Source: Phycisphaerae bacterium
Lineage (GTDB): Bacteria > Planctomycetota > Phycisphaerae > UBA1845
DNA: 64,000 nucleotides
NCBI GenBank assembly: GCA_963666835.2
Contig: CAXXGO010000006.1
Coordinates: 32,001 to 96,000 of the forward strand
Direction: 5' to 3'
Each line of letters starts with the position of its first letter. Position 1 is the first letter of the stretch. The notes below the pieces were generated by a model that had not been told where the DNA came from, ran no database searches, and was given only the letters and a program-made list of their open reading frames with translations. Below are positions 1 to 64,000 of this stretch, in pieces. Both the position numbers and the translations under genes were made by a program.

Positions 1-161
1 CAAAGCCGATCAACATGCCCGTCATCGCACCGGCTCGACCCGCCGGGCTCCCCGTGATACTGTGGGTGGAGGACATCGATGAGTTCAGCCGGCCTTGGAT
101 AACCGGCGAATGCAAAGCGGTTGACCGTCGTTGTTGTCAGCCGGATCGGTGAGGGCAGCGG

Positions 162-776
162 TTGAGTCGCTATCGGATTCCTAAAGGACGCTTTCGGACA
201 GAGCTGCGGGTCTCGAACTCGCGGTTCATCTCGACGGCGGCGCCGGCTTTCTCAGTGAAGGAGGCGCAGGATTTTATCCGGTCGATCCGGGCCGAGATGC
301 CGGATGCCAGCCATCACGTCTACGCCTTCAAGGTCGGCTACGGAGCCAGCGTGTCCGAGGGAATGAGCGACGACGGAGAGCCTTCCGGCACTTCGGGCCC
401 GCCGGCGCTGGCGGTCCTTCGCGGAACCGATCTGGGAGACGTCGTTCTGGTCATCACGCGGTACTTCGGAGGAACGAAGCTCGGCACCGGTGGTTTGGTT
501 GCGGCCTACACCAAGGCGGCTCAGATGGTGTTCGAAGACCTGGAGACGGAAGAGAAGGTCACGCGCTGCCGGGTGGCGATCGACGTTCCGTACGCCCTTC
601 TCGAGCAGGTTCGCCGCTTGTACGCAGAGCACGAGTGCATTCTCGAAGACGAGCAGTATGGGGCCGAGGTGGCGATGCGGTTTCTCGTTCCGCAGGAGCA
701 GGTGCCGGCATTCGGCCAGGCTCTGGCCAATCTGTCCGCGGGTAAGATCGTATTGAAGCCCGTGGACGATGATTGA
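162..776 (+). CDS. yigZ: YigZ/IMPACT family protein
   Basis: Motifs SRFI, DASHHVYAF, SDDGEPSGTSG, VITRYFGGTKLGTGGLV; TTG start. Confidence 0.9.
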   Translation: MSRYRIPKGRFRTELRVSNSRFISTAAPAFSVKEAQDFIRSIRAEMPDASHHVYAFKVGYGASVSEGMSDDGEPSGTSGPPALAVLRGTDLGDVVLVITRYFGGTKLGTGGLVAAYTKAAQMVFEDLETEEKVTRCRVAIDVPYALLEQVRRLYAEHECILEDEQYGAEVAMRFLVPQEQVPAFGQALANLSAGKIVLKPVDDD

Positions 777-866
777 AAAAGGGTCCAGGCACCTCGCGGA
801 AGGCGTCTCTTGATACCGTAAGTGGGAATCGGCTCTGAGCCAGTCTCCTTTTTCAACCGCCTGCGC

Positions 867-2216
867 TTAGCCGACCGCCTCCAGCCAGGGCTCTACCGGG
901 AAGGTCTTGACCTCGATCATAACGCCCAGATCCTTCCAATGGTCGATAATCGTGTTGTATACCTCGGGGCAGTCCTCGCGGGCTATGCCGATCTTCTCGG
1001 CCCGATCCTTAATGGCTTCCTTCATGGCATCGTTGATGGGCTTGCCCGGCTCCTTCATGGCCGTCCAGATTAGCTCCGTCAGGAACAGCGCCCGGGCCAG
1101 GTCCCGCTCCAGAGTGCCGGGTGGCAGGAACTGCTCGTTGTCCGGCTCGCTCTGATAGAGTACCGCCTGCCAGAAGAACTCCGGCAGGCCCCATTCGGCC
1201 ATCATCTCCCCGGCGAGTTCGTTGTGATCGATGCGAAGGGTGTGGTGCTCCAGACTGAGCAAGTGCTTCGGATCATCCGAGCCAGCGCAGGCCAGGAGCT
1301 CGGCGTATTCCTTCGGTATGGCCGTGGCGAACGCCAGCCGGCCGATCTGGCACAGAAGTCCGGCAGCGAAGGCGGTGTCGGGGTCGCAACTTCGCCTCTT
1401 CAGGGTGAACAGGTATCGGGCCGTGGCCGCCCGCGCCGCGCATTCCGTCCAGTACTCCTCGTAGTCGAAGGCCGGGCACCCACCCTTCCGGCTTCCGGAT
1501 ACCAACGAGAACGCCAGGATCAAGCTCTTCAGCGTCCTGTACCCCAGAGGCCGGACGGCTTCTTCGACCGACTTCGCGGGGCGCTGCAATCCCACGAAGG
1601 CCGAGTTGGCGTATTTCATGATCCGCGCCGAGATCGCGGGATCGTTCTTGATGACATCAACAGCCTGCTGAATACTGGCGTTCGGGTCGTCGGCGAGCTT
1701 CATGATCTTGAGAGCAATACCGGGCGGGGACGGCAAGTTTGTCGTATCCTTAAGTTGCTCGAACGCGATCTTCTTGCCCATCGCGGCCAACTCCGGGTCG
1801 TCGGGAAACTCGCATGCCGCCTGCTCGATCTGCCGCTGCAAGATACCGTCTGGCAACCCGATTACTCCGCCCTTCTCGCGGATGTTCTCGGCGGCACGTT
1901 CCACTTCCCGGACCGCATTGTCGACCGGATCCGGCTCTTGCGGGGAGGGCGCTGCGGAGGTCTTTGGATGATTGCCCAAGTGGAGCCCGATCTCGAGATC
2001 TACTCTCAGGGACTTCATCAACTCGTAAACTGTCGCAGTGGCTTGACGGGCGTCGTCGATTCGAAACTTGACGAACCTGATCAGGAGGCGTGCCGCCTCG
2101 CACAGGAAGGCCCTTAGCTCGCTCCGGCCGTCTGTCAAGGGATCGCGATTCAATCTACCGCGATAGCGTTCAACTTCGTCGCCGCCGTATTCTGCGTTCA
2201 TGCCGGCTCCGGTCAT
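867..2216 (-). CDS. HDOD domain signal transduction protein
   Basis: LPSPPGIA, DPAISARIMKYANSAF, AFAAGLLCQIGRL, DHNELAGEMMAEWGLP motifs; unannotated N-terminal ~150 aa. Confidence 0.85.
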   Translation of the reverse strand: MTGAGMNAEYGGDEVERYRGRLNRDPLTDGRSELRAFLCEAARLLIRFVKFRIDDARQATATVYELMKSLRVDLEIGLHLGNHPKTSAAPSPQEPDPVDNAVREVERAAENIREKGGVIGLPDGILQRQIEQAACEFPDDPELAAMGKKIAFEQLKDTTNLPSPPGIALKIMKLADDPNASIQQAVDVIKNDPAISARIMKYANSAFVGLQRPAKSVEEAVRPLGYRTLKSLILAFSLVSGSRKGGCPAFDYEEYWTECAARAATARYLFTLKRRSCDPDTAFAAGLLCQIGRLAFATAIPKEYAELLACAGSDDPKHLLSLEHHTLRIDHNELAGEMMAEWGLPEFFWQAVLYQSEPDNEQFLPPGTLERDLARALFLTELIWTAMKEPGKPINDAMKEAIKDRAEKIGIAREDCPEVYNTIIDHWKDLGVMIEVKTFPVEPWLEAVG

Positions 2217-2731
2217 ACGAGCACCGCCTCTCGCTCGAAGGTGAGCCCTTTCCCACCAAGCGCAACGTTCAAGTCGCTAAGAGCATCAAAAAGAGCCTGA
2301 ATGTCGGCGTCGTCAGCGGAGCCGCGCATGATCAGAACATCGAGATAAGCATCTTCCGCAGGCAACTCTTCGAATGCCGAGTTGCTGAACTCCCACCTCA
2401 GGACCGGAACTCGCGGAGTAAGATCTGCGAGACGGATCAGGTCGGGCCGGGTCGGATGGAGCGGAATCGCCACGAGCCGGTCGGCGTTGTCGACAAAGAA
2501 GACGGTATCCCCCGTAGAGTGGGTCAGTTTCCACCCCTTTCTCTCCATCAACTCCCGCACGTAGGATGTTCTAAGAACTCTGGCCATGTGTGCTACCCTT
2601 CGCATGCCCATGCCAAACGGGCCAAGCCCCCCACTCGCCTTGAGACTGCCTGGAGGACCCGCACCTTGGCACGGTATCATTCGTAATTCGTCGGCTCCTC
2701 GGAAAGGAGGGGAGCCCAAACGCAACTTCAC
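2213..2731 (-). CDS. hypothetical protein, overlapping the HDOD gene start by 4 nt
   Basis: ORF with plausible composition; ATGA-type overlap; true start probably further downstream (MARVLRT). Confidence 0.5.
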   Translation of the reverse strand: MKLRLGSPPFRGADELRMIPCQGAGPPGSLKASGGLGPFGMGMRRVAHMARVLRTSYVRELMERKGWKLTHSTGDTVFFVDNADRLVAIPLHPTRPDLIRLADLTPRVPVLRWEFSNSAFEELPAEDAYLDVLIMRGSADDADIQALFDALSDLNVALGGKGLTFEREAVLV

Positions 2732-3185
2732 GTGTACGGATTCCTATCGGCAAGGCCGCCGGGACTGTGTAGCTGTCAAGCGGACTCTCTGCAAAACCCG
2801 TGGGCAAACACCGAACCGTGCCGCATAGAGCGGACCACGGGAGAGGTGCCAGTTGTGCGACAGTGAATCCCCGATACAGGAATACCTTGTGGGATAAACC
2901 CGCATCGTGGATGGAAGCCGGCAGGTGCGCTACTGCTCACCGGCAGTGCAGGGACTCGGTACGGTCGGGATCGGCCCCGATCCTCTACGTATGACAAAGC
3001 GCCGGGTACGCTTGCCGAGGATGCCATGATCGGATACCGCTGGGTTGAAACGTCGTGTCGCAACCTTGTCGGCAAAATCGACTGCTGAGAGATGCTACCC
3101 CGCGCCTCAAAATGGCCCGACGTTTTCGATTGGCTCGACGGGTGCAGGTCGATACAATAAACACAGCCGATCGGTGGTAGTTCCG

Positions 3186-4049
3186 ATGGCATTGCCGGTC
3201 ACATCTGGAAGAAGGGACGGAAAAGTGAAAGCGCACCCAGCCCGCTCGGCACTTCTGCTCGTTGTCGTTCTTACCGTATCGCTAGCCTTGGGTGATCCCG
3301 TTGGGCCGGGTTGGCCTCCGCCCGGTGGCGCCGACTGGGCCGGTTCGGGTGAAAGCCCGGGCCACACCGGCGGGCTGGTCTGGCAATACAGCAACCTCGA
3401 TCCGGTCGGCGGCGGTCTCGCCGATCTGTGGTGGGGAACAAGCGCGAACTCTATGCGCATCTCCCTGGATAACGGCGAGAACTACTCCGGTGCGGAGATC
3501 CTGGTATTCTCCGCAACGCACAGCACGTCCACGACAGCGTATTGGACGGGCTATTCACACTTGACGTGGTATCATCGAACTCAAGGCCGGCGGACCGACC
3601 AGATTAGCGTCAGGTTCTCGATCGCTCTAACGGGCGGTGCTACCTGGGTGGATCCGGGTTCGACGGGGGTCACCGGCCATAGCGGCACTATCGCGGTGGT
3701 CACCGGTGACTTCGTCGCGATCTTGTTGGCGGAGGGTTACATGCCAAGTAGTCCCAACGGAGACTGGGCATGGCAACCGATCAACGTCGGCTTTGATTCA
3801 GTCTCCACCGAGGGAGGGACGGGGATCTCCTTCAGTACGGGATTCTGGTGGCAGTTTCCGCCCGGGTTCGGCGACCTGGACGGCGATTACGACGTCGATC
3901 TTGACGACCACGCCCTGTTCGCCGGCTGCATGGACGGGCCCGGCGTCGCCTATCCGACCTCCTCCTGCGAGCGCGGAGATCTGGACGACGGCGACGTTGA
4001 CCTTGGAGATTTCGCCGAGTTTCAGAACGTCTTCGGTACTACCGGTTAG
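3186..4049 (+). CDS. secreted protein with C-terminal dockerin/EF-hand-like module
   Basis: Hydrophobic signal (ALLLVVVLTVSLALG); C-terminal GDLDGDYDVDLDD...GDLDDGDVDLGDFAEFQ; start uncertain (3186 ATG or 3225 GTG). Confidence 0.7.
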   Translation: MALPVTSGRRDGKVKAHPARSALLLVVVLTVSLALGDPVGPGWPPPGGADWAGSGESPGHTGGLVWQYSNLDPVGGGLADLWWGTSANSMRISLDNGENYSGAEILVFSATHSTSTTAYWTGYSHLTWYHRTQGRRTDQISVRFSIALTGGATWVDPGSTGVTGHSGTIAVVTGDFVAILLAEGYMPSSPNGDWAWQPINVGFDSVSTEGGTGISFSTGFWWQFPPGFGDLDGDYDVDLDDHALFAGCMDGPGVAYPTSSCERGDLDDGDVDLGDFAEFQNVFGTTG

Positions 4050-4133
4050 CAGGACCACCAACCTGTTAACGCTTGCGGAGGATCAGTGCGGTAACCATTA
4101 CGGCGGGGCACCCGCGTTATTCCGGGACCGGCA

Positions 4134-4502
4134 CTACCGATTCTCTTTGGAGAGGTCTTGGTCGTCCGTGATGATGCGCTGGATAGCGCTTTTGAGGAAC
4201 GTCATCTTCGTGTTAGTCGATTCATCGACCTTGACGACAACCTCGTTGTCCTTCACCGAGATGATCGTGCCGAACACACCGCCAACAGTAAGAACCCGGT
4301 CGTTCTTGGCCATGCTGGCGTACATCTGGTCACGCTGGCGCTTCTCGCGCTTGCGCTGGCTCCGCGAGGTGAGCAACATGAACGCCACCAGGGCTATCAT
4401 TATGGCCAGGAAGAAGAACGGGTTACCCGGCTGTGGGCTTGGGGTGGTCGGTCCGGGTGCCGCCGGAGCCGCCTGGGCGATGACTGCAAGCCATGAACTC
4501 AT
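4134..4502 (-). CDS. yajC: preprotein translocase subunit YajC
   Basis: TM helix, then KNDRVLTVGGVFGTI; directly downstream of tgt. Confidence 0.93.
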   Translation of the reverse strand: MSSWLAVIAQAAPAAPGPTTPSPQPGNPFFFLAIMIALVAFMLLTSRSQRKREKRQRDQMYASMAKNDRVLTVGGVFGTIISVKDNEVVVKVDESTNTKMTFLKSAIQRIITDDQDLSKENR

Positions 4503-5632
4503 GTGGTTTCCTCGTTGTTGTCGGTAGTAGTCGTCGCCATCGCGGCGATCGGATATTCCTGCAAGATTCTCGCGAGTTCGCCCTCACGAATCAAATCTCG
4601 AATCCTCGTCATAAACCTCTGATAAAAACGGAGGTTATGAATCGAAGTCAAAGTCGGCCCCAGCATCTCGCCCACGTTGAACAGATGCCGGATGTACCCG
4701 CGTGAGAACCGCGCGCACGCCTCGCAATCACAATCACCCTCGAACGGACGATCGTCGAGCCGATGCTGCTCGTTTCGCATCTTCAACGGACCCGATCGGG
4801 TGAACGCGTGACTGTTGCGACCGTTACGCGTCGGCAGCACGCAATCGAACATGTCGACCCCCGCCTGCACGGCCGCCAGGATGTCCCGCGGCATGCCCAC
4901 CCCCATCAGATACCGTGGACGGTCGACCGGCAGGAAGCCCGCCACCGGACCCAGCACGGCCGCCATCTCCTCGTGTGTCTCCCCGACCGACAATCCGCCG
5001 ATTGCATACCCGTCGAATCCAATCTCAATGAGCTTCTCCGCACAGCGCTGCCGCTCGCTAAGATCCAGCCCGCCCTGGACAATGCCGAACAAAGCCTGAT
5101 CGCTCCGCGCGTGGGCCTGTTTGCACTGACCCGCCCAGCGGATGGTGCGGTCCACGGCCGTCACCAGGGTCGATTTATCGCAAGGCAGCGGAGGACACTC
5201 ATCAAAGGCCATGATCACATCGGCCCCAAGCTTGTTCTGCACGTCGGTCGCGATTCGCGGATCCAGCCGCATCGCTGCCCCGTCGATGTGCGAGCGAAAC
5301 TCGACGCCGTCGTCGGTGATCCGGTTAATCCCGGCCAGCGAGAAGACCTGATAGCCACCGCTGTCGGTGAGTATCGGACCATCCCAGCCCATGAACCCGT
5401 GCAGCCCGCCCAGGTCTCTAACCACCTTGGCCGTGGGTCGCAGTTGCAGGTGATAGGTGTTGGCCAGGATCATCCCGGTGCCGGTTTCGCGTAATTGTGT
5501 GGGCGTTACGCCTTTCACCGAGCCGGACGTGCCCACCGGCATGAAGACGGGCGTCTCCACCGCGCCGTGCGGCGTGCTCAGCGCACCGGCTCGTGCTGAA
5601 CCATCGGTGTTGGTTACTTTGAAAGAGAACAT
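4499..5632 (-). CDS. tgt: tRNA-guanine transglycosylase
   Basis: ETPVFMPVGT, LTDSGGYQVFSL, GIVQGG, RYLMGVG, DMFDCVLPTRNGRN, CDCEAC...HN zinc site. Confidence 0.97.
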   Translation of the reverse strand: MFSFKVTNTDGSARAGALSTPHGAVETPVFMPVGTSGSVKGVTPTQLRETGTGMILANTYHLQLRPTAKVVRDLGGLHGFMGWDGPILTDSGGYQVFSLAGINRITDDGVEFRSHIDGAAMRLDPRIATDVQNKLGADVIMAFDECPPLPCDKSTLVTAVDRTIRWAGQCKQAHARSDQALFGIVQGGLDLSERQRCAEKLIEIGFDGYAIGGLSVGETHEEMAAVLGPVAGFLPVDRPRYLMGVGMPRDILAAVQAGVDMFDCVLPTRNGRNSHAFTRSGPLKMRNEQHRLDDRPFEGDCDCEACARFSRGYIRHLFNVGEMLGPTLTSIHNLRFYQRFMTRIRDLIREGELARILQEYPIAAMATTTTDNNEETT

Positions 5633-5671
5633 GCGTCGCTGTTGTGATTCGTTACCGTCTGTTGCGCGGGA

Positions 5672-6229
5672 TCAGGCCGCGCCGGCTTGCCCCTCGGTGA
5701 GGGCGGCCCGGACGCTCTCGAGGACCTGACAATCGCAATAGGCCCCATGGCGAATGAACACCAGCCGGGCATCGCGGATTTTGAGGTCGGAGTATTGCTT
5801 GGCAACGAGAACCTCGACGGACTTGGCAAATCCGCCGGTGCAGGCTGTCTTCGGTGACGACCCCAACGCTTCGCGCAGGGCGTCGAAAAAGCTGATTCGA
5901 ACCAGCTCGGCGTGGATGCTGGCCTCCTTGTCGGCCATGTCCTCGCTACGCGGCTCGCGCAGGAAATCGTCAATCGTCTCGCCGGGGGCCAGCTCCAGCC
6001 AGATGAACCCATCGAGGCGCGTCTGGCGGTATTGCTCCGGGATAACGCAAACCAGACGCTGGAAGCGTTCTTCGGGCAACAGGCCCGCGAAGCCCGGCCA
6101 GCGGAAGGTCACGCACATCCGATCCCAGCGGTCGCTGTGGCCCACCTCGACGGTAAGCCCGGGGAACGACCGGGCGAGCATCGTAACGAGGTCCATCTCC
6201 AGCTTGCGGTTCTCTTTGCTATCGCTCAT
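5672..6229 (-). CDS. hypothetical protein with C-terminal GxYCDCxVL motif (DUF2695-like)
   Basis: HGAYCDCQVL near the C-terminus; co-oriented upstream of tgt. Confidence 0.6.
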   Translation of the reverse strand: MSDSKENRKLEMDLVTMLARSFPGLTVEVGHSDRWDRMCVTFRWPGFAGLLPEERFQRLVCVIPEQYRQTRLDGFIWLELAPGETIDDFLREPRSEDMADKEASIHAELVRISFFDALREALGSSPKTACTGGFAKSVEVLVAKQYSDLKIRDARLVFIRHGAYCDCQVLESVRAALTEGQAGAA

Positions 6230-6342
6230 ACCGTAGCAATGTCTCCAGGACGGCTCGGATGTCAAGACAGCGCGGCCCTGAGGTTTGCAGTTGCCGGTTT
6301 GCCCCGCTTCTCAGTACCATGGGTCCCATAATTGCCATGCAA

Positions 6343-6420
6343 AAAAGGGGTCGGGAGTCTTTTTTATCGGAGAATGGGTTCGCCTCAGAGGCGACAGAAC
6401 CGCAAAAAAGACTCCCGACC
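6343..6420. repeat. REP-like inverted pair, family C (AAAAGGGGTCGGGAGTCTTTTT ... AAAAAGACTCCCGACCCCTTTT); right arm interrupted by the IS
   Basis: Right arm continues at 7900-7914; related copies at ~777, ~836, ~9011, ~9350 and ~9381. Confidence 0.8.
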
Positions 6421-7899
6421 CAATAGTGTTCGGCACTCAGATTGCGTATGGCGATGGATGCCGCAGAGGAGGGGCGCGGCCTTGTTTCGGTAGTGGGCGT
6501 CTTTTGGAGGAGCGTACCGAGAGAAATCCGCGCATGCGCAGCGGCCGGTTCCGTGCGGGCGCCACGACGCGGCTATGCTTGTGGTTTCAGTTTTTCGATG
6601 TGGGCGAGCAACTCCTCATCGTCCGCCAGGCCGCTCATGTGGAAGCAGAGCATTTCGTACGTGCGAAGAGTCGGCTTTCGCGCCGTCCATAGCGCGATCA
6701 ACAAGCATGCGATGATCGCGACATAAGTCTGTATCTCGATTCCATTCTCGCAGTGGCTCAACAGATGTCGACAGCCCAGTATGTGCTTGAAAAAACGAAA
6801 AAACGTCTCGACTGCCCAGCGGTTCTTGTAGATCAGAGCGATGACTTCCGGCTCGACGTCCATGATGTCGGTAGCCACCAGAAGCACTTCGCCCTGTTCG
6901 GGGCCGCCTCGCCCGTTCTTGTGGGTGTGCCGGTGGGGGTTGCACACGATCTTGACCAGACGCAGGGGCTGATTCAGCCCAGCTCTGGCGGCCTGGCCGC
7001 CAGTGAATCGAACAGTTAGATCGCTTTGAACTTCGCCGGCCTTGGCCACGTGGTCCGCTGAGGACGGGGTCCTGTCCTCAAGAACCTCGTACACGCTGTT
7101 GTCACGGACGCGGCACACGAAAGAGGACTTCACCTTAAGAATGTCGGCGAACAGCTCGAACTTGGCGTACCCTCGATCCATCACGTACACCCGATCGGGC
7201 AGTAGGCTTCTTTGGAGCGCAGCCCGTTCGTTGCCATCGCCGTCCGTGAGGTCCATGCGGGTTGGCACCCCCTTGAGCAACTCGAAGTGCGTGTGCAGTT
7301 TGAGGCCATGCGCACCCTTCACATCGCTCCACATCGCTTGCACGAGCTTGGGAAGGGCGGATAACACAGTTCCGTCGATCAGCGTGATAATGCCACGGAT
7401 GTCCTTGAATTCCCGGTTACCCGCAAGGGCCGGCAGTTCGTCGACCACCTCTTGGATGATGCCGCGAAGCAGGTCGGCGTCAAACACGCGAGCCGCTTCG
7501 GAGAGTGAACCGAGTGAGGCTCTCGAGCACCCGAGATTCTTTTGAACTTTCTTGAGTTCGCTGGTCTGCTGGATCCCGCGCAGGCTCGTCACGATCGGGT
7601 TGAAGAAATACAGCAGGATGAGTGCGGCGTACTGGTCGTAGTGCAAATCGCGGTTGCCGGCCCGATCCCGTTCACACGCCGTATCGTGCAGCCGCTCCAG
7701 AATCCTGTTGAGGAACTTGAAGTGCTTGAAGCCCCTCAAGTCAGGCTCCTCGATCTTCTTCTTGCGCCTTCCCGCCATGGACCCGATTATGCGCGACCGG
7801 CGGCGCGAGCGCAAGCAAAGCCTGGCGCGAATTTGTCGTGCCGAAGCGGGGCTTGACGGTATCGTCAATCAAACGCAATCTGAGTGCCGAACACTATTG
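6421..7899 (-). mobile_element. IS4-family insertion sequence, 1479 bp
   Basis: 27-bp perfect terminal IRs CAATAGTGTTCGGCACTCAGATTGCGT (6421-6447 / 7873-7899); 9-bp target duplication CTCCCGACC (6412-6420 / 7900-7908). Confidence 0.93.
6573..7778 (-). CDS. IS4-family DDE transposase
   Basis: IDGT, VMDRGY, YKNRWAVETFFRFFK (YREK motif); ATG at 7778. Confidence 0.93.
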   Translation of the reverse strand: MAGRRKKKIEEPDLRGFKHFKFLNRILERLHDTACERDRAGNRDLHYDQYAALILLYFFNPIVTSLRGIQQTSELKKVQKNLGCSRASLGSLSEAARVFDADLLRGIIQEVVDELPALAGNREFKDIRGIITLIDGTVLSALPKLVQAMWSDVKGAHGLKLHTHFELLKGVPTRMDLTDGDGNERAALQRSLLPDRVYVMDRGYAKFELFADILKVKSSFVCRVRDNSVYEVLEDRTPSSADHVAKAGEVQSDLTVRFTGGQAARAGLNQPLRLVKIVCNPHRHTHKNGRGGPEQGEVLLVATDIMDVEPEVIALIYKNRWAVETFFRFFKHILGCRHLLSHCENGIEIQTYVAIIACLLIALWTARKPTLRTYEMLCFHMSGLADDEELLAHIEKLKPQA

Positions 7900-7927
7900 C
7901 TCCCGACCCCTTTTGGGGGTAAGGACC

Positions 7928-9010
7928 ATGGAACGACGACCCGACAGCGCACCACCGAGCACGGTCCGGGTCCGGCGGATCTGGATCCCGTATCGCAAGC
8001 GCGGGATCGTCGGCGCTGCGGTTCTCGGCGGCGGGATCTTCGTGGCCTGGACAGCGGTTGCGGTGTTCTTCCTGTTGACCGGAGAGATCCTCTTCGACCG
8101 CTATATAAATCAACCTGACTGGTATGTTGCATCTTCGTTGTTCGCCGGTGCGGGCGGGGCGGTGGCTTGGGTTATGTACGAAGCCCGCTGGCATCACCGC
8201 GTGATGATGGCGCCTTCACAGGGGCGAACCAGGCGGCTGATGAAGCTGGCGGAAGACGCGCGGTTTCGGAGCCGGCTCCCGCACCGCGTCTTGGAATTGC
8301 AGCTTCGCACTTTCCACTGCCGCGAGTATGCGGGGAAGGATGTCATCCGGCGGATTGCCCCCGGGGAGTTGATCGTCGTGGATGGTCCGAGGATTCTCGA
8401 TGCGCCCCGGCCGGTCCCGTGCGATCTGCCCTTCGAGCCACTCGACATCGCCGAGGAATCCGAACAGCTGTGGGGGCTTATTGCCTATAATGCCGAGCAG
8501 CAGGGCATTCCGATCGCCTGCGCGGACGACGTGGATGACGATACTGCTGATCAGATCAAACACCGCGAATCGAGACGCAGGCTTCGTCGATGGGGCTCGA
8601 TACTGTTGAACTCATTCTGGTTGGTCTACTTTATCCAGAATTGTATCAGAGACGGCTGGACGAGTACGTCGCAGATACTATGCGTGTCCGTGCTCGTGAT
8701 CGGCGGGGTAGCGCTGGTGATTATGATGTTCGCGCGCGGCTGGTGGTTGGTGCCCGGCGGGCTCATCTGGCGCCGGCACCACCTGTGGCGTCGGGTACTG
8801 AAGGTGCATCTCTTCACGCCGGAGAACACGCCGCTCATGCTCGATATGAGAGCACGGACCGGCATGGTTGTGCGCGGTGATAAGGTACAGTCGTTCACAT
8901 TCCACGAGTCGGCCGGTTGGCCGATCATCGCCGGCTGGATCAGCACCGCCCGACGAACCACCGAGCAAGAAGCCCTCGCCTTCATCGGCCCCGATGCTGT
9001 CTGCGCCTGA
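7928..9010 (+). CDS. hypothetical membrane protein (paralog of 16781-17866)
   Basis: About 4 TM segments; AAGGA RBS before ATG 7928; shares RRIWIP, IAPGELxVVDG, WWLVPGGLI, TTEQEALAF with the paralog. Confidence 0.75.
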   Translation: MERRPDSAPPSTVRVRRIWIPYRKRGIVGAAVLGGGIFVAWTAVAVFFLLTGEILFDRYINQPDWYVASSLFAGAGGAVAWVMYEARWHHRVMMAPSQGRTRRLMKLAEDARFRSRLPHRVLELQLRTFHCREYAGKDVIRRIAPGELIVVDGPRILDAPRPVPCDLPFEPLDIAEESEQLWGLIAYNAEQQGIPIACADDVDDDTADQIKHRESRRRLRRWGSILLNSFWLVYFIQNCIRDGWTSTSQILCVSVLVIGGVALVIMMFARGWWLVPGGLIWRRHHLWRRVLKVHLFTPENTPLMLDMRARTGMVVRGDKVQSFTFHESAGWPIIAGWISTARRTTEQEALAFIGPDAVCA

Positions 9011-9365
9011 AAAAAGGGGTCGGAGGCAATCCTGTTCGGTACAGCATTTGCTTCAGTGCAGTTTCGCCTCAAGCGACTTGAGTACGGAACAGGATTGCGC
9101 CCGTTTTCTCAAGGCAAAAACAGGAAACGGGCGGTCCAGCCGCTTGACGTGTGTGACAGCGTGCCGACTGTACCGCCGTTTCCTTTGCTCCCATCCCTCC
9201 GCGATCGTGCTTCAATCCCTCGCGAGTACTCCTTCCCCCGACGCCTGTGCCTCGTTTCCTCGCCGTCGCTTCTCTTACCTGCCGGGCACACTACAACTGT
9301 CCGGTTAAGGCGGTATAAGGGCGGCATTAATCCTGTGTTAAGTTGAAGGAACGGGGCAGGAGTCT

Positions 9366-10541
9366 CTACGGTTCCGCGCGAAAAAGACTCCCGACCCCTT
9401 TATTCGGGAATCCGTAGCGAATGGCGTCTTGCGGGCAGGCGTTGAGGCAGCGCGCGCAGCTTGTGCAGTCGGCCGGGAACCGGCGTCCCTCCACAATGCC
9501 CATCGCGGCCTGTGAGGGGCATGCCTTGATGCACGCTCCGCACTTGGTGCAGTTTGCACGATCAATTCGCACGCGCGCTAGGCTTAATCGCTCCGCCAAC
9601 CACGAAAGGAAGCCGAAAGGGCAGATCACAAAGCAGAACGGGCGATACACAAACAAAGCCAGAGCAATCGACACGATGATCGTAACCAAAACCACCCACT
9701 CGTCGAAATCGAGATCGAAGAGGTTGAACGGGTTGAGGGCGTGATAGACGACGAAGCCCTTCCTTCCACCGACAATCCCAAACAGAAGCACGAGCATTGC
9801 GATGAACAGCGCGCCGCGAATCGTGTTACTCAGCCAGAACGGCAGCTTCCATCGCTTCAGCTTGCGGAGGATCGGGAGACTGTAAACCAGCTCTTGTATT
9901 GCGCCGAACGGACACGCCCAGCCGCAAATGAGTTTGTTACCTATAATCGCCAAGGCAATGAAGAAGGCAAAGGCAATGGTCTTATCCGCCACCGATGGAT
10001 ATAGCCCCACCAGAGACTTGAAGAACTTGACGGCTCCTTCCATCGGGTTGGGAGACTTACCCAAAACGAATCCGCAGGCAATTACACTGACGACCAGAGC
10101 AATGAGATACGGCAGGCGAGGATACCACATTCGGCGCTGCGAGACTTGCGTCTCGTCCGGCCGCCCGAGCCGCGTCAAGAAGACCAAACCAAACAGCGCC
10201 AAAGCTGCATAGATATAGTACTTCAATACCGCCGGCTCGTGCGAAAGCAGGTGGGCGGTACTGTGGTCAAGCTGGTCCTGCGATATGCCGAGTTCGATGA
10301 GCGGCTTCCCCTTGGGTACGTCGAGCGGCAGCCCCAACTCTCGGGCGAGTGCTCGCCCGGTTACGCCCAGACTCGGCGCGAGCTGTTTGATACTCATCTG
10401 GAGTTCAAACTGGAGGTCAGTCGACCCCGTTTGCTCGGGCTCGCACAGTATTCCAATTGCGACGATCAGAACCGCCCCCGCCAGCGAAGCGCCGAACCAT
10501 GCCTTCTGTCTCGAAGAAAGGCGTTGCCAAGTGTAACGCAT
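9366..10541 (-). CDS. membrane 4Fe-4S binding protein (NapH/YccM-like polyferredoxin)
   Basis: CGWACPFG and CFVICPFG motifs; two CxxCxxCxxxCP ferredoxin motifs; multiple TM helices. Confidence 0.88.
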   Translation of the reverse strand: MRYTWQRLSSRQKAWFGASLAGAVLIVAIGILCEPEQTGSTDLQFELQMSIKQLAPSLGVTGRALARELGLPLDVPKGKPLIELGISQDQLDHSTAHLLSHEPAVLKYYIYAALALFGLVFLTRLGRPDETQVSQRRMWYPRLPYLIALVVSVIACGFVLGKSPNPMEGAVKFFKSLVGLYPSVADKTIAFAFFIALAIIGNKLICGWACPFGAIQELVYSLPILRKLKRWKLPFWLSNTIRGALFIAMLVLLFGIVGGRKGFVVYHALNPFNLFDLDFDEWVVLVTIIVSIALALFVYRPFCFVICPFGFLSWLAERLSLARVRIDRANCTKCGACIKACPSQAAMGIVEGRRFPADCTSCARCLNACPQDAIRYGFPNKGVGSLFRAEP

Positions 10542-10582
10542 TCAATACCTCCGTCGCCCGGGACGTCAGTATCCCGCGCGAT

Positions 10583-10915
10583 CTACGTAGCTTCGTTCGA
10601 GGAGCCGGCAAGTCGCCGCAAGCCGTCTGCAAGCAGATCAACATCAGTGTCATTGGGAAGTTGCACCGATCGCTCGGCGGCTGTATGGCACGCTCCACCG
10701 CGGCGGATTTCGTCAGCAACTTCGGTTCGTCCGATCGCCTTGAGGATCGTGAGTCGGGCTTGCCGTATCGGTCCGGTCGATGAATCGGTCATGGTCAGCA
10801 GTAACCGCAGTCGGCTTCCAATACCGCGGTTCTCTCGGCGGAGGTCTTCCCCGTCTGCACGTGCAGCATCCAGCTCATTCAGAACCTGCCGGGCCATCTT
10901 GGCGACTTCAGACAT
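10583..10915 (-). CDS. hypothetical protein
   Basis: 110-aa ORF co-oriented between the aminotransferase and the 4Fe-4S gene. Confidence 0.4.
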   Translation of the reverse strand: MSEVAKMARQVLNELDAARADGEDLRRENRGIGSRLRLLLTMTDSSTGPIRQARLTILKAIGRTEVADEIRRGGACHTAAERSVQLPNDTDVDLLADGLRRLAGSSNEAT

Positions 10916-11072
10916 GTTATCATCACTTCCAAAGAGTCTTCGTCCGCGAACCGGATCGCCTTCTCACGCGTGAAGATCCGGGTCCAATCCACGCCGTACG
11001 CTTGTCTTTGCACTGCTCAAGAGCACTGGCACACTCGAAACCCCGGGGTGTGACGCAGCACTAATCCGGCAA

Positions 11073-12245
11073 TCACCCAAAGAACGATTCCATTCTATCA
11101 AATGCCTTGTTGATCTCTTCCTCTGAGACGCAGAATGACATCCGCAAATGTCCCTGGCCGGTCGGCCCGAATGCGATTCCGGGCGTCGTGGATACTCCAC
11201 CTTCCTTGAGTAACCTCTTGCAGAAGGCGGGCGAATCCTGCCCCTCTGGCGGCAGGATCTTCGGGAACATCAGATAAGAACCGTGTGGTTTTACATACGC
11301 GAAAGTGTCACCCAAACCGTCGAGTCTGCTACACATCAGGTCCCGCGCAGTCTGGTAGTGCTCCCTATATGCCGCTACACAATCCTGAGGCCCCTGCAAA
11401 GCGGCCAGCGCGGCATACTGAGATACGACCGGCGCACAGATCGCGAACGGAATATGTGCCTTCGTGATCTGCGGAATGAACTCCTCGTCCGTATGGAGAT
11501 AGCCAATCCTCCACCCGGTCATTGCATACGTTTTGGTAAAGGTATAGCAACTGACGGCATGCTTGCGCATTTCGGGTATCGCCGCTATGCTGAAGTGCTT
11601 GTGTCCATCGTAGACGAAGTACTCGTATGCTTCGTCGGTGATGACCGTCAAGTTGTTTTCCAGTGAAATATCGGCCAACTCTCGAAGCTGCGCCTCTGAA
11701 TAGACAGTGCCGGTCGGATTACACGGCGAGCAATACATAATGGCCTTGGTTCTCGGCGTAACAGCTTTTCGGATACCATCAATATCGAGAATGAAACCCT
11801 CCTCTTCCATTGCGGGCACGAGGACGGGTTTTCCGGAAGCGATAACGACCTGCCGAATATGCGTGGAATACGTGGGCGTTGGTAGGATGACTTCATCGCC
11901 GGGATCGATTGTGGCCATCACCGCGGCCGCAAGCCCCTCGATGGCCCCGACGGTAACCAGCACCTCGTTCGCCTTCGCGTCGACGTTGTTGTCCCTTTTG
12001 AGCTTCTTGACAATCTCCTCACGCAAGGCGGGCAGCCCGGACGTTTCCGAGTACCCGCCGGCAAACCCGCTTCGGATAGCAGTAATGGCGGCCTCCTTGA
12101 TATGCTCCGGCGTATCGGAGGTCGGCTTGGCCCAGGACAGAAACGCCACATCCTCCACTTCCTTTGACAGCCGGGTCATCTCATGAATGGCGGATTTGCC
12201 TATCTGTGTGACCCGCTGCGACGCTCTCCCGCTATCCCGCATCAT
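11073..12245 (-). CDS. PLP-dependent aminotransferase class I/II (AspC/AlaA-like)
   Basis: SPCNPTG, DEAY, TKTYAMTGWRIGY, PGIAFG, LRMSF; AGGAG RBS. Confidence 0.93.
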   Translation of the reverse strand: MMRDSGRASQRVTQIGKSAIHEMTRLSKEVEDVAFLSWAKPTSDTPEHIKEAAITAIRSGFAGGYSETSGLPALREEIVKKLKRDNNVDAKANEVLVTVGAIEGLAAAVMATIDPGDEVILPTPTYSTHIRQVVIASGKPVLVPAMEEEGFILDIDGIRKAVTPRTKAIMYCSPCNPTGTVYSEAQLRELADISLENNLTVITDEAYEYFVYDGHKHFSIAAIPEMRKHAVSCYTFTKTYAMTGWRIGYLHTDEEFIPQITKAHIPFAICAPVVSQYAALAALQGPQDCVAAYREHYQTARDLMCSRLDGLGDTFAYVKPHGSYLMFPKILPPEGQDSPAFCKRLLKEGGVSTTPGIAFGPTGQGHLRMSFCVSEEEINKAFDRMESFFG

Positions 12246-12453
12246 ATCGTCTCCTTACGACGAATCGCGCCGGTATTCGATTGCCGCTCAACATGTATCT
12301 CGAGTTCGGATCGCAAGCGGCGGCGATTATTCTCCCGTTCGATCTGCGCGCGCTGCCACGACAAAGCACCTGACGTTATGCGGCTAAGAGAAAGCGTCAA
12401 GAGCTCGACATCTTAAACCACGACCCGCGACCTAGCGAGCCGGTGCGCGCGCC

Positions 12454-14919
12454 CTATTGGCACCCATCGAATTCCGGCGGCGAGTCGGTTTGGGGCAGGT
12501 CCGTGTCAAAGGTACATCCGGCCACACCCTGCCAGTTGCCGCCCAACGGGCCCTGGTAGTGGCGGTAGCACCAGTAGTGATACGACCATGACGTAAACTG
12601 CGGGCAAAGCCACTCCTGGGCCTCTTCCACCGAATCGAAGCCGCCCTGCAGCTCGGCCTTGGTGAGCAGTTCGGTGGGATCGATGCCGCCGCCGGACCAC
12701 GATGATCGCAGCTCCTCGGCCTCGAACCTGTCGCGATCTGTGATCTGGATATGCGGCGCCCCCCAACAGCAGACGTTGCTGGTATACCAGACGACATACT
12801 CCGTCGTCGGAGTAACCGGCGTGCAGGTGACGTCGTCGCAGCTTGTCGCGGGGCCCATAAAGTCGGTCGGCCCGAGGCTGGTGGTATCGAGTTCCTCGCA
12901 GTCCTCCCTGGAGGCCTCGGTGCATTCTCCGTCACTGGTGCAGCACGCGCCCAGCACTTCGCACTCGTCGTAGATGATGTCGTCGAGGCCGTGTTCCACG
13001 CCGTCGAGCGTGGCCGTCACCATGAACGCGGGGTCGTCCGTGAAGTCAGTCAATCCGACGCAGCATGCGGCGGCGGCCTCCTCGGCCGTGGCAAAGACCT
13101 GCCCGGACAGCACATCATCCGAGAAGAGCGCGGGCTCATCCGGGTCCGTGCCGCCGCCGGGGAACTCGCTCAGAAGCATGCCCGAGTCGATCGTATCGCA
13201 TGCGTCTTGAACCGTCAGATAGCGCGACGGCTCCGGGAAGTTGACGATCGTGTAACAGGTATACATCTCCGGACACGTGTCCGAATCGCAGTCGACGTCA
13301 AAGCCCTGATACTCGCCGTCGTTTACATCGCATTCGTCAACGGTTGTCTCCTCGCAACAGCCGTTCGGCGTGCAACACGCGCCGAGGCACTCCGTCGTTG
13401 CGCACTGCGTACCGACGCCGCCCGGAGTACCGGCCAGTTCACCCATTACATCGCCGCCGGTTGCGCAGACGTCGGGAGCAAGGTCCAGGCACGTTCCGTC
13501 CGGGAAGCAGCAAGCCTCCGGACAAGGCCGATCATCGCAGAATACGCCGGATGACTGCGGATCACCGCCGACTTCCACGCAGAACTCGAGCGGAGCGTCC
13601 GCGCAGTCGGGCCCAGCGGTTGCGGTCGCCGGAAGACAGCAGGCGTAGACGTCCGCGGTCAGGTCCTCCGATTGCCAGCAGGGCCAGGGGTCGCAGGCCA
13701 CTCCGAGGCCCTCGTACGTCCCGCCTTCCCATTCGCAGTCCGCCACGGTCATCGACTCGCAGCTTCCGCACCTCATCCGCCCTGTGTCGTCATCGATGAA
13801 GCAGACTCCGGGCAGGCAGCAGGCGCCCTTGCACTCGGTATCCGCACACAGCTTGTCCGCCCCGGCAGCTACGCCTTGTAGATCGGAGCACGACGACGAC
13901 GTCATGTCCAGGCAGGATCCGTCGGGAAGGCAGCAGCCCTGCTTGTCTTCGCCGGAGAAATCGAAGTATCCGCAGACAAGCTCGTCGTCATACCACAAAA
14001 CCACGGCCTGGAAGTCGCTTTGGTTGATAGCCGGGCAAGTGGCGGTGTCGAGCACGTCAGGCTCGGTGCAGCTCGCCGCGTCGGTTCCCGTTCCGTCGAT
14101 GCCGGTAATCAGATCCGTATAGTTCGGGCAATACACGGCCTGGAACGTGACCAGGTCGTTCATAGACAAGTTGTCGAAGTACTTCTGCCCGTGCATTCCG
14201 GGTGTCACCAGGTTGTCCTCGTCCGCTTCGTCACCCGGGGCGACGATGTGGACCCGGGTGGCGTCCGCGTTGATCAGCGTGAACCTGGCGGTCAGCCCGT
14301 CATTCGGTTCATCCTCCGACGGCCCGAAAATCACGTCGAGCCCGCCGATCTCCAACACGCCCGCGAAGTCGGACGTCATTTCGAGACACATGCTGATGTC
14401 GTTGGTCAAGAACAGGTTCAGGGCGGTCACGTCAAGGGCCAGCTCCTCGTCGACAATGGTAATAACCCCGTTCTCGCCGACTTGGATCTCGTACGTTCCA
14501 ACGCTGGAACCCGTCTGGCACGGGTCGGTCGCACCGGCGGAGTCCACGGCCACCTTGAGCCGAGCGGTGCCCGTGATAGTTTGGCTGGTTACGGGCAGCT
14601 TGCTGGACGTCGACTCCCGAAGTGTCACGCTTGAAGCACGCAGGCGCAACGTCCCTGACGAAGGTGTGTCGGTCGGGGTACCCCCGAGGAAGTTCGCCGC
14701 GTCAACGATCTTCTGGACAACGCTGGCCGTTGTCAGGTCGAAGACACCCGCGACACCCAAAGTCAGCGTGATGGTCTTACCGCCGATAGTAAACGAGGCG
14801 GAGCCTCCTCCGTCGGGACCCGGTTCGATGGTCACCGTGCAGCTCGTCAACCACACCCATGCGCCGGCCGCGATCACGGCGATTCCCAGAACTCGCGCGA
14901 ATTGTTTGTGATGCTTCAT
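12454..14919 (-). CDS. secreted/lipoprotein Cys-rich acidic repeat protein (GACC repeats)
   Basis: Signal peptide ending LTSC; about six (G/E)ACC..G.C......C....G repeats; AGGAG RBS before ATG 14919. Confidence 0.8.
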   Translation of the reverse strand: MKHHKQFARVLGIAVIAAGAWVWLTSCTVTIEPGPDGGGSASFTIGGKTITLTLGVAGVFDLTTASVVQKIVDAANFLGGTPTDTPSSGTLRLRASSVTLRESTSSKLPVTSQTITGTARLKVAVDSAGATDPCQTGSSVGTYEIQVGENGVITIVDEELALDVTALNLFLTNDISMCLEMTSDFAGVLEIGGLDVIFGPSEDEPNDGLTARFTLINADATRVHIVAPGDEADEDNLVTPGMHGQKYFDNLSMNDLVTFQAVYCPNYTDLITGIDGTGTDAASCTEPDVLDTATCPAINQSDFQAVVLWYDDELVCGYFDFSGEDKQGCCLPDGSCLDMTSSSCSDLQGVAAGADKLCADTECKGACCLPGVCFIDDDTGRMRCGSCESMTVADCEWEGGTYEGLGVACDPWPCWQSEDLTADVYACCLPATATAGPDCADAPLEFCVEVGGDPQSSGVFCDDRPCPEACCFPDGTCLDLAPDVCATGGDVMGELAGTPGGVGTQCATTECLGACCTPNGCCEETTVDECDVNDGEYQGFDVDCDSDTCPEMYTCYTIVNFPEPSRYLTVQDACDTIDSGMLLSEFPGGGTDPDEPALFSDDVLSGQVFATAEEAAAACCVGLTDFTDDPAFMVTATLDGVEHGLDDIIYDECEVLGACCTSDGECTEASREDCEELDTTSLGPTDFMGPATSCDDVTCTPVTPTTEYVVWYTSNVCCWGAPHIQITDRDRFEAEELRSSWSGGGIDPTELLTKAELQGGFDSVEEAQEWLCPQFTSWSYHYWCYRHYQGPLGGNWQGVAGCTFDTDLPQTDSPPEFDGCQ

Positions 14920-15437
14920 GTGCTTTCTAGCTCCTGATCGGCATCCCTGCCGCAGGCCCACCGGGCTATCGGATTGGCCTACCCCGGAATCGTAAGTTCT
15001 TGCTATTACGCGACTTGCGTGCGCAACCGCAGTGAACGAGTGACCTTTACAGTCCGCATGTTGCGTTTCGTAAGCGCGATGCGTGCGCGATCTCCTGAGA
15101 TCTCGCTACGGCCACCGTCGTATTGTACCGTAACCGGTCGTTTGCGCAAACTGTTTTCAGGCGCCGGCGCTTTGATGTAACGGATAAGGGCGAACGCCCC
15201 CCTTCTGCCCCGGCAACTGAGTAGGTCGGGCTCAGGCCGACGTTCTGCCTGCCAGATGCGCAACTCGGGCGGGTGCCCATTCATTCCGGCGTCTGTTGCG
15301 TTGGAACAGCCGCGCCCACTCGCCGCCGGAATGGGTGGGGGATGAACGGGAATCCCAAGGGCACCCACCAAACCAACCCCGAAGGTGTCGGGCAGAGCGC
15401 AATGGTACTAACCTTGTCAGGCAGTCGTGCGGTAACT

Positions 15438-15600
15438 CGTCCCGAGGGGGCGAAAGGCGTGTAGCCACGGGTGGAGCGAAGCGGAACCCGTGGATGAGAT
15501 CGCTCCCCACATGCTCCCGTCCCGAAGGGCCGGAGGAGGGCGGACCTCGAGGCAGGCTGGAAGCCTACGCTACGGGGTGTCCCGAAGGGCCGGAGGACGT
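15438..15600. repeat. REP-like family D (GTAGCCACGGGTGGAGCGAAGCGGAACCCGTGG with GTCCCGAAGGG hairpins)
   Basis: Near-identical element at ~63827-63920. Confidence 0.75.
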
Positions 15601-15734
15601 TTTCAGAGATTGCTCGAAGGCCTGAATGGCCACATACCGCCGACGACAATCAGCTTGGGAGGTCTCGCCACCACGCCGCAACCCCGTCGGCAGAGGTTTT
15701 CTCGGGCGAGTTGATTAGGCTTCTGGGCTTCGGG

Positions 15735-16545
15735 TCACCGGAAGCGGAAGTCCAGTTTGAAACCGTAGAGCCAGGGAATGTTGGGGCTGATGTGCTCCTG
15801 TTTTAGTCGCTCAGGCAGGTGCTCATAGTGCGTCCGAAGGCTATTGGCGTCAGGGGCGTTGTAGAATGTGACGACAATGGTGTCGTCTCGGACGCGCACG
15901 TCACCTTCGAGACCAACCAACAGGGACTTGGCGAAGTGAGCGGCATCCCATGTGGAGAAAGGCCCCTCCAGTCTGCGGCGGAGCTGGTGAAGGGCGGCTT
16001 GTGCGAGCAAGGCCATGGTCATCTGTCCATAGCGAATATGCAGGTTGAGCGTCCCGGCTCGGTTCCAGCCGAGGGCCTGGTGCGTGTGAAAGAACTCTTC
16101 AACGCGCCATCGTTTGGGGTAATCCAAGGTGAGCGCCTCTGCTTCGGTACCGCCGCATCTGTCGCTTGCTGTAGCTGCGTATCCGATGAGGATCGATTGC
16201 CAGGAGCCGTGCTCTGTAATGATGCGAGGCTCGACGGATCCGTCCCAAGGCAACCTGAAGTCGTTGCCCTTGCGCTATAGTGCGCTCATCCAGTAGGCTG
16301 TGTATCGTCACATCGTTGGCCACGAATGGTAACCCGTTGGCCAACTCGAAGCCGCGTTGGCTGAGCGATCGACTCTGACGTAGGCCGGCGGCGCACAAGG
16401 CCGCCTCATGAACCATTTGAAGCGCCAAACGGGGTTCCACTCGCTCAGTGGGTTGACCGCTCCAGCCACAAAGCAGATCCCACGTACCCAAACGCAGATG
16501 CTCAGGGATCAGCAGCCACAGGCCAACCCGGTTGCCGGAGAGCCG
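15735..16545 (-). pseudogene. transposase remnant with internal deletion/frameshift
   Basis: N-terminal part (PEHLRLGTWDLL...AIDPHR) in one frame; C-terminal part (YPKRWRVEEFF...PWLYGFKLDFRFR, YREK-like) in another; frame switch near 16150; 5' end cut by a repeat element. Confidence 0.7.
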
Positions 16546-16741
16546 CGGGATCGCGTCGCACGTCAATCCCAGCCCCGCCAGGGGCGGCACTTCGATACTC
16601 GAACAGGTTCCGGCGGTCGCCAACGTATTTCTGTACGATGTTGAATTACCGGTGTTCGTTCCAAACGTTCATGCCCTATGCCGCCTCAAAGGGCCTGGCG
16701 CGAAACGTCCGAATGCTCTCCCAAGGCTCACGCGCTGAGCT
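16541..16741 (+). repeat. ~200-bp non-coding repeat/MITE-like element (family E, GCCCCGCCAGGGGC hairpin)
   Basis: Colinear, diverged inverted copy at 40047-40249. Confidence 0.75.
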
Positions 16742-16780
16742 GTGGGCGTACGTTTCGATACGATCGTCACCAAAAACATT

Positions 16781-17866
16781 ATGGAATGTCCACATGAGAA
16801 TTCAGCGCGGGTGGGAGTCCGGGGCCGGCGAATCTGGATTCCGACGCGGCCGCTCCAAGCCGGCCGTGCGGTAATCCTGGGTGGCGGGATCATCGTAACG
16901 TGGGTGACTACCGGCGTGATACTATCGCTAGTTGATGAGTTGCTTTTCGGTGGTTCTCCTGATGATAACTGGCTTCTCCTGTTGTTCTGGTTGGTGTCTG
17001 CGGCCGCACCGGTGGGTTGGACGCTGTTCTACGCGCGCGAGGATCACGAAACCGTGATGCGACCTACGGCCGGACGAACGCAGCGGCTCGCGAAGCTAGC
17101 CGGCGAGAGGAAAACGCTGCGCAGGCTGCCGCACCGCCTGCTGGAGCAGGCGTTAAGGACATTCGGCTTCTCCGAGGCGCGGATGAAGCAGGTGTTCCGC
17201 CAGATTGCCCCCGGCGAACTGGTCGTCGTTGATGGGGTGAGGATTCTAGATTCGCCGAGACCGGCCCGCAGTGACGTGCGTTTTGAACCGGCTGACGTTT
17301 CCGAGGATTCCGATCAACTCTGGGCGTTGATCGCCCACAATGTTGAGCAACAGGGCCTATCGGCGGATGGTTCTGAGGCTGTGCGGCGCGGCTCCGCTGG
17401 TCATAACGAATCCACCCGGGGGCGGGTCGAGATTCGAAAGTGGAGTTCCTTTGGTATGAAAGCGGTGTTAACAGCCTGGATCGTGTCGGTGTATTTCGGA
17501 ATCGGGTGGTCCGGGGCATCGGTGATAGCCGCAGCGGTCTTGGGCGGTCTCGGTGCTGCGTGGCTGTCTTCGACGCTGCGCGCACGGTGTTGGTGGTTGG
17601 TGCCCGGCGGGCTGATCTGCCGGCGACACCACGCGTGGCGCCGCGAACTCAAAGTGTCTCTGTTCACGCCGGCGAACACGCCGCTTCTGCTCAACATGAA
17701 GACGAACTGCGGCATGGTCGTGTGCGGGGGCGAGGTCTGGTCGTTTCCGTTCCATGCGTCGGCCGGTTGGGCCATTATCGCCGGTTGGATCAGTACTTCC
17801 CGACCGACCACGGAACAGGAGGCGCTTGCCTTCGTGGGTTCCGATGCCGTCCCGGTACAGGCCTAA
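16781..17866 (+). CDS. hypothetical membrane protein (paralog of 7928-9010)
   Basis: Full-length similarity to 7928-9010. Confidence 0.75.
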   Translation: MECPHENSARVGVRGRRIWIPTRPLQAGRAVILGGGIIVTWVTTGVILSLVDELLFGGSPDDNWLLLLFWLVSAAAPVGWTLFYAREDHETVMRPTAGRTQRLAKLAGERKTLRRLPHRLLEQALRTFGFSEARMKQVFRQIAPGELVVVDGVRILDSPRPARSDVRFEPADVSEDSDQLWALIAHNVEQQGLSADGSEAVRRGSAGHNESTRGRVEIRKWSSFGMKAVLTAWIVSVYFGIGWSGASVIAAAVLGGLGAAWLSSTLRARCWWLVPGGLICRRHHAWRRELKVSLFTPANTPLLLNMKTNCGMVVCGGEVWSFPFHASAGWAIIAGWISTSRPTTEQEALAFVGSDAVPVQA

Positions 17867-17910
17867 CCGAGCCGGATGCCGAAGATAGAAGCCAGCTTGC
17901 AACCGTAATA

Positions 17911-18206
17911 GCGCAGCCTTGTAGGGCAGGTCGAAGCATGAGACCTGCCACAACGGCGACCATCGTGCGAAGACCACGGCAGGTCTCGTTCCTCGACGCT
18001 GCCCTACACCCGGGGTAACCGAGTCGAATGCCGGAAACGGCGACCGAGACGGTAGGGTGCGGCCCGGTCGCACCTCTTCTCTTCATGGCCACGCAAGCGT
18101 GGTACCCGGCGCAGCCTTGTAGGGCAGGTCGAAGCATGAGACCTGCCACAACGGCGACCATCGTGCGAAGACCACGGCAGGTCTCGTTCCTCGACGCTGC
18201 CCTACA
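17911..18206. repeat. two ~98-bp direct copies of a GTAG-type REP doublet (family A), with a family B hairpin between them
   Basis: GTAGGGCAGGTCGAAGCATGAGACCTGCC...GGCAGGTCTCGTTCCTCGACGCTGCCCTAC at 17921 and 18119. Confidence 0.85.
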
Positions 18207-18228
18207 AGAGGCCTTACGAGGCAAAAGC

Positions 18229-19575
18229 CTAACCTAGTCGAATGCCGAAGACGGCGACCAGTTTGCGGCCGTAGTGGCGCAGGCGGTGGAGCCAGAGGCG
18301 GTTGAGTAGCCGGCGGGCCTGTTCGTTGTGCGGGTCAAAGCGCAAAGCGCGGCGGAGCATGGTCTTGGCATCATACCATTGCGCGATTTGAACGTGAGCG
18401 ACGGCCGCATTATGCATGGCCACCACGTAATCCGGACGAAGCCGGATCGCGTCCAGACAATGCTCCAACCCGGCGTCGAATTGGTTCATCCTGAACAAGC
18501 AGACGCCCAGGTTATGATGGGCGTGGGGGCGCCGCGCGTCCTTAGCCAGGACCTTACGGAAAACGTCCGCGGCCTCGGAAATCTCGTCCGCCGCCAGCAG
18601 ACAGTCACCCAACAGCATAAGTACGTCCGGGTCGGAGTCGCTTGCCTCGACGGCACAGCGCAGGTGATCGCAGGCCTCGGAGAAACGTCGAAGCTGGAAT
18701 AGCGCCTCGCCCATTCGCAAATCGTATTCCGGGACTTCGTTACGATAGCCCGGGTGGCGTCCGATGCGCTTGATGCACTCGAGGGCTTGCGCGGGCTGCC
18801 CGCGGCGCAAAAGAATCTTGCCGAGCGCTAAACGAGCCCGAGCATGCGACGGTTCGAGTTCCAGGATCTGTGCGAGCTTAGCGGCGGCCGTCGCCGTTTG
18901 TCCCGATTCGAGAGTCAACTCGGCGAACTCGAAGAGCAAATCGGTATTGCCGGCGTCTTCGCGTACCTCGCGAAGGTAGTACTCCCGGGCACGGTCCAAC
19001 TTACCCTGCGCTCGATAGGCCCGCGCAATCCGCCGGTTCACGCCAAGGTAGTCCGGATCCAGCTCGAGCACCCGCCGCCAGCAGAAAACCGCCCGCCGGT
19101 GCTGACCCCGAGCCGCCAAAGACGCGCCGACATGGAAGAAGCAGTGCGGACACTCTTCGGTCAGTTCCTGGGCGAGGTAGAACATCTCCTCGGCCTGATC
19201 ATGCCGGCCGAGCTCCGCGTAAATGTGGATCCGATTGCAGTACGCCGGCTCGAAGTCGGGATAAGTCCGGGCAAGCCCTTCGAATACCTCCAAAGCGCGC
19301 GCGAAACGTTCTTGGCGGGCAAGAGTCACTCCGAATGCCGCGGCCACGTCACGATCGTCCGGATCGATCTTCAGGGCCTGCTCGTAGGCCTCCGCCGCCT
19401 CGGCGATTCGCCCCAGCTCTTCCAGGATGCAACCGCGGTGGGCATGCCACGCGGCATTATGCGGGTTGATGGACAGCGCCACGTCGATCTCGGCCAGCGC
19501 TTCCACCCACTGCATAGACTCCGAGAGCTGTTGCGCTCGTTCTACTCTCTGCTCTGCCTCAAACCAGTCGTTCAT
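18229..19575 (-). CDS. tetratricopeptide repeat protein
   Basis: Continuous TPR-like 34-aa helical repeats; start MNDWFEAEQR. Confidence 0.88.
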   Translation of the reverse strand: MNDWFEAEQRVERAQQLSESMQWVEALAEIDVALSINPHNAAWHAHRGCILEELGRIAEAAEAYEQALKIDPDDRDVAAAFGVTLARQERFARALEVFEGLARTYPDFEPAYCNRIHIYAELGRHDQAEEMFYLAQELTEECPHCFFHVGASLAARGQHRRAVFCWRRVLELDPDYLGVNRRIARAYRAQGKLDRAREYYLREVREDAGNTDLLFEFAELTLESGQTATAAAKLAQILELEPSHARARLALGKILLRRGQPAQALECIKRIGRHPGYRNEVPEYDLRMGEALFQLRRFSEACDHLRCAVEASDSDPDVLMLLGDCLLAADEISEAADVFRKVLAKDARRPHAHHNLGVCLFRMNQFDAGLEHCLDAIRLRPDYVVAMHNAAVAHVQIAQWYDAKTMLRRALRFDPHNEQARRLLNRLWLHRLRHYGRKLVAVFGIRLG

Positions 19576-19879
19576 CGGTTGTCGTTTTGCCTGTATCTCG
19601 GCGCAAGCCGATTCCCCCAGATGCCACCGTCTAATTCTACCCCCCTTATCGGACAAGGGCAACAAAAATCGGAGCATCGAGCCGCCCAACCGGCGCAAGC
19701 GCGGGAAAGCCTGAAAACAGGCGCAAACCTCGGGGTATAGAGGCGCAGGAGCCTGCCAACGGGATCGCCTGACGCCGGGTTATCGCCCCTATAGGCAGGC
19801 ATGACCGGCCGAACTGGGATCATCAACGGCGTGTGTCAAAATAAGACATCGAGAAGGGCGGGGGGGGGTAAGACCGGCA

Positions 19880-19914
19880 CGTCCCGGACTCGGTTGGAAA
19901 CCGAGCCCGGGACG
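19880..19914 (-). terminator. GC-rich hairpin downstream of the beta-barrel gene
   Basis: CGTCCCGGACTCGG...CCGAGCCCGGGACG. Confidence 0.5.
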
Positions 19915-19935
19915 AATCCGGTCGAGCGTGTAGCG

Positions 19936-20967
19936 TCAGAACGACCAGCCGATGGACATTCCGCCGTAGAACTCATCCTGAATGACGCCGTTGTCTTCCA
20001 TATTGCCCACGGCATCGCAGAAGTAGAGGAAGCCCGAGAGCGACACGGAGCCCCAACCGTCTGGAATCCGCAGGGCCTCGGTCAGGTCATAGGTCATGTC
20101 CAGACCCCACAACATTCCCGCGATCCGCGTGCTGTGGTCACGGACTCCACCGAAGTAATGCGTGAAGCCGTGATCAATACACAACGTCCAACTGGGCGTG
20201 ATCGTGAAGTCCGGCGCAACCTCAAACGGGTGGTTCAGACCGAAGGTCATGAACATTGAGCTGCCGGCGCCGAGCGCGACATCCTGATAGAAACCGAAGC
20301 TCGGATTGAGAACTCCGGCTTCGTTGTCGGGCCACAGCCCCTTCCACAACCACGCATCGTTATGCGCCAGGGAGAACCACCACTCCTGGGTGTTCGCCTG
20401 TTTGGCGTTGGGGAAAGTGTAGAAAATGTAGCCGAGCGAGAAGGTGGTGGCGATGGATTCGATGTCGTACGACCAGGTGAGATTGTAATCAACCTCCTGC
20501 AGATTCTGCCCCCCGCCGTCGGGGTTCAGCTTCTTCTGGTCTCCATACCACTCGAACCACGTCCCCACCTTGAACGTACCCAAGCTGCCGGCTTCGCGAT
20601 CGAAGAGCAGCCCGAGATCCACGCCTACCGACACATCCAACTGATGGTTGGGTTTCTCGCGTCCTTCTCCGCGATACTCGGAGAGGTTGATCCCGCGCCA
20701 AACGTAATCCGAATACAGTGCGTAGCTGATGTTGAAGCTCATCAGCTTGCCAGTCGACTCCTCGGCGATTGTGATATCAGTCCGTTCGGAGACCGGGTCA
20801 TCTTGCATCGACATTAGGGCCACGCCGCCCACGGCAGTCAGGTCTTCTTGGACGGTAACAGGCCTAAGTGTCAGCGACGAGTCATCAGCCGCGGCGACAC
20901 CCACCGCCAGCGACAGCATGACGACCACGCCGACGCCCCGGCTCCAGAACTGGGAGCGTGCAAACAT
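19936..20967 (-). CDS. putative outer-membrane beta-barrel (TorF/Gcw_chp-like)
   Basis: Signal peptide; SDYVWRG, EVDY and YIFYTFP motifs; C-terminal Phe (IGWSF). Confidence 0.7.
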   Translation of the reverse strand: MFARSQFWSRGVGVVVMLSLAVGVAAADDSSLTLRPVTVQEDLTAVGGVALMSMQDDPVSERTDITIAEESTGKLMSFNISYALYSDYVWRGINLSEYRGEGREKPNHQLDVSVGVDLGLLFDREAGSLGTFKVGTWFEWYGDQKKLNPDGGGQNLQEVDYNLTWSYDIESIATTFSLGYIFYTFPNAKQANTQEWWFSLAHNDAWLWKGLWPDNEAGVLNPSFGFYQDVALGAGSSMFMTFGLNHPFEVAPDFTITPSWTLCIDHGFTHYFGGVRDHSTRIAGMLWGLDMTYDLTEALRIPDGWGSVSLSGFLYFCDAVGNMEDNGVIQDEFYGGMSIGWSF

Positions 20968-21024
20968 ACTTTATCTCCTTTTGGCACGACGTCCCTGAAT
21001 TACCAGCGCATCTGCCAATGCCGA

Positions 21025-21219
21025 TTAGTCATCCGGGTTCACAAGCTGTTCCACCTGGACCATCACGTAACCATCAACTACCGCCTCGACCGTGGAGTTG
21101 AGGATGTTTCCCCAGGCGTTCACCCAGAAGTCATCCGGCAGGCAGGCCCCGCTCCCGAGTAGCATGCCTCCGCTGAGCGCCAACGCAGCACATTTCGTGC
21201 GAGTTTTCTTCGTCTTCAT
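21025..21219 (-). CDS. small lipoprotein-like peptide (64 aa)
   Basis: AGGAG RBS; basic N-terminus, hydrophobic stretch, GAC; amphipathic helix. Confidence 0.65.
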   Translation of the reverse strand: MKTKKTRTKCAALALSGGMLLGSGACLPDDFWVNAWGNILNSTVEAVVDGYVMVQVEQLVNPDD

Positions 21220-22048
21220 TTGAGCAATCTCCTAACCAAAGAAGGAAAGACAGGCCTCTTGTCGAACTGCTTGAATAGCACCTGCTCCGTCCCCGTTGAC
21301 CGTCGGGCACACGGATCCTGCCAAGAAGCCAAGATTCTTCCTTATCGTACATATGCCGATCGCCTCATCACTAAGTGTCCGAGAAAAATCGAAGGCTCCA
21401 TCGGCGAAAACCGTAACAACCCGGTCCAGCGGCCTTCAAGAGGTCACGCCGATTACCGTCGACGGTGCTCTCACATACGGGCGCGCTGCCGGAACAGAAC
21501 GCCCGCAAAGAGCTCGCCAAGACAACGCCTCGCAAACGCCACCTTTGCATGCTCAGGCGACCCGTGACCTGCACACCAGTCAGGCGGCCGGCCTCTCTTT
21601 ATAAAGTATCGCCCATCGACTAACTGACGTGACACCGGTCCTCCAAAACCGGTGCTGCCCGCCAATCGGCCCTTGTGTCCGGCGCATGGCACGAGGGAAC
21701 GGCGTCTGCCGAATGACCGAATCGCGGGTGGGAATAACCCGCGGATTCCGGGATCGGCCCCCTCCCTGTCCGGCATTCTAGTGAACACCCCATTACAGGC
21801 GTGCTAAACCGAGTAGATGTGAACGCCGAGTTAACTGAAATACTGGTACCGGTATCGAATCGACCGGATTCCGACAATGTTCTCCGAACCGCTCGGAGGT
21901 TGCGCCGATTCTGGGTGACCAAGAGCTCGGCCAATGAAAAGCTGGTTCGGGAGGCCGGACGTAGGTTAGCACGGGGCCGCGCACCGCGGGCGGATACCCG
22001 CTCGCAACGAACGCGGTTCGTTCGAAACTGCTGGAAAGGCGGAAACAA

Positions 22049-22618
22049 ATGAGCACAGACGTGATGGAAAGGCCTCAGACTAGTACGACTTCTGCGGAGC
22101 GGAACTCCAACGACCTGGGCGGGAAGTACCTGACCTTCCAGTTGTCCAACGAGGAATACGGGGTCGAGATCCTCAAGGTCCGCGAGATCATCGGGGTAAT
22201 GGACATCACGGCCGTGCCCCAAATGCCCATCTACATGAAGGGTGTCATCAACCTCCGCGGCAAGGTCATTCCGGTTGTTGACCTTCGGCTGAAGTTTGGG
22301 CTTCCGGAGGCGGAGCACACTGAGGAGACATGCATCATCGTCGTCGATGTGGGCAAGGAAGTCGGGATTATCGTGGATACGGTTTCCGAGGTGTTGGATG
22401 TTATTAACGAGAACATCGAGCCTGCCCCGGCCATGGGCGGGTCGGTGGACACGGCATTCATCCTCGGGATGGGCAAGGTGGGCGAGGACGTCAAGATTCT
22501 CCTCGACATTGACCGAGTCCTGACCACAGACGAATTGGCGCGCGTGGCGTCTCTTACCGATACGGATGACCTGGAGGAGTCCGAGGGCCTCGTCGACGAG
22601 GGCACGCCGGGAGCCTGA
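22049..22618 (+). CDS. cheW: chemotaxis protein CheW
   Basis: YLTFQL..EEYG, GVINLRGKVIPVVDLR, VGIIVDTVSEV. Confidence 0.95.
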   Translation: MSTDVMERPQTSTTSAERNSNDLGGKYLTFQLSNEEYGVEILKVREIIGVMDITAVPQMPIYMKGVINLRGKVIPVVDLRLKFGLPEAEHTEETCIIVVDVGKEVGIIVDTVSEVLDVINENIEPAPAMGGSVDTAFILGMGKVGEDVKILLDIDRVLTTDELARVASLTDTDDLEESEGLVDEGTPGA

Positions 22619-22841
22619 GCCGGGGCGACGGCGGAACTTGGCTCGTCCACCTCACGGGCGACACGTATAAGCCTGCCTGCCCGCAACGCAGTCGCGGGAC
22701 GCGGAGACGTTCTTGCGCCGGCGGCACGATTCCGGTGCTTCAAAAGTGGGGCAACGGTCTGACTACGACTGTCCCAATCTCGCCCAAGACGCAATGCGAC
22801 CCGCTTGACCGAGTTCGGGGCGGCGTATTATCCTCCGGGGT

Positions 22842-23435
22842 ATGATCCGCAAGCTGGTATTCTCAATGGTCGTCGTGGGCAGCGCGTTGATTACGGGTTG
22901 CTTCTCTCCGCAGCGCACCGATTACGCTGTTGCGCAGCAGATCGGAATCGCCTCTGATTCACCGCAGGCTGATCAGCTTTGGGAGGTGGTTCAGGACACG
23001 CTCCGTCGACACCGATTTCGTCTTGACCGGGTGGACCGGCGGGCCGGCGTGATAACGACGATTCCGGAAACCTCTCAGCACTTCTTCGAGTTCTGGCGAC
23101 ATGACGTAGACACATGGTCCGACCTGTGGGAGGCGACCTTGAACCCGATCCGCCGGAGAGCGGAAGTATCGCTGACGGCAAACGAAGACGAACAGGCTTG
23201 GGAGCAGATCTGTGTTGTGGTCCACAAGGAGCAGCTCTCATCGCCTGACCGGCAATTCAATAGTACCGGCGCCGCTTACCAGTTCTTCGGCGATAGCCTT
23301 CCCTCGACAACGGGACTGGCGCGGGTTACGGCGGAACACGACCGGTGGCTGGACGTGGGCCGCGACGCCGCGATGGAGGACCGCCTGCTGCGCTTGATGC
23401 TCGCCGGCGCAGGGCTGACCGCTCCCGAGGGATAG
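22842..23435 (+). CDS. hypothetical lipoprotein
   Basis: Lipobox ITGC; TTGACC...TATTAT promoter-like elements just upstream. Confidence 0.7.
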   Translation: MIRKLVFSMVVVGSALITGCFSPQRTDYAVAQQIGIASDSPQADQLWEVVQDTLRRHRFRLDRVDRRAGVITTIPETSQHFFEFWRHDVDTWSDLWEATLNPIRRRAEVSLTANEDEQAWEQICVVVHKEQLSSPDRQFNSTGAAYQFFGDSLPSTTGLARVTAEHDRWLDVGRDAAMEDRLLRLMLAGAGLTAPEG

Positions 23436-23524
23436 TCCGGGCTTGAGCAAGAAGCACCGCGGGCCGGTTAATCCGGCGTCTTAGTCCGACGGGTACAGCG
23501 GCGGTGGCTTGAGGGTCGTGCCCT

Positions 23525-24721
23525 ATGCCGACGAGGAGTAGCCTCATGCCGTGGGTTCTACCTGCAGCCGTGCTCGTTTTGCTTGTCGGTCCGGAGGAGT
23601 CCGGCCTGCCCGAAGCGCACAACCCCACCGCGCACGATATCGCAGTCTCGGCCGCCGTGGCCATCCTCCCCGACCCCCTCGGTTCGTTCTTCGAATCCAA
23701 CCAGGCCGAGTTGACGGAATACGCCGGTGGTGCCCGGCGGACGGCCGATTCGAAGCACGGGCCGCGCGACCGAGCGGAATGGCACTATCTTATGTTGGAT
23801 GTAGGGGCGGTCGGCACCGACTGGGCAGCTCGGCACGCCGCTGCCCGGGAGTTTCCAATCCACCGCGCCGCTGCGCGGACGCTCTTTGAACAACACGGGA
23901 TTACTGCGGGGGGTAAGCTCCCTTGGGTGCTCAAAGATCACCATCATGATCTGGTTCGGGCGTTTGAGCGCGGCGACGAGCAGGCAGTTTTACGTGAAGC
24001 CGGCGTGACGCTGGGTCTGGCCGTGGATGCCGCATTGCCGTTCAACTCGACCGCCGACCAAGATGGTGTTCAAGAGGGACATCTGAAATGGGAGGCTTCT
24101 GGGGCGTCCCCCGAGGCGGGGCGGCATCGAACGCCCCGGCAGCGCCTCCAAGGTGAGCTTCTAAGGCGGTTTAAGATGCGTTTGGAGTACGAAGTACGCG
24201 TCTGGCCCGCGCGAATCGGCCGAATCGACCGACCAACGGAAGCGGCGTTCGAGGTGCTTCGAGAATCTCACGCATGCCTGGCGGACCTGCTGGCGATAGA
24301 CGCGGAGTCCGTTGCGCGGGCCGGAGCCACGGATGCGCACTCGTTCCTGGCGGCCTCCAATTGCTACTACGACCGCTTGGGCAAGTTTGCGCTGCCCATT
24401 ATGGAATCACGTTTGGAGGCTGCCGCGTTGCTCGGGGCGGGGCTGGTTAGATCGGCATGGGAGGCGGCGAACCGCCCGGATTGGCCCCCGCGTCAGGTGG
24501 AACCGCAGGCGGAGAGCGCCCAGCCTGCGCCGTCTCCGGCAGTCCAGTACATCGGCAGCCGCAATTCGCTGGTCGTCCATCGGGCCGGCTGTCCCCACGT
24601 TGCCCGGATCAAACCCGAGAATCGGATTGTCTTCCGGACATTTGCGGAGGCCTCAGCGGCAGGGAGGATCCCCTGCAAGGTATGCAAGCCGGACGCGCCG
24701 GAGCCTCCGGACAAACCCTAA
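23525..24721 (+). CDS. secreted protein: degenerate phospholipase C/P1-nuclease-like domain plus C-terminal Ada-type metal-binding domain
   Basis: WHY, GKLPW and DAALPFNST segments; YIGSRNS..HRAGC...PCKVCKP. Confidence 0.6.
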   Translation: MPTRSSLMPWVLPAAVLVLLVGPEESGLPEAHNPTAHDIAVSAAVAILPDPLGSFFESNQAELTEYAGGARRTADSKHGPRDRAEWHYLMLDVGAVGTDWAARHAAAREFPIHRAAARTLFEQHGITAGGKLPWVLKDHHHDLVRAFERGDEQAVLREAGVTLGLAVDAALPFNSTADQDGVQEGHLKWEASGASPEAGRHRTPRQRLQGELLRRFKMRLEYEVRVWPARIGRIDRPTEAAFEVLRESHACLADLLAIDAESVARAGATDAHSFLAASNCYYDRLGKFALPIMESRLEAAALLGAGLVRSAWEAANRPDWPPRQVEPQAESAQPAPSPAVQYIGSRNSLVVHRAGCPHVARIKPENRIVFRTFAEASAAGRIPCKVCKPDAPEPPDKP

Positions 24722-24903
24722 TAGCCCAGTTTGCCCCATTCATCGCGTAAAAAAGATGGAAGGTGCCATCGTGGCGTCTGGCACCCTCCATTCCAGTGAT
24801 GTCCTTAGTTGAACGTCAACGCGACTACGAAACCTCGCCGACCGCCGTGGCGTAAGCCGGCCGGCGCTGGGCCTCTCGCATCGACAGGCAAGGCATCTAC
24901 TTT

Positions 24904-25119
24904 CTACAATGCACTCTTCTTTGCGGTTCTCTTCTTGGCTTTCTTCTTGGCGGTCTTCTTCTTGGCTACCTTTTTCTTGGCAACTTTCTTCTTAGCTACC
25001 TTCTTCTTGGCAACCTTCTTCTTCGCTACTTTCTTCTTGGCAACTTTCTTCTTAGCTACCTTCTTCTTCGCTGTCTTCTTCTTGACAGTCTTCTTGGCCA
25101 CTTTGCGTTTCTTCGCCAT
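24904..25119 (-). CDS. histone H1-like lysine-rich protein (KKKVA repeats)
   Basis: Strong AGGAGGTG RBS; 71 aa with tandem AKKKV repeats showing synonymous codon variation. Confidence 0.85.
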   Translation of the reverse strand: MAKKRKVAKKTVKKKTAKKKVAKKKVAKKKVAKKKVAKKKVAKKKVAKKKVAKKKTAKKKAKKRTAKKSAL

Positions 25120-26243
25120 GCACATCACCTCCTTTCTTAACAAAATCCTACACTATCGTTGCGACGTGTCAAAAAGAAATTGCCGCTTGCTGCTCCTGGT
25201 CGGTTGTCACCGCGATACCCGCAAGCAAGGTCTCCATCGGTTGATCCTAAGTCAATCGGAGCCGTCAGAGCCGGACAACGACGCACATCTGTCATGACAT
25301 GATAACGGCACTTGCGCTTGACTCGAAGCCGTCCCGCGGCGTCGCGCCTAAGTGCTAATGCCCGATCGGACAGGTAGCGGCCGGGCCGAAACGCACTGCC
25401 GGACGCCCTCGGATTCCGAATCACGGCGAGCCTCATCCGGACGGCCCCTCTTCGAAAAATCGTCAAAAACAACGAGAAAAACCAGCATCCGACAGCCCGG
25501 CTTCCGGAATGCCTCACCCCCTTCCGGAGCACTCTCCCCGCTGCCCGGGTGCGGCGCGGTCACGATCGTCTCATCACACAACATCCGCCGATACGGTGTG
25601 CCACTATTGTGACAGTATGCCACACTTCCGTCATCTCTGGAACTGGTATGCGGTCGTGGATCCGCGGATCGGATCGCCTTCGGGACCGGTTGCGAAACGT
25701 TGCAATCGGCTCCCAAATACGCCATCCGAAACCACGAAAAAAATTTGAAAATTTTTTCGATTTTTCCCTTGCACCCGCGCAGAATCCGCCCCTCGTTGAA
25801 GCGTTTGGTGCAGACGTCCGCATGTAAGAGCGGGGGTCCGTCCCGGTGCCGCGGGGCGTCACAAGCTCCGTTTCGGGTCGTTGCGGACGAGTGCAAACGG
25901 TGAAAGAAAGCGCAAGCCCGATCGATACTCCCGTGGACCGGCGGCACCTCACCGCCGTTTCGCGCCGCCGGTCAATCGCCACGCCGCCGGTGCCGCATCG
26001 GCCCAACCAACGCGGGCGTCCAGTAGCGCAGACCTCCCGTAGCGCAGACATCCTGTCTGCAGACGGCGCGACACGGCGTTTTAGTGACGCGGCAAGTTCA
26101 CTCGGGAGGCGATAGCGGTCGGTCGGATGTCGCGCAGGGCGAACGGCTTGCCGGTACACTGACCTTACAATGGGAAAAGAGCACCCGGAGGCGCGGAAAA
26201 CACCCCAAGGATAATCCGGAGGCAACTAAACGAATTTGCCGGC

Positions 26244-26804
26244 TTACTTCGCCCGTTCGACGTACTCACCAGTTCGCGTGTCGACGCGGACTACTTCGCC
26301 GGGCGATAGGAACGAGGGCACCCGGATCTTAGCTCCGGTTTCCAGTATAGCTTCCTTTGGCTGGTTCGTGGCTGTAGCACCTTTGACGACCGGGGGGGTG
26401 TCCTCGATCCTCAACTCCACTACGTGAGCCGTTTCGAAAGAAACGATCTGACCTTCGAAGATCTCGACGGAGACCTTCTGGTTCGGGGTGAGCCACTTGG
26501 CCGCGTCCGCCACAATCTCGGCATCTACCGGAAACTGATCGTACGTCTCGAGATCCATGACGATGTAGTTCTCCCCTTCGCGATATAGGAACTCGTACGT
26601 CTTCGATTCTACAAACGGCACTTCCAGCAGGTCGTCTACCCGGAATCTGACCTCCGCGATGACCCCGCTTTTGAGGTTCTTCACCTTCGCCTGCATGTAG
26701 CTGCGCTTGTTCCCCTTGGCAACATGCTTGGCTTCATGAATAACGCTCAGTTGCCCTTCGTAGATGATGGTCCGCCCTTTGCGGAGGTCGACGGCCTTGA
26801 TCAT
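26244..26804 (-). CDS. efp: translation elongation factor P (atypical tip loop AKGNK)
   Basis: DLRKG, YEFLY, MDLETYDQ, KGATA, LETG, VPSF, VDTRTGEYVERA. Confidence 0.93.
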   Translation of the reverse strand: MIKAVDLRKGRTIIYEGQLSVIHEAKHVAKGNKRSYMQAKVKNLKSGVIAEVRFRVDDLLEVPFVESKTYEFLYREGENYIVMDLETYDQFPVDAEIVADAAKWLTPNQKVSVEIFEGQIVSFETAHVVELRIEDTPPVVKGATATNQPKEAILETGAKIRVPSFLSPGEVVRVDTRTGEYVERAK

Positions 26805-27003
26805 TTCCCGCAGCTCCAACTCAACTTCCTAAGAAACTCCCGATCTCCATGGTGGCAAGAGTGGTTCTCCAGGTCAATAGCCGTGAGCCGGTGCGTTCGC
26901 AGCATCGGCGCCGGTCGCCGGTGGTTATCGGGACTCGCCGGTCCTACGATCGTCACGCGGCGTGTTTGGAATCCAGCGGACTCGAACCTAAGATGGGCTC
27001 ATC

Positions 27004-27816
27004 ATGAGTAAACCCCGGCGGTCACCCGTACAGAAATACCACGACAGAGTAGCTGGAAAGTACGACCACAGCTACGAAGACGCGTACTGGCGATGGCACG
27101 ACGCCCTGACGTGGGATTATCTCAAGCCTCATCTGCCGCGCGACATGAGCGCCCGGGTACTCGATTTGGGCTGCGGGACGGGCAAATGGGGCGCCAAAAT
27201 CTCCAAGAGCGGCTATGCGGTTACGAGCGTCGACATCTCGGGGAAGATGCTGAACCAGGCCCGTCGCAAAATCGAGGACGAAATCGGCGCCGACGATGCG
27301 TGCTTCCTGCAGGCGGATCTCTGTGACCTTTCCGAGCTGCCGTCCGCCGAGTTCGCCCTTGCCGTAGCGATGGGGGATCCGATCGGATGCACCAAGGCGC
27401 CCGCCAAGGCCTTGAAGGAAGTTCGGCGGGTCCTTACCGACGACGGCGTGCTGGTGGCCACGTTCGACAACCGCCTGGCAGCCGTTGACTTCTATCTGTC
27501 CGGCGGAGACCGGGCGGCATTCACCCGTTTTCTTCGCGACGGCAAAACGCACTGGCTGACCAGAGACGCCGACGAGCAGTTTCCGATTCACACGTACGGT
27601 CCGGGGGATCTTCGACGACTGATCGAGGGCACCGGCTTCGAAGTGCTGGACTTGCTCGGCAAGACTGTCCTGCCGATGCGCCATTATCGGGGCCTGCTGG
27701 CTACCCCGGCAGACCGACGAAGCTGGGCAAAGGTGGAAAAGAGCCTCTGCCGCGACGCCGCGGCGATGGGTAGAGCGTCACACCTGCAAGTTGCCTGTCG
27801 GGTTACCCGAGGATAG
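27004..27816 (+). CDS. class I SAM-dependent methyltransferase
   Basis: VLDLGCGTG, VDISGKML, LKEVRRVL. Confidence 0.9.
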   Translation: MSKPRRSPVQKYHDRVAGKYDHSYEDAYWRWHDALTWDYLKPHLPRDMSARVLDLGCGTGKWGAKISKSGYAVTSVDISGKMLNQARRKIEDEIGADDACFLQADLCDLSELPSAEFALAVAMGDPIGCTKAPAKALKEVRRVLTDDGVLVATFDNRLAAVDFYLSGGDRAAFTRFLRDGKTHWLTRDADEQFPIHTYGPGDLRRLIEGTGFEVLDLLGKTVLPMRHYRGLLATPADRRSWAKVEKSLCRDAAAMGRASHLQVACRVTRG

Positions 27817-28001
27817 CGAACCCCGGACAGCGTATCGCCCGTTACCGGAACGTTGCCCCGGAGGCCCCCCGCTTTGCCGGGATGCGCGGATTGGGCAGCT
27901 CCGGTTGCGAGACCACCCTACGCATGGCATAATGGATGGACTCGGATTCGTTCGACGTGACCGAGTCCGCTGATTCGGAACCGTTGTCCAACGGAGCAAC
28001 A

Positions 28002-28739
28002 ATGGGCGAGACATTAGAAGCCTTACGTCGCCTTCAGGATATAGAACTCCAGCTCGCGACAATCCGACGGAAGAGAGAAGCGAAAGCACGCCGGGCGGAC
28101 ACTCACGAACGAAAGGTCGCCCAGGCTGACGAGAAACTGGAAGCCCAACGGGCTTTACTGCGGGACCGGCAAGTCAGGCTCGACGCGCTCACCTTGGAAA
28201 TATCCGCTCGGGAAGAGTCCACAGGCAAACACCGCGAGGCCCTCAACAAGGCCAAGACCAACAAAGAATACAGCGCAATACTCGCGGCCATGAATACCGA
28301 AAAGGCCGACACGGCCAAGCTGGAGAACAGCATCTTGGTGCTCATGGAGGAGATTCAAGCTGCTCAGCAGGTATTGGCCGACCTGGAAGCCCAGAAGACC
28401 AAGTACGTCGAGGACGTCGGGGCTTCGCGGAAGACCCTGGCGGATTATGACGCCGAATCCAAGGACGAACGCGAACGGTTGGAGGCCGTGCATGACGAGC
28501 ATGCCAAGGGCATCGCTCCGGCGGTTCTGGCCTCGTTCTCGCGAGTGGCCCAGCGGCACGACGGAGAGGCGATGGCGATCGTCACCAGACTTCATCCCAA
28601 ACGGGAGGAGTACATGTGCGGGGGCTGCAACATGAAGGTGACGCTCGAAACCGTCAACAGCCTACAGACTCGCGATGAGATTCAGTTGTGCAGTTGTTGC
28701 GGCCGGATCCTGCATCTCGAGGCGGCGCCGGCTAAGTAA
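28002..28739 (+). CDS. coiled-coil C4 zinc-ribbon protein (DUF164/CT398-like)
   Basis: LRRLQDIE, TNKEY, CGGC...CSCCGRIL. Confidence 0.88.
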   Translation: MGETLEALRRLQDIELQLATIRRKREAKARRADTHERKVAQADEKLEAQRALLRDRQVRLDALTLEISAREESTGKHREALNKAKTNKEYSAILAAMNTEKADTAKLENSILVLMEEIQAAQQVLADLEAQKTKYVEDVGASRKTLADYDAESKDERERLEAVHDEHAKGIAPAVLASFSRVAQRHDGEAMAIVTRLHPKREEYMCGGCNMKVTLETVNSLQTRDEIQLCSCCGRILHLEAAPAK

Positions 28740-28945
28740 CGTGCGGAGAATCTACCGTTCGACCGGTGACAGGGGTGCGTAACGCATCGCGCGTCTTTGC
28801 GCGATGCCGCGGGGGGTGTCAGAACAAGTAGTCCCTCCTTGTCCGGTTGGAGTTTCGCTTGACGATCATCGGGGTTCTCGCCGATAACGTTCGTGAGGAG
28901 TATCGTTAACTCGCAGGGTAATTACGTCGGCCAGGAGGGTGACGC

Positions 28946-29647
28946 ATGCGAGATGTGGTATTGGTCGCCGTGATTCTCGCGGCGTGTGCGGGTGCGTGCG
29001 TGCCGGCAGAGAGTATCGAGACCCTTCCGCCGCAGCGCCCGCCGGTAACGTATCGAACTTCCAAAGCTGAGCCGTCCGTCGAAAAGCCGCCTCCGACCCC
29101 GCGCCGCAGTTACCGCAGCCCGGCTTGCAAACCTGCTATCGAAACGGGCCCCAGGTCTTGGATGCCGACCTGTCAGAGGATCAGCCCGCGGTGGACGACG
29201 ATCGTCATCCACCATAGCGCTACAAAGCACGGCAGTGCGTCGACCTTCGACCGGTATCATCGCCAACATAACGGATGGGACGAGCTGGGCTACCATTTCG
29301 TGATTGGTAACGGAACCGATACCCCGGACGGCCATGTTGAAGTCGGCCCCCGCTGGAACAAGCAGAAGCACGGCGCCCACTGTAAGACGCCGTCGAATTA
29401 CTTCAACGAACACGGTATCGGCATCTGCCTGGTGGGCGACTTCGATAAAACCCGCCCCACCAGCCGTCAGCTCGCCTCGCTCAATCGGCTGGTCAAGTAC
29501 TTGTGCGCGGCCTGCCGGATTCCCGTAAGTCGGGTGACTACGCACGGCGGGGTCACGCACAAGACCCGCTGCCCCGGACGCAACTTCGACATCGCCGCGG
29601 TCCGCAGGGCCATCACCGTGCCGGTGACGGCCTCGGTCCACCGCTAG
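28946..29647 (+). CDS. N-acetylmuramoyl-L-alanine amidase (Amidase_2/PGRP-like), lipoprotein
   Basis: IVIHHSA, GWDELGYHFVI, GAHC, IGICLVGDF, TRCPG. Confidence 0.9.
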   Translation: MRDVVLVAVILAACAGACVPAESIETLPPQRPPVTYRTSKAEPSVEKPPPTPRRSYRSPACKPAIETGPRSWMPTCQRISPRWTTIVIHHSATKHGSASTFDRYHRQHNGWDELGYHFVIGNGTDTPDGHVEVGPRWNKQKHGAHCKTPSNYFNEHGIGICLVGDFDKTRPTSRQLASLNRLVKYLCAACRIPVSRVTTHGGVTHKTRCPGRNFDIAAVRRAITVPVTASVHR

Positions 29648-29899
29648 ATGGTCTGATAACTGTGCCGGCGGCTGGGAGGGCACGGAAATATCGGATGTAC
29701 TAAACCGCAGCCGCGGTCGGGCCGAAGGGGTATTAGGTAAGTAGAATAGCGGCCGGCCGGCACGACGCCGTAAACGGTGGACTCGTGCCGGGTTCCTGGT
29801 ATACCCGGATGGGCCGGGATGAACCCGTTGCCCTGCGGCCCTTGCTAGCGAGACCGAATCGGGCAGGTGAAGATCGCCCCGTGCTCAGGAGCAGACGAA

Positions 29900-30121
29900 A
29901 TGAACAAGAACTCCCGTTGGCAACGCGTTGTCCGGCTGACCATGGCATTGGCCGTAGGCGGATCGGCATTCCAGCTCAGTGGTTGTGATCCGGCCGTGCG
30001 CTCGACCGTGTTGACCGGACTAGAGACCACGACCCAGAGCCTGACATCAACCCTGATCTCGGCGTTCTTCCTCACCCTGGAGGATGATACCAGCAGCTCG
30101 AGCAGCCTGACCACTACGTAG
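29900..30121 (+). CDS. small lipoprotein-like peptide (73 aa)
   Basis: AGGAG RBS; signal ending FQLSGC; amphipathic helix; Ser/Thr tail. Confidence 0.65.
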   Translation: MNKNSRWQRVVRLTMALAVGGSAFQLSGCDPAVRSTVLTGLETTTQSLTSTLISAFFLTLEDDTSSSSSLTTT

Positions 30122-31116
30122 CTCCGCCGTGTCCGCGTAAGACCCGGACATGTACGCGCCAGTTGATACTCGATATGCGCGATGGACCGCGCGCCGGCGG
30201 CACGCTCGCCGGCGCGCGGTCCTCTCTTGTGCGCTACCGGCATAGCGCAGGCATCCTACCTGCAGTACGTCGAATAACGCCGGCAGTGTGGGTAGAGCAG
30301 CGACGGCCGGTGTAGGGCACGGTCGAGGTACGAGACCTGCCATGAACTACTCGGCATAACCTCCGCAGCCCCGGCCTGAAAAACGGTGACTGTCCCCTGT
30401 TTTGAACCCTGATCTCGGCGTTCTTCCTCACCCTGGAGGATGATACCAGCAGCTCGAGCAGCCTGACCACTACGTAGCTCCGCCGTGTCCGCGTAAGACC
30501 CGGACATATACGCGCCAGTTGATACTCGATATGCGCGATGGACCGCGCGCCGGCGGCACGCTCGCCGGCGCGCGGTCCTCTCTTGTGCGCTACCGGCATA
30601 GCGCAGGCATCCTACCTGCAGTACGTCGAATAACGCCGGCAGTGTGGGTAGAGCAGCGACGGCCGGTGTAGGGCATGGTCGAGGTACGAGACCTGCCATT
30701 GACTACTCGGCGTAACCTCCGCAGCCCCGGCCCGAAAAACGGTGACTGTCCCCCGTTTTGAACCCTGATCTCGGCGTTCTTCCTCACCCTGGAGGATGAT
30801 ACCAGCAGCTCGAGCAGCCTGACCACTACGTAGCTCCGCCGTGTCCGCGTAAGACCCGGACATATACGCGCCAGTTGATACTCGATATGCGCGATGGACC
30901 GCGCGCCGGCGGCACGCTCGCCGGCGCGCGGTCCTCTCTTGTGCGCTACCGGCATAGCGCAGGCATCCTACCTGCAGTACGTCGAATAACGCCGGCAGTG
31001 TGGGTAGAGCAGCGACGGCCGGTGTAGGGCATGGTCGAGGTACGAGACCTGCCATTGACTACTCGGCGTAACCTCCGCAGCCCCGGCCCGAAAAACGGTG
31101 ACTGTCCCCCGTTTTG
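30049..31116. repeat. 356-bp tandem triplication
   Basis: Units start at 30049, 30405 and 30761 (AACCCTGATCTCGG); each contains the 3' end of the small gene and REP motifs. Confidence 0.95.
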
Positions 31117-31193
31117 CCGTCCCCCGTTTTGCCGTCCCCCGTTTTGCCGTCCCCCGTTTTGCCGTCCCCCGTTTTGCCGTCCCCCGTTTTGCC
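31104..31193. repeat. 15-bp tandem repeat GTCCCCCGTTTTGCC x6
   Basis: Direct reading of the sequence. Confidence 0.95.
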
Positions 31194-31369
31194 TCGAGTA
31201 TCGGTCAAGGGCGGGTCGCTCACGCTCGCCGCCTGATTGCGCAGATCTTCATGGCCACGCAAGCGTGGACCATGGCACCCGGCATAACCCGCGTTCTTCC
31301 GGCAGGTCTCGTTCCTCGACCATGCCCTACAAAACTCGTCGTACGTTGACCGGCTTGTTCGGCGGCTTT

Positions 31370-31495
31370 TGCAGGCACGATGCCTGCGTTACGGGATGCC
31401 TGTGCTATGGGTTTTGCAGACAGGATGTCTGCGTTACGGATTCTGCAGACAGGATGTCTGCGTTACGAATTCTGCAGACAGGATGTCTGCGTTAC
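31370..31495. repeat. 29-bp-period tandem of the REP-like hairpin TGCAGACAGGATGTCTGCGTTAC (family F)
   Basis: Copies at 31415, 31444 and 31473; degenerate copy at 31370; inverted relative at ~26039. Confidence 0.85.
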
Positions 31496-31499
31496 TGGG

Positions 31500-32852
31500 T
31501 CAGCCCAATCCACCTTTGCGCCATAGATAATAGACCGGTCGGGTGGCGATCAGGCCGCGGAAGGTTTGGGCGAGGGTCCGGGGTGACTGCCGGGCGACGC
31601 GGGTACGCCCTCCGCCGGTGGTGCCGGCGTACCAATCATATACAACGCGGGCGACAATCTCCCGTATGCGACGCCGCCGTGACACCAAGGCCGGAAACCC
31701 CGCACTGTTGATGTCGACGTTCATAGCCTGCAGCTTCTCCAACGCAGCGCGCCGCCGGGCCGGGACCTCGTACTGCCCGATCCGCCGCATACCTGCCCGC
31801 TCGAAGACGGGATTGAACTCCCCCATCGCGGCTAAACACTCCACGTACTCCGTTCCCACCTGCGGCAGGGTTCGCCGCACGAGATAGTGCCCCAACCCGC
31901 ACCCGCGTACGTCCGGGTGAATGATCAGCCGCCGGAGAATCCGAAAACGCCGGTTGAGCAGCTTCGGATTACGCGAGAAACGCCGATCGGTGGCCTGGTT
32001 ACGCAAAGCCAGCTCGAGCGGACTGTGGGCGTAAACCACAATCCCGAGCGGTTCGCCCCCACGGCCCTCGCGCAGCAGGAAGACCTTATCAACGAACCCC
32101 AGCTCGTCCGCAGCACGATAATGCATCGCAGCAAACCCGGCATAGTCGCGCTTCGTCCCCGGCTCGATCCGCAAACGCCGCCGGAGCGAAAAGACCCGCC
32201 CTGCCGACTGCTCTCCGGGAACAACCTGAACTCGACCTCGACCGACCAACCGAACGATCAGATGCGGTTGAAGATCGGATAGAATGTCGTCATTGCTGCA
32301 CGCCACGACCGTGGCCGCGGGAAACACCGAGGCTACCCGGTGCAGGTTGAACGCTATCGCCCGCGCAACGCGGCGATGGAGGGTCGTGCAGAACTCATCG
32401 CAGAGCAGCGGGGCCGCAGTGCCCGCGCGATCATGCCGGGCAAGTGCCCGGGCAAGTCGCGCCCGGAACCTCTCGCCCTCTGAAAGCTCGTAGAACCTCC
32501 GCAGCCACAGGTGAGGCTCCCCGAGTCCGCAACGGGTGAGGATCGCGGCGGCCGTCCCAAGCGGCGCCCAAGGGGCGACGGCGTCTACGATAGCCGCATC
32601 CGGCGGAAACCCCACCCGCTGGACCATACAAGTCGCAGCGAAGCGGTGGGCGATCTGATCGAGTAGGGTCGACTTGCCGCTTCCGGACGGGCCGAGGATC
32701 AGCACGATCCGCCCCGGGCCGAGGGCGAGCCGAACCGGCTCGAGCACCGTAGCGGGCGCCGCCGCGAGCGGCACCCCAAAGCTCGAACCGATCTCGGCCG
32801 TCCGCCGCGACGGCCTAGCCGGCCGCGACAGCCGAACGCAAGTGAACTCCAT
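31500..32852 (-). CDS. ABC-type ATPase fused to a GNAT acetyltransferase domain (COG2401-like)
   Basis: Walker A GPSGSGKST, LSEGERFRARLA, Walker B CDEF; C-terminal HY, RLIIHPDVRGCGLG, AAMGEFNPVFERAGM; start uncertain. Confidence 0.8.
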   Translation of the reverse strand: MEFTCVRLSRPARPSRRTAEIGSSFGVPLAAAPATVLEPVRLALGPGRIVLILGPSGSGKSTLLDQIAHRFAATCMVQRVGFPPDAAIVDAVAPWAPLGTAAAILTRCGLGEPHLWLRRFYELSEGERFRARLARALARHDRAGTAAPLLCDEFCTTLHRRVARAIAFNLHRVASVFPAATVVACSNDDILSDLQPHLIVRLVGRGRVQVVPGEQSAGRVFSLRRRLRIEPGTKRDYAGFAAMHYRAADELGFVDKVFLLREGRGGEPLGIVVYAHSPLELALRNQATDRRFSRNPKLLNRRFRILRRLIIHPDVRGCGLGHYLVRRTLPQVGTEYVECLAAMGEFNPVFERAGMRRIGQYEVPARRRAALEKLQAMNVDINSAGFPALVSRRRRIREIVARVVYDWYAGTTGGGRTRVARQSPRTLAQTFRGLIATRPVYYLWRKGGLG

Positions 32853-33839
32853 CCCGCTGCCGGTTGCGGATCCCGTCGCCCCGACCGTGTCAACGTAACT
32901 CCCACCGCTTCGCATACGCTCCCCCCTCCGGAAAGAACCCCCAAGGCACGTCTTGCGAGCTCGGGCCACCCCGACCCAAGCCCGTTGTCGCCACGACCCC
33001 ACCGCGGCGAAGACCTAACAAAGCCCAAACAATAACAGCCCCCAATATTGCCTGTCAATACTAAAACAATAATTTCGCGGCGTTTCGAGCGGGCGAATCC
33101 GGGCTCGTCAGGAACACAGAGCGGATAATCCGGAATGTGGGAATTCGATCGTAAGTGCGTATGTGGAAACCGGTTATCTGCAAGGGCGAGTAGACCGCGA
33201 GATCCCTTCGGGGTGTTGCCCAGTCACGGGCGCCCCGGAAATGCACATTGAGCAGAGGCCGTGATCTGGCTCTGAACGCGTTCTGTCATCCGACCGGATC
33301 GACGGTAGCCGGAGGTCAAAGCCGCGCCTCCACGCACGGGCCAGATTCGCCGCAGACCCACTTTCGCCAAGCCGGCCGATCCGGACGCAACGGGAGCCGA
33401 CCTCACCGTGGTGTCAGTAGGTCGTCATTACGGCGGCCGGCGGTTGGCAGTTCTGCCACGCAATCCTGTCACCCAATCCGGTGGGGAACACGGCTCAGCC
33501 AGGTTGATCGGTGTAGCAGTCATAGACCGATAAGGTCAGTATCTGAAGGCGGTACCGTGGGGGCGGTCGTCCGTCATCGGATCGCGCTTCTTCTCACATC
33601 GCGCCGTGTTGCTTTGTTGTTGATGGCACAACGCCCCACGCTTCTTGACCGGCGTAGGGCGGTCTTCTACGATCCTCGCCGGTATGGCGGGTCGCCGAGA
33701 CGCTGAGGGTTATTCGATGCGTCTGTTCGGAGGGGGGCCGGTAGCCGGAGCGAGGGGGTGCAGGCCCCGGCTTCGGCGACGTCCGCAGACCGTCCCGCCT
33801 CGATTAACTCCAAGAGTGTTTTACGAAGGCAGAGTCGCG

Positions 33840-35135
33840 ATGATCGGCATTCGCCATGAAGACAAGAACCGTTGGGAGGCCCGAGTTCCGCTCGTTCCTC
33901 AGGATATCGAAACCCTCATCCGTGACCATGCCCTGGAGTTTCGAATCCAGAGATCGCCGGTCCGGAAGTTCCCGGAGGCGGATTACACCAAAGCCGGCGC
34001 CACCGTCGTCGATGACCTGAACGACTGCCCCGTAGTCATCGGTGTAAAGGAAATACCGCCCGAGCAGTTCCTCCCTGAGCGAACGTACATGTTCTTCTCG
34101 CACACGATCAAGGGGCAGCCCGCGAACATGCCGGCTCTGCGGCGTTTGATGGAACTGAAATGCCAGCTCATCGACTACGAGAAGATCGTCGACGACCAGG
34201 GTCGGCGGCTGGTCTTCTTCGGCCGGTTCGCCGGGCTGGCCGGTATGATCGATGCGTTGTGGACGTTGGGACAGCGCTTGCAGCACGAAGGGATCGCCAG
34301 CCCCTTCGCTACGATTCGCCCGGCCCACGAATACAACAACCTCGAACACGCCCAGGCAGAGATCGCCAAGGTGGGCGAGAAGATCCGGGCGGACGGTCTT
34401 CCCGAGGCGTGTCGCCCGCTCGTTTGCGGGTTCACCGGCTACGGGCAGGTGTCACAGGGTGCCCAGCAGATCTTCGATCTTCTTCCGGTTGAGGAGGTAG
34501 CCCCGGGCGATCTGGCGAATCTGCCGGGGTCGGTGCAGGGATGTGTCAAGACGGTGTTCTACGAGAAGGACATGGTTGCTCGCGTCGATCAATCCGCCCC
34601 GTTCGAGCTGCAAGAGTATTACGACCATCCGGAGCGCTACCGCGGCAAGTTCGCCGATTTCGTGCCGCACCTGAGCATGTTGGTCAACGGCATTTACTGG
34701 GAACCGCGGTACCCGCGGCTTATTACCTGCGACTTACTCCGCGACCTGTTCGGAAAGCCCCAGCGCCCGCGGTTGCGCGTGATTGCCGACATCTCCGCGG
34801 ATATCGAAGGCTCGGTGGAGTGCATGGTCAAAGCTACGACATCGGACGAGCCTGTCTTCGTTTATGAACCGGCCACCGGGCAGGTGCGCGACGGGGTCGC
34901 TGGAAACGGTCCGGTGATCCTCGCGGTGGACAACCTGCCCTGCGAATTGCCGGTGGACGCTTCACAGTACTTCAGCCGGTCGCTGAGCCCCTTTATCCCG
35001 GCTCTGGACCGAACCGATTTCAGTGTGTCGCTGGCGGAGAGCGGGATGCCTCCGGAGCTTCAGCGGGCCACCATCCTCTATCATGGAGAGCTAACCGAGC
35101 CGTATCGTTACCTGGAGAAGTTCGTAAAGGATTAG
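33840..35135 (+). CDS. lysine-ketoglutarate reductase (LKR domain of AASS)
   Basis: IGIRHEDKNRWE, GVKE, FFSHTIKGQPANM, IDYEKI, NGIYW, IADISAD, VDNLPCELP. Confidence 0.88.
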   Translation: MIGIRHEDKNRWEARVPLVPQDIETLIRDHALEFRIQRSPVRKFPEADYTKAGATVVDDLNDCPVVIGVKEIPPEQFLPERTYMFFSHTIKGQPANMPALRRLMELKCQLIDYEKIVDDQGRRLVFFGRFAGLAGMIDALWTLGQRLQHEGIASPFATIRPAHEYNNLEHAQAEIAKVGEKIRADGLPEACRPLVCGFTGYGQVSQGAQQIFDLLPVEEVAPGDLANLPGSVQGCVKTVFYEKDMVARVDQSAPFELQEYYDHPERYRGKFADFVPHLSMLVNGIYWEPRYPRLITCDLLRDLFGKPQRPRLRVIADISADIEGSVECMVKATTSDEPVFVYEPATGQVRDGVAGNGPVILAVDNLPCELPVDASQYFSRSLSPFIPALDRTDFSVSLAESGMPPELQRATILYHGELTEPYRYLEKFVKD

Positions 35136-35242
35136 TCTACCCCGCAACGGTGCGATCGGCTCTGGCCTCAGAGCAGTTCCCACTATAGGCTTCCGGCTTG
35201 GCGGTGTACCGTTGCGATTGCGTGAATGCAGGAGAAGATCTT

Positions 35243-36574
35243 ATGAAGAAGGTTCTGGTTCTTGGTGCCGGGCTCGTTACTCGCCCGTTAGTTCGCTATT
35301 TGCTCGATCAACCGGATTTCCACGTGACGGTCGCCAGCCGAACCGTCAGCAAGGCGGAGAAGCTGATCGACGGCCATCCCAAAGGCACGGCGCTTCCGCT
35401 TCTGGCGAATGACACCGCCAAGCTCGACAAGCTCGTCAGCGAGCACGACCTGGCAATAAGTCTGCTGCCGGCGCCGCTTCACCCGGTGGTGGCCGAGATG
35501 TGTATCAAGCACAAGAAACACATGGTCACGACCTCATACGTCAGCCCGACCATGAAGGCTCTGGACGGTCCCGCCCGCGATGCCGGCGTTATGATCCTCA
35601 ACGAGATCGGCGTGGACCCGGGTATCGACCACATGTCCGCAATGCGGATCATCGACGACGTAAGGAAGCGCGGCGGTAAGGTCACCCACTTCAAATCGTA
35701 TTGCGGCGGACTGCCCGCACCGGAGTGCAACGATAACCCCTTCGGATACAAGTTCTCGTGGAGCCCGCGGGCGGTCTGCACGGCCGGCAAGAACGACGGG
35801 CGGTTCCGGGAAGACGGTAAGCAGGTCGACGTTCCCGGTGTTGATCTGTTCACGTGCAACCATCGCGTGCAGGTGGACGGCGTAGGCGAGCTGGAAGCGT
35901 ATCCGAACCGGGATTCGCTGGGCTACATCGACGTCTACGGTCTCGAAGGGATCGAGACTATGTTCCGCGGGACATTCCGTTACGTCGGATGGTGCGAGAC
36001 GCTCAAGAAGGTCGTCGACCTCGGCATGCTCGATGAGACGCCCGTCACCTACCCGGCCGGGACAACCTATGCGAAGTACATGGGCACGCTGCTCAAGGGC
36101 GCTCCTTCGGGCGACATCCGCAAGGACGTGGCCGCAGCGGTGAACCTGGACCCGGCCTCGCCGATTCTCGATCGGCTCGAGTGGCTCGGGCTGTTCTCCG
36201 ACGACGTGATCGCCATCACCGGAGAGGAGACGACCGCTCTGGACGTGCTCAGCGCCCGGCTGCTGGAGAAGATGCCCTACAAGCCCGGCGAGCGGGACAT
36301 GATTGCGCTGTGCCATTACTTTACGGCGAAGTTCCCGGACGGCGCGGAAGAGAAGATCACCTCGACGATGATCGACTACGGTCAGGAGAACGGTGATTCT
36401 TCGATGGCGCGCACGGTTAGCCTGCCGGCCGCGATAGCTACGAATCTGATTCTGACCGGGAAGATGATGAAGCCGGGCGTCCATATCCCGGTGACACCGG
36501 ACCTGTACAACCCGGTCCTCGACGAGCTGGCCACCATGGACATCAAGTGCGTGGAGAAAACCAGCCGCGCGTAA
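35243..36574 (+). CDS. saccharopine dehydrogenase (L-glutamate forming; Lys9/SDH-like)
   Basis: VLVLGAG, TTSYVSP, NEIGVDPGIDH, SYCGGLPAPE, YKFSWSP, YPNRDS, MARTVSLPAAI. Confidence 0.92.
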   Translation: MKKVLVLGAGLVTRPLVRYLLDQPDFHVTVASRTVSKAEKLIDGHPKGTALPLLANDTAKLDKLVSEHDLAISLLPAPLHPVVAEMCIKHKKHMVTTSYVSPTMKALDGPARDAGVMILNEIGVDPGIDHMSAMRIIDDVRKRGGKVTHFKSYCGGLPAPECNDNPFGYKFSWSPRAVCTAGKNDGRFREDGKQVDVPGVDLFTCNHRVQVDGVGELEAYPNRDSLGYIDVYGLEGIETMFRGTFRYVGWCETLKKVVDLGMLDETPVTYPAGTTYAKYMGTLLKGAPSGDIRKDVAAAVNLDPASPILDRLEWLGLFSDDVIAITGEETTALDVLSARLLEKMPYKPGERDMIALCHYFTAKFPDGAEEKITSTMIDYGQENGDSSMARTVSLPAAIATNLILTGKMMKPGVHIPVTPDLYNPVLDELATMDIKCVEKTSRA

Positions 36575-36674
36575 CAATCAACTCGCCCCGCTTCAACCGG
36601 TGAGGTGCGCGGAGGCAAACGGCTCAATTGGGATGTTGCCGAACTGCGGTTCCCAAGACGAGCCGGCTGGTAAA

Positions 36675-36717
36675 CGAGGGAGGATCGAGCGGCCAACCGC
36701 CGCTCGATCCTCCCTCG
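36675..36717. terminator. hairpin between convergent genes
   Basis: 19-bp perfect stem CGAGGGAGGATCGAGCGGC/GCCGCTCGATCCTCCCTCG. Confidence 0.7.
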
Positions 36718-36736
36718 GTTCATTCGGGCGCCGGTC

Positions 36737-39271
36737 CTACGGGCAGTCCATCGGGTCGCTGTAGGGATACGGATCGCCCTGGAACGCTTGCGCGATCCGC
36801 ATTATGTCGGTCATGTTGAGTACGAAGTTGGGCACCTCCGGGTCGACGTCTACCCAAAGCAGGTCCGGGGCGGTCTCGGCCGCCTGGAACCTCTGCACGG
36901 CCGCCATGATGTCGTCCATGCTGACGATCCCGTTCGGCACCGTCCACCGCGTCCCGTCGAAGTTCCCCACGACGTCGGCCCAGTGCTTCGGCGCAGGGCG
37001 ACCTACCGTGACCACCACCGCCGGGTCCCCGAACGCGATCCCGTCTTCAGTAGCCCGGATCTCATAGGCGGATCCCGCGGCGATTTCGCAATCGCCCACG
37101 TGTACAGTCCCCTCATCCCAAACACGATAAACCGGAGCATCGACTACCAGTGCGATATCATCATCATTCGGCTCCCCGATCCATCCGAGCACTCCGGTCG
37201 ACGACGGAAAGTGCTCGCTGGCGGTCATCTCTACGCGCAGGGCGACCGGATCGGTATCACTGGGGGCGATCGAGATGTAGCGGTTCTTTTTACCACCAGC
37301 AAGCACCGTCAACGTCACGGGCAAAGAGACGCGCATGGGTATCAGGAAGCTGCCCGAATCAGCCGCGAAGCTCTGCCCGCTGTCAGGGTCGATCGCAATC
37401 TCAAAGGTCGTACCGGCCGTTGCATCAGGTGAAACGTGCAACGTGAAGTCGCCGATATACCTCGGCTCACTTCCGACGGTGACGAAGCTGGTAAGCGCCG
37501 CGGCACCGATCTGGGAGAAATCGCACGCCGCTACCGGCAAGGAGTCGATGCCGCTGAAGACATAATCGGGCCGGGTATCGTCAACCTGAGCTCCGGTCGG
37601 GCAATCGAGCGTGACCGAGCCTTCTCCGGAGGTGCGGGTGATCATGAGCGTCGCCTGATACCCCGCCAGATCGCCGAGTTCTTCCACAAACAGCTCAACC
37701 GGGATTTCCGTGTCGGGCGGTGCGGCCGTAGTCTCCAGTTCGAAGGTCATCAGGGCGTCCACCGGCTCGCAGGCCGGATCCGGCGGGCACCCGGTGCCGT
37801 GCCCGGAGTAGATCCCCGGAGCCACAACGCAATCCAGGTCGGTCAACACCACGCACGAGCCGTCTGCCATGCAACATGCTCCGGGCTCCTTGATGGTCAC
37901 CTCGATCTCGTACAACTGGGTTTCGGTGGGGGCGCCCTCTTCGTACACCCGAATGTAGTAATCTCCCGGGGCGGGCAGAATGACATCCGTAAGCGTCTCG
38001 GCAATCCCCATGTTCTGCGAATCGGCCGTGGCCAGGACCGTCTCTCCGTCCGTATCGACCACCTGCATGTTCAGATTGGCGACCCGGTAGCTGTCGACGT
38101 AGTTGCAGCACGTGCAGCCGCTGGATTCTTCCGGGCTCGAGTCGTAGTGCCGGCCCATCGGGGTCAATGTGAAGCTGGCGGCCGTCTGCTCCCCGGTAAC
38201 CGTGAACCGGAACCAATCCTCTTCGCCGTTACCGTCGATACTGGCGAGCGAACTGTCGGGGATACTGGGCGAGGGAACCTCACCTATAATCAAAGGTGTT
38301 CCCAACTCCGCCGTGCCGACGTAGGCGGCGTCAACGGCCGAGTCGATATCCTCGAACGGGTCTCCGTACTGGCGCTGGCCCGCCCGCAAGTCATCATGCT
38401 GGGGACCATCGAACGTTGTGTTGACATACGGCTCCATGAGCTGGTTCGTGTTGTCCGAGCACACATGCTGGAAACCGAGACCGTGTCCGTGTTCATGGGT
38501 GACGACGTTGCGGAGATAGCGGTAGTTGTTGGAGGTCGATCCCCACCCCTCGTTACGATCAATCACCATATCGCCGTTGGACGGGAAGAAGTTGTACGCC
38601 AAGACGCTGCTGCCTCCGTCAATGTAGCGCATGCTGATTCGGACATCGCCGCGAGTAGAGCTGCCGCTCGAGCCCCACGCCGCCCCATCGTCCCAGTCCT
38701 CGCCACCATACGTAATCCTCGTATACGACATCCCGGTGAGCTCCTCCCACCGCGCAAAGCAGCTCTCGATCAAACTGATCCACAACGCTCGGTTGCCGTT
38801 GAAGAGCGTGTCCATACGGCTGAACAGCTCGCTCGGAGCGCTATTCCCGTTATTGTCCCATGATCCGGCCGGGGTGATCGTGGTTCCATCCGGTACGAAG
38901 CTCCACCGCAGTTCGCGCGGCGTGCCGCGGAGTCCGGACCATCGCCCGCCGACAAAGTACTTCGACCCGTCCGGAGGGCTTCGGACCTCTTCATAGACGG
39001 CCGTGACGATGTCCTTGGGCGTTCCGGGGGCGAAGCACACGGCCAGGGGTGCATCGAGCCCCGAGCCGGCATCCGCCAGGGGTCCCGAGATGTCGGAAGA
39101 CGCCCACGACACCATCGGAATCCCGTAAGCGTCCTTCGCAGCGCTCAATTCGCTCACCCGATTCGCGTCCCCCTTGAGGGACACGTCGGAATTACCGCCG
39201 CACAAAACCACCGCGCTTGCTGACGCAAGCAGGACCATTACCGCTGCCCCGGATTTCCTGGAGACTGCCAT
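36737..39271 (-). CDS. secreted matrixin-like (metzincin) metalloprotease with PPC-like, GACC, cohesin-like and C-terminal dockerin-like modules
   Basis: HEHGHGLGFQH...LMEP Met-turn; EEDWFRF and GDYYIRV; GACC; C-terminal duplicated MDDIMAAVQRF/MTDIMRIAQAF. Confidence 0.85.
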   Translation of the reverse strand: MAVSRKSGAAVMVLLASASAVVLCGGNSDVSLKGDANRVSELSAAKDAYGIPMVSWASSDISGPLADAGSGLDAPLAVCFAPGTPKDIVTAVYEEVRSPPDGSKYFVGGRWSGLRGTPRELRWSFVPDGTTITPAGSWDNNGNSAPSELFSRMDTLFNGNRALWISLIESCFARWEELTGMSYTRITYGGEDWDDGAAWGSSGSSTRGDVRISMRYIDGGSSVLAYNFFPSNGDMVIDRNEGWGSTSNNYRYLRNVVTHEHGHGLGFQHVCSDNTNQLMEPYVNTTFDGPQHDDLRAGQRQYGDPFEDIDSAVDAAYVGTAELGTPLIIGEVPSPSIPDSSLASIDGNGEEDWFRFTVTGEQTAASFTLTPMGRHYDSSPEESSGCTCCNYVDSYRVANLNMQVVDTDGETVLATADSQNMGIAETLTDVILPAPGDYYIRVYEEGAPTETQLYEIEVTIKEPGACCMADGSCVVLTDLDCVVAPGIYSGHGTGCPPDPACEPVDALMTFELETTAAPPDTEIPVELFVEELGDLAGYQATLMITRTSGEGSVTLDCPTGAQVDDTRPDYVFSGIDSLPVAACDFSQIGAAALTSFVTVGSEPRYIGDFTLHVSPDATAGTTFEIAIDPDSGQSFAADSGSFLIPMRVSLPVTLTVLAGGKKNRYISIAPSDTDPVALRVEMTASEHFPSSTGVLGWIGEPNDDDIALVVDAPVYRVWDEGTVHVGDCEIAAGSAYEIRATEDGIAFGDPAVVVTVGRPAPKHWADVVGNFDGTRWTVPNGIVSMDDIMAAVQRFQAAETAPDLLWVDVDPEVPNFVLNMTDIMRIAQAFQGDPYPYSDPMDCP

Positions 39272-39456
39272 ATCAACTCCTCTCTTAAAACGGTCGCCCC
39301 CGCCCGGCCGATCAGATACCGCTCAACAGAATCGCCTTATCCCATGTTACAAGGCTCGCGTTCGCGAATCCTGACATTTCTGCCCCGCAGAATTGTGTGT
39401 TTTCGTCCGATATCGCATTCGGACGTTCCGCCGCTCGTGTGTCACGCGAAGACCCC

Positions 39457-40595
39457 GTAGGGCATGGTCGAGGAACGAGACCTGCCGCGGTGGTCGATAC
39501 CTGATCATCGGCTCACCCACGTCCGGCAGGAATAGCGGGTGTAGGGCATGGTCGAGGAACGAGACCTGCCGTTGGTCTTCGTGCAATGTGCGGCTTCGAT
39601 GGCAGGTCTCGTACCTCGACCGTGCCCTACGAGGGTGACAATCGGGTGTCATGGGGCAACGTGTTGACCCGTGGAGCTTGACGCGATGCATGACTCCACG
39701 GGCAAGCTGGAACGGTCCATACCCCGAACGCGAGATCTTCGTGCAATGTGCGGCTTCGATGGCAGGTCTCGTACCTCGACCGTGCCCTACGAGGGTGACA
39801 ATCGGGTGTCATGGGGCAACGTGTTGACCCGTGGAGCTTGACGCGATGCATGACTCCACGGGCAAGCTGGAACGGTCCATGCCCCGAACGCGAAATCTTC
39901 GTGCAATGTGCGGCTTCTATGGCAGGTCTCGTACCTCGACCGTGCCCTACGCGGGATGCCAACCATGTGGCAACGCCGGTTCTGCACTGCTCAAAAGCAG
40001 TGGCACATCGGCCGGGGTGAAGCCCCTTGGGGCGACAGGTCCTTTTAGCCCCACGGCGTAAGCCTGGGGAAACTGTGCGGCTGCTTCACACCAAGCCCTT
40101 TGCGGGCGGCAGAAGGCGTCGGGGTTTGGATCGGACGCCGGTGATTCCACATCGCACCAGGGCACGGTGGCGACGGCCGGGACCTCTTCGATTATTGAGG
40201 TGCCGCCCCTGGCGGGGCTGGGGTTGACGTGCGACTCGATCCCGCGGCTGACGCCGCGGGCTAGGCAGAGCTGCCGCCCTGGCGGGCTAATCCCGCGAGA
40301 CACGCGAGTGTAGGGCGTGGTCGAGGAACGAGACCTGCCGCAATGGTCGATACCTGATCATCGGCTCACCCACGTCCGGCAGGAATAGCGGGTGTAGGGC
40401 ATGGTCGAGGAACGAGACCTGCCGCGGTGGTCGACGCCCGATCATCGGCTCACCCACGTCCGGCAGGAATAGCGAGTGTAGGGCATGGTCGAGGAACGAG
40501 ACCTGCCGCGGTGGTCGGTACCTGATCATCGGCTCACCCACGTCCGGCAGGAATAGCGGGTGTAGGGCATGGTCGAGGAACGAGACCGTGCCCTA
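39457..40595. repeat. BIME-like REP cluster: 84-bp and 160-bp tandem units of family A plus a family E element
   Basis: GTAGGGCATGGTCGAGGAACGAGACC at 39457, 39541, 40310, 40394, 40478 and 40562; inverted copies at 39601, 39761 and 39921. Confidence 0.9.
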
Positions 40596-40969
40596 CGGAA
40601 AGCAGATCGAGCGTCATCAGGATTGGGGCGTTGGTCATCGGCCTTCCGGCGATGTTCAGCGTCGCCGCCAAAGGGGAACCAAGAGCGCACGGCGGCTCTC
40701 CCGACGGGACCGCACAGGTTCGAACATGTAAGTAGTCGTAATATTCGTTGTCTCGGCGTATATGCGGACCTATGCTCTAGCGTTCGTTGGGGGCGGTAAT
40801 TATGGGGTGGCGTCACCGATCAGGATGTCGATGGTAAGCCGGTGCCTGCGGACTGCAGATATCATCCGTAGTGGTTCGACGCTGGGTGTGTGCGCATCTC
40901 GGCGCTGGGATGCCCTGAACCAACGCGCAAAGCCGGGCTGAGCCGCGGGGCCGCCCCGCATGGGGAGGA

Positions 40970-43900
40970 GTGAACCGAATGAGGACTGAGACAGCCGGTC
41001 GACCCGGTCTCTCGTGGATTATGTTCCCGGCGTGGGGGGCAATGTTCTCGCTTGTCGCGTGTGCCGCCGGTAGCGAGGCCGGTGAGGAAGGCCTTACGGT
41101 CGAGGTTTCGTCCGGCACCGGGCTCGCAACTTTCGTCACGAAAGAGGATGGCAGCGGAATCGCTCTGCCCGCTACGGCGCAGGTCGAGCAGGATCGCCCG
41201 GCCGGCTTTCTCCGGCAATACGGTCACCTGTTCGGCGTAAGCGACTCGACCGCGGAACTTCGCGCGGTCCGGGCAAGTTCCGACAGTCTGGGCCATCGCC
41301 ACACGACCTACCAGCAGGTCTATCAAGGCGTTCCGGTCTTCTCCGGCATCCTGAAAGTCCATCAGAACGCCCTGGCGGAGGTGGCCGCGGCCAACGGTGA
41401 TTTCCACCCGATCCCTGCGGAGTTCGACATCACTCCGCGCGTGTCAAGCGAAGCGGCCGTAGCCGTTGCGATGGGTGCGATTACCGGCGACGATCCGTCG
41501 GTCGAACAATCGGAGCTGGTTATCGTCGATCCGGGTTGGTACGGCGATCCGCCGGCGGGCGTACACCTGGCGCATCACATTATTCTGGTCGATGCCCTAG
41601 CCTCGGTGGACGAGGCGTTCTTCGTAGACGCCCACACAGGGAAGATCCTGGACCAATGGTCCCTGAATCACGAATCGAGGTATCGCCGGATCTATAACGG
41701 GATGGGCGGCGAAGGACTGCCGGGCAACCTAGTTCGCGCCGAAGGTGACCCACCGGTGACGTCTCCATTCGACACCAATTATGCCTACGATTACGCGGGC
41801 GACGTGTACGACTTCTTCCACCGGGCGTTCGGCCGAGACAGTGTCGACGATCACGGACTGTATCTTGTCATTACCGTCAACTCCAAGGCCATCCAGTGCC
41901 CGAACGCCTTCTGGAGTTCCAGTCTCCTGCAGATGGCCTTCTGCAGCGGAACCGTTACCGACGACATCACCGCTCACGAGATCGGCCATGGCATCACGCA
42001 GTTTACGTCGGGGTTGATATACCAGAATCAGCCAGGACAGCTCAACGAGTCATACTCCGACATCTGGGGGGAGCTGGTCGACCTGTTCAACGGGGACACG
42101 GCCTTCCCCGGCCCTCCGGGCGGAACGCCCTGGCCCAAGGACAACGACTACGTGAACTCCGGGCTGGACACGCCTAACGCTCTGCGCACCACCACCTGTG
42201 CCGACGCCGAAGAGAGCGTTCGCTGGCTGATTGGCGAGGATGCTCACAGCTTCGGCGGGGCGATTCGGGATATGTGGAACCCGGCGTGCTTCGGTCATCC
42301 GCCTTTCGCCAACCACTCCTATCAGACGTGCAATCCGGACGATTGGGGCGGCGTGCATTCGGGCAACGGAACACCGAACCACGCCTTCGCCATTATGACG
42401 GACGGCAAGTCGTATCGCGGCTACGACGTGGCTGCGATCGGACCGATCAAGGCCGCGGCGGTCTGGTACCGAGCGGCGACCACGTATCTGACCGTCGCCG
42501 CGGACTTCCGTGACGCCTACTTCGCCTTGAATCGATCCGCGTTGGATCTGATCGGTACTGCACCATTGGACCCGCGGACGGGGCTTCCCGGCGACGTGTT
42601 CACGGCCGACGACGCGGTGCAGGTGGATCTGGCTCTGCAGGCGGTCGAGATGAACACGGACGGGCGCTGCGGCGCCTCGGCTGATCTGCTTAATCCGGAT
42701 CCCCCGGAAGAATGCGGCCAAGCCGTGGAAGTCTACGCGACGAGCTTCGACGACGGCGCTCCAGGATGGACCTTGTCCGGCATAGGCGATCCGGATACTC
42801 CTTATGATTGGTTTCTTGTGGACCAGATGCCGATCGGTCGGACCGGGCTGGCCTGGCACTGCCCCGATATCGATGACGACTGTTACGGCTCGCCGCCGCC
42901 CGACGAGTCGGCGGTCCATTCCCTGACCACCCCGCCGATTCTCTTCCCCGCGCGGACCTACCGGCCGACCCTGACGTTCACGCATCAGATTGCCAGTGAA
43001 TCCAGATACGATGGCGGCAACGTGTGGATCAGCGTCAACGACGGACCCTGGATTCTCGTGCCCTTTGCGGCGTTTACGTACAACCCGTACAGCGCGACCC
43101 TCAGAAGCGAGGCTTACGGCAACACCAACCCGATGGCAGGAAAGACGGCGTTTACCGGCGCGGGCGGTACGTGGGGTAAGTCGGTAGCAGACTTGAGCGA
43201 GTTCGTCGGCGATGACGATGTGGTTCAGTTTCGGTTCAGCTTTGGCAAGGACTCATGCGGTGGAGCCCCGGGCGGCTGGTACCTGTACGATTTCGCCGTA
43301 TATACCTGCCTGTGCGAGGAAGATGAGGATTGCGCGGACAACAACCCATGCACGGACGACTCCTGCGGCGTAGACGGCTTCTGCAATCGCATTCCCAACT
43401 TGTCCGCCTTCTGCACCGACGACAATCCCTGCACGGATGACTTCTGTGATGAGGAAGGCGTCTGCGTGAGCGTGGTCGACGAGGGCAACTTCTGCACGGA
43501 CGACAACCCCTGTACGGACGATGTCTGTGCGTCCGACGGCTCGTGCGTTTCCACCGATGACGATACCAATGAGTGTGACGACGGCGTGTTCTGCAACGGA
43601 CCGGAGGTTTGTCAAGCCGGAGAGTGCATTTACGAGACCGACCCCTGCGTAGGCTATTGCCACGAGGACGCCGACATCTGCGTGCCGATTCTCTTCTGGG
43701 ATGATTTCGAGAACGGGAACAGCCGCGGTTGGGAAATGGACAGCCCGGACAACACGGCCATCCGCGGATTTTGGGAAATCGGTGACCCGATCGGGACGGA
43801 CTACGACGGCGAGCCCTCTCAGCCGGAAGATGCCTTCGCCGGTGAGGGATGCGCCTTCACTGCTCAGAATGAGGAGGGCGTTGCCCACGATGATGTGGAC

Positions 43901-44878
43901 AGCGGCGTGGTCTATCTGGTCTCGCCGAGTATCGACCTGAGCGGCGTGGTCAACGCCCCGCTATCTTATGTGCGCTGGTATTACAACCGGGACGCCGGAG
44001 AGGACCCCGGCGACTTCTTCACCGCCGAGGTCTCGAACGACGACGGAGCGAGCTGGGTGACCTTGGAGTACCTGGACTACAACCAGAGCGTCAACACCTG
44101 GACACCGCAGATGTTCGCGCTGGAGGATTACGTCAATTTGACCGGGACCATACGGTTGCGTTTCGGCGCCAGCGACGGGCCGGGCAGCTATGTTATGGGC
44201 AGCATGGTCGAGGCTGCAATCGACGACGTTATCCTCGCCGATGAATTCGAATGCGATGAAGACGCTGACTGCGCCGACACCGACCCCTGCACGGAGGATA
44301 CGTGCGTGGCCTTCCGCTGCATCCACCCGCCGGCGGAGTGTCTCGAGGTTGTCAGTACGGTTCCGCCCGGCGGGGCGATCGATGCGCGGCAGCCGTATAC
44401 CAACCTGACCGACGGCTCAGCGATTGGCTGGGATTTGATTACCCTCGAGCCGGCCTACCCGACCACGCCGCCCGCGGCCAGTTTCACCGTCAGCGAGTTC
44501 GGCGGCGACGGGGTGCCCCCGGAGGTTGCCCAGGTGACCGCCGATGGTGACGGAGACATCACCGTCCTTTTGACCGAGCCGATGGAGCCGGGGGCGTGGA
44601 CCACGCTGAGCCACGTGCCCACGGGCTGGACCGAATGCTGGGGATACCTGCCCGGTGACGTGGACGGCGACGGCATCAGCCGCACAGACGATATTGGGGT
44701 TTTGATAAACTCGATCAACGGCACTCGCGGCCGCACCGCGTCGGACTACTCAACCGACACTAACCGCAGCGGTACGGCCGATGCGCAGGACATCCTGCGG
44801 TTGATTGATTTGCTCAACGGTGCCGGGGGGCAACGTCCGTGGTTGGAGGAACAGTTGCCGGACGACCCCTGCTCGTGA
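40970..44878 (+). CDS. secreted M4 (thermolysin-like) metalloprotease with Cys-rich repeats and C-terminal dockerin-like module
   Basis: FTP propeptide YQQVYQGVPV, NAFW, HEIGH, NESYSD, GGVH; CTDDNPCTDD repeats; PGDVDGDG...DTNRSG. Confidence 0.9.
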   Translation: MNRMRTETAGRPGLSWIMFPAWGAMFSLVACAAGSEAGEEGLTVEVSSGTGLATFVTKEDGSGIALPATAQVEQDRPAGFLRQYGHLFGVSDSTAELRAVRASSDSLGHRHTTYQQVYQGVPVFSGILKVHQNALAEVAAANGDFHPIPAEFDITPRVSSEAAVAVAMGAITGDDPSVEQSELVIVDPGWYGDPPAGVHLAHHIILVDALASVDEAFFVDAHTGKILDQWSLNHESRYRRIYNGMGGEGLPGNLVRAEGDPPVTSPFDTNYAYDYAGDVYDFFHRAFGRDSVDDHGLYLVITVNSKAIQCPNAFWSSSLLQMAFCSGTVTDDITAHEIGHGITQFTSGLIYQNQPGQLNESYSDIWGELVDLFNGDTAFPGPPGGTPWPKDNDYVNSGLDTPNALRTTTCADAEESVRWLIGEDAHSFGGAIRDMWNPACFGHPPFANHSYQTCNPDDWGGVHSGNGTPNHAFAIMTDGKSYRGYDVAAIGPIKAAAVWYRAATTYLTVAADFRDAYFALNRSALDLIGTAPLDPRTGLPGDVFTADDAVQVDLALQAVEMNTDGRCGASADLLNPDPPEECGQAVEVYATSFDDGAPGWTLSGIGDPDTPYDWFLVDQMPIGRTGLAWHCPDIDDDCYGSPPPDESAVHSLTTPPILFPARTYRPTLTFTHQIASESRYDGGNVWISVNDGPWILVPFAAFTYNPYSATLRSEAYGNTNPMAGKTAFTGAGGTWGKSVADLSEFVGDDDVVQFRFSFGKDSCGGAPGGWYLYDFAVYTCLCEEDEDCADNNPCTDDSCGVDGFCNRIPNLSAFCTDDNPCTDDFCDEEGVCVSVVDEGNFCTDDNPCTDDVCASDGSCVSTDDDTNECDDGVFCNGPEVCQAGECIYETDPCVGYCHEDADICVPILFWDDFENGNSRGWEMDSPDNTAIRGFWEIGDPIGTDYDGEPSQPEDAFAGEGCAFTAQNEEGVAHDDVDSGVVYLVSPSIDLSGVVNAPLSYVRWYYNRDAGEDPGDFFTAEVSNDDGASWVTLEYLDYNQSVNTWTPQMFALEDYVNLTGTIRLRFGASDGPGSYVMGSMVEAAIDDVILADEFECDEDADCADTDPCTEDTCVAFRCIHPPAECLEVVSTVPPGGAIDARQPYTNLTDGSAIGWDLITLEPAYPTTPPAASFTVSEFGGDGVPPEVAQVTADGDGDITVLLTEPMEPGAWTTLSHVPTGWTECWGYLPGDVDGDGISRTDDIGVLINSINGTRGRTASDYSTDTNRSGTADAQDILRLIDLLNGAGGQRPWLEEQLPDDPCS

Positions 44879-44921
44879 TCGAGTGGTGCAGCGCCGCGCG
44901 GCAATGCCCCGGCGCAAAACA

Positions 44922-44964
44922 GGGACGGGAGGCCGACGTGGCGTCCTCCCGTCCCGTTTGTTCT
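44922..44964 (+). terminator. intrinsic terminator-like hairpin
   Basis: GGGACGGGAGG...CCTCCCGTCCC followed by a T-rich tail. Confidence 0.65.
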
Positions 44965-45158
44965 TGACCAGACCGCCGCGAGGAGTATCTCGCGACTAGC
45001 TCTGGTTATTCACTCAAGCGAAATACAGGCCGCGAATCAACGTAGCGCCAGGGCTTGTCCCCGGCGTGGAAGCGCACGGTGCTTCAACGGCGTCACCCAC
45101 AAGGGGTGATGCTACAGTAAGTTATGCGCATTCGTGCGAACGTCATGAATAATCCCGA

Positions 45159-45824
45159 CTAGCCCTCGCGCTGCTTGAGCGGCTCGTGCGTGTGCGACGA
45201 GTCCATCTTCTGCTTCTCGAAGTCGAAGCCCTTGAACGTCGGGCTCTTCTCGTTGTGGCACTGCTCGCACTTGGCCTGCTCGATCTTCCACTGACCGGCC
45301 TTGACCATCTCCTCGAACTTGTACGTACGCTTCTCCTTCTTGATGTCTTTGTGGAGGTCCTTGTAAGCAGAGCCGGGGCCGTGGCAGGATTCGCAGCCCA
45401 CGCCCTCGAGGTTCTTGGCCTGCTTGACGGCTTTCTCATCAGCCGCATCGGGGATTGCGTATCCGCCCTCATGGCCGTAACCCGTCGTATGACACTTCAG
45501 GCAGCTCTCGTCCTTGGTGTAGTCTTTCGCCGGATCGAGATTGTGCGCCGTCTTGGCTTCTGCGAACTTGCCGGGCATCAGCGTGTCCATCGACTTGGCC
45601 TTACGCCCCTCTTCCCAGCTCGTGTACTGGGCCTTATGGCAGGCTTTGCACTTCTTCGAGCCGATGTACGCCGGCTCGTCGCCGGGTAGTGCCGGCAATA
45701 CTGCTGCCGCGGTCGCCACCGAGATCTCCGGACCGGCGTGAGCCGGCGAAACGAAACTCACTTGCCAGACAAACAGTCCGACACCTACGGACACGACCGC
45801 TAGGATTCCCAATCGTGCTTTCAT
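45159..45824 (-). CDS. tetraheme cytochrome c (c554-like)
   Basis: Four CxxCH motifs (CKACH, CLKCH, CESCH, CEQCH); signal peptide. Confidence 0.9.
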   Translation of the reverse strand: MKARLGILAVVSVGVGLFVWQVSFVSPAHAGPEISVATAAAVLPALPGDEPAYIGSKKCKACHKAQYTSWEEGRKAKSMDTLMPGKFAEAKTAHNLDPAKDYTKDESCLKCHTTGYGHEGGYAIPDAADEKAVKQAKNLEGVGCESCHGPGSAYKDLHKDIKKEKRTYKFEEMVKAGQWKIEQAKCEQCHNEKSPTFKGFDFEKQKMDSSHTHEPLKQREG

Positions 45825-46195
45825 GTTACTTCCCTCACAAGAAAACCGAGCCAATCAAACCGCCGCCAACGGTTAGTCGAAACGCTGCCACGTTCTCCGT
45901 GGCGGCGGATCATGATAGAGGTTCCGCACCCTCGACGCAAACGGATGCGCTCCTACTCCGGGTCCTGCTTTCGGGACACTCCGAGGGGCGCACGAGGCCT
46001 TGCCACCCGAGTCGCGAGCCGCCAAGCCCCCGGCAGGATCGCTCCGCTTCGCAGAACGGCTGTCAGACGGTATGATACGGGCTTGACCGGTTGATGGGCC
46101 GCGTTGGGGCCGAACCGGGCGCCTTAGATATGGGCGCGGCACCCTCCGTTAAAGGGGGGACGCGAACTGATTAGCATCTGACGAAAGGAACAACA

Positions 46196-46804
46196 ATGGC
46201 TACGCCATGTATTCGATTGGGTGTCGCCCTGTGCTGCTTCGGGCTGGCCGGATGTGCCACCACTACCAAGGGTAAGGACGCCGATGCGGACAAAGCGCCG
46301 GTAGTCCCCGACTACAGTATGTGCGAGGGCCGCCCGGTCGAGGTGGCGGAGGAGTTCGCCGAGGACGGCGTTCTTCTGCGGCGCGAGCACTACGTCGTGG
46401 ACGATAACGGCGAACAAATCGCGCACGGTCTGACCGAGTTTTTTTGGGAAAACGGCCAGAAGAAACTCTCCATAACCTACAACTGCGGATACAAGAACGG
46501 CATGAAAAGAACCTGGTACCGCGATGGGAGCAAATGGTCGGAAGGCGGGCACGTCGACGGGTTGGAAGACGGTCGCTGGACCACGTGGTATCAGGACGGC
46601 ACCAAGATGCGCGAGTTTACGTTGAAGCGCGGGGCATGGCACGGCTTGCACACTCTTTGGCATCCCAACGGGATGAAGAAGATGGAAGTGCAATACGTTG
46701 ACGGGCTGCGGCAGGGGCCGTTTACCATTTGGGATCCCGCGGGGACGGTCTTGAAACGGATCGACTACGTCGACGGTATCGAGCAGCCCATGCCTGGACG
46801 ATAG
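46196..46804 (+). CDS. MORN-variant repeat lipoprotein (YwqK-like)
   Basis: Lipobox LAGC; repeated W(Y/H)x(D/N)GxK...G units. Confidence 0.8.
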   Translation: MATPCIRLGVALCCFGLAGCATTTKGKDADADKAPVVPDYSMCEGRPVEVAEEFAEDGVLLRREHYVVDDNGEQIAHGLTEFFWENGQKKLSITYNCGYKNGMKRTWYRDGSKWSEGGHVDGLEDGRWTTWYQDGTKMREFTLKRGAWHGLHTLWHPNGMKKMEVQYVDGLRQGPFTIWDPAGTVLKRIDYVDGIEQPMPGR

Positions 46805-46917
46805 CCCGGGGCAAGCCGCGCTGCCCGCAACGGGCGGTGCGACACGGTCTGCGCTGGTGAGAAGTCCGCATTGGGGCACGTCGAGCTTCCAGGAGGCACC
46901 GCCGCCGAGGGTAGGTC

Positions 46918-48450
46918 ATGAGCGAAACCAGCACGATTAACACGGCGGTCTTCGCGATCTCCTTCGGGCTATACACCCTGGCCATCGTCGGGGTCGGGCT
47001 GTACTCCGCCCGGTTCTCGCGCCGGAGTGACGAGGACTACTTCCTGGCCGGACGCTCACTCGGCGGTTGGATCGCGGCGCTTTCCGCGTCCGCCTCCAGC
47101 GAATCCGGCTGGGTGACGCTTGGGCTGGTCGGGTGGGCCTTCGCCTCGGGGGTGTCCGCGTATTGGATCATTCCCGGGTGCCTGTTGGGGTTTCTCTTCA
47201 ACTGGTTCGTGCTTGCCGCCCGTTTGCGCGACCGATCGGGCGACTTGCAGGCGCTGACCATTCCAGACTTCTTCGCCTTCAGTTTCAAGGAGCGAATTCC
47301 GCTCCTGCGGACTCTCTCGGTGATCGTGATTCTGGTGGCGATGCTGCTGTACGTGGCCGCACAGTTGGCTGCGGCCGGTAAAGCGTTCTCGGCCAGTTTC
47401 GGAGGGCTCGATTACCGAGCGGGCGTGCTGATCGGAGCGGCCGTGGTGTTGCTCTACACCGTAATCGGGGGGTTTCGGGCGGTCTGTTGGACCGATTTCC
47501 TGCAAGCTCTGTTGATGGTCGGTACGTTGGTGATCTTCCCCGTGTATCTGCTGGCCAATCAAGGTGGGTACGGCTTCATTACGGATCAGCTCCAGTCTGT
47601 AGACCCGGCGCTGTTGCGGTTCATGCCGGAGAAGTCCGGCATGGCCCTATTCGGGTTCCTGCTGGGGTCCGGGGCGTTAGGTATCAACTTCGGATACCCC
47701 GGACAACCGCACGTGCTCATTCGCTTTATGGCTCTGAAAGACCGGCGCCAAGCGATCATCGGCGGAATCGTCTCGGCAATCTGGGCGGTGCTGGTGTATT
47801 GGGGGGCGGTGACCGTGGGGCTGATGGCTCGGGCGATTACCGCCGGCGGCGCGGCCTGGGGGCAAATGCTGCTCGAAGGCGAGAACTCCGAACTGGGGCT
47901 CGTGCTGTCCGCCATGCATCTTCTGCCGGAAGTCGTGGCCGGGCTGGTCCTGGCGGCGGTCTTGGCGGCGATTTGCTCCACTGCGGACAGCCAGCTTGTC
48001 GTCGCGGCCAGCTCCGCAGCCAATGATCTTTACGCCCGCCTGTTCCGCAAGAACAGCAAGGGCTCGCACATGTTGGTCAACCGGCTAACGGTGTTCACCT
48101 TGGGCGTCGGAGCGGTGCTGTTGGTGATCGACAAAGAGGTGAAAGTCTACAAGTACGTGCTGGATTACGGCTGGGCGATTCTGGGAGCTTCCTTCGGCCC
48201 GCAGTTGATCCTGCTACTGCTGTGGAAGCGAGCTTCTTATGCCGGATGCGCCGCCGGCATGGCCACCGGCTTTGCCATCGCCATCATCTGGAAGGAGTTC
48301 TTCCGTGCCGAAGAGCATGGCGGAGTGGAGATCTACAACCTGCCGTTGGCCTTCGTATCCGCTATGTTGGTTAATGTTGTGGTGAGCTTGCTCACTCCCG
48401 ATTCGAGCACGGATGTCGGCCCGGAGGCTCTGAACGTCGATCCGTCCTAG
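46918..48450 (+). CDS. putP: sodium:solute symporter (sodium/proline, PutP-like)
   Basis: DYFLAGRSLG, SASASSESGW, GGFRAVCWTD, GYPGQPH, STADSQL, GASFGP. Confidence 0.85.
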   Translation: MSETSTINTAVFAISFGLYTLAIVGVGLYSARFSRRSDEDYFLAGRSLGGWIAALSASASSESGWVTLGLVGWAFASGVSAYWIIPGCLLGFLFNWFVLAARLRDRSGDLQALTIPDFFAFSFKERIPLLRTLSVIVILVAMLLYVAAQLAAAGKAFSASFGGLDYRAGVLIGAAVVLLYTVIGGFRAVCWTDFLQALLMVGTLVIFPVYLLANQGGYGFITDQLQSVDPALLRFMPEKSGMALFGFLLGSGALGINFGYPGQPHVLIRFMALKDRRQAIIGGIVSAIWAVLVYWGAVTVGLMARAITAGGAAWGQMLLEGENSELGLVLSAMHLLPEVVAGLVLAAVLAAICSTADSQLVVAASSAANDLYARLFRKNSKGSHMLVNRLTVFTLGVGAVLLVIDKEVKVYKYVLDYGWAILGASFGPQLILLLLWKRASYAGCAAGMATGFAIAIIWKEFFRAEEHGGVEIYNLPLAFVSAMLVNVVVSLLTPDSSTDVGPEALNVDPS

Positions 48451-48554
48451 CGTCCGCGCAATGGCACTGCCTCCGGTGGGCCGTCGGCGTTGGTAACGAC
48501 TCTATCGCCGGGCACCTCTGTCATTAGTGGACTCCCTGTAGGCCGGCGTCGGGT

Positions 48555-48697
48555 GTGGGGCATGGTCGAGGAACGAAACCTGCCGCAAGGGCTATCTAAC
48601 GCACGGCTGCACGGCCGAGCTTACACCCTCGCGCTCGGCCGACCCCAAAGACCTTCATGGCCACGCAAGCGTGGACCATGGCACCCGGCACCCGGCA
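48555..48697 (+). repeat. degenerate family A REP plus intact family B hairpin (ATGGCCACGCAAGCGTGGACCATGGCACCCGG)
   Basis: Matches 31251-31282 and the intron flanks. Confidence 0.8.
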
Positions 48698-49162
48698 AGA
48701 GCATCAACGCCACACTCCTCAAACGCCCCGAGTTCGGCCGAGCGGTCATTAGGCACGTGCATAGAGGGTCATCCGGTGGAGACACTCACCACCGCCGCAA
48801 TGCACCGATATCGGAACACTTCCGCCAGCTTTGGAGTAGGCATACCCGGGTTGGCGCGCGAACGCGGACGCCCATCCCTTTTTTCTCAGAATATCGGATT
48901 TTTCGCTGGATATCTCTCAGGCCTAATGTTAGCTTGATGTTTAGCATTTCGTATGAGTGTGTCGATGCATCTACTGTCCTATCAGGCGGTGGCGTCGTGC
49001 TGTCGGAAAGGTGCTCTCATGGGTAATGGCGCAATCGGGCGTGGAGTTGACGTGGTGGTGAAGGTGTCGTCGGTTCTCGCCAGTCCGTGCCGGGAGGGTG
49101 TCAGTACTCGGCTGGATTTGCGCCGTTTGTGCCGCGAGCCCTTTCGAGCAATCATCCAAGTA

Positions 49163-49963
49163 ATGTTGTCTTCGGCAGGGGGTAAGGTCAGGTTCCTCAC
49201 CTTCGTGCTTGCTTGCTTCCTCTGCATATCTACGTTTCTTCTTGCAGGCTGCGGCCAATCACCGCGGGTTTCCGGATCCGATCTGATTCTATTGAAACTC
49301 AGGCGTCTCAAGACAGTGGTTACAACCGTGGGTGCGCACACAGACACGTTTTGCCAAGATCAATGCAAGGATGCGGACGATTATGAGCTATGCCTTCTCA
49401 CCTGCGCGTTGGATTCGCGCGTGTCTATGTTCATGGCAACTCATGAAGCCGATCCCGCCGACGCCATACTTTCCGAGAAACGCATCGAAGATACTACGGA
49501 GGATTTGTCGGTGCTGGTTGATCGGTGGCTTGAAACGGCCACCGACATTCACCTCGCCGCCGATCCGGGCAATCGTTCGGGCGCTCTTGACATGATCTCG
49601 GTTGTTTGTTATGCAGAGTTTGGCGATCGCGCGGGAGAGCTGGAGTATTCGAATCGTGGCGAGTTCTTCGCACTGGCAGTGATCGAGCGTTTGGCTGGCT
49701 TGGCTCAGGAAAACGCGGATCCTGAACTGCAAGACCGGATTGTCGATGACATCCTCAAGCTGGCTGAGCAAGGATCTCTCGACCGCGCCTTGAGCACTGT
49801 TACACGCGTAAGTCTTTTGTCGGTCGTAGCTTGTTTGGCTACCACGCCTTCGCAGCTTGATCGACTGGAGAGCGTGGTTGCGGCGCGGCCAGGTCTTGAG
49901 CAAGAGGTGGATTATGTTTCGTTCGCCATTGAGGCGCTTGGTTCTGGAGGCCAAGGGTCTTAA
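49163..49963 (+). CDS. hypothetical lipoprotein
   Basis: Long ORF; hydrophobic stretch ending LLAGC; start uncertain. Confidence 0.5.
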   Translation: MLSSAGGKVRFLTFVLACFLCISTFLLAGCGQSPRVSGSDLILLKLRRLKTVVTTVGAHTDTFCQDQCKDADDYELCLLTCALDSRVSMFMATHEADPADAILSEKRIEDTTEDLSVLVDRWLETATDIHLAADPGNRSGALDMISVVCYAEFGDRAGELEYSNRGEFFALAVIERLAGLAQENADPELQDRIVDDILKLAEQGSLDRALSTVTRVSLLSVVACLATTPSQLDRLESVVAARPGLEQEVDYVSFAIEALGSGGQGS

Positions 49964-50127
49964 GAGGTCGAGGGGAGAGACGGGCGTTGAAAGTTATCGG
50001 AAGGCGCCCACGCGGGTTTTGTTTACGAGCTTTTAAGATGAGCAGCCTTGAGAATTAGTCGAAGCATATTTCGGCTGGTGCTCGGTGGCGGTGTATCTTC
50101 TTTTGCTTGTGAGATAGGATTGACGCC

Positions 50128-50913
50128 ATGCAAGAGTATTGCTTTGGACCATGCCCCGTGATCTTGATTGCGGGGCGTCAGTGTGTACTGGCTGCTCTGC
50201 TGCTCGCAGGCGTGCTGGTCGGTTCGGCTCAGGCACAGTCAGAGGGAGAACTCGGATACGACGAGGCGTTCGAAAAGGCCTGGGAGATAAACTACGAGCT
50301 TCAGAACAGGGCCTATTCGGAAAGAGAGAACGGTACATACACCGAGGCGCTGCTCGTCGATATTGCCGAGTATTATAGGACGGGCGTTCCGAACGAGCGG
50401 GTGACTAAGACAGTGTCCCGGGAATGGGTCATTCGGCTCTACCGCGAGATGTTCAACGTCGACAACGAATCGCAGGAAGACAAGCTGAACCGAGCAGTCA
50501 GCAATGAGCACAGGCTCCATCAGTACTTGAGCAATGAGGCCGTCAGACTGTTCAGACGCCAGCTTGTCCAGTTCCTTAAGGATGCGCGGGAGGATCTTGC
50601 GCCGAATGATCCGGGAGATGAGTACACGGATGAACGTCGCGCGCTGTTGGCGCAGATTGCAGCACGCCAGCGCCGTGCTTTGATTCACTTCTGCGGGTGG
50701 ACCCTTGTATCAGAAGATGCTGTGGAGGATGAATCTCAGAAGAAGATCCTCCGTGCGGTGCCGGAGATATTGGGGTCATACGCCAACGACGAAAACGAAG
50801 AGCCGGACGTCCGTGCGGCCGCCAAGCTGGCGGCAGAGCGGATCCGTCGCGGATGTGTGGACCCTCTGGGGAACGAAGCTGCAGATTTCGCTGCACTGGC
50901 CTTGCGCCGTTAG
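50128..50913 (+). CDS. hypothetical secreted helical protein
   Basis: Signal peptide (LAALLLAGVLVGSAQA); HEAT-like C-terminus (PDVRAAAKLA). Confidence 0.6.
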   Translation: MQEYCFGPCPVILIAGRQCVLAALLLAGVLVGSAQAQSEGELGYDEAFEKAWEINYELQNRAYSERENGTYTEALLVDIAEYYRTGVPNERVTKTVSREWVIRLYREMFNVDNESQEDKLNRAVSNEHRLHQYLSNEAVRLFRRQLVQFLKDAREDLAPNDPGDEYTDERRALLAQIAARQRRALIHFCGWTLVSEDAVEDESQKKILRAVPEILGSYANDENEEPDVRAAAKLAAERIRRGCVDPLGNEAADFAALALRR

Positions 50914-51074
50914 TAGCACATGTCTTTTCCGACGCTTAGTTGTCCTTCACCTTTCGGCCTTTCTGCGCAGCGTAACGCTGGGTTCGCGTCTTCCGGAAGT
51001 AAATTGTCCTACTGGATTACCAGACCATGGCTGGCTAACCGACCCGAAGCTTCGCAGTGCTGAGCAGGTTGGAA

Positions 51075-53798
51075 CTACTCGGTTAGGTCAGTTTCGAGCT
51101 GCGCTTCGGCCTCTCGCCATTGCTCTGCGGTGATGGCATCCAGCTCGCCTAATCTCTGCATGGAGACCCCCGTAAGCGACTTAGCCCATGCCTCTAGTTG
51201 TCCTGCCGTACCCTGCTTGGGCTGCGGGATTGGTTCCACCCAGGCCACCAAGTCGCTGGCTAGAAACATCCGGCGCCCGGCGACATCTGTGCTGACCGAC
51301 AGCAACCCCTGCGACGTTTTGAAGAGATCGCAGATGCGCTGGCTTGTGCCTAGGTCCCAGACGGTCACGGTACCCTCGGCAGAGCCGGCGATCAGAAAAC
51401 GTCCGTCATACAGAAACTCCAACCCAATGATGTTCTCGTTGTGCCGAAACTCAGCCCTCGAAATGTGCGGTTCCTCTGAGGCGGCATCAAACACCCGGAT
51501 ACACTCACCGTATGTAGCAACAAGCAGCTCACCGCTGGGATCGAGACGTATGCCCGCGAAATTCGATTCGATCCTCAGCGGCTCCCCCAACTGCGTCCCG
51601 TTAGCAACAGAATACCGAGTGATGGCCCCGTCGGCATTGCCGACAGCCAGAGTCGCCGCATCTTCGCTGAAGGCGAGCTTCGGCTCACTATCCGGCGGGA
51701 TCCGGTGCAGGGCAACCCGCCTCATAGTCCGCACTTCCCAGATCTCCACGGTACGATCCGTAGCAGTTGCAAGGTACGCACCGTTCCTGGAAACCTCTAT
51801 CGCCCTGACAGGACCGCTATGTGCCAGCGCGCTGTTTTGTCGCTGGACACCATCGGAAGCATTCCAGGACTTGACGGTGCCATCTTCGCTCACACCAAAC
51901 ACGTACTCGCTGTCGGAACCTGCGAATTCAACCATAGTCAAGTGTGGTGCGTCGCACAGTGCGGTGTCCTCTTTCCGCCAAGATCCTGCCCCTGGAGCCG
52001 CCATCCAGAAGTGAACTGTTCCGCTTCGGTCCACAGTCGCCAAGCGCGTGCCGCTCAAATCGAACGTGCCCGACGATACAATACCGCTCGCACCAGAGCC
52101 GCGGAGGACCTGCCGCTGCGCCGACGGCAACTCCCAGAACCGAGCCGTTCCGTCGTTGCAGCTTGTGAGCACGCCTTGCCCGTTCGCGCTGAACCGGGCG
52201 TCCCATACAGAGGACGGATGCCGGAGGAGTCTCACCTCCCTCGCTCCATCAAGATACTGGACACGTACGACACCGTCAGGCGCAGCAATAACCACGCAGC
52301 GCCCGTCAGACGAGAACCGCGCGCGGCGCACTTTAGCTCCCACTGTCAGCGGAATGCCAACCCGGCCACCCGTATCCGCGTTCCAGATGCTGATAACATC
52401 GTCTTCGTTGACGGTTAGAATCCTCTTACCCACGGGGTCGAAGACCGCAGACTGGACGGGTAGACCGTGGTCCAGTACGAAAGCTTCCTCTGCCTCGCCG
52501 GTTTCGGAGATGCTCCAGATTCTCGCCGTGCCGTCCGCGCTGGTGGTGACGATCCGTCCACCGTCGGGTGCGAACTGCACGGAAGTAAGTCGACCGTCGT
52601 GCCGAAGACGCTGCGGTTTGTGGTTCGGATCGGGCGACACCTCCCACACGCGCGCGTAGTGCGCGGCGTCCGGACCGACCGCGGGAGCGCACGTTACAAC
52701 CCGCGTACCGTCCGGACTTATGTTGGCGCTGAGCGTCCTCTTGTCGCATTCGAAATACCTGATCAGTTGAAACTCCCCGGCAGGGTCCTCGTCCCACACC
52801 TTCGCAATCCCGTCGAGTCCGGCCGTTAGCACCCGAGTACCGTCGGCCGATAACGCCGCTTGGATGATCACCGCGTCGTGCTGAAGCCGTTTCCCGATCG
52901 CCTTACATTCGACGGCATCCCACACCTGTCCAGTCTTGTCACGGCTTACGGTAATCGCTCGGCGGCCATCCGAAGACAGGACGATCTCGGTCACCGCATC
53001 GTTGTGGGTGGCCACGTGCAGCGGCCTGCTGTCCCCAGTCGTCCTCCAAAACGAAACGCGTCCGCTCAGATCGGCTGTCAGAACATTGGCATCCGGGGAC
53101 TTCGGCAACAGGGCCGCTGCTCGAACTGGTGCTTCATGGGCAATCATGCCCACAAGCCGTGGCACTCGGCGGGCGTAATCGGCCAAGCGCATGCGCTCCG
53201 CCGTCGATAGCACAATCCCCTCTTGCCCACCAAGCACAACCAGCGACCAGAGAGCTTCAACCGGCGGGCTGTCATCCGCATACGACAGGTACAAACTGCG
53301 CACTAGGGCTCGCGCCGAGGTAACCTGATCCTGGACCGTAGACAAGGTTCGTTCTGCAGCCTCCGTTGCCCTCGTGGCGATCTCTGTCTGCTCGAGAGCC
53401 CAATCTCTTGCCGTCGTTGCTTCATGTTCTTTCAGCTTGGCGAGGTTTGCGTCCGTTGTGAGTTTCACCTTCTCTGCAGTAAGAAGGTTCTGCTGCTCAA
53501 TGAACTTCGCTTCCTTTCCCTTGTATACAGAATGCTGCACGTACATTCCGTAGATAGCTGTTCCCGCCGTCACTAGTGCCAGAAGGACGCCCGAACGAAG
53601 ATGCACCGGTCGCGCCAACTCCACGCACTCAAACCAAGCTTTGAGCTTCTCGGCGTCCTCCCCGTTCGGCCGGTACTTCTGAAGATCGTCCTTGCGCATT
53701 CCGGTTCGAAACCACCTGGCCATACGTGCGGAACATGCGCGGAGTACCCGTGAGAAGTTCTTTCTTGTTTTCCGTGGCACGTTCTGCTTGTCGGCCAT
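51075..53798 (-). CDS. membrane-anchored WD40-repeat protein
   Basis: TM helix and coiled coil, then about 14 H...FSxDG...T.S.D.T..W repeats. Confidence 0.85.
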   Translation of the reverse strand: MADKQNVPRKTRKNFSRVLRACSARMARWFRTGMRKDDLQKYRPNGEDAEKLKAWFECVELARPVHLRSGVLLALVTAGTAIYGMYVQHSVYKGKEAKFIEQQNLLTAEKVKLTTDANLAKLKEHEATTARDWALEQTEIATRATEAAERTLSTVQDQVTSARALVRSLYLSYADDSPPVEALWSLVVLGGQEGIVLSTAERMRLADYARRVPRLVGMIAHEAPVRAAALLPKSPDANVLTADLSGRVSFWRTTGDSRPLHVATHNDAVTEIVLSSDGRRAITVSRDKTGQVWDAVECKAIGKRLQHDAVIIQAALSADGTRVLTAGLDGIAKVWDEDPAGEFQLIRYFECDKRTLSANISPDGTRVVTCAPAVGPDAAHYARVWEVSPDPNHKPQRLRHDGRLTSVQFAPDGGRIVTTSADGTARIWSISETGEAEEAFVLDHGLPVQSAVFDPVGKRILTVNEDDVISIWNADTGGRVGIPLTVGAKVRRARFSSDGRCVVIAAPDGVVRVQYLDGAREVRLLRHPSSVWDARFSANGQGVLTSCNDGTARFWELPSAQRQVLRGSGASGIVSSGTFDLSGTRLATVDRSGTVHFWMAAPGAGSWRKEDTALCDAPHLTMVEFAGSDSEYVFGVSEDGTVKSWNASDGVQRQNSALAHSGPVRAIEVSRNGAYLATATDRTVEIWEVRTMRRVALHRIPPDSEPKLAFSEDAATLAVGNADGAITRYSVANGTQLGEPLRIESNFAGIRLDPSGELLVATYGECIRVFDAASEEPHISRAEFRHNENIIGLEFLYDGRFLIAGSAEGTVTVWDLGTSQRICDLFKTSQGLLSVSTDVAGRRMFLASDLVAWVEPIPQPKQGTAGQLEAWAKSLTGVSMQRLGELDAITAEQWREAEAQLETDLTE

Positions 53799-54189
53799 CG
53801 TGTGGACCTTCGCTACGCTCGTGTCCTCGACACTACGGCGTCGTGGCGTTGGGTCTGCGCGTAGCTCACCGACCGGATAGATGAATCAGGCTTTGCATGC
53901 TCGCGACAAGTAATATTGTACACAGAGGCAAAAGCGTTGAAAACGCGTATTCTGCGCGTAGTGGCTTCCAGGTCATTGCCACTCCTCCGTAATTGTCCGA
54001 TTCTGGTGCAGGTTGAGGGGGACTTCGGGATGGACTGATGGGTGTATGAACTAGCCGGGCTGGTACGCGCGTTCAGGTTCACGTTGGCCACCATACGCGA
54101 CCGCTCCCGATGTCGCGGGCGTCCTCGGTCTGAGGTCGTTCGTCCCGGTTGTCCGGTCTGCCGCTCTCTGCTGAGCGAATGGGCCGCTA

Positions 54190-55236
54190 TCAGAAACGTC
54201 GGCCACGGAGTTTGTTTTGGAATAACCGCCCGGCCAGCTTGCGCATGTCGACCACCTCGTCCGTTTCGTCCACGATCTCCGTGCCCAGAAGCGTTTCGAT
54301 GACATCCTCGAGCGTGATGATGCCGGCCATGCCGCCGTGTTCGTCCACTGCCAGAAAGAGCTGGCCCCGGCGGTGGATGAACTCGTCGAGTACGTCATCG
54401 AGAGCGGCATGTTCGGGCACGGCATGGATGGGCCCGGCAAGTTGCTCCATCGTGCTGTTATCCCGCCCCTCGCGAACCGCCACGCCGATCTCGAACCGCA
54501 GTACGATCCCGATGACGTCATCGGGACCATCATCATACACGGGAATGCGCGCGAACTGCAACGGGGCGTGCTGGTCGAGGGCCTGCTGCGCCGTCATATC
54601 CTTGTGGAGCATGAGCACGACGGTCCGAGGGGTCATCACATCGCGCACTCGGGTCTTTCTCAACCTCAACAGGTTCTGAATGATGTGGTGTTCTTTCTTG
54701 TGCAGAGCGCCTTCGGTCTGCCCCAGTTCGGCCAGCAGGGCAAACTCCTCCCGCGTGATCTTCTGTTCATGTTTGCGGCCCAGGAGGTTCGAGAGAGCCT
54801 GAAACGCAACAACAAGCGGGTAGCTCAGATAGATCATGACCGTGATCGTGTACGCAGTGAATGAAGCCAGCTTACCTGCGTAGACCACGCCGAGCGTCTT
54901 GGGAATGATCTCGGAGAAGATCAGGATGAGCACGGTGAGGACGGCGCTTGTAACGGCGACCCACTCGTTGCCGAAGACGAGGTAGGACTGCGCCCCGACC
55001 CCGGCCGCACCGACTGTGTGAGCGATAGTGTTGAGCGTGAGAATGGCGGAGAGCGGGCGTTCGATGTTGTCCTTCATCCGCTCGAGCATCCGCCCGCTGG
55101 GCCGCCCGGCCTTGACGAGCGTGACCACGTGCGAGTGCGAAAGCGACAGCAACCCCGATTCCGTCAGCGAACACACGAACGACACGCCTATGGCAAGCAG
55201 CAGATACAGAACCAGAAGCATCTCCGGCGTGAACAT
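54190..55236 (-). CDS. CNNM (DUF21)/CBS domain protein
   Basis: SFVCSLTE, ILTLNTIAHTVGA, SEIIPKTLG, VMTPR, VDEHGG..GIITLEDVIE. Confidence 0.92.
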   Translation of the reverse strand: MFTPEMLLVLYLLLAIGVSFVCSLTESGLLSLSHSHVVTLVKAGRPSGRMLERMKDNIERPLSAILTLNTIAHTVGAAGVGAQSYLVFGNEWVAVTSAVLTVLILIFSEIIPKTLGVVYAGKLASFTAYTITVMIYLSYPLVVAFQALSNLLGRKHEQKITREEFALLAELGQTEGALHKKEHHIIQNLLRLRKTRVRDVMTPRTVVLMLHKDMTAQQALDQHAPLQFARIPVYDDGPDDVIGIVLRFEIGVAVREGRDNSTMEQLAGPIHAVPEHAALDDVLDEFIHRRGQLFLAVDEHGGMAGIITLEDVIETLLGTEIVDETDEVVDMRKLAGRLFQNKLRGRRF

Positions 55237-55680
55237 GCCCTGATTATTACGCGGCCTTCGGGCACAAGGCAACCACGGTCAGCACCTATCCTTATTCGGC
55301 TTGCTCGACGGCGAACTCTGAATCGCGCGGTCCACCTGGTACACCCCCTGCACACTTGGTAGCATGAATGCCGGTAGAAGGCGTGTGCAACACGTTCGGT
55401 CAAAAGCCCCTCTCGAGCAGTAGCCGTGAGCGGCGAAGGCCGCAGAAACGCCTATTGTAGTGGTCGCAACGCCTCTCAGTGGATTCTCGATCCCGACGTC
55501 GTGAAGGACTCAGACCGCTGCAAAGGGGTGCATCGCGCGCCGTTGCGGCAGGTCTCGTGCCTCGACCTGCCCTACGGGGTGACGACCAAGTGTCACGCAC
55601 TCTACCACGAATTCGCGCTGCTCAAAAGCAGCGGTACACCGGCCGGCGTCAAGGGTCTCGCGGCGACGGATCCTGCCGGG

Positions 55681-56331
55681 TTACGAAGCCGTCAAGGCCA
55701 GGCGGATAGCGGTATCGGAAGAGTCGCTCGATTCCTTCGGCGCTTTTTCCTGGCGTTTCTGGATCGCCCGATTACGAATGAAATCTTCCGGAGCGCTGGC
55801 GACCGCTTTGCGCCACGCCCGCCGCTCGGCCCGAGTGAGCAAGTCGGCCAGTTGGGGGCGAATGCGGTCGGCTTTGGACCGGGTTGACGGTTTGGTTCGC
55901 GGCACGCCGCCGTCACAGAGCCCGGAGTCCATAATCCTGGTCAGGATTCCGAACAGAACGCTTCCCATTTCGGGGGTGATGACCCCGAGGCGCACTTCGC
56001 GATAGAGGCGATCCATGGCGTCGCCCACCGCGCGCCGACTGGTAAGCTTGCGCAGATAACCGTCCGGCAGATTGGAAAGACGATGATGGCTGCGGCCGCC
56101 CTTGGCGGCGTTACTCTTGCGGCGTTCCGAGGTCATCGCCGGATCGTGGAAAGAGCAGTACTCCGACCCTTGCCGAATCCGCGCCCGACAGCGCCGCCCC
56201 GCCCGGGTGACCCCCGCACACCGCTTGTCAAACGGAAGCCGCTTCGTTCCCCCAGCGCGCCGACTCTCGGGTGTCGCGGCGGAGTCCCCATTGTCTGCCG
56301 ACTTGCCCGATAGCGTTTCCCAAAGCAGCAT
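55681..56331 (-). CDS. hypothetical protein with N-terminal CCCH-type zinc finger
   Basis: RCAGVTRAGRRC...YCSFH motif; GGAG RBS. Confidence 0.6.
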   Translation of the reverse strand: MLLWETLSGKSADNGDSAATPESRRAGGTKRLPFDKRCAGVTRAGRRCRARIRQGSEYCSFHDPAMTSERRKSNAAKGGRSHHRLSNLPDGYLRKLTSRRAVGDAMDRLYREVRLGVITPEMGSVLFGILTRIMDSGLCDGGVPRTKPSTRSKADRIRPQLADLLTRAERRAWRKAVASAPEDFIRNRAIQKRQEKAPKESSDSSDTAIRLALTAS

Positions 56332-56868
56332 GATCGTTCTCCCTTATTGGAGGGGGGCAAACCCCCGGCCACACGTACATACCGACGGGGCCTCCGTGCT
56401 GCGTCGGATTCTCTCCAGCCAAACCCGGCCGAGGGCACAAAACCAACACCGCCCTCACGTCACTTCGCCCCGGACTGCTCCATCCGGTCGGAAAGCTGAC
56501 ACGCCACTGACAGCAACTCCGAACGACAACGTGGCATCGACCTATCAGTGATTCTACGACCCCATCAACCCGCGGCAAGCCGTTATCAACCCGGCAAACC
56601 CGTCGGCGCCTGTGCGTAAACCACCAGATCGCTCACAACAACTTGACAGAACGTAACCTACGCAGCTTCTGTCAAACAACTGACAGATGCAACGACCGGC
56701 GGCCTCAACCGCCGGCATAGCTGCACGTGCGAGGGAGGAATCGCCTGATGGTCCCGCATCGATTATGCCGGACCTGACAAGCTCGGCGAACCGACCCCCG
56801 CGCGGAGCCGTGTTCCCATCATTAAATCGCTCTATCCGAGCCCGCGCCGGGCTCGGGCCGATCATCCG

Positions 56869-57705
56869 TCAACCGCCGTTCGCCTCGGCGGTTCGCGTAT
56901 CGGTAGTCAGTTCGTGGATTCGACGAGTGGCGAATCGAACATTGCTCTTGATGTCGGTTTCTTCCCGGACGACCGCCTGGTACAGCTCCAAAGCTCGATC
57001 CCGGTCGTGCAAGCGGTAATCATGTACGATCGCCGCCTGGAACCTGGCCGGATGCGGCGTGTTGGGATCCCACGTCCATGCCCGCTCGTACCACTTCACG
57101 GCCAGCAGCTCTTGCCCCCGCAGATACTCCTTGTGGATCTCCCCGCACATAAAGGCCGCGTCATCGATCTTGTCACTGTTGGGATACTGCTCGATCAACG
57201 CGCGAAAGACCTGGGCTGCTTCCACCATTTTCCTCTGCCGGTACAGCGCCGGGACGGAATGCCCCCCCTCGCGCATCAGCTTCAGCCCATCTTCGTAAAG
57301 GGCGTCGGCCTCCGCCAGGGACAGCTCGGGACGCAACGACTCACATGGTATTTCCGCATCGAGAACATACCGGAACGTCTTGACCGACTTGAGCCCCTTC
57401 AGCTCGAAAGCCGCCCAATTCTCTTTGTGGGCATAGCCGCGCCGCTTGTAGAACTCCCGAAGCTGTTCGAGCTTTTGATGGTATGCCACCCGATGCTCGA
57501 CGAGCGACTCGACCAAGTCAACCTCCTGCTGGTCCGTGAAGGCCATGTCCACCGCTTCCCTCGGGTGCGAAACGCGAGTTCTCGATGTTTCGGAGGGAGG
57601 CCGTTCGCTTATCCACATTCCGTCGACATTGCAGCCGGCGAGAACACAGCCCAGAAACACCACCAATACGGCGAGGTTCACCCGATTCAGAATGGCAGAG
57701 TACAT
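56869..57705 (-). CDS. TPR-containing lipoprotein
   Basis: Lipobox LAGC; YPNSDKIDDAAF; TPR-like helices. Confidence 0.8.
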   Translation of the reverse strand: MYSAILNRVNLAVLVVFLGCVLAGCNVDGMWISERPPSETSRTRVSHPREAVDMAFTDQQEVDLVESLVEHRVAYHQKLEQLREFYKRRGYAHKENWAAFELKGLKSVKTFRYVLDAEIPCESLRPELSLAEADALYEDGLKLMREGGHSVPALYRQRKMVEAAQVFRALIEQYPNSDKIDDAAFMCGEIHKEYLRGQELLAVKWYERAWTWDPNTPHPARFQAAIVHDYRLHDRDRALELYQAVVREETDIKSNVRFATRRIHELTTDTRTAEANGG

Positions 57706-57846
57706 GGCCTCTCCTTGGCTCCAGGGCGTGCGAATCCATTCCAGACTACTAAGGTGTATTATGCCGCGCGCAGCGCCGATGTCAAGGTAGGTTAACCGGG
57801 CGGTAGTGGTTCGCTTTGCAGCACAAGACGATCCTCGCCTGGCTGG

Positions 57847-58416
57847 CTAACCGACACAGGTGCTAAGTGGAGGGGGCTTGTTGCCGTCCCGATGAACAGC
57901 GCTGGACGCCGTGAGCCGCTCGGTCAACTGGGATTTAATCCGCTCGTTGAGCGCGAAAGAATACTTGGCCGTTACGAATACGACGGAAAAGAGCCATCCC
58001 AGCGGCGACCCAATCAGCAGGCGCATTGCTACCGCACGCGCCACCGATTGACGAAAATACGAGACCCTTTCTTGCTCTTCACGCGTCATCGCGGAAAACG
58101 CCGCCTCAACTCCCTTGTGATATTCGCTAGCGACTTGCATGGATTTCCGGGGCAGCAATAGCCATCGTCCCAGCGTGACGTTCTTACTGTCGCGAATAAG
58201 GGCCTCCATTGTCGATAGCACATCACGTACCGCATCGGTAAGCGGGATCCTCTTCGCAATGACATCATCAACCAATTCATCTCGCAGTACCCAGAGACGA
58301 TAGCGAAACAGGCTTCGCAAGCTGCGGGGAAGAATGAGAACCAGACAAGCCCACAACCCTGTAGATACCACCAGGAAAGTTATCAAAAGTAGTTGTGCTT
58401 GAGTATCCGCCATCAC
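57847..58416 (-). CDS. hypothetical membrane protein
   Basis: Two TM segments; start overlaps the upstream ORF stop. Confidence 0.6.
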   Translation of the reverse strand: MMADTQAQLLLITFLVVSTGLWACLVLILPRSLRSLFRYRLWVLRDELVDDVIAKRIPLTDAVRDVLSTMEALIRDSKNVTLGRWLLLPRKSMQVASEYHKGVEAAFSAMTREEQERVSYFRQSVARAVAMRLLIGSPLGWLFSVVFVTAKYSFALNERIKSQLTERLTASSAVHRDGNKPPPLSTCVG

Positions 58417-58766
58417 TACTTTGCCCCCAGCATGCTTGACTCAAGGAATGACCTCTCCAGTTCATCACAACGGCAACGAAGCCGCTGTAGTTCGCTCTTT
58501 TGCCTTTGATTCTTCAAAAGTAGTGCAACGATAACGCACAGGGCAGAGCCGCCACCCACCATTTGCCCGACAAGCTGACTTGCTTCGCTTGACACCAATG
58601 TTGTCTTGCCAGCCAGCAATCCGACACCCTCCTTCACGAAGTAAAGCGGGAGGCCAAATGACAACACGGTGAACACGCACGTAAGACCGTTAACGATGGA
58701 CTGTCGAAACTCGTATGCTCTCCGAATCTTCTCAAGCTCAACCTCATGTTTCGTGATCTTAGCCAT
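58416..58766 (-). CDS. hypothetical 2-TM protein with C-terminal coiled coil
   Basis: 116-aa ORF coupled to the next gene. Confidence 0.55.
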   Translation of the reverse strand: MAKITKHEVELEKIRRAYEFRQSIVNGLTCVFTVLSFGLPLYFVKEGVGLLAGKTTLVSSEASQLVGQMVGGGSALCVIVALLLKNQRQKSELQRLRCRCDELERSFLESSMLGAK

Positions 58767-59108
58767 GGGTCACTTATATGTACCACCGCGTGTTCATTAT
58801 CGCAATGTACTCGCCTACAGACTGCCGCCCAACGAAAAGCCATGCGCCGGGCGTCGAGAAGCGTCGTCGATGGCGTTAAGGTGCCGCGACGATATATAGG
58901 CACTCCCATGCATGGCAGCACTGCATGCAGTATATACGACCTTCTGGCAAATTCAAGCTGGATTTCTCGAATTCTTCACCCGGTGGATGTGGAATCCGCT
59001 CGACCATGCACGATATGCTGAACAGCCCGAGCCTGACGTTCTATCGCCCGAGGTAGCAGACAATCCCTGCTGGCTGAGGAGAACTCCATTCCCCCGGACC
59101 AGGGCCCG

Positions 59109-59849
59109 CTACCACTGAGCTTCCTCAAACAAGCCCAGGCGCGGCAACGCCTTGGCCGGGCGAGCCTTGATGATCGCCTTTGCCAGGCCTAGATCGGCCT
59201 TTCTGGTGATCTTCAGGTTGCTGGCGTCGGACAGGACCACCGAAACCGGGTTCCCGGCCAACTCGACCAGTTGAGCATCGTCGGTAACGTCGTCGTCCGT
59301 CTCGCCGAGCCGCTCATAAGCCGCGACGAGCAGCTCCTTGCGGAAAACCTGGGGAGTCTGAGCTTCGAAGAAGCCCGCGCGCGACACGGTTTCCTCGATC
59401 AGATTCGCTTTACTCACGCGCTTAACCGTTCCGGTGATCGGAGAGGCCAGGATCGCCGCACCACTCTTGACGGCCTCGGCGAAGACGCGATTGATCATGT
59501 CTTCGGTCACGCATGGTCGAGCGGCGTCATGCACGGCCACAAACTCGGCCTCTTCTCCCACCTCAGACAAGGCCCGCGCCACGGTTTCGCAGCGCCGGTC
59601 ACCGCCTTCGACGAGCTTGACCCCCATGAAACCGAGGTTGGGCCCGAAGGAGGTCTTCATCTTGTCGATGTCCTCCGGCGCTACGGCCAGGATCGTCTGG
59701 CAGACGTCTTCGCGGTTCACGAAATGCTGCAAGGTCTGGATGAACAGGGGTTTCCCGTCCAGCTTGGCAAAGGTCTTCCGCTCTCCCTTGCCCCCCCCGA
59801 ACCGCTCGCCTTTCCCGGCCGCCGGGACAATCACTGCATACTTCGCCAT
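59109..59849 (-). CDS. ispD: 2-C-methyl-D-erythritol 4-phosphate cytidylyltransferase
   Basis: IVPAAGKGERF, GGDRR, VHDAARP, QTPQVF, TDDA, NLKIT. Confidence 0.95.
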   Translation of the reverse strand: MAKYAVIVPAAGKGERFGGGKGERKTFAKLDGKPLFIQTLQHFVNREDVCQTILAVAPEDIDKMKTSFGPNLGFMGVKLVEGGDRRCETVARALSEVGEEAEFVAVHDAARPCVTEDMINRVFAEAVKSGAAILASPITGTVKRVSKANLIEETVSRAGFFEAQTPQVFRKELLVAAYERLGETDDDVTDDAQLVELAGNPVSVVLSDASNLKITRKADLGLAKAIIKARPAKALPRLGLFEEAQW

Positions 59850-59876
59850 AGCTGTTTTTATACCTCCCGGTGGTCT

Positions 59877-61037
59877 TTAGACCGTCGGCTTGTGGTGTGG
59901 CCGCGGGCGACGCCGTTCCGGGACGTCCGCCCCTACCAATCGCCCGAAGATCATCCGCCCGGCCGAGGTCTGCAGCACGCTCGTAACCGTCAAAGAGACC
60001 GTCTCGCCGAGCCGTTCTCGCGCCCCTTCGGCCACGACCATGGTACCGTCCTCCAGGTACCCGATTCCCTGCCCCGCTTCTTCGCCCGGCTTGACCACCT
60101 TTACGGACATTGCCTCACCGGGCAGTACGACCGGCTTGAGCGCGTTGGCCAGGTCGTTGATGTTGATAACCGTCACGCCGCGAACCTGAGCCACCTTGTT
60201 CAGGTTGTAATCATTGGTAACGACCTTGCCGCACAACTGCTTAGTCAGGTCCAGCAACATCTCGTCAACGGGGGTGTCCATGCCGCTGCGTTCCGGCCGG
60301 ACCTCCAGAACCTTGATGTCAACCTTCTCGTTAGTCTGGAGCTTGTTCAGCATATCCAGCCCGCGACGGCCCCGCGTGCGTTTCAGCTTGTCATTGCTGT
60401 CCGCAATGGTCTGCAGCTCTTGCAGGATGAACCGCGGAACGACCAGTTCCGAGTCGAGGACCCCCGTATTCGCGATGTCCGCGATACGTCCGTCCACGAT
60501 TACCGACGTGTCCAGGACCAGCGGCCTGGCACCCTTTGTTTCTTTGGCGAACTCCACGTAGGGGATAACAAAGCGTACGTCGTCCTTGGTTTGGAGAACG
60601 AAGCTAACGGCGAAGTAGCAGCAGACCACCCCTAAAGCCAACTTCAAGGCGCTGACCAATGAGGCCGTGCCGGGGTCGGTCAAGTCTCCCCCGGTAACGT
60701 TGGCCGCCACAAGCAGATCGACCACCAGGGACAACCCATACGAGATGACCATTCCCACCACGAGCCCGAAGAAGACTCCGGAAATCGCCGCCAGCGACTT
60801 ACGCGGAATGAAAATGTCCAGCGCTATCACGATCAGCCCGACGGCGGTGAACATAATCACGATCAGGTCGCGGTGCCCGGCCAGCACTTCCGTTGCGAAG
60901 CGCTCTTCAGAAGCCAGGCTGAACCCCACGGCCATCAGGATCAGCAGGAAGACCAACCGCAAGCCGATCATGAACAGCAGGCTCGTTCGCGTAGTCGCCG
61001 GAGCGTTCCCCGGCGGCATCATTGCATCAACACGCAT
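59877..61037 (-). CDS. PIN/TRAM domain membrane protein (YacL-like)
   Basis: LDTSVIVDGRI, RGRRGLD, TNDYNLNKVA, GYLEDGTMVV, QTSAGRMIF; conserved synteny with ispD. Confidence 0.92.
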   Translation of the reverse strand: MRVDAMMPPGNAPATTRTSLLFMIGLRLVFLLILMAVGFSLASEERFATEVLAGHRDLIVIMFTAVGLIVIALDIFIPRKSLAAISGVFFGLVVGMVISYGLSLVVDLLVAANVTGGDLTDPGTASLVSALKLALGVVCCYFAVSFVLQTKDDVRFVIPYVEFAKETKGARPLVLDTSVIVDGRIADIANTGVLDSELVVPRFILQELQTIADSNDKLKRTRGRRGLDMLNKLQTNEKVDIKVLEVRPERSGMDTPVDEMLLDLTKQLCGKVVTNDYNLNKVAQVRGVTVININDLANALKPVVLPGEAMSVKVVKPGEEAGQGIGYLEDGTMVVAEGARERLGETVSLTVTSVLQTSAGRMIFGRLVGADVPERRRPRPHHKPTV

Positions 61038-61145
61038 TAGATCTGCATTCCGAATACTGAGAAGGCGATCTCACAACCCATGCCCAACAAGCTATGAGTA
61101 TATCCGTGCTTGCAGCGTATTCCAACCGCCCGGCAAGCGTCGGTG

Positions 61146-62618
61146 TTACTCGTCCGAGGCGTGTTCCTCGTCGGTCGCGGGGCTCTCAAGCAGCACGACG
61201 CCCCGGAGGTGCGGGTGCATCAAGCGGAAGCCGATATCCGGCGGGTGTCGCTCGCCTTCCGGTGGGACCACCCGCCCGCCGTCGTCGGTGAGGTTCTGGC
61301 CGATAGAGTAGGCCACGAGCCCATCCTCCGTATGCACCAGGCGGATGGGTTGGTTGTCAAACGGATCGCGCGGAATCTCGGAGATGAACTCGGGAGTGAG
61401 TTCGCCAGCGCTGGCCGGGAACCGGCCATTGGCGATCCGGAAACGCTCTGCTGCGAGTGCGACCAAGGCGGCTCTCGACTGCCCGACCGCCATCGCGTGC
61501 AATTCAATACTCCGAATGACACCCGGGAGCGTTGTCTTGGTCATCATGTTCCACGGCCATCTGATATTGGGTTGTGCGGCTTGTTCTCGTTTCGCTGCCG
61601 TCAGGAGTTCAAACGAGTTATCAGAAGCGGCAATCAACCGGCTCAGGACGGGCACACCACGAACCCGGTTCTCGAGCAGAAACCAATCGCCTAAGGAGAA
61701 GACCGTTCGGCGAATGGACTCACGACCGGACGGCTGCTGCCGGGGCTTGGTCCCGGTCGCGCCGGGGGAGGCCGCGAACTCGTTCAGCACGCATTTCGCG
61801 TCGGTCAGGCGCACGAACAACACGCGCTCGCCGAGTAGGGCCCACTTCATCGTCTGGGCAGCAATATGTCGCTCCCAGGCATGCTGCAGAACAGCCAGGT
61901 CTTTCGCGGTCAGCTCATGACATCGTAGCAACGTCTCGGTAGTGTTCTTGGCCAAGGCGCCAGTAGCGATTCCGACTAGATGCTGGATAAGGTTCGGCTC
62001 ATTCGCGAGCGACTCGGACAGCCGAAGTTGCAGCGGGACCATGGCGCTCGCGCCGGCCGTATCGCCGTCGATTGTCTTTAGGATGATGTCAACGCTGATG
62101 AGTTTGCCGAGTTGCCGCAAGCCAGAAACCTCGGGCAACATCATCGATACAACGTCGGCCGGGTTGCCCTCGTATGACAGATCGAAGCGGGCCGTCGGGT
62201 ACGAAGCCAGCTTGCCGAGTTCGTCCAGGGCTGCCCGCCGAGCCTCGACGTAAGCTCGGGTCGGCGGAACGCAATCGCCGGGGATCCCGTCGAAGAAGTC
62301 GTCCTCACACTCGCAATCGAGAATAACCACGCCGGAGTCATCCGGTTCCTCAATCTCATCCAGCATCTCCAAGATGGTGTGGATCACCCCGATTCCGTTG
62401 TCGCCCTCGGCTATGGGAGGTCTCAGGGCATCGATTTCGGCGAACGTGATCGGCTGGCCATCGTCACGAAGTTCCTGCGCCAACCGGTCCCAGCGCGAAT
62501 TTGCCGATTTCGCGGCGTAGCACAGGACGCCTGTTGCGGCTACCACGAGCACCAATATCACAAGAATGCCTCGCAGAACCCACTTGCGGAATCGGCGCGG
62601 TTTCTTCGCGGTCGACAT
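61146..62618 (-). CDS. hypothetical membrane-anchored protein
   Basis: N-terminal TM; C-terminal ALAAERFR..NGRFP, PRDPFD, YSIGQNLTDDGG. Confidence 0.75.
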   Translation of the reverse strand: MSTAKKPRRFRKWVLRGILVILVLVVAATGVLCYAAKSANSRWDRLAQELRDDGQPITFAEIDALRPPIAEGDNGIGVIHTILEMLDEIEEPDDSGVVILDCECEDDFFDGIPGDCVPPTRAYVEARRAALDELGKLASYPTARFDLSYEGNPADVVSMMLPEVSGLRQLGKLISVDIILKTIDGDTAGASAMVPLQLRLSESLANEPNLIQHLVGIATGALAKNTTETLLRCHELTAKDLAVLQHAWERHIAAQTMKWALLGERVLFVRLTDAKCVLNEFAASPGATGTKPRQQPSGRESIRRTVFSLGDWFLLENRVRGVPVLSRLIAASDNSFELLTAAKREQAAQPNIRWPWNMMTKTTLPGVIRSIELHAMAVGQSRAALVALAAERFRIANGRFPASAGELTPEFISEIPRDPFDNQPIRLVHTEDGLVAYSIGQNLTDDGGRVVPPEGERHPPDIGFRLMHPHLRGVVLLESPATDEEHASDE

Positions 62619-62825
62619 AGCCACGTTTCCTTAACTGCTTCGCCGGGAATCCAAGGTATACCGTCTTGAGCGTACTCGATTCCGGCAAACGGGCCATTAT
62701 AACTCCGCAGCCGAATCAGAATCGGTGCTCGGGCCGGGTGCTATGGTCCACGTTTGCGTGGCCATGAAGGTCTGCAGTCCCGTAGGGCACGGTCGAGGTA
62801 CGAGACCTGCCGCAATGGTGCCGGG

Positions 62826-63735
62826 GTCGGGATAGAACTCGGGCGCGCGCGCTTTTAGGTGGAGGGTTTCCAGATCCGCCCTTTCGGTTGCGGAGTGGGT
62901 TCACAGTTCCACCATGAGCCACGTTTCCCGAGGCCCCCCTACGATCCCGGACGGTCGGATTTCCCGAGTCCGGTTCTGACCTTGGCTTGTCCCGCCACTG
63001 CCTGCCCACAACCAAGGAAACTCAAACGCTGGCTCGTATACGCCCCTCTTGGCTGTGGTTTGCATGCGACGCTCGTCCACTCTTTAAGGGTACGCTCGAT
63101 CCCAGCTCAATGTCCGGGAGCGCCCCAGGACCGCCAAGTATCCAGGGTCCCTTTGCACGCTTCGGGCGTTACCCGTCACGTCGCAGCCTCGCGGGCTACG
63201 TCAGCGGGCATTACCCCGCCTTCATCGCTCATACGGGCCCATGCGCCGGACCAAATCCCCCTCGCCGCCTACGGTCGTTGCCTTGGTCGGCGAGTCTTCG
63301 CAGGTTGTCGCCAGTCCCTGCTGGGAGATGGCCCTTCCCGACGTTATCTCTGCAGATCTTTCCTTGGATGCCTGGGTCCCTACCGCGGCGGGTCGTCGAG
63401 GTGCACATTCCCGTTTCTTCCCTCGATGACGTCGGCCTTCCCCGCATGGCAATCGGGTCGGCTTTCCCGCAATAATCCGCTCCAGCGATTTCCCGAGCGG
63501 GCGTACTTTCGCAGCTGCAGCCATTCACTAATGTTCAGGCCTCCAAGTTTGCTTGCCACCCCGATCGCTCCCACCGCTGCAGTTCTGAGCCTGCAGGGCA
63601 GCCGTGGCGTTTTCGTTCGAGCAGAACACGTGCTGTTACCAGACACGTGCATCGAATAAGCTAGCCGTCCGAACCGGGAAACTGACGGCGAGGGGACTCT
63701 CACCCCATAAGATCCGCAGCCTTGTCGGCTGCTCC
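62826..63735 (-). ncRNA. ORF-less group II intron (910 nt) inserted in a family B REP-like repeat
   Basis: Domain V-like GAACCGGACTCGGGAAATCCGACCGTCCGGGATC (62976-62943); long domain VI ending CTATCCCGAC; removing it restores the repeat CCATGGCA|CCCGGCA; EBS1 loop at 63445-63451; no RT ORF. Confidence 0.85.
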
Positions 63736-63990
63736 TGCCATGGCCCACGCTTGCGTGGCCATGAAGGTCTTTCGGGATCGGCCGAGCGGGCGGGTATCAA
63801 CGTCGTCGCGCGGTCATGCCGTGGACCGTCCCGAAGGGACGAAGGCGAGTAGCCGCGGGTGGAGCGAAGCGGAACCCGTGGGTGAGATTCGCCCCCACAT
63901 GCTTCAGTCCCAAAGGGTCGGCGGGGGAGGGGGCGATGTGACCCAGGGTGGCACTGACGCGGCTACGCCGCTACGTTTACCCTGGGCTTT
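63736..63990. repeat. family B half-site (intron 5' exon) and family D REP elements
   Basis: Similar to 48633-48683 and 15461-15530. Confidence 0.75.
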
Positions 63991-64000
63991 GTTGTGAAAC

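What the first reader, a model, noticed from the sequence alone, without database searches (positions are those of the whole stretch)
62826..63735. ORF-less group II intron whose EBS1 matches a multicopy REP-like hairpin
Seen: on the minus strand, 910 nt run from GGAGCAGCCGACAAGG to ...GAGTTCTATCCCGAC, with a domain V-like hairpin and no RT-coding ORF. Excising it rejoins GACCTTCATGGCCACGCAAGCGTGGGCCATGGCA|CCCGGCA, the same repeat found uninterrupted at ~31247 and ~48650. Inside the intron, the stem-loop CCCG-AUUGCCAUG-CGGG (plus 63441-63457) displays UGCCAUG, a perfect 7-nt complement of the last 7 exon bases CAUGGCA. Established: group II introns select targets by EBS1-IBS1 pairing, and ORF-less introns need an RT supplied in trans. 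Inference: this is a non-autonomous retroelement that homes into an intergenic repeat family, which gives it many low-cost landing sites and could make it a naturally repeat-targeted element.
Basis: partly seen in the sequence, partly recalled or inferred. Interest (0 to 1): 0.9.

Follow-up and report, generated by a model that had tools for sequence, protein, structure and literature searches.

The report
Protein-less group II intron in repeat
This 910-base stretch is a real self-splicing-type (group II) intron with no enzyme gene of its own, copied into a repeated DNA hairpin by base pairing, and it belongs to a widespread, apparently always gene-less intron family with an unusual catalytic hairpin.

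Summary
Confirmed. Window 62826-63735 (-) is a precise 910-nt insertion in a REP-like repeat. The genome holds 4 near-identical copies and two 3'-terminal fragments. Rfam gives no gathering-level hit, only 16 bits to group-II-D1D4-6. Even so, the element has full-length homologues (845-934 nt) in metagenomes and in genomes of at least nine phyla. On 59 of them a six-domain fold is supported: 96% of cells are paired and 141 of 191 pairs show compensatory change. Three guide segments covary with the flanks: EBS1 (7 nt), EBS2 (6 nt) and EBS3 (1 nt). No copy carries an RT gene. Host genomes do encode group II RTs, and this one has 13. Domain V reads AAC plus an extra purine instead of AGC. The 5' end is GGAGC and domain VI is enlarged, so domain-V-based surveys would miss the family. 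Retargeting and borrowing of an RT are known from Thermosynechococcus. The lineage itself looks like a new variant. I could not read Simon 2008 or the HYER paper. This scan noted what looks like the same family before on other DNA (e1-3922235).

The parts
62826..63735 (-). ORF-less group II-type intron, 910 nt (GGAGC...CCCGAC)
   Evidence: Precise interruption of the repeat. There are 4 copies differing at 6 positions and full-length homologues elsewhere.
63736..63742 (-). IBS1, CAUGGCA (last 7 nt of the 5' exon)
   Evidence: Pairs with EBS1 in all 4 copies. In the family, exon positions -1..-7 pair with alignment columns 327-333 in 84-91% of sequences, with 4-6 pair types per position.
63746..63750 (-). 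IBS2, GCGUG (exon -15..-11)
   Evidence: 5 bp with EBS2 GUACGC here, and 6 of 6 at the non-repeat copy (GCGUAU) (flanks). Family mean is 5.07 of 6 against 3.64 in 2000 permutations.
62825..62825 (-). IBS3, C (first base of the 3' exon)
   Evidence: C follows all 4 copies and both fragments. It pairs with column 400 in 51 of 55 distinct family sites, against 46% in permutations.
63739..63763 (-). REP-like hairpin CATGGCC-ACGCAAGCGT-GGGCCATG; its 3' arm supplies IBS2 and IBS1
   Evidence: Read directly. The repeat search found 52 places in the genome.
62819..62825 (-). 3' remainder of the interrupted repeat (CCCGGCA)
63445..63451 (-). EBS1, UGCCAUG, in the loop of hairpin GCC-GA-CCCG[..]CGGG-GAA-GGC
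   Evidence: The Rfam D1D4-6 alignment places it at the model's EBS1 loop. Covariation with the exon is shown.
63501..63506 (-). EBS2, GUACGC (directly after the conserved CGAAA)
63380..63380 (-). EBS3, G356
63338..63728 (-). Domain I, closed by element 8-21 pairing with 382-398
   Evidence: Closing helices 2 and 3 each have 3 of 5 pairs with compensatory change.
63245..63337 (-). Domain II
   Evidence: Helices 18-20.
63143..63243 (-). Domain III
   Evidence: Helices 21-26.
62978..63142 (-). Domain IV, structured, 165 nt, no ORF
   Evidence: Helices 27-32. 0 of 73 RT HSPs overlap any element by more than 30 nt.
62943..62976 (-). Domain V-like hairpin GAACCGGAC-UCGG-GAAAU-CCGA-CC-GUCCGGGAUC. 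It reads AAC where AGC is expected, has an extra purine opposite, and a CC bulge.
   Evidence: The upper helix covaries (columns 861/873 and 862/872). It resembles the domain V of the resident RT-B intron.
62829..62939 (-). Domain VI, 111 nt, with a variable distal subdomain (window 62854-62916)
   Evidence: Helices 34-35. Three distal types are seen, including short ones.
62833..62833 (-). Bulged A903, 8th nucleotide from the 3' end: the presumed branch point
   Evidence: Invariant in 59 of 59 sequences and unpaired between G-U and G-C pairs. The exact register within the G run is ambiguous.
31244..31284 (+). Uninterrupted copy of the target repeat (empty site)
   Evidence: C6:63244.
48650..48690 (+). 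Uninterrupted copy of the target repeat (empty site)
   Evidence: C6:80650.

Best explanation
The element is a non-autonomous group II intron retroelement. It is transcribed with its surroundings; in 3 of 4 copies it lies downstream of, and in the same direction as, a long ORF. The RNA folds into six domains. EBS2 (GUACGC), EBS1 (UGCCAUG) and EBS3 (G) hold the exons. It probably splices by branching at A903, helped by a reverse transcriptase/maturase made by one of the endonuclease-less group II introns in the same genome (RT-A, 12 copies, or RT-B, whose domains V and VI are most like this element's). The excised RNA-protein particle then reverse-splices into single-stranded DNA carrying GCGUG..CAUGGCA|C. 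That sequence occurs on one arm of about 50 REP-like hairpins. cDNA synthesis completes the copy, and aborted synthesis leaves 3' fragments. Shown here: the insertion and its exact boundaries, the multiple copies, the six-domain fold, the pairing of three guide segments with the targets, the lack of an ORF, and the presence of RT genes. Inferred: splicing activity, branching, which RT acts, and the replication-fork route.
For: Copies and flanks. There are 4 copies with 6 variable sites, and two 3'-terminal fragments of 77 and 72 nt. All 4 flanks pair 7 of 7 with EBS1, including a non-repeat site that also pairs 6 of 6 with EBS2.
Family. nhmmer finds full-length homologues with E down to 1e-164. 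71 of 80 titled genome loci are family members, drawn from at least 9 phyla.
Fold. 96.1% of cells are paired, against 35-45% when partners are slid. 141 of 191 pairs have changes on both sides, against 63-77 when slid. 0 of 500 shuffles reach the observed values.
Guides. EBS1 pairs 7 of 7 in 39 of 55 distinct sites. EBS2 averages 5.07 of 6. EBS3 pairs in 51 of 55. For each, 0 of 2000 permutations reach the observed value.
Boundaries confirmed independently. Removing the element in silico from L033 and L156 gives one unbroken RT alignment across the junction, aa 24-425 and aa 2-164.
RT supply. The genome has 14 RVT_1 matches, 13 of them in group II introns. RT-A scores 370 bits on TIGR04416 and has no endonuclease domain. 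All 4 other genomes checked that hold the element encode group II RTs above the cut-off.
Kinship with resident introns. There is a weak D1D4-6 match, and domains V, VI and the 3' GAC resemble RT-B.
Against: No Rfam family reaches its gathering score, and Intron_gpII does not match even at E <= 10. Domain V lacks the AGC or CGC triad and the AY bulge. The 5' end is GGAGC rather than GUGYG. No ligated-exon read was seen: only contigs could be laid, and none joined exon to exon. No relative was found in 60 genomes of the same family or order. Only 3 of about 50 suitable repeat copies are occupied, so mobility is either slow or recent. The constancy of domain V across the family is partly built in, because all outside loci were fetched with a pattern that fixes its two ends. 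The choice of helper RT rests only on co-occurrence and on likeness of domains V and VI.
Confidence: 0.85

Rival explanations
1. It is a recent ORF-deletion derivative of one of this genome's own RT-encoding introns. That is the usual origin of bacterial ORF-less introns, as in Thermosynechococcus.
For: The genome does hold such derivatives of another intron type: L011 (about 670 nt) and the mini-copy L010. L011 still carries the remnant of an RT C-terminus just before domain V. The 910-nt element shares the weak D1D4-6 match with the resident introns.
Against: Sensitive blastn finds no significant similarity to RT-A or to L011 (best E 0.099). tblastn with RT-A finds no ORF remnant (best E 0.37). 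Full-length ORF-less homologues occur across many phyla.
Confidence: 0.03
2. It is an RNA-only agent like the HYER ribozymes: an ORF-less group II RNA that cuts or invades DNA by hydrolysis, and whose spread or function does not rely on an RT.
For: It is ORF-less, multicopy and uses a short guide, as reported for HYERs. I know HYERs only through citing papers: passages of PMC11754743 and PMC12990946. Its catalytic hairpin is unusual.
Against: HYERs are described there as class IIC, 637 nt for HYER1, with a 6-nt target recognition site. This family is about 900 nt, has EBS1 + EBS2 + EBS3 and an invariant bulged A in domain VI. Its 3'-terminal fragments fit cDNA synthesis. Every genome checked that holds the element also has group II RTs (4 of 4). 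RNA alone cannot make a DNA copy.
Confidence: 0.07
3. The copies are inactive relics. The AAC triad and altered bulge may have killed catalysis, so the element now only persists.
For: Domain V departs from both conserved metal-binding motifs. Only 3 of about 50 target repeats are occupied. There is no splicing evidence.
Against: The same domain V is kept in hundreds of loci while its upper helix covaries. Copy sets 98-100% identical occur in several genomes: 13 in G065 and 4 full-length in G064. Copies sit in frame inside otherwise intact RT ORFs.
Confidence: 0.05
4. It is a DNA transposon that targets REP hairpins: a non-autonomous IS200/IS605-type element, an IS110-type element or a MITE.
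For: IS elements are known to target REPs (PMC1525189, table passage read). The insertion makes no target duplication.
Against: The ends show no terminal inverted repeats and there is no transposase. The element has a six-domain RNA fold with covariation. Three internal segments covary with the flanking DNA.
Confidence: 0.01

Closest known systems
ORF-less introns of Thermosynechococcus elongatus mobilised by the RT of sister introns (Mohr, Ghanem, Lambowitz 2010, PMC2882425; abstract and section headings read)
   Same: ORF-less copies rely on an RT made elsewhere in the genome. Families retarget through changed guide sequences. They insert preferentially into other introns and into non-essential DNA.
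   Different: Those introns descend from one ORF-containing intron within one genome (section heading). This family has no ORF-bearing member in 247 loci and spans many phyla. Domain V, the 5' end and domain VI are also atypical here.
Class IIC introns and their ORF-less HYER forms
   Same: They are found next to DNA hairpins. HYERs are ORF-less and multicopy (passages of PMC4424553, PMC11754743 and PMC12990946).
   Different: IIC introns have a CGC triad and very short guides, and they read the hairpin. This element has 7 + 6 + 1 nt guides, AAC in place of the triad, about 900 nt and a long domain VI. I could not read the HYER paper itself, so overlap with its data set is not excluded.
Nested ORF-less introns of Methanosarcina (Dai and Zimmerly 2003; title seen only in the reference list of PMC8919778; content recalled)
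   Same: ORF-less introns home into the RT ORFs of other group II introns. Family members do this at RT codon 63/64 and in domain V loops.
   Different: That case is archaeal and involves close relatives of the host intron. The copies in this window's genome sit in REP-like repeats, not in introns.
Rfam group-II-D1D4-6 (RF02005) and group-II-D1D4-4 (RF02003)
   Same: RF02005 matches the EBS1 region at 16-22 bits. RF02003 matches the 5' part of domain I in some family members at 45-51 bits.
   Different: These are partial models. The window element reaches no gathering score, and Intron_gpII (domains V-VI) matched none of the 11 family loci tested, nor the window.
Group II intron copies beside REPs in Pseudomonas putida KT2440 (Tobes and Pareja 2006, PMC1525189, table passage)
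   Same: A group II intron is associated with REP sequences (2 of 9 copies).
   Different: That passage describes no guide-to-repeat pairing and no ORF-less state.
Circularly permuted group II RNAs (Roth et al. 2021, PMC8637638, passages)
   Same: About 900 nt, ORF-less, widespread, with a non-standard pairing at the triad.
   Different: Those have domain order D5-D6-D1-D4 and keep AGC. This element has the standard order and is a bounded insertion.

Membership tests
Group II intron (ribozyme) | Six helical domains around a central wheel, with domain I closed by a long-range stem | tested here: met
   35 helices, 96.1% of cells paired, 141 of 191 pairs with compensatory change, and controls far lower.
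Group II intron (ribozyme) | EBS1-IBS1 pairing that defines the 5' splice or insertion site | tested here: met
   4 of 4 genomic copies. 39 of 55 distinct family sites pair 7 of 7. 0 of 2000 permutations reach the observed mean.
Group II intron (ribozyme) | Domain V: 34-nt hairpin with a 2-nt bulge and an AGC (or CGC) triad | tested here: not met
   A hairpin of the right size, with a 2-nt 3' bulge, is present. However, the triad position reads AAC with an extra purine opposite, and the bulge is CC or CU rather than AY. The canonical motifs are as stated in PMC4424553.
Group II intron (ribozyme) | Domain VI with a bulged A 7-8 nt from the 3' end | tested here: met
   A903 is invariant in 59 of 59 sequences, unpaired, and the 8th nucleotide from the end.
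Group II intron (ribozyme) | Boundary sequences 5' GUGYG ... AY 3' | tested here: inconclusive
   The 3' end AC meets it. The 5' end GGAGC does not. The resident RT introns of the D1D4-6 type also start atypically, with GAAAG, as shown by comparing empty and filled sites.
Group II intron (ribozyme) | Self-splicing or protein-assisted splicing with exon ligation | not testable with these tools
   Only contigs of public runs could be laid, and no exon-exon joint was seen. Indirect support: in-frame restoration of RT ORFs when the element is removed.
Mobile group II intron (retroelement) | Intron-encoded RT/maturase in domain IV | tested here: not met
   The 3 longest internal ORFs match no Pfam family. 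0 of 73 RT HSPs overlap an element. It is therefore non-autonomous.
IIB-like target recognition | EBS2-IBS2 and EBS3-IBS3 in addition to EBS1 | tested here: met
   EBS2 averages 5.07 of 6 against 3.64 in permutations. EBS3 pairs in 92.7% against 45.7%.
Class IIC / HYER | CGC triad, no EBS2, very short EBS1, insertion directed by a hairpin | tested here: not met
   The triad position is AAC, EBS1 has 7 nt and EBS2 has 6 nt. One copy lies at a site outside the repeat family. The IIC features are taken from passages of PMC4424553 and from memory.
Rfam Intron_gpII (RF00029) and group-II-D1D4-6 (RF02005) | Score at or above the gathering threshold | tested here: not met
   RF00029 gives no match at E <= 10. 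RF02005 gives 16 bits against a threshold of 49.

The most novel reading that the evidence does not exclude
This may be a member of a phylum-spanning lineage of group II introns that never encodes its own RT. The lineage has a rewired catalytic hairpin (AAC plus an extra purine instead of AGC, and a pyrimidine bulge instead of AY), a GGAGC 5' end and a modular, enlarged domain VI. It would live as a parasite of RT-encoding group II introns, much as SINEs live on LINEs. By changing three short guides it would retarget itself to REPs, to the domain V loops and RT genes of its helpers, and to its own 3' end. Because its domain V escapes the standard model, it would have been missed by surveys built on domain V.
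Probability: 0.35. Interest if true: 0.8.

Novelty: new variant of a known kind. Interest (0 to 1): 0.6.

Why it matters
Three reasons. [quoted passage not shown] This family fits that exception. Published surveys find ORF-less introns through Rfam RF00029 (PMC8919778, methods passage), and RF00029 does not see it. Second, a natural and apparently mobile intron without the AGC triad or the AY bulge bears on the shared active site of group II introns and the spliceosome. It offers a ready-made variant to test. Third, an RNA of about 900 nt that recognises about 14 nt and needs only an RT supplied in trans is a compact, reprogrammable retroelement. For this genome in particular, three intron families each aim at a different intergenic repeat. 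This shows how repeats give introns many harmless landing sites.

Tried and rejected
Rfam at gathering thresholds over the whole window gave nothing.

BLAST-level search of 60 related genomes gave nothing. The family is therefore patchy and cannot be traced by kinship.

The single-sequence MFE fold was only weakly better than shuffles (z = -2.4) and mispaired the 5' end. I dropped it in favour of the family fold.

I first read element 4-20 as a 5' hairpin. Covariation shows instead that these bases close domain I by pairing with element 382-398.

I first took AAC in domain V for a defect of this one element. The pattern scans showed it is the family norm.

I considered that the motif might be a domain of larger RT introns, because RT genes lie just downstream in some loci. 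This was rejected: those cases are insertions into RT ORFs or RT introns.

Reads: the four runs laid were all contigs. No exon-exon joint was seen, and the many 'skips' lie in the flanking repeats with short sides. This says nothing about splicing. RNA-library contigs 94-95% like the intron cover three parts of it, but DNA carry-over cannot be excluded.

The plasmid collection gave 3 partial matches with nothing annotated under them, and the viral contig collection gave 1 pattern match. Neither was followed up.

Papers not held: Simon et al. 2008 and Liu et al. 2024 (HYER). I read no supplementary files.

My literature searches for a description of this family found none. This does not show that none exists.
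Full report
OBSERVATION. Read on the minus strand, window 63735 down to 62826 is a 910-nt block. It begins GGAGCAGCCGACAAGG and ends GAGTTCTATCCCGAC. It splits the sequence ...GACCTTCATGGCCACGCAAGCGTGGGCCATGGCA|CCCGGCA. The unsplit sequence is a repeat. The boundaries cannot be shifted by even one base. The genome (6.02 Mb, 7 contigs, 61% G+C) holds four full copies that differ at only six positions. It also holds two pieces consisting of the last 77 and 72 nt. Three copies follow variants of the same hairpin. The fourth lies in unrelated sequence...GCGTATTCGTGGCA|CCAT. The three longest ORFs inside the element match no Pfam family at E <= 0.01.

No Rfam family reaches its gathering score in the window. 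With permissive settings the only group II match is group-II-D1D4-6 at 16 bits (E = 0.067). It covers the hairpin whose loop holds UGCCAUG. Intron_gpII, the model of domains V and VI, does not match at all. The single-sequence fold is only marginally better than shuffles. Sixty genomes of the same family or order have no BLAST-level relative.

I then took the hairpin that looked most like domain V, GAACCGGAC-N15-GUCCGGGAUC, and scanned public collections with it. Of the 80 genome loci that carry titles, 71 are family members and 9 are chance pattern matches. The members come from Bacillota, Actinomycetota, Acidobacteriota, Pseudomonadota, Planctomycetota, Nitrospirota, Nitrospinota, Fibrobacterota and Dormiibacterota.

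STRUCTURE. I aligned 59 non-identical full-length members (alignment A1, mean column identity 66%). RNAalifold predicts 191 pairs, of which 141 keep pairing through changes on both sides. Counting on that structure gives 96.1% of cells paired. Sliding the partners by 1-3 columns gives 35-45%. The covariation score is 0.50, against 0.08-0.10 when slid. 0 of 500 shuffles reach any observed measure.

The helices form the group II plan:
- Bases 8-21 pair with 382-398 and close a large domain I.
- Domain II is element 399-491.
- Domain III is 493-593.
- Domain IV is 594-758. It is structured and has no ORF.
- Domain V is a 34-nt hairpin at 760-793.
- Domain VI is 797-907.

Domain VI has an invariant unpaired A (A903, eighth from the end) between G-U and G-C pairs. 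It is followed by GAC.

TARGET RECOGNITION. For every alignment column I asked how often it can pair with each flanking base.
- Exon positions -1 to -7 pair best with columns 327 to 333, in antiparallel order. Complementarity is 84-91%, with 4-6 pair types per position.
- The first base of the 3' exon pairs with column 400 in 93% of sequences.
- A third segment, the six bases after a conserved CGAAA, pairs with the exon a few bases upstream of IBS1.

On 55 distinct sites the results are as follows:

| Guide | Observed | Mean of 2000 permutations of flanks among introns |
|---|---|---|
| EBS1 | 7 of 7 in 39 sites, at least 6 in 44; mean 6.13 | 3.12 |
| EBS2 | mean 5.07 of 6 | 3.64 |
| EBS3 | pairs in 51 of 55 (92.7%) | 45.7% |

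No permutation reaches any observed value. Relatedness among some sites inflates these numbers, but the sites are very diverse.

In this genome EBS1 UGCCAUG pairs with CAUGGCA, and with CGUGGCA at the fourth site. EBS2 GUACGC pairs with GCGUG, and with GCGUAU at the fourth site. EBS3 G pairs with C. The intron therefore reads about 13-14 nt on the 3' arm of the hairpin. Nothing shows that the hairpin shape matters, and the non-repeat site argues that it does not. The full motif occurs at 47 empty sites, all within the repeat, and at 4 filled sites.

INDEPENDENT CHECK OF THE BOUNDARIES. In two unrelated loci (L033, a metagenome contig, and L156, an acidobacterial MAG) a family member sits inside the RT gene of another group II intron. 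Cutting it out at the predicted ends gives one unbroken alignment to this genome's RT-A across the junction (aa 24-425 and aa 2-164). Other members sit in the domain V loop of other introns (GAGCCGUGUGCGGGAG|...|AACCGCAUGCACGGUUC), in the first hairpin of a D1D4-6-type intron, between domains V and VI, or directly behind another copy of themselves.

NO RT OF ITS OWN, BUT RTs NEARBY. tblastn with the two resident RTs against all 247 loci gives 73 HSPs in 35 loci. None overlaps an element by more than 30 nt, and all 73 lie on the element's strand. The window's genome has 14 RVT_1 matches:
- 12 copies of one intron, RT-A. Its RT has 501 aa, scores 370 bits on TIGR04416 and has only the RVT_1 domain. 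Its RNA scores 169 bits on D1D4-6.
- One RT-B (472 aa; D1D4-6 147 bits; Intron_gpII 41.9 bits).
- One other RT.

The element has no significant sequence similarity to these introns and no ORF remnant. It is therefore not a local deletion product. This contrasts with L011 and L010, which are canonical ORF-less derivatives in the same genome. Its domains V and VI and its 3' end are nevertheless closest to RT-B. Compare GAGCCGGAUGCGGUAAUUCCGCACGUCCGGAUC-UGU-GGGGGGCCUGGG...UCUACCCGAC with GAACCGGACUCGGGAAAUCCGACCGUCCGGGAUC-GUA-GGGGGGCCUCGGG...UCUAUCCCGAC.

Of five other genomes checked, four hold real copies (6, 1, 10 and 13 pattern matches), and all four encode group II RTs above the curated cut-off. 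The fifth genome's match was a chance hit, and it has no full group II RT. In Gracilibacillus massiliensis all 13 copies, 98-100% identical, carry the family's domain V.

WHAT IS ODD. Reviews give AGC (or CGC) and an AY bulge as the metal-binding motifs of domain V, and GUGYG...AY as the ends (PMC4424553, passages). In this element:
- The triad position reads AAC.
- The strand opposite has one extra purine: A762 faces G790 and A791.
- The bulge is CC or CU.
- The 5' end is GGAGC.
- Domain VI is 65-125 nt long, with a conserved GGAAACGUG...GCGCGCGCC stem and at least three kinds of distal insert.

The two upper-helix pairs of domain V covary (U-A to C-G, and C-G to G-C), so the hairpin is under selection. 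A caveat applies: my fetch pattern fixed the two ends of domain V, so their constancy is partly built in. Three observations not tied to the pattern agree with it. All copies in three genomes found by whole-element search carry the pattern. Metagenome variants 94-95% identical show no listed change in domain V, although 24 rows of that table were not shown. A neighbouring decayed copy still reads AAC. The resident RT introns also start atypically, with GAAAG, as shown by comparing empty and filled sites, and they have G opposite A at the middle triad pair.

EXPRESSION. Only Logan contigs were available. The source-like runs cover the locus. A sediment metagenome and a sediment metatranscriptome hold variants 94-95% identical. 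One metagenome contig carries the intron's 5' end behind the same 7 nt, CATGGCA, in an otherwise different flank. No exon-exon joint was seen, which contigs would rarely show in any case. In 3 of 4 copies the nearest long upstream ORF runs in the element's direction. The window copy lies between two co-directional ORFs.

COMPARISON AND NOVELTY. Borrowed RTs, drifting guide sequences and insertion into other introns are established for Thermosynechococcus (PMC2882425, abstract). REP association of a group II intron was tabulated for P. putida (PMC1525189). ORF-less IIC introns are known as HYERs (citing papers only). The finding as written is therefore a new member of a known kind. What goes beyond that is the lineage: ORF-less in every one of 247 loci, spread over at least nine phyla, with a domain V that the standard model cannot see. 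The review by Zimmerly and Semper names exactly this as the way ORF-less introns could have been overlooked. The large survey by Miura et al. finds ORF-less introns through RF00029. RF00029 matched none of the 11 family loci I tested, nor the window. Rfam's D1D4-4 and D1D4-6 models do touch pieces of the family. My seven literature searches found no description of it. However, I could not read Simon et al. 2008 or the HYER paper. This scan's own notes describe what seems to be the same family in another genome (e1-3922235), and many ORF-less introns in repeats. Those are unchecked notes and are not evidence.

VERDICT. Classification: a new variant of a known kind. Interest is 0.6. It would be higher if the atypical domain V proves catalytically active and the family proves undescribed.

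Noticed in passing
G000 C6:319890-321900 and 11 other copies (L013-L020); empty site near C1:22615: The 12-copy RT-encoding intron (RT-A) also sits in a repeat. It follows the 3' arm of a long hairpin with a variable loop, at ...GGAATGGGTGGGGG|ACGGAT. Its EBS1 loop contains CCCCCA, which matches UGGGGG. It starts with GAAAG rather than GUGYG.
   Followed up: partly
L011:~907-1577 (G000 C6:~259365-260035) and L010 (C6:~234330-234490): A canonical ORF-less intron (AGC triad, D1D4-6 172 bits) and a mini-derivative of about 160 nt (5' 70 nt plus domains V-VI) both sit at GAGACCTG|CCGC, inside a third repeat (GTAGGGCACGGTCGAGGTACGAGACCTGCC). The EBS1 loop holds CAGGUC. This genome therefore has three intron families aimed at three different repeats.
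   Followed up: partly
window 62782-62811 (-) and 62732-62772 (-): Directly downstream of the intron lies a copy of that third repeat (GGCAGGTCTCGTACCTCGACCGTGCCCTAC). It is followed by a second, degenerate copy of the REP-like hairpin whose IBS1 reads CATAGCA. The repeats form composite units.
   Followed up: no
G000 C1:376008-376079: The 72-nt 3' fragment of the intron is flanked on both sides by the 7 nt CCCGGCA. The upstream side carries an intact repeat. This looks like a 5'-truncated copy joined by microhomology.
   Followed up: no
window 63827-63881 (-): A weak match to the Acido-Lenti-1 RNA (RF01687), 22.6 bits against a gathering score of 37, E = 0.018. It lies upstream of the repeat.
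   Followed up: no
G064 (genome of locus L189), e.g. C1:2434344-2434455: Ten solo 111-nt pieces equal to domain VI plus the 3' end of the family member. Several copies stop about 6 nt after domain V. Domain VI may behave as a separate module or as a hot spot for insertions.
   Followed up: no
G061 (genome of loci L155, L202, L204), e.g. C1:2683191-2688365: A composite of family element, RT intron with its RT ORF split by about 1.75 kb, and a second family element occurs three times. The nested structures seem to be copied as units.
   Followed up: no
L056:1082-1984 with its neighbour; also L065, L063, L213, L157, L172: Head-to-tail tandem copies separated by 0-100 nt. In several of these, EBS1 does not match the preceding copy's 3' end, so the origin of the arrays is unexplained.
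   Followed up: no
L212:1800-1879: A c-di-GMP-I-GGC riboswitch (61 bits, above gathering) lies about 450 nt downstream of a family member in a Planctomycetia MAG.
   Followed up: no
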